10,412 nucleotides of DNA from an uncultured Deinococcales bacterium (lineage in GTDB: Bacteria > Deinococcota > Deinococci > Deinococcales > JAAFIG01): contig CAXTTL010000173.1 of the NCBI GenBank assembly GCA_964247135.1, forward strand, positions 1 to 10,412, read 5' to 3'. The notes beneath the pieces were generated by a model. It saw only the letters and a program-made list of their open reading frames with translations. It was not told the DNA's origin and ran no database searches. The position numbers were made by a program, and so were the translations under genes. Positions 1 to 10,412 of the stretch are shown in pieces (within the stretch, counting starts at the first letter, position 1; every line of letters begins with the position of its first letter).

Positions 1-221
1 AGTTTGTTGTGCCTGCAAACTCTTGGCAGGCGGGTTACATGCTGCCAGGTGGTCGGTACTCGCTCTTTGGTTGCACCATGTCGCCAGGGTTCACCAGCAA
101 CGTTTTTGAGGCTGGGATCGCCGCAGAGTTGATCGCGCAATACCCAACTCGAGCCGCCGATATTTTGCGCCTCAGTGTCAACGGGCATCAAACCCGAATG
201 CCAGAAAACTTTGCGACCTGA
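1..221 (+). CDS. Cupin domain protein, DUF985/cupin_5 family (5'-truncated by window edge)
   Basis: Frame is open from position 3 (FVVPANSWQAG...YSLFGCTMSPGF...FE...ELIAQYP) and resembles the C-terminal half of DUF985 cupins (VPxxxWQ...SLxGCTVxPGF...L...YP). Ends at TGA 219-221. Confidence 0.8.
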   Translation, partial: FVVPANSWQAGYMLPGGRYSLFGCTMSPGFTSNVFEAGIAAELIAQYPTRAADILRLSVNGHQTRMPENFAT

Positions 222-250
222 ACACCTCGAGCCATACGTGGAAAGAAATA

Positions 251-331
251 GGCTCCCTTCCTCCTGATGTTGGGAGAAGCGCCCAAGCCCGCAGGTGCTG
301 CTTTAAGGGCAAGAAGGGTCGGGGATGAGGG
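251..331. repeat. REP-like small dispersed palindromic element (CCCTTC..N..GAAGGG..GGGGATGAGGG type) with an internal 32-nt insertion
   Basis: Sequence is GGCTCCCTTCCTCC-TGATGTT-GGG[AGAAG]-32 nt-[AGAAG]GGTCGGGGATGAGGG. Removing the insert and one AGAAG copy leaves an imperfect hairpin followed by GGGGATGAGGG, a widespread intergenic repeat layout. Only one copy is visible in this window. Confidence 0.5.
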
Positions 332-420
332 TAGACAAGCATTTGCTGCCTTTTTGAAGTCTCGAGACTCAAAATTTGATTTCAGGAATATATCATCGAA
401 GTTGTACTGCACAGCTTCAA

Positions 421-457
421 TCCGTTCAGGTTCGGTTCAGACCCATTTTCGTACTCT
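421..457 (+). promoter_or_regulatory. Putative promoter of the lipoprotein gene: direct repeat with 11-bp period plus -10-like hexamer
   Basis: TCCGTTCAG (421-429) and TCGGTTCAG (432-440) match at 8/9 positions, 11 bp apart. TACTCT (TAnnnT) lies at 452-457. SD AGGAG is at 506-510, before ATG 518. Confidence 0.4.
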
Positions 458-517
458 TATCCCATCAAAAGCCGAACCGCGAGATACGCGCTCAGGGCTT
501 TGAAAAGGAGAACGAAC

Positions 518-1000
518 ATGAAAAACTGGTCTGACAAGTGGATGGGCGCAATAACGGCGGATGCCAAGAAACTCTCGAGCTTGGGGGCTGTGGCGACATT
601 TGTGCTGCTGGCGGGATGCAACCAGAACGTGACGACTGATCCGCCAAAAGGTTTGGCAGTCCCGCAAAACGTGCTGGCGATTGCCGACGATGCGAACGTG
701 ACAGTGGTTTGGGATGCCGTGCTCGATGCCAAAGTGAAAGGCTACAATGTTTACCAAGATGGCGTGAAGGTCAACTCCGACCCGATCTCGAACCTCAGCA
801 CGACCAAAACCCGAGCCGCCAATGCCGCCAAGCGCTTGTCGTTTACGGTCAAAAACGTTGGCGCGGAAAAACTCCATAAGTTTGGTGTGCGTGCCATCGG
901 TGACGACGGCGAAAGTGAAGGCAGCGTCGAACCTGAAACCAAACCACTGGTTTGCACGCGCTACAAAATTTCTGGAACGGACATGGGCGCGTATTATTAG
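518..1000 (+). CDS. N-terminal part: lipoprotein with fibronectin type III domain
   Basis: SD AGGAG 506-510 and ATG 518. Hydrophobic stretch ends in lipobox LAGC (Cys34). FN3 pattern P-N-V-A...VTVVWDAV...GYNVYQDG...FTVKNV...FGVRAI..DGES. Stops at TAG 998-1000. Confidence 0.75.
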   Translation: MKNWSDKWMGAITADAKKLSSLGAVATFVLLAGCNQNVTTDPPKGLAVPQNVLAIADDANVTVVWDAVLDAKVKGYNVYQDGVKVNSDPISNLSTTKTRAANAAKRLSFTVKNVGAEKLHKFGVRAIGDDGESEGSVEPETKPLVCTRYKISGTDMGAYY

Positions 1001-1030
1001 AACATCAGGCTGACCAAAAGCGGCGCGAAC

Positions 1031-3406
1031 TTGACCACCGCCACCGTCAAAGTCAACGCTGCGAACATCGCTTTTAATGGAGGCTCGAGCATTTATCAAG
1101 GTACGTTGGCTGCCGCTGTTCCCGTCGGTGGCAACGTCGAACTTTTGACCGCCGACGGCGACTGCTTGGCGTATGCCCACGATGTCGTGCCAGAAAGCGC
1201 AGTTTTGATTGCTCCAGCCGCAGGTGCAACCGTCAATGCCACCGCCATCACGCCAGTCACTTGGACTTCAACCAGCAATCCAGACCGTTTTGTGGTGTCA
1301 GCCACGTGGTTGATTGACCCAACCAGCGGCACGGGTTGGCGCTCGAGCGACCTGCCAGGCACGGCACGCAGCTTTGATATTCCTGCGGGCACACTGCCTG
1401 TCGGTAAGACCGTGAAAGTGCGCGTTTATGCCTACAATGACGGCGAGGAGACGTTTATTGGCGCTTACGAGGCAGGATCGAAGATGGCGATTCGCAACGC
1501 CGACGAGATCGGACACGACGTCACGACCGTCGAGGTCACGCCAGACCCAGTCGGCACACCTGGCGTCAGTTGGGGCGACCCGCACCTGATTACGCTCGAT
1601 CAACTCGGTTACGAATTCCAACCCGTCGGCGAGTACGACCTGAGCTTCTCGAGCGACAGCCAATTTAGGGTTCAAGCCCGTCATCAACCTTGGGGCGGCA
1701 GCACGGCGGTCAGCGTCAACACCGCCATTGCCACGCAAATGAACGGCAAGAAAGTTGGTTTGTACATCAATCCACCTGCCGGTCAAAGCCCGCTGCGCGT
1801 CGGTGATACTGGTGTTCGCACGGTGGTTCCAGCCACGGGACTCGATCTGGGTGCCGGATATTCAATCACCCTTTCAGGCTCGAGTTACAGCTTCAAATAC
1901 CCCAATGGCGACAAACTGGTTGTTAGCTCTGGAGGTTCGTACTTGAACGCTTTGGTCTACCCAGCCACCACTCGAGTTGGTCAGATGAAGGGTTTGCTTG
2001 GCAACATGGACGGCGACCTTGGCAACGAATTTGTCAAACGCGACAACAGCATTTTGATGCCGCCAACAAACCAGGCTTTGGTGCACGAGTATGCCAATTC
2101 TTGGAGCGTTCCAAGCTTGAGCGACTCGCTGTTTGTTTACGATGCCAACGAACAATTCGGTGGTTTCAACAACCCCGATTTCCCAAGCAGCCAACCTCAA
2201 TCCAGCCCAGAGCAACAAGCCGCCGCCAAACAAACCTGCCTGGACGCGGGCACACTCCCCAAGAACCTCGAGAATTGCATCACCGATGTCACCCAGACCG
2301 GCAACAACGACTTTGGCAAGGGTGCGGCGGGTGTGCAAGAACCCGTCAAGCAAATTCAACCTGATGCGATCAAGAAGCCCGATTTGGTCGTGGTTGATGG
2401 CAGCATCAAATTTGGCGCGTGCCGCCCGTACTCGATCTACGGTTACGGTCAAGTGACCGTCAAAAATATTGGCACCGCCGCCAGCCCAGCCATTTTGGAC
2501 AAAGGTATTGTGCAAGTGGTTCATGCCGATGATGCTGGTCTTGGTGCTGGCTACCGTGGTCAAGGTGTGGGCTTGCAGAGCCTGTCCCCAGGCGAGGTTG
2601 CCACCGTCGATGTCAACGTGGCTTACCCCTTCACCAACCCAGTCGGTGCGGACACCAGCCACGACTACGTCGCCCGAGTGGACTTTGGCAACTGGATCGA
2701 CGAAAGCAATGAAACCAACAACGTCCTTGCCACAAAGCTCCACCTCGAGATTCCAGCGGGCGCTTGCAAAAACCATGTGGCAATCGTGTACAGCAAAGAC
2801 AAGAGTGTTGCCCAAGCTTACGAAATCGGTCTCGAGAAAAAAGGTTTTGACGTGACCCTGCTCGATGCCGCAACGTTAAGTGACACCAACATTGGCGCGG
2901 TTTCCAAATTTGAACTGATCTTGATCGATTCCGAATCTGGTTACTTGAACACCTGGGCTGGCGGCAGCGCCGCAGCCAACGCCGTCCGCCTGTCCAAACG
3001 TCCAGTGCTCGGCATTGGCGAGGGTGGCTACTCGTACCTGGGACTCTTCAAATCACCGCTCGGCTGGGCAAACGGTTGGCACTCTGGCGCTGGTGACATG
3101 AACTACACCAGCATGGGTCATGCCTCACAATCTGGACCATTCGCCGTCAGCGTCGCCGCAGGTTTGGTGGACATCGCAAACCCGCAGATGCCAAACGTCG
3201 CCATCTCCCTGCCACAACCAAGTGCCGCCCTCGAGCTGGTCGGACGGCAAACCGGTGATGCCAGCCATTACATCGCAGCCCTCAACCTCAAACCAACGGC
3301 GGCAACAGGTTGGGCGGAAGGCATCTGGGGCTTTAGTGGCAAACCCTACTACACTGAAAACGGTTGGAACACCCTCTCGAACCTCGGTTGGTACATGATC
3401 AAGTAA
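1031..3406 (+). CDS. C-terminal part: VWD (von Willebrand factor type D) and CARDB domain-containing protein
   Basis: WGDPH at 1571-1585 followed by F-Q-x-x-GEY. GLLGNMDG from 1991. Cys pair in AKQTC...ENCITDV. CARDB-like PDLVV...TVKNIG...LSPGE...IDESNETNN at about 2378-2722. Ends at TAA 3404-3406. Confidence 0.75.
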   Translation: MTTATVKVNAANIAFNGGSSIYQGTLAAAVPVGGNVELLTADGDCLAYAHDVVPESAVLIAPAAGATVNATAITPVTWTSTSNPDRFVVSATWLIDPTSGTGWRSSDLPGTARSFDIPAGTLPVGKTVKVRVYAYNDGEETFIGAYEAGSKMAIRNADEIGHDVTTVEVTPDPVGTPGVSWGDPHLITLDQLGYEFQPVGEYDLSFSSDSQFRVQARHQPWGGSTAVSVNTAIATQMNGKKVGLYINPPAGQSPLRVGDTGVRTVVPATGLDLGAGYSITLSGSSYSFKYPNGDKLVVSSGGSYLNALVYPATTRVGQMKGLLGNMDGDLGNEFVKRDNSILMPPTNQALVHEYANSWSVPSLSDSLFVYDANEQFGGFNNPDFPSSQPQSSPEQQAAAKQTCLDAGTLPKNLENCITDVTQTGNNDFGKGAAGVQEPVKQIQPDAIKKPDLVVVDGSIKFGACRPYSIYGYGQVTVKNIGTAASPAILDKGIVQVVHADDAGLGAGYRGQGVGLQSLSPGEVATVDVNVAYPFTNPVGADTSHDYVARVDFGNWIDESNETNNVLATKLHLEIPAGACKNHVAIVYSKDKSVAQAYEIGLEKKGFDVTLLDAATLSDTNIGAVSKFELILIDSESGYLNTWAGGSAAANAVRLSKRPVLGIGEGGYSYLGLFKSPLGWANGWHSGAGDMNYTSMGHASQSGPFAVSVAAGLVDIANPQMPNVAISLPQPSAALELVGRQTGDASHYIAALNLKPTAATGWAEGIWGFSGKPYYTENGWNTLSNLGWYMIK

Positions 3407-3421
3407 AGCAATAAATCCAGC

Positions 3422-3453
3422 AACTCCCGCCCAAGTTTGGGCGGGAGTTTTTT
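3422..3453 (+). terminator. Rho-independent terminator
   Basis: CTCCCGCCCA (3424-3433), loop AGTT, TGGGCGGGAG (3438-3447), then TTTTTT (3448-3453), starting 16 nt after the TAA. Confidence 0.9.
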
Positions 3454-3513
3454 GTCGCCAAGTCACGCCCAAAATCTCGAGAATCTGTGCCTAAAAACGA
3501 TCAAAAGTTGTCT

Positions 3514-3547
3514 AAATGACGCCGAAATGACGCCTTGGTTATACCCT
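3514..3547 (+). promoter_or_regulatory. Perfect 10-bp direct repeat (AAATGACGCC x2, 11-bp period) followed by -10-like TACCCT
   Basis: AAATGACGCC at 3514-3523 and 3525-3534; TACCCT at 3542-3547. The geometry matches winged-helix (OmpR/SARP-type) activator sites. Confidence 0.5.
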
Positions 3548-3593
3548 AAATTTGCGCTTTGAGTTCAGCAAAGCAGGTCAAAGAAAGGACGAT

Positions 3594-3659
3594 ATGGACA
3601 ATCCCTTTTGTATCCCTCGGATGCAGTATTTGACTCCCACAATCGAGTACCACCCTTAA
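3594..3659 (+). CDS. Candidate small ORF, 21 aa (MDNPFCIPRMQYLTPTIEYHP)
   Basis: Purine-rich SD (AAGAAAGGA, 3581-3589) precedes ATG 3594; TAA at 3657-3659. It lies downstream of the direct-repeat promoter and is below the ORF-track length cut-off. Confidence 0.3.
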   Translation: MDNPFCIPRMQYLTPTIEYHP

Positions 3660-3762
3660 AAACGTTTCGGTTCGGGCAACCACAAAATGCTCAGGCGCAA
3701 CGCTTGCCTCCCCACTCGAGTTGCGTGTTCCAAAACCGTGAAAATTCAGGTCTGAAGTACCG

Positions 3763-3789
3763 AATCCTCGAGCGAAAATCTCGAGGATT
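3763..3789. repeat. Perfect 10-bp inverted repeat built on two CTCGAG sites (possible terminator or operator)
   Basis: AATCCTCGAG-CGAAAAT-CTCGAGGATT, followed by a T-rich stretch. Confidence 0.5.
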
Positions 3790-3911
3790 TTATCTTGAAC
3801 GTGTTGCGCGGACGCTCTTCTCTTGCACAGTTTCAATTCAGCTTCACGACAGCCGCAGTGGTTAATTTGGGGTTCAAGAACACTCAGACCTAGTAGCACT
3901 CGGAGGAAGAC

Positions 3912-4733
3912 ATGGACTACATAAAAACCCAAGACGGTACGAAGCTTTATGTCAAGTTGTGGGGTACGGGTCGCCCAGTCATTTTGATGCACGGCTGGCC
4001 ATTGAGCGCCGACACCTGGGACGACGGCGCGATGGCGCTGGCTGAAGCTGGGTTCCGTGCGATAGCTTACGACCGGCGCGGCTTTGGACGCTCGAGTCAA
4101 CCCTGGAGTGGTTACGAATACGACACCTTGGCAGACGACTTGGCTGCCGTGATTGAGGCGACTGAAGCGAAAGACGCCACGATCATCGGCTTTTCGATGG
4201 GCGGAGGCGAGGTTGCCCGTTACATGTCAAGACACAATGCCAAGAACGTGGTCCAGGCAGGTCTAATCTCGTCGGTGGTACCGTTCATGCTCAAAACCAG
4301 CGACAACCCGAACGGTGTCGATCAAGCCGTGTTCGATCAGATGGCGCAGTCCATGAAACAAGACCGTAGCAAATTCTTTGCAGGCTTTTTTAAGGACTTT
4401 TTCGCCGGCGGTCCAAGCTCGAGCCAAGCCAGCCCAGAATTGCTCGAGTGGGCGCGAAGCCTCGCCATGATGGCTGGTTTGAAAGGCACGCTCGAGTGCG
4501 CCAAAGCCTTTTCGAGCACCGACTTTCGACCCGACCTGGAAGCCTTTCATGTTCCAATATTGATCGTTCACGGAACCGCCGACAAGACCGTACCGATTGA
4601 CACGTCTGGTCGCCAAGCCGCCAAGAAAATCAAGAACGCCAGGTTTCTCGAGTACCAAGATGCGCCGCACGGCTTGTTTGCCACGCACAAAGAAAAGTTG
4701 GTGAAAGATTTGATCGATTTTTTAAAACACTGA
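3912..4733 (+). CDS. cpo: Alpha/beta hydrolase, non-heme chloroperoxidase/perhydrolase (arylesterase-like) family
   Basis: SD GGAGGA 3902-3907. Motifs HGWPL, YDRRGFGRS, nucleophile elbow GFSMGG, HGTAD (acid) and APHGL (His). 273 aa. Confidence 0.9.
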   Translation: MDYIKTQDGTKLYVKLWGTGRPVILMHGWPLSADTWDDGAMALAEAGFRAIAYDRRGFGRSSQPWSGYEYDTLADDLAAVIEATEAKDATIIGFSMGGGEVARYMSRHNAKNVVQAGLISSVVPFMLKTSDNPNGVDQAVFDQMAQSMKQDRSKFFAGFFKDFFAGGPSSSQASPELLEWARSLAMMAGLKGTLECAKAFSSTDFRPDLEAFHVPILIVHGTADKTVPIDTSGRQAAKKIKNARFLEYQDAPHGLFATHKEKLVKDLIDFLKH

Positions 4734-4757
4734 ATTAGACTTGATCCTGAGGTCCTC

Positions 4758-5210
4758 ATGGCAAAATTTATCAAACCCTCCGACACAACTCTACGCTCGA
4801 GACTCACGCCCCAGCAGTATCAAGTCACGCAGCAAAACGGTACAGAACCGCCGTTTGAGAACGCGTATTGGGACAACGATCAACCTGGGATTTACGTCGA
4901 TATCGTTTCCAACGAGCCGCTTTTTAGCACCCTCGACCAATTCGATTCCGATTGCGGCTGGCCCAGTTTCATCAAGCCTCTCGCGCCCGAAAACATTGAC
5001 ACGCGCACCGACCACGCCCACGGGATGCAACGAACCGAGGTGCGATCCATGAATGCCGATTCGCACCTCGGGCATGTCTTTGACGACGGTCCGGCGCCGA
5101 CAGGCTTGCGGTACTGCATGAATTCGGCAGCCATGAGATTCATTCCGCTCGAGGAACTCGAGGAGGAAGGTTTCGGTGAATATTTGGCGTTGTTTGAAGA
5201 GACAGATTGA
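4758..5210 (+). CDS. msrB: Peptide-methionine (R)-S-oxide reductase MsrB (zinc-independent type)
   Basis: [32 protein letters not shown] and RYCMNS (catalytic Cys). The two CxxC zinc motifs are replaced by DIVS and SMNA. GAGG SD at 4749-4752. Confidence 0.97.
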
Positions 5211-5359
5211 TCGATCTGTCTCTCGAGCGATTTCATGATCCGCACTGAGCCGTATCAGGTCTTCGCCATCAAAATATGCAATGACCCTCGAGATTGCGTA
5301 CACGCACCGTTACTCGTGTTGTTCATCACACCCAACCGTGGTCTGATACTCACCGAGAA

Positions 5360-5368
5360 TGGTAAGCT
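5360..5368 (+). promoter_or_regulatory. Extended -10 element (TGgTAAGCT) just upstream of aroK; near-leaderless promoter
   Basis: TG-n-TAAGCT ends 9 nt before ATG 5378, and no SD is visible. Confidence 0.35.
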
Positions 5369-5377
5369 CGAGCCGAT

Positions 5378-5965
5378 ATGCCGCGCACAGGTGAACCCAT
5401 TCTGATCGAACGTCCCGTCTCCTGGGTGGCACTGGTGGGTTTTATGGGCACGGGCAAATCCAGAATTGGCTGGGAACTGTCTCGGGCGTTGGCGCTGCAT
5501 TTTGTCGACACCGACAAGGTGATCGAACGCATCACAGGTTTAACCATTCCACAAATTTTTGAACTTTACGGCGAACCCACCTTCCGCGCCTACGAAACCG
5601 AAATTGTGGACCGCTGCATTGCCCTGGACGAAGCCGTGGTGTCCTGCGGCGGCGGTACTTTCATGAACGACGAAAACCGCCTGAAGTTGCTCGAGCGCGG
5701 TCCGGTGGTCGCGCTGCGAGCCAGCCCAGAAACGATTTTTGAACGCACCAAACGCAGCACCCGCCCACTCTTGCAAGTTCCAGACCCCTTGGGTCGAATC
5801 TATGAATTGCTCGAGATGCGCAAACCGTTTTTTGACGCTGCGCCGATTCAAGTGTCCACCGACGGACGGTATCGCAAAGAGGTTGTGGCGGAAATCATTG
5901 CGCGACTCGAGGCTTGGCAGGATGGTGTCGAATTTGACCCGAGCAGTTTGGGAGAGCACAAATGA
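5378..5965 (+). CDS. aroK: Shikimate kinase
   Basis: P-loop [27 protein letters not shown] and RPLL. Overlaps aroB by ATGA (5962-5965). Confidence 0.96.
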
Positions 5966-7008
5966 GCGAAGTTCAGGTTAAACTCGAGCCGCAATATACT
6001 GTTCGTATCGATCAGAATTTACTCGAGCGCGTGAGGGTTCCCCATGCCAGGGTTGCCGTTATTGCCGATGAAACCGCCGCGAAATACCACCTGACCAAAC
6101 TCGTCACCAGCCTCGAAGCGGGCGGCTCGAGCGTCAAGGTTTTTACCGTACCAAGGGGTGAAGCCTGCAAAAACCTGGATGTTTTCGCCAAACTCCTCTC
6201 GAGCCTCGCGCTAGAAGGTTTGACCCGAGACGCTGCCGTGGTCGCGCTCGGTGGCGGCGCAACCTCGGATTTGGCGGGTTATGTGGCTGCCAGTTACTTG
6301 CGCGGCATTGCGTTTTACGTTTGCCCCACAACCTTGCTGGCAATGGTCGATGCCAGCGTCGGCGGCAAAACCGGCGTCAACCTTCCTGAAGGTAAAAATC
6401 TGGTCGGCGCGTTCCATCAACCCAGTGGTGTTTTCGCCAGCCTCGAGACGCTGCTGACCTTGCCAGACCGAACCTTCCGCGAAGGTGCAGCCGAAGCCTT
6501 CAAACACGGTTTGATTGCCAACCCAAATTTAATGCAACCCATCCTCGAGCCAGATTTTAACGCCGAATCCGAAAAGCTCGAGGCATTCTTGAAAGATGTG
6601 ATTCAAGTCAAAGCCGATGTGGTCGCCATCGACCCCAAAGAAAAACACGAACGCGCCTTTTTGAATTACGGTCATACCCTCGCACACGCGCTCGAGGCGG
6701 TCACAAGCCACAAACTTCCGCACGGCGAGGCGGTCGGTTACGGAATGCACTATGCCGCAATTGTTGGCAGGATTCTGGGCTATGTGGACGTGACCGCGCA
6801 CACCAAAGCCTTCCTCGAGTACCAACAACCCGCCAAACTCCTCAACCTCGAGTTTACGGACGTTGACCCCTTCATGGCTCGAGACAAAAAAGCCGATTCT
6901 GAAGGTGTGCGATTTGTGATGCTGCATGAAATCGCCAAACCGAACCTCGAGCGCGTAAGTCGTAATGTGCTGCTCGAGGCTTGGGCGGAATTCAAAAGAG
7001 CGTTCTGA
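5962..7008 (+). CDS. aroB: 3-dehydroquinate synthase
   Basis: [68 protein letters not shown] and DKK. Translationally coupled to aroK. Confidence 0.97.
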
Positions 7009-7010
7009 TC

Positions 7011-7069
7011 GTAGGGTGCGCCGTGCGCACCGTCGTTAACATGTTCTCGGTGCGCACGGTGCACCCTAC
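7011..7069. repeat. GTAG-family REP doublet in inverted orientation (REPIN-like)
   Basis: GTAGGGTGCGCCGTGCGCACCG (7011-7032) and CGGTGCGCACGGTGCACCCTAC (7048-7069) form a 22-bp inverted repeat with 1 mismatch and a 15-nt spacer. Each arm is GTAG plus an internal hairpin (GGTGCGC-CGT-GCGCACC in the left arm). It lies between convergent genes. Confidence 0.85.
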
Positions 7070-7109
7070 AAAACCCGAGTTCCAGACGAAATTTGCGAAA
7101 TCTCGAGCT

Positions 7110-7676
7110 TCAACGTCCTCGAGAAAAATCTGTATCTGAAGTACACGGAACTCGGGCTGGAAACGAACAATACGCAAAACCTGGTTTTCCAGTAGCGAGA
7201 AAATTTTGCAAAAGCGCAAACGAAAAAATTGAATCCCGCCCGATCACGGCGCTCGAGTGACACTGTTTGCAATCGGTCACATCCATATTCGCTTCAACGC
7301 TGCCGTCAGGATTGAACGCGGCGAACGCCCAAGCATCGTTTTTGCTCGAGTTTTGTTTGACCATGACATGCACGTTCTGTTGACCCAAACGACCAAGACT
7401 CGAGCCGTAAAAGGCTTGAATCACCAGCATTGAACCCACGGGAAGCGGCTTGCCATCTCGAGTCGCGTCAATCACATTTTGCGAGGCAAATTCGTCACGG
7501 ATCAAACCGTCTGGGCGTTCCACGGTGGCATATTTGATCAGTTGGATTTGAAAGTTTTTGGGAAACGCAATTTCGTTCACCACGGCTTTTTGCTGCGGCT
7601 CGAGCCAGTACGCGACCAAAGCCAGCGCAATTGCGCCCAGAAAGAAAATGGTTGGAGTCAATTTGGGTTTCAACAT
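7110..7676 (-). CDS. Exported mono-heme c-type cytochrome, cytochrome P460/c'-beta family
   Basis: N-terminal hydrophobic signal or anchor. Family-like motifs PLPVGSMLV, VMVK, WAFAAF..DG, a C-terminal CKQCH (7257-7271) and D-x-IFS. ATG 7674-7676 to TGA 7110-7112. Confidence 0.8.
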   Translation of the reverse strand: MLKPKLTPTIFFLGAIALALVAYWLEPQQKAVVNEIAFPKNFQIQLIKYATVERPDGLIRDEFASQNVIDATRDGKPLPVGSMLVIQAFYGSSLGRLGQQNVHVMVKQNSSKNDAWAFAAFNPDGSVEANMDVTDCKQCHSSAVIGRDSIFSFALLQNFLATGKPGFAYCSFPARVPCTSDTDFSRGR

Positions 7677-7743
7677 TTTTGTTACGCAAGATTCGCCGCA
7701 AACGTTCAGTCCCCCAAGTTTAACCGAATAGAATGCGATCAGA

Positions 7744-8535
7744 ATGTCATTGGCTCAACTTACATTTTTAGGCTCGAGTGATTCTCAAGGTGTGCCGCGT
7801 TGGTGGTGCAATTGCGAGGTTTGCTCGGAGGCTCGAGTCACCAAAATCAACGCCCGAACCCGCCCGAGTGTGCTGCTCGAGCTTGAGGGTGTGAACGTTT
7901 TGATTGATGTCAGCCCAGAATTTCGGATTCAAGCCACCCGAGAGAATTTACGGAACCTCGAGACGGTGCTGATTACCCATGCGCACAACGACCATATTTT
8001 GGGTTTGGGTGATGTGCTCGATTACCTGCGTCATGAAGGTGCGAACACCCAGATTTACGCACCCGAAAGTGTACTGCCGCAACTCGAGCAACGTTTTGCA
8101 TACGCTTTTAAGGGGAAATACGCCTCGAGGTTTCATGCCTTTCCCGAAGTCCTCGAACTTTATGGTTGGAAAATCACCGCGTTTGAAGTTCCGCACGGTT
8201 TTAACGGTACGGCAAATGCCTTTAAACTCGAGCGTCACGGCAAAACTTGGGTGTATTGCTCCGATTCGATTGGACTCAGTGATGAGCTTCTCGAGCAGCA
8301 TTTTCAAAACCTCGAGCTGCTGATTTTGGGCACGAGTTTCTGGGATGAATCCAGCGCCGATTACGCGGGTCGTAGCGTTTACGATGTGCTCGAGGCGCTC
8401 GAGGTGGTGGAAAAGATCAAACCTGTCAAAACAGTCTTCACTCACCTTGGACACGGGGTGGACGCTCGAGATGCAGATAAACTCCCAGCAAACGTTTCAA
8501 TCGCGCAGGACGGCTTAAAACTCGAGTTGTGGTGA
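7744..8535 (+). CDS. MBL-fold metallo-hydrolase, PhnP-like phosphodiesterase subfamily
   Basis: LGSSDSQGVP..CNCEVC (structural Zn Cys cluster), LIDVSP, THAHNDH (HxHxDH), VPHG, YCSD and FTHLGH. A -10-like TAGAAT at 7729-7734 lies close to the ATG. Confidence 0.9.
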   Translation: MSLAQLTFLGSSDSQGVPRWWCNCEVCSEARVTKINARTRPSVLLELEGVNVLIDVSPEFRIQATRENLRNLETVLITHAHNDHILGLGDVLDYLRHEGANTQIYAPESVLPQLEQRFAYAFKGKYASRFHAFPEVLELYGWKITAFEVPHGFNGTANAFKLERHGKTWVYCSDSIGLSDELLEQHFQNLELLILGTSFWDESSADYAGRSVYDVLEALEVVEKIKPVKTVFTHLGHGVDARDADKLPANVSIAQDGLKLELW

Positions 8536-8536
8536 A

Positions 8537-8932
8537 TCACTCGAGGTCGCGCGGTCCAAAACCCGCTGGTAACAATTCAGAAACACTAAAAACCCGAGTT
8601 TCGTTCTTGTCGTTGACCATGACCACCTCAGCGTTTTCGCCAAACTCGAACATGATTTGTCGGCACGCGCCGCAGGGCGAACTTGGCGGGCTGGCGAGGG
8701 TGTAAACCACGGCTTTGCTAAACCCCCGAGTGCCTTCGGAAACCATCTTTTGAATGGCGGTTTGCTCCGCGCACCTCGAGAGTCCGTAACTGGCATTTTC
8801 GACGTTGCAACCGGCGTAAATTTTGCCGTCAACGCCCAGCAGCGCCGCGCCGACGTGAAATCTCGAGTACGGGGCGTAAGCGCGGTCAAAGGCGGTTTTG
8901 GCGGCTGCCAGCAATTCTGGGTCGATGTTCAT
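8537..8932 (-). CDS. cdd: Cytidine deaminase (homotetrameric type)
   Basis: AYAPYSRFHVGAAL, GCNVENASYG, CAE and PCGACRQ (three Cys zinc ligands), ELLP..F. Confidence 0.97.
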   Translation of the reverse strand: MNIDPELLAAAKTAFDRAYAPYSRFHVGAALLGVDGKIYAGCNVENASYGLSRCAEQTAIQKMVSEGTRGFSKAVVYTLASPPSSPCGACRQIMFEFGENAEVVMVNDKNETRVFSVSELLPAGFGPRDLE

Positions 8933-8937
8933 GGCTC

Positions 8938-8943
8938 AGTTTA
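8938..8943 (-). promoter_or_regulatory. -10 hexamer TAAACT 5 nt upstream of the cdd ATG (putative leaderless promoter)
   Basis: Minus strand reads TAAACT-GAGCC-ATG with no SD. This is the usual geometry of leaderless transcripts, which are common in Deinococcota. Confidence 0.45.
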
Positions 8944-8961
8944 CCCATAAATGTCAAGCTT

Positions 8962-10323
8962 TTAGGTTGCGCCCTCACTGGCGGCTTGATTGTTCTTATC
9001 GGTTTCGGGCGGTTGGTTTTCGTCTTGTTTTTTGGTCACGCGAACCTTCAAAATACGGCGTTCATCGGCTTCTTCGATCTGAAAGACCCAACCTTCAAAC
9101 TCGGTCTCCTCGCCCTGCTGCGGAATATAACCAAATTGATGGTAGATAAAGCCAGAGAGCGTGTCGAATTCACCCTCGAGTTCCTCGCCAACGTCGATGC
9201 CCAGCGCGTGTTCGACCTGATCGATTTTCATGCTGGCTTCAAGCACCATCACGCCGTCCTCGAGTTGTTCGATCTGACTGACCTCGGGTTCGTCGCTTTC
9301 ATCGTAAATCTCGCCGACCAGCTCCTCGAGTAAATCCTCTAAAGTCACCACGCCTGCCGTGCCGTCGAATTCGTCGACCACGATTGCCATGTGCATTTTT
9401 TTCTCTTTGAGTTTGCGCAGCAATTCTGGCACGCGCATGGTTTCTGGAGCAAAATAGGTTTCGTGAACGATGTCGCGCACCTTCACGTGCTCGAGTTCAT
9501 TTAAATGCTTTAAAACCTCGGAGATTTTCACCACGCCAATAATGTGGTCGGTGGTGTCCTCATACACGGGCAACCTCGAGTAATTGTGCTCCCAATCCAG
9601 CTCGAGCAATTCTTTTAGTGTGGCGTCGGCTTCTATCGCAATCATTTTTGGGCGCGGCGTCATGACGCGGCGCAGGGTCGTGTCGGTCAGGTCAAAGACC
9701 TTGTAAACCAATTCTTTCTCGTCATTCTCGAGCACGCCCTGTTCGCTCGAGGCGTTCACGATCATGCGAATCTCTTCTTCGGAGTGCGCGGTGTGATGAC
9801 CCGACACGGCTTTGACGCCGAACAAACCAATGATCCCGCCACCGATCCACGCCAACATCCTCGAGAGTGGACCGAAGACCCAGGCGAAGCCCATCAGTGG
9901 AATAATCAAGAACATTGCCAGGGTTTCGGCGCGTTGAATGGCGAGCGATTTGGGCACGAGTTCGGCAAAAATCACGGCGATAAAGCTCGAGATCAGCAAA
10001 CTGATGATCGTGGCGATGGTTTTGATCGAACCCTCAGCCACGCCAAAACTGAGGAGCGGTCCTTCAAACAGGCGTCCAAGGGCTGGTTCGGCAACAATAC
10101 CCGTCGCGATGCTGGCGACCGTGATGCCCAGTTGGGTGGCGGCAATGTAAAAACCAATGTTTTCGACCGCTTTTTGCACCAATTTGGCTCGGGCATTGCC
10201 CTCATCGACCAGTTGATCGATACGGGTTTTGCGAATGGAAACCAGAGAGTACTCGGCTGCGACAAAAAAAGCGTTCAGCAGAATTAGCAAAATCAATAAA
10301 CTTAAACCGACGGCATCCGACAT
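8962..10323 (-). CDS. Hemolysin-family / CNNM-CorC membrane protein (DUF21 TM domain + 2 CBS + CorC_HlyC domain)
   Basis: NAFFVAAEYSLVSIR, TQLGIT, ELVPKSLA, SEEEIR, VMTPR, YSRLPVY, AIVVDEFDGTAGVVTLEDLLEELVGEIYDE and DTLSGF...IP. GAGGAG SD on the minus strand at 10333-10338. Confidence 0.95.
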   Translation of the reverse strand: MSDAVGLSLLILLILLNAFFVAAEYSLVSIRKTRIDQLVDEGNARAKLVQKAVENIGFYIAATQLGITVASIATGIVAEPALGRLFEGPLLSFGVAEGSIKTIATIISLLISSFIAVIFAELVPKSLAIQRAETLAMFLIIPLMGFAWVFGPLSRMLAWIGGGIIGLFGVKAVSGHHTAHSEEEIRMIVNASSEQGVLENDEKELVYKVFDLTDTTLRRVMTPRPKMIAIEADATLKELLELDWEHNYSRLPVYEDTTDHIIGVVKISEVLKHLNELEHVKVRDIVHETYFAPETMRVPELLRKLKEKKMHMAIVVDEFDGTAGVVTLEDLLEELVGEIYDESDEPEVSQIEQLEDGVMVLEASMKIDQVEHALGIDVGEELEGEFDTLSGFIYHQFGYIPQQGEETEFEGWVFQIEEADERRILKVRVTKKQDENQPPETDKNNQAASEGAT

Positions 10324-10412
10324 CTTTGGCGTCTCCTCAAAACGCCTGCGTTCCTCGAGCGAAACTCCTCGAGAACGCGTTTTGCTTCAGCCCAAATGCA
10401 GGCTGAGCAAAC

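What the first reader, a model, noticed from the sequence alone, without database searches (positions are those of the whole stretch)
148..10373. CTCGAG is a HIP1-like highly iterated palindrome (about 25-30-fold over-represented)
Seen: about 79 exact CTCGAG in 10.4 kb (manual count, roughly 1 per 130 bp) against about 3 expected. They occur in genes on both strands, in several reading frames (Leu-Glu, Ser-Ser, x-Arg-x) and in intergenic DNA (226, 361, 3476, 3715, 3767, 3780, 5222, 5287, 5367, 10354, 10368), so Leu-Glu usage alone does not explain them. Established: cyanobacterial HIP1 (GCGATCGC) shows similar genome-wide, frame-independent enrichment and is linked to DNA methyltransferases. 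CTCGAG is the XhoI/PaeR7I site and contains the TaqI site TCGA, and restriction sites are normally avoided. Inference: a process is creating or keeping this site, such as methylation-directed repair or conversion, a DNA-uptake or recombination tag, or a nucleoid-protein site. I cannot tell from here whether this has been described for this lineage.
Basis: partly seen in the sequence, partly recalled or inferred. Interest (0 to 1): 0.8.

Follow-up and report, generated by a model that had tools for sequence, protein, structure and literature searches.

The report
Hyper-abundant CTCGAG palindrome, Deinococcales family
The six-letter palindrome CTCGAG occurs about once every 150 bases throughout this uncultured Deinococcus relative and all its family, is actively kept and created even at the cost of changing proteins, and so parallels the still unexplained HIP1 word of cyanobacteria in a different phylum.

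Summary
The window has 79 CTCGAG copies against 2.25 in shuffles. The whole 5.09-Mb genome has 33,925, which is 24.75x the base-composition expectation. All 19 genomes of its family have 4.3-6.8 copies per kb.

Codon or dipeptide usage does not explain it. Genes hold 25,270 copies against about 3,400 after synonymous shuffling, and non-coding DNA holds 40.6x expectation.

The word is kept. It is intact in three genomes at 269 of 372 places, against 28% for all hexamers. Where Leu-Glu is conserved it is unchanged in 95.3% of 1,118 cases, against 44-56% in controls.

The word is also made. There were 14 polarised gains against 2.8 expected, mostly by amino-acid changes (13 of 16 sites in aroK and aroB).

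I found no family-wide CTCGAG methyltransferase, XhoI-type enzyme, Vsr or MutH. Every methyltransferase I checked is either paired with another restriction enzyme or sporadic in the family. The agent stays unknown. My best guess, at about 35%, is a self-DNA tag spread by uptake or recombination drive.

The scan has reported this word before on other DNA: another piece of this genome and at least seven related genomes. I found no published report in eight literature searches.

The parts
148..10373 (.). All 79 CTCGAG copies of the window (7.6 per kb)
   Evidence: 79 matches against a shuffle mean of 2.25
1031..3406 (+). VWD/CARDB-domain gene with 9 sites (frames 0/1/2 = 4/1/4)
3912..4733 (+). 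alpha/beta-hydrolase gene with 5 sites
4758..5210 (+). msrB (SelR) gene with 3 sites, including the close pair at 5148 and 5157
5378..5965 (+). Shikimate kinase gene with 3 sites, all CTC GAG. At 2 of the 3 the majority of 10 outgroup orthologs has other residues.
5962..7008 (+). 3-dehydroquinate synthase gene with 13 sites (12.4 per kb). Only 2 (6691 and 6878) sit on residues shared with the majority of 10 outgroup orthologs.
7110..7676 (-). Cytochrome P460 gene with 6 sites
7744..8535 (+). Metallo-beta-lactamase-fold gene with 13 sites (16.4 per kb)
8537..8932 (-). Cytidine deaminase gene with 3 sites
8962..10323 (-). CNNM/CBS/CorC transporter gene with 10 sites
148..366 (.). Spacer sites at 148, 226 and 361. 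Site 226 lies at the edge of a dispersed repeat (221-354).
3476..3785 (.). Spacer sites at 3476, 3715, 3767 and 3780. Sites 3767 and 3780 form the stem of the hairpin CCTCGAG-7 nt-CTCGAGG, which is followed by ATTTTAT.
5222..5372 (.). Spacer sites at 5222, 5287 and 5367 between msrB and aroK
7102..7107 (.).
10354..10373 (.). Spacer pair at 10354 and 10368, a second hairpin that resembles the one at 3766-3786

Best explanation
What it is (shown; I put this at about 0.95). CTCGAG is a highly iterated palindrome of the HIP kind. It is a DNA-level word, written into genes in all three frames and into spacers, across a whole family of uncultured Deinococcales. A directional force both preserves existing copies and converts nearby words into new ones. 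Its scaled strength over synonymous one-letter variants is S of about 3-5.

How it works (inferred; about 0.35, and this is the figure in the confidence field). A dimeric factor that reads CTCGAG marks DNA as the clade's own during natural transformation or the recombination that follows. This could be uptake itself or survival of incoming DNA. Fragments that carry the word are fixed more often, so a molecular drive of the kind proposed for uptake sequences, and now for HIP1, fills the genome to saturation. A second copy close to an existing one adds little.

Steps shown: excess, frame independence, conservation, directed gains, protein rewriting, family-wide spread and short-range repulsion. 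Steps inferred: that the force acts through uptake or recombination, and that a protein reads the word. No such protein was identified.
For: Excess beyond protein and codon usage:
- Genes hold 25,270 copies against about 3,400 in shuffles, and non-coding DNA is at O/E 40.6.
- 77% of 20,039 Leu-Glu pairs are spelled CTCGAG, although GAA, CTG and TTG are the preferred codons elsewhere.
- CGA is 83% of Arg codons in the nCT_G context against 17% overall. TCG is 88% of Ser codons in the nnC_AGn context against 24% overall.

Kept:
- In 46.7 kb aligned across three genomes, 269 of 372 copies are intact in all three, against 28.1% of all hexamers. CTCGAG ranks 1 of 403 words.
- In 344 kb aligned across two genomes, copies are identical in 83.0% / 71.3% / 80.9% of cases in frames 0/1/2 and in 71.1% (n=38) in non-coding DNA, against 41-46% background.
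- With Leu-Glu conserved, 95.3% of 1,118 copies are unchanged, against 43.5% for CTC-NNN and 55.6% for NNN-GAG.

Made:
- Gains from agreed ancestors one, two and three letters away were 7, 5 and 2, against 2.08, 0.60 and 0.08 expected. The same model gives ratios of 1.10, 0.77 and 1.10 for 179 control words.

Proteins rewritten:
- Leu-Glu is the most over-represented dipeptide, at O/E 2.36.
- At 13 of 16 sites in aroK and aroB the majority of 10 outgroup orthologs has other residues.

Pointers to a tag or drive rather than a purely local repair bias:
- Copies repel each other. The pair correlation g(d) is 0.35 at 6-17 bp and 0.79-0.91 at 18-65 bp, then flat at about 1.03-1.07.
- Density is almost flat across gene starts and ends and across GC bins.
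- Mobile restriction-modification genes already carry the full load (O/E 21-39 in 9 of 10 loci), which fits exchange mainly within the clade.
- The ComEC competence channel is present in 18 of 19 family genomes.
- All five genera share the same word, while the sister family holds only 26-1,193 copies per genome.
- Precedent: HIP1 is reported to raise transformation efficiency and to correlate with uptake machinery. I saw passages of PMC13756078 and only the listing abstract of bioRxiv 10.1101/2024.09.10.611283.
Against: - No receptor or reader was found.
- ComEC is common in bacteria and in this order, so its presence discriminates nothing.
- Known uptake sequences are 9-12 nt, not palindromic, and occur about once per kb (recalled). 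This word is 6 nt, palindromic and 6.7 per kb.
- DNA uptake in Thermus and Deinococcus is, as far as I recall, not sequence-specific.
- Flanks of gained sites are only slightly more diverged than average (8.9% against 7.3% overall, and 9.2% at lost sites). That gives no sign that gains arrive on imported tracts.
- Conservation and directed gains are predicted equally by biased repair and by selection for any DNA-level function.
- Short-range repulsion could partly reflect the protein cost of several nearby Leu-Glu pairs.
Confidence: 0.35

Rival explanations
1. Methylation-coupled repair, as Elhai proposed for HIP1. A methyltransferase modifies CTCGAG or its TCGA core, and a methyl-directed mismatch or very-short-patch repair resolves mismatches towards the methylated word.
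For: - In cyanobacteria, HIP1 and the alternate HIPs co-occur with cognate methyltransferases (PMC4390886; abstract and passages).
- The inner letters are lost less often than the outer ones. Observed changes at positions 1-6 were 22, 14, 20, 20, 18 and 22, and T2-to-C was only 8 against about 31 expected. This resembles the HIP1 pattern of deviation at the ends.
- CTCGAG methylation exists in nature: m5C in Halorubrum (PMC8112702), and CTCGAG and TCGA motifs in hot-spring metagenomes (bioRxiv 10.64898/2026.06.24.734251).
- Specificity cannot be read from sequence, and G000 is only 84% complete.
Against: No methyltransferase is shared by the family.
- In G000, six are paired with restriction enzymes of other Pfam families: NgoPII, Eco29kI, PvuII (1.5e-149 to PDB 1boo), MvaI/BcnI, NotI-like and SacI-like.
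- Of the others, three I searched for across genomes proved sporadic. The 798-aa HsdM-like protein has a 74% match only in G090. The 466-aa SPPY protein is in 5 of 18 family genomes and has in-frame stops in G045 and G010. The NotI-like partner is in 5 of 19. The two MmeI-like proteins were not searched across genomes.
- TaqI_C is in 1 of 5 genomes.
- The closed genome G030 has no PF01555 hit.
- C5 methyltransferases are not orthologous between genomes; the best match of G030's is 35%.
- D12-class hits split into a CbeI-like group that is absent from G000 and a SacI-linked group.
- MT-A70 is in 1 of 19 genomes.
- The methyltransferase beside XhoI-family enzymes in family f4 has no close f1 relative (28% identity or less).
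- Vsr was not found in G000, and MutH is in 2 of 19.
- The deamination products TTCGAG and CTTGAG are not depleted: 2,188 and 1,442 copies against about 1,230 expected.
Confidence: 0.2
2. Methylation-independent biased gene conversion. A mismatch-processing enzyme, perhaps helped by multiple chromosome copies and frequent recombination, resolves heteroduplexes in favour of CTCGAG with no benefit to the cell.
For: - The loss hazard is about 0.28x the neutral rate and one-off gains are 3.4x neutral. A single conversion or selection coefficient S of about 3 predicts 0.16x and 3.2x (inference from standard fixation formulas).
- The word overrides codon preference and protein sequence, as a selfish drive would.
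- Flanks of gains look like ordinary in-place substitution.
Against: - No enzyme was identified, and NucS is present in only 12 of 19 genomes.
- A purely local conversion bias does not predict repulsion out to about 65 bp.
- Gains from words two and three letters away (7 against 0.68 expected) need neutral intermediates unless partial matches are also favoured.
Confidence: 0.2
3. Architectural or protective binding site. An abundant dimeric nucleoid protein, or a Chi-like signal that stops a resident nuclease, needs a site every 100-200 bp, and ordinary selection maintains coverage.
For: - Coverage is even. Only 1 of 2,341 two-kb windows is empty, variance/mean is 1.4, there is a deficit of gaps of 300-1,000 bp and an excess at 60-200 bp.
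- Close copies repel each other.
- A palindrome suits a homodimer (inference).
Against: - No candidate protein was found.
- No periodicity appears in the pair correlation up to 1.2 kb.
- Selection of S about 3 on each of 34,000 sites implies a large cumulative load. This is an argument, not a test.
Confidence: 0.12
4. No special process is involved. The excess is a by-product of Leu-Glu and codon usage, of a dispersed repeat family, or of assembly or binning.
For: - 61% of genic copies are in the CTC GAG frame.
- High-GC genomes of other phyla reach 4-9x by codon usage alone.
- An order-4 Markov model gives only 1.24x.
Against: - Synonymous shuffles give about 3,400 copies against 25,270 observed. 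Frames 1 and 2 are 15x and 12x above the shuffles, and non-coding DNA is at 40.6x.
- The order-4 model is circular here, because 88% of CTCGA and 62% of TCGA lie inside the word.
- Flanks are nearly random. The strongest preference is G at -1 (0.39), and GCTCGAGC makes up only 12.5% of copies.
- 19 of 19 family genomes show the excess.
- Short contigs from two other metagenome runs read at least 4 window sites unchanged.
Confidence: 0.01

Closest known systems
HIP1 (GCGATCGC) and the alternate HIPs of cyanobacteria (Elhai 2015, PMC4390886; Xu et al. 2018, PMC5861425)
   Same: Both are short GC-rich palindromes, tens of times over-represented, present in all frames and in spacers, and shared clade-wide. 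[quoted passage not shown] In both, one-letter deviations are more tolerated at the outer letters.
   Different: - The phylum differs (Deinococcota), and the word is six letters rather than eight.
- Density is 6,660 per Mb against the 300-2,700 per Mb quoted for HIP1.
- The word visibly rewrites proteins (Leu-Glu O/E 2.36).
- No conserved cognate methyltransferase was found.
- The kb-scale periodicity reported for HIP1 was not tested.
DNA uptake sequences (Neisseria DUS, Pasteurellaceae USS); properties recalled
   Same: Both are clade-specific words accumulated by point substitution, found in genes at tolerant positions, more evenly spaced than chance, and scarce in recently acquired DNA. The competence channel is present here too (ComEC in 18 of 19 genomes).
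   Different: Uptake sequences are 9-12 nt, not palindromic, and occur about once per kb. Here the word is 6 nt, palindromic and 6.7 per kb. No receptor is known and uptake bias has not been tested.
Dcm/Vsr very-short-patch repair bias at CCWGG in E. coli (recalled)
   Same: It is a repair process that favours one short palindrome and shifts word counts genome-wide.
   Different: The effect there is a fraction of a fold, not 25-fold. It needs a C5 methyltransferase and Vsr. Vsr was not found in G000, no cognate C5 enzyme was found, and the T-variants are not depleted.
XhoI-type restriction-modification (target CTCGAG)
   Same: It reads the same six-letter word. XhoI-family enzymes with a PF01555 methyltransferase do occur in this order, in 5 of 23 genomes of family f4.
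   Different: Restriction targets are usually purged, as this genome shows for GAGCTC (0 copies) and GGCC (O/E 0.02). No XhoI-family enzyme was found in 19 of 19 family genomes.
Chi sites (recalled)
   Same: They are an over-represented self-marking word read by a DNA-processing machine.
   Different: Chi is asymmetric, has an orientation bias, and is only a few-fold enriched at about one per 5 kb. No reader is known here.

Membership tests
Highly iterated palindromes (HIP class, as described for cyanobacteria) | Short GC-rich palindrome with extreme genome-wide excess (O/E of 15 or more) | tested here: met
   33,925 copies give O/E 24.75 (order 0), 35.2 (order 1) and 14.4 (order 2). The next most abundant palindromic hexamer has 3,272 copies.
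Highly iterated palindromes (HIP class, as described for cyanobacteria) | Present in coding DNA in all frames and in non-coding DNA, and not explained by codon or amino-acid usage | tested here: met
   Frames 0/1/2 hold 15,486 / 3,873 / 5,911 copies against about 2,655 / 249 / 493 in synonymous shuffles. Non-coding O/E is 40.6 (frame labels corrected).
Highly iterated palindromes (HIP class, as described for cyanobacteria) | More conserved between related genomes than control words | tested here: met
   72.3% against 28.1%, rank 1 of 403 words. With the dipeptide fixed, 95.3% against 44-56%.
Highly iterated palindromes (HIP class, as described for cyanobacteria) | Shared by a whole clade | tested here: met
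   19 of 19 genomes of family f1 (five genera) have 4.3-6.8 copies per kb. The highest density outside the family is about 3.4 per kb (genome sizes rounded by the tool).
Highly iterated palindromes (HIP class, as described for cyanobacteria) | Cognate, often orphan, DNA methyltransferase in the same genomes. This is an association, not strictly defining: some HIP1-rich strains lack one. | tested here: inconclusive
   No family-wide methyltransferase was found in PF01555, PF00145, PF02086, PF02384, PF07669, PF12950 or PF05063. Specificity cannot be read from sequence, and unknown enzyme families are not covered.
Highly iterated palindromes (HIP class, as described for cyanobacteria) | [quoted passage not shown] 2018) | not tested
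   G000 is in 386 contigs. Only distances up to 1.2 kb were examined, and no period was seen.
Highly iterated palindromes (HIP class, as described for cyanobacteria) | Raises transformation efficiency | not testable with these tools
   This needs a culture.
DNA uptake sequences (DUS/USS) | Asymmetric core of 9-12 nt at about one per kb | tested here: not met
   The word is a 6-nt palindrome at 6.66 per kb with no conserved extension. GCTCGAGC makes up 12.5% of copies.
DNA uptake sequences (DUS/USS) | Competence machinery present | tested here: met
   ComEC (PF03772) is in 18 of 19 family genomes. This feature does not discriminate.
DNA uptake sequences (DUS/USS) | Biased uptake of DNA that carries the word | not testable with these tools
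   This needs a culture.
Restriction-modification target (XhoI type) | Cognate endonuclease in the genome and the word depleted | tested here: not met
   PF04555 is in 0 of 19 family genomes, and the word is 25-fold enriched.
Very-short-patch repair word bias (Dcm/Vsr type) | Vsr endonuclease plus a cognate C5 methyltransferase, with T-variants depleted | tested here: not met
   No Vsr was found in G000, which is 84% complete. Both C5 enzymes of G000 are paired with NgoPII- and Eco29kI-family endonucleases. TTCGAG has 2,188 and CTTGAG 1,442 copies against about 1,230 expected.
Dispersed repeat element (REP/MITE) | Conserved sequence beyond the core word | tested here: not met
   Flanking positions from -12 to +12 show frequencies of at most 0.39 for any base.

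The most novel reading that the evidence does not exclude
A sequence-specific genome-writing drive that does not depend on any recognisable methyltransferase. An unknown machinery reading CTCGAG converts near-cognate words and has filled 4% of the genome, adding about 11,500 extra Leu-Glu pairs to the proteome. The sister family Deinococcaceae purges the very same word. The two families would then carry opposite 'signatures' that could act as a barrier to DNA exchange between them. This would be the first highly iterated palindrome outside cyanobacteria, and a second, independent handle on the 30-year-old HIP1 problem.
Probability: 0.25. Interest if true: 0.9.

Novelty: new variant of a known kind. 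Interest (0 to 1): 0.75.

Why it matters
HIP1 has been known for three decades without an agreed function. All comparative work on it is confined to one phylum and one family of words tied to two methyltransferases.

This is an independent case with a different word, in a different phylum, at 2.5-20 times the density. It has a measurable strength (S of about 3-5) and visible protein-level cost, and it has no obvious methyltransferase partner. That lets one ask which features of the phenomenon are general: conservation, directed gains and saturation. It also shows which are incidental: GATC or CGATCG methylation.

Practically, the word is a strong signature for binning, for spotting foreign DNA, and for assigning mobile elements to this uncultured family.

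Tried and rejected
- **Order-3 and order-4 Markov expectations** (O/E 3.45 and 1.24). Rejected as circular, because the sub-words exist almost only inside the word.
- **Candidate CTCGAG methyltransferases, examined one by one and set aside.**
  - HsdM-like, 798 aa.
  - Alpha-class SPPY, 466 aa.
  - NotI-like pair.
  - PvuII pair.
  - CbeI-like D12 group, whose place in G000 is taken by an NgoPII system.
  - SacI-like pair.
  - TaqI_C.
  - MT-A70.
  - The XhoI-linked methyltransferase from family f4 as query.
- **Vsr, MutH, NucS and the XhoI endonuclease as agents**. None is family-wide.
- **Import tracts around gained sites.** The rise in flank divergence is only slight.
- **Hairpin-forming close pairs as a general feature.** All distances below 21 bp are depleted, not enriched. 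There is a modest rise just after stop codons, 11.7 per kb.
- **Periodicity up to 1.2 kb.** None found.
- **Phages of the clade.** All 25 densest of the 80 loci fetched have GC 0.62-0.74, and most also carry GAGCTC and GGCC. None is of this family's type, so this says nothing about the family's phages.
- **Public sequencing runs.** Only two freshwater metagenome runs hold 5-7% of the sampled words, as short low-depth contigs. The uncovered parts say nothing.
- **Rfam on the window.** No family at gathering score.
- **Literature.** Eight searches, being a look-up of a PDB code, found no report of CTCGAG hyper-abundance or of an iterated palindrome in Deinococcota. Subscription journals and supplements were not searched.
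- **Earlier scan note.** Note e1-2303518, on a related genome, is flagged 'part of it fell'. I could not see which part.

Full report
**1. The observation**

The window is a whole contig (G000:C173) and holds exactly 79 CTCGAG copies. In 200 dinucleotide-preserving shuffles the mean was 2.25 and the maximum 7. Pfam supports nine genes: VWD/CARDB, alpha/beta hydrolase, msrB, aroK, aroB, cytochrome P460, MBL-fold, cdd and a CNNM/CorC transporter. Of the 79 copies, 65 lie in these nine genes, one lies in an unassigned ORF region, and 13 lie in spacers. All three frames occur.

**2. Extent in the genome and the clade**

- The genome (5,091,702 bases, 386 contigs, GC 52.7%, 84% complete) holds 33,925 copies, one per 150 bases.
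- That is 24.75x the base-composition expectation, 35.2x under an order-1 Markov model and 14.4x under order 2.
- Orders 3 and 4 give 3.45x and 1.24x. These are circular, because 62% of all TCGA and 88% of all CTCGA lie inside the word.
- The next most abundant palindromic hexamer has 3,272 copies.
- All 297 contigs of 5 kb or more carry 2.6-10.5 copies per kb. Observed/expected is 18-26 in every GC bin, and 1 of 2,341 two-kb windows is empty.
- Flanks are almost random and GCTCGAGC is only 12.5% of copies, so the hexamer is the unit and this is not a repeat element.
- Named relatives of the aroB gene are 'Deinococcales bacterium' MAGs.
- In a sample of 201 genomes of the order, all 19 genomes of family f1 (five genera) have 4.3-6.8 copies per kb. 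No genome outside the family exceeds about 3.4 per kb.
- The 53 genomes of family f3, the Deinococcus-like family, hold only 26-1,193 copies each. Deinococcus loci have 0-2 copies where 3.7-7.1 are expected.
- Short contigs from two further freshwater metagenome runs read at least four window sites unchanged. I give this little weight.

**3. Not codon or dipeptide usage**

- In 3,143 long ORFs there are 25,270 copies. Five shuffles that keep each protein and each gene's codon usage give 3,308-3,480.
- By frame: CTC GAG has 15,486 copies against about 2,655, nCT CGA Gnn has 3,873 against about 249, and nnC TCG AGn has 5,911 against about 493 (labels corrected).
- DNA outside any ORF of 80 codons or more has 7.55 copies per kb, which is O/E 40.6.
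- 77% of 20,039 Leu-Glu pairs are spelled CTCGAG. Outside the word the genome prefers GAA to GAG (40,271 against 19,450) and prefers CTG and TTG to CTC.

**4. The word is kept**

- I aligned a 65-kb contig of a same-genus genome (G045) with G000 and a third genome (G085). This gave 46,723 three-way columns at 84-85% pairwise identity.
- 269 of 372 copies are intact in all three genomes, against 28.1% of all hexamers. CTCGAG is the best-conserved of the 403 words that have 25 or more copies.
- In 344 kb of G000-G045 alignment (86% identity), identity at the word is 83.0%, 71.3% and 80.9% in the three frames and 71.1% (n=38) in non-coding DNA. Background is 41-46%.
- Where both genomes encode Leu-Glu, CTCGAG is unchanged in 95.3% of 1,118 cases. 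The controls are 43.5% for other CTC-NNN pairs and 55.6% for other NNN-GAG pairs.
- The one-off spellings CTTGAG and CTGGAG are unusually unstable, at about 10% unchanged each.

**5. The word is made**

- I took G085 as outgroup and pooled the two ingroup branches.
- 538 of 612 ancestral copies were kept, against 388 expected.
- Words one, two and three letters away became CTCGAG 7, 5 and 2 times, against 2.08, 0.60 and 0.08 expected.
- The same neutral model fits the 179 other permutations of the six letters, with ratios 1.10, 0.77 and 1.10.
- Overall there were 52 lineage-specific gains and 74 losses, which is roughly a steady state.
- From synonymous contrasts, the scaled advantage over one-letter variants is S = 3.0-4.8. 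An S of about 3 predicts loss at 0.16x and gain at 3.2x the neutral rate. I observe about 0.28x and 3.4x. The prediction is an inference from standard fixation formulas.

**6. Proteins are rewritten**

- Leu-Glu is the most over-represented dipeptide, at O/E 2.36.
- In aroK and aroB, 13 of 16 sites sit where the majority of 10 Deinococcus and Trueperaceae orthologs have other residues. Typically the Leu is kept and the next residue has become Glu.
- Only 3 of the 16 sites use residues the majority of outgroups share.

**7. Distribution**

- Copies repel each other. The pair correlation is 0.35 at 6-17 bp and 0.79-0.91 at 18-65 bp, then flat at about 1.03-1.07, with no period up to 1.2 kb.
- Distance 6 never occurs. 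It would create GAGCTC, which has 0 copies in the genome.
- Density is nearly flat across gene starts and ends, with a modest rise just after stop codons.
- The longest gaps are mostly in low-GC islands.
- Nine of ten methyltransferase-bearing loci carry the full load, at O/E 21-39. The exception is the MvaI/BcnI pair, at GC 0.39 and O/E 4.8.

**8. Search for the agent**

In G000, six methyltransferases are paired with a restriction enzyme of another family: NgoPII, Eco29kI, PvuII, MvaI/BcnI, NotI-like and SacI-like. The specificities I attach to these names (GGCC, CCGCGG, CAGCTG, CCWGG/CCSGG, GAGCTC) are recalled. They fit the near-absence of those words in the genome. Four more methyltransferase-type proteins of G000 (the 798-aa HsdM-like, the 466-aa SPPY protein and two MmeI-like proteins) have no such partner.

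Family-wide checks:

| Candidate | Result |
|---|---|
| 798-aa HsdM-like protein | close match only in G090 (74%) |
| 466-aa alpha-class SPPY protein | 5 of 18 family genomes, with in-frame stops in G045 and G010 |
| NotI-like partner | 5 of 19 |
| TaqI_C | 1 of 5 |
| MT-A70 | 1 of 19 |
| C5 methyltransferases | present in 5 of 5, but not orthologous |
| D12-class methyltransferases | 18 of 19, but split into a CbeI-like group (2.4e-94 to PDB 7m6b) replaced in G000 by the NgoPII system at the same chromosomal spot, and a SacI-linked group |
| PF01555 in the closed genome G030 | none |
| XhoI-family endonuclease | 0 of 19 in f1 and 0 of 53 in f3, but 5 of 23 in f4 |
| Methyltransferase partnered with XhoI in f4 | no close f1 relative |
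| Vsr | not found in G000 |
| MutH | 2 of 19 |
| NucS | 12 of 19 |
| ComEC | 18 of 19 |

The methyltransferase link that characterises HIP1 is not supported here. It is also not excluded, because specificity cannot be read from sequence and most assemblies are incomplete.

**9. Comparison with what is known**

The word meets the descriptive criteria used for cyanobacterial HIPs: excess, frame independence, conservation beyond controls and clade-wide spread. For these I saw the abstract and passages of PMC4390886 and passages of PMC5861425.

It differs from HIP1 in several ways:
- the phylum and the word;
- density, at 6,660 per Mb against the 300-2,700 per Mb quoted;
- the protein-level effect;
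- the missing methyltransferase.

Recent work ties HIP1 to transformation. I saw passages of PMC13756078 and only the listing abstract of bioRxiv 10.1101/2024.09.10.611283.

The literature searches found no report of this word or of any iterated palindrome in Deinococcota.

Earlier notes of this scan describe the same word on another piece of this genome and on at least seven related genomes. One of those notes is flagged as partly fallen, without detail.

**10. Verdict**

The feature is real, strong and family-wide. It is best filed as a new variant of the HIP kind.

For the mechanism I commit, at about 35%, to a self-DNA tag spread by an uptake- or recombination-linked drive. Three things favour it slightly over local repair bias:
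- short-range saturation of copies;
- the full load on mobile genes;
- the HIP1 precedent.

The other mechanisms, with my weights:
- methylation-coupled repair, about 20%;
- methylation-independent biased conversion, about 20%;
- an architectural or protective binding site, about 12%.

Noticed in passing
window 221-354: A dispersed repeat of about 115-135 nt. It has more than 100 matches at 73-97% identity in five same-genus genomes, and no Rfam family matches at gathering score. It could be a MITE or a small RNA gene.
   Followed up: partly
window 7011-7075: A REP-like inverted doublet (GTAGGGTGCGC...GCACCCTAC) between aroB and the P460 gene, also dispersed in the related genomes. It fits the REP/RAYT elements noted earlier in this genome.
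   Followed up: partly
G000 genome-wide; loci L081, L082, L083, L086, L087, L200: An extreme purge of other palindromes: GAGCTC 0, GGGCCC 1, CGGCCG 3, AGGCCT 4, CGTACG 5, GGATCC 7, CCGCGG 11 and CAGCTG 15 copies in 5.09 Mb, with GGCC at O/E 0.02 and CTAG at 0.07. It is matched by at least six restriction-modification gene pairs (NgoPII, Eco29kI, PvuII, MvaI/BcnI, NotI-like and SacI-like families).
   Followed up: partly
L086 (G000:C14) against L201 (G045:C6) and L205 (G085:C78): A restriction-modification swap at one chromosomal spot beside a nucleoside-hydrolase gene. G000 has an NgoPII-family enzyme plus a C5 methyltransferase. Two same-genus genomes have a D12-fold methyltransferase very close to M.CbeI (PDB 7m6b) plus an unannotated 376-397-aa ORF.
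   Followed up: partly
order-wide counts; loci L005-L012: The sister family (53 genomes, 51 of them in one genus) holds only 26-1,193 CTCGAG copies per genome, far below base-composition expectation. No XhoI-family endonuclease was found in any of the 53, so what purges the word there is open.
   Followed up: partly
window 3766-3786 and 10353-10373: Two look-alike spacer hairpins built from pairs of the word: CCTCGAGCGAAAATCTCGAGG and CCTCGAGCGAAACTCCTCGAG. The first is followed by a T-rich run, so it may be a terminator.
   Followed up: no
L085 (G000:C4:28580-29977) and L173, L174: An alpha-class amino-methyltransferase (motif I FCGTGST, motif IV SPPY, 466 aa) next to the prolyl-tRNA synthetase gene. 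It is intact in G000 but carries in-frame stop codons in G045 and G010.
   Followed up: partly
L219 (IMG/VR contig, 6 kb): A viral contig of GC 0.63 with 7.9 CTCGAG copies per kb (O/E 23.5) that also has 26 GAGCTC. It is unlike this family's signature. It may be a repeat-rich or Leu-Glu-rich region.
   Followed up: no
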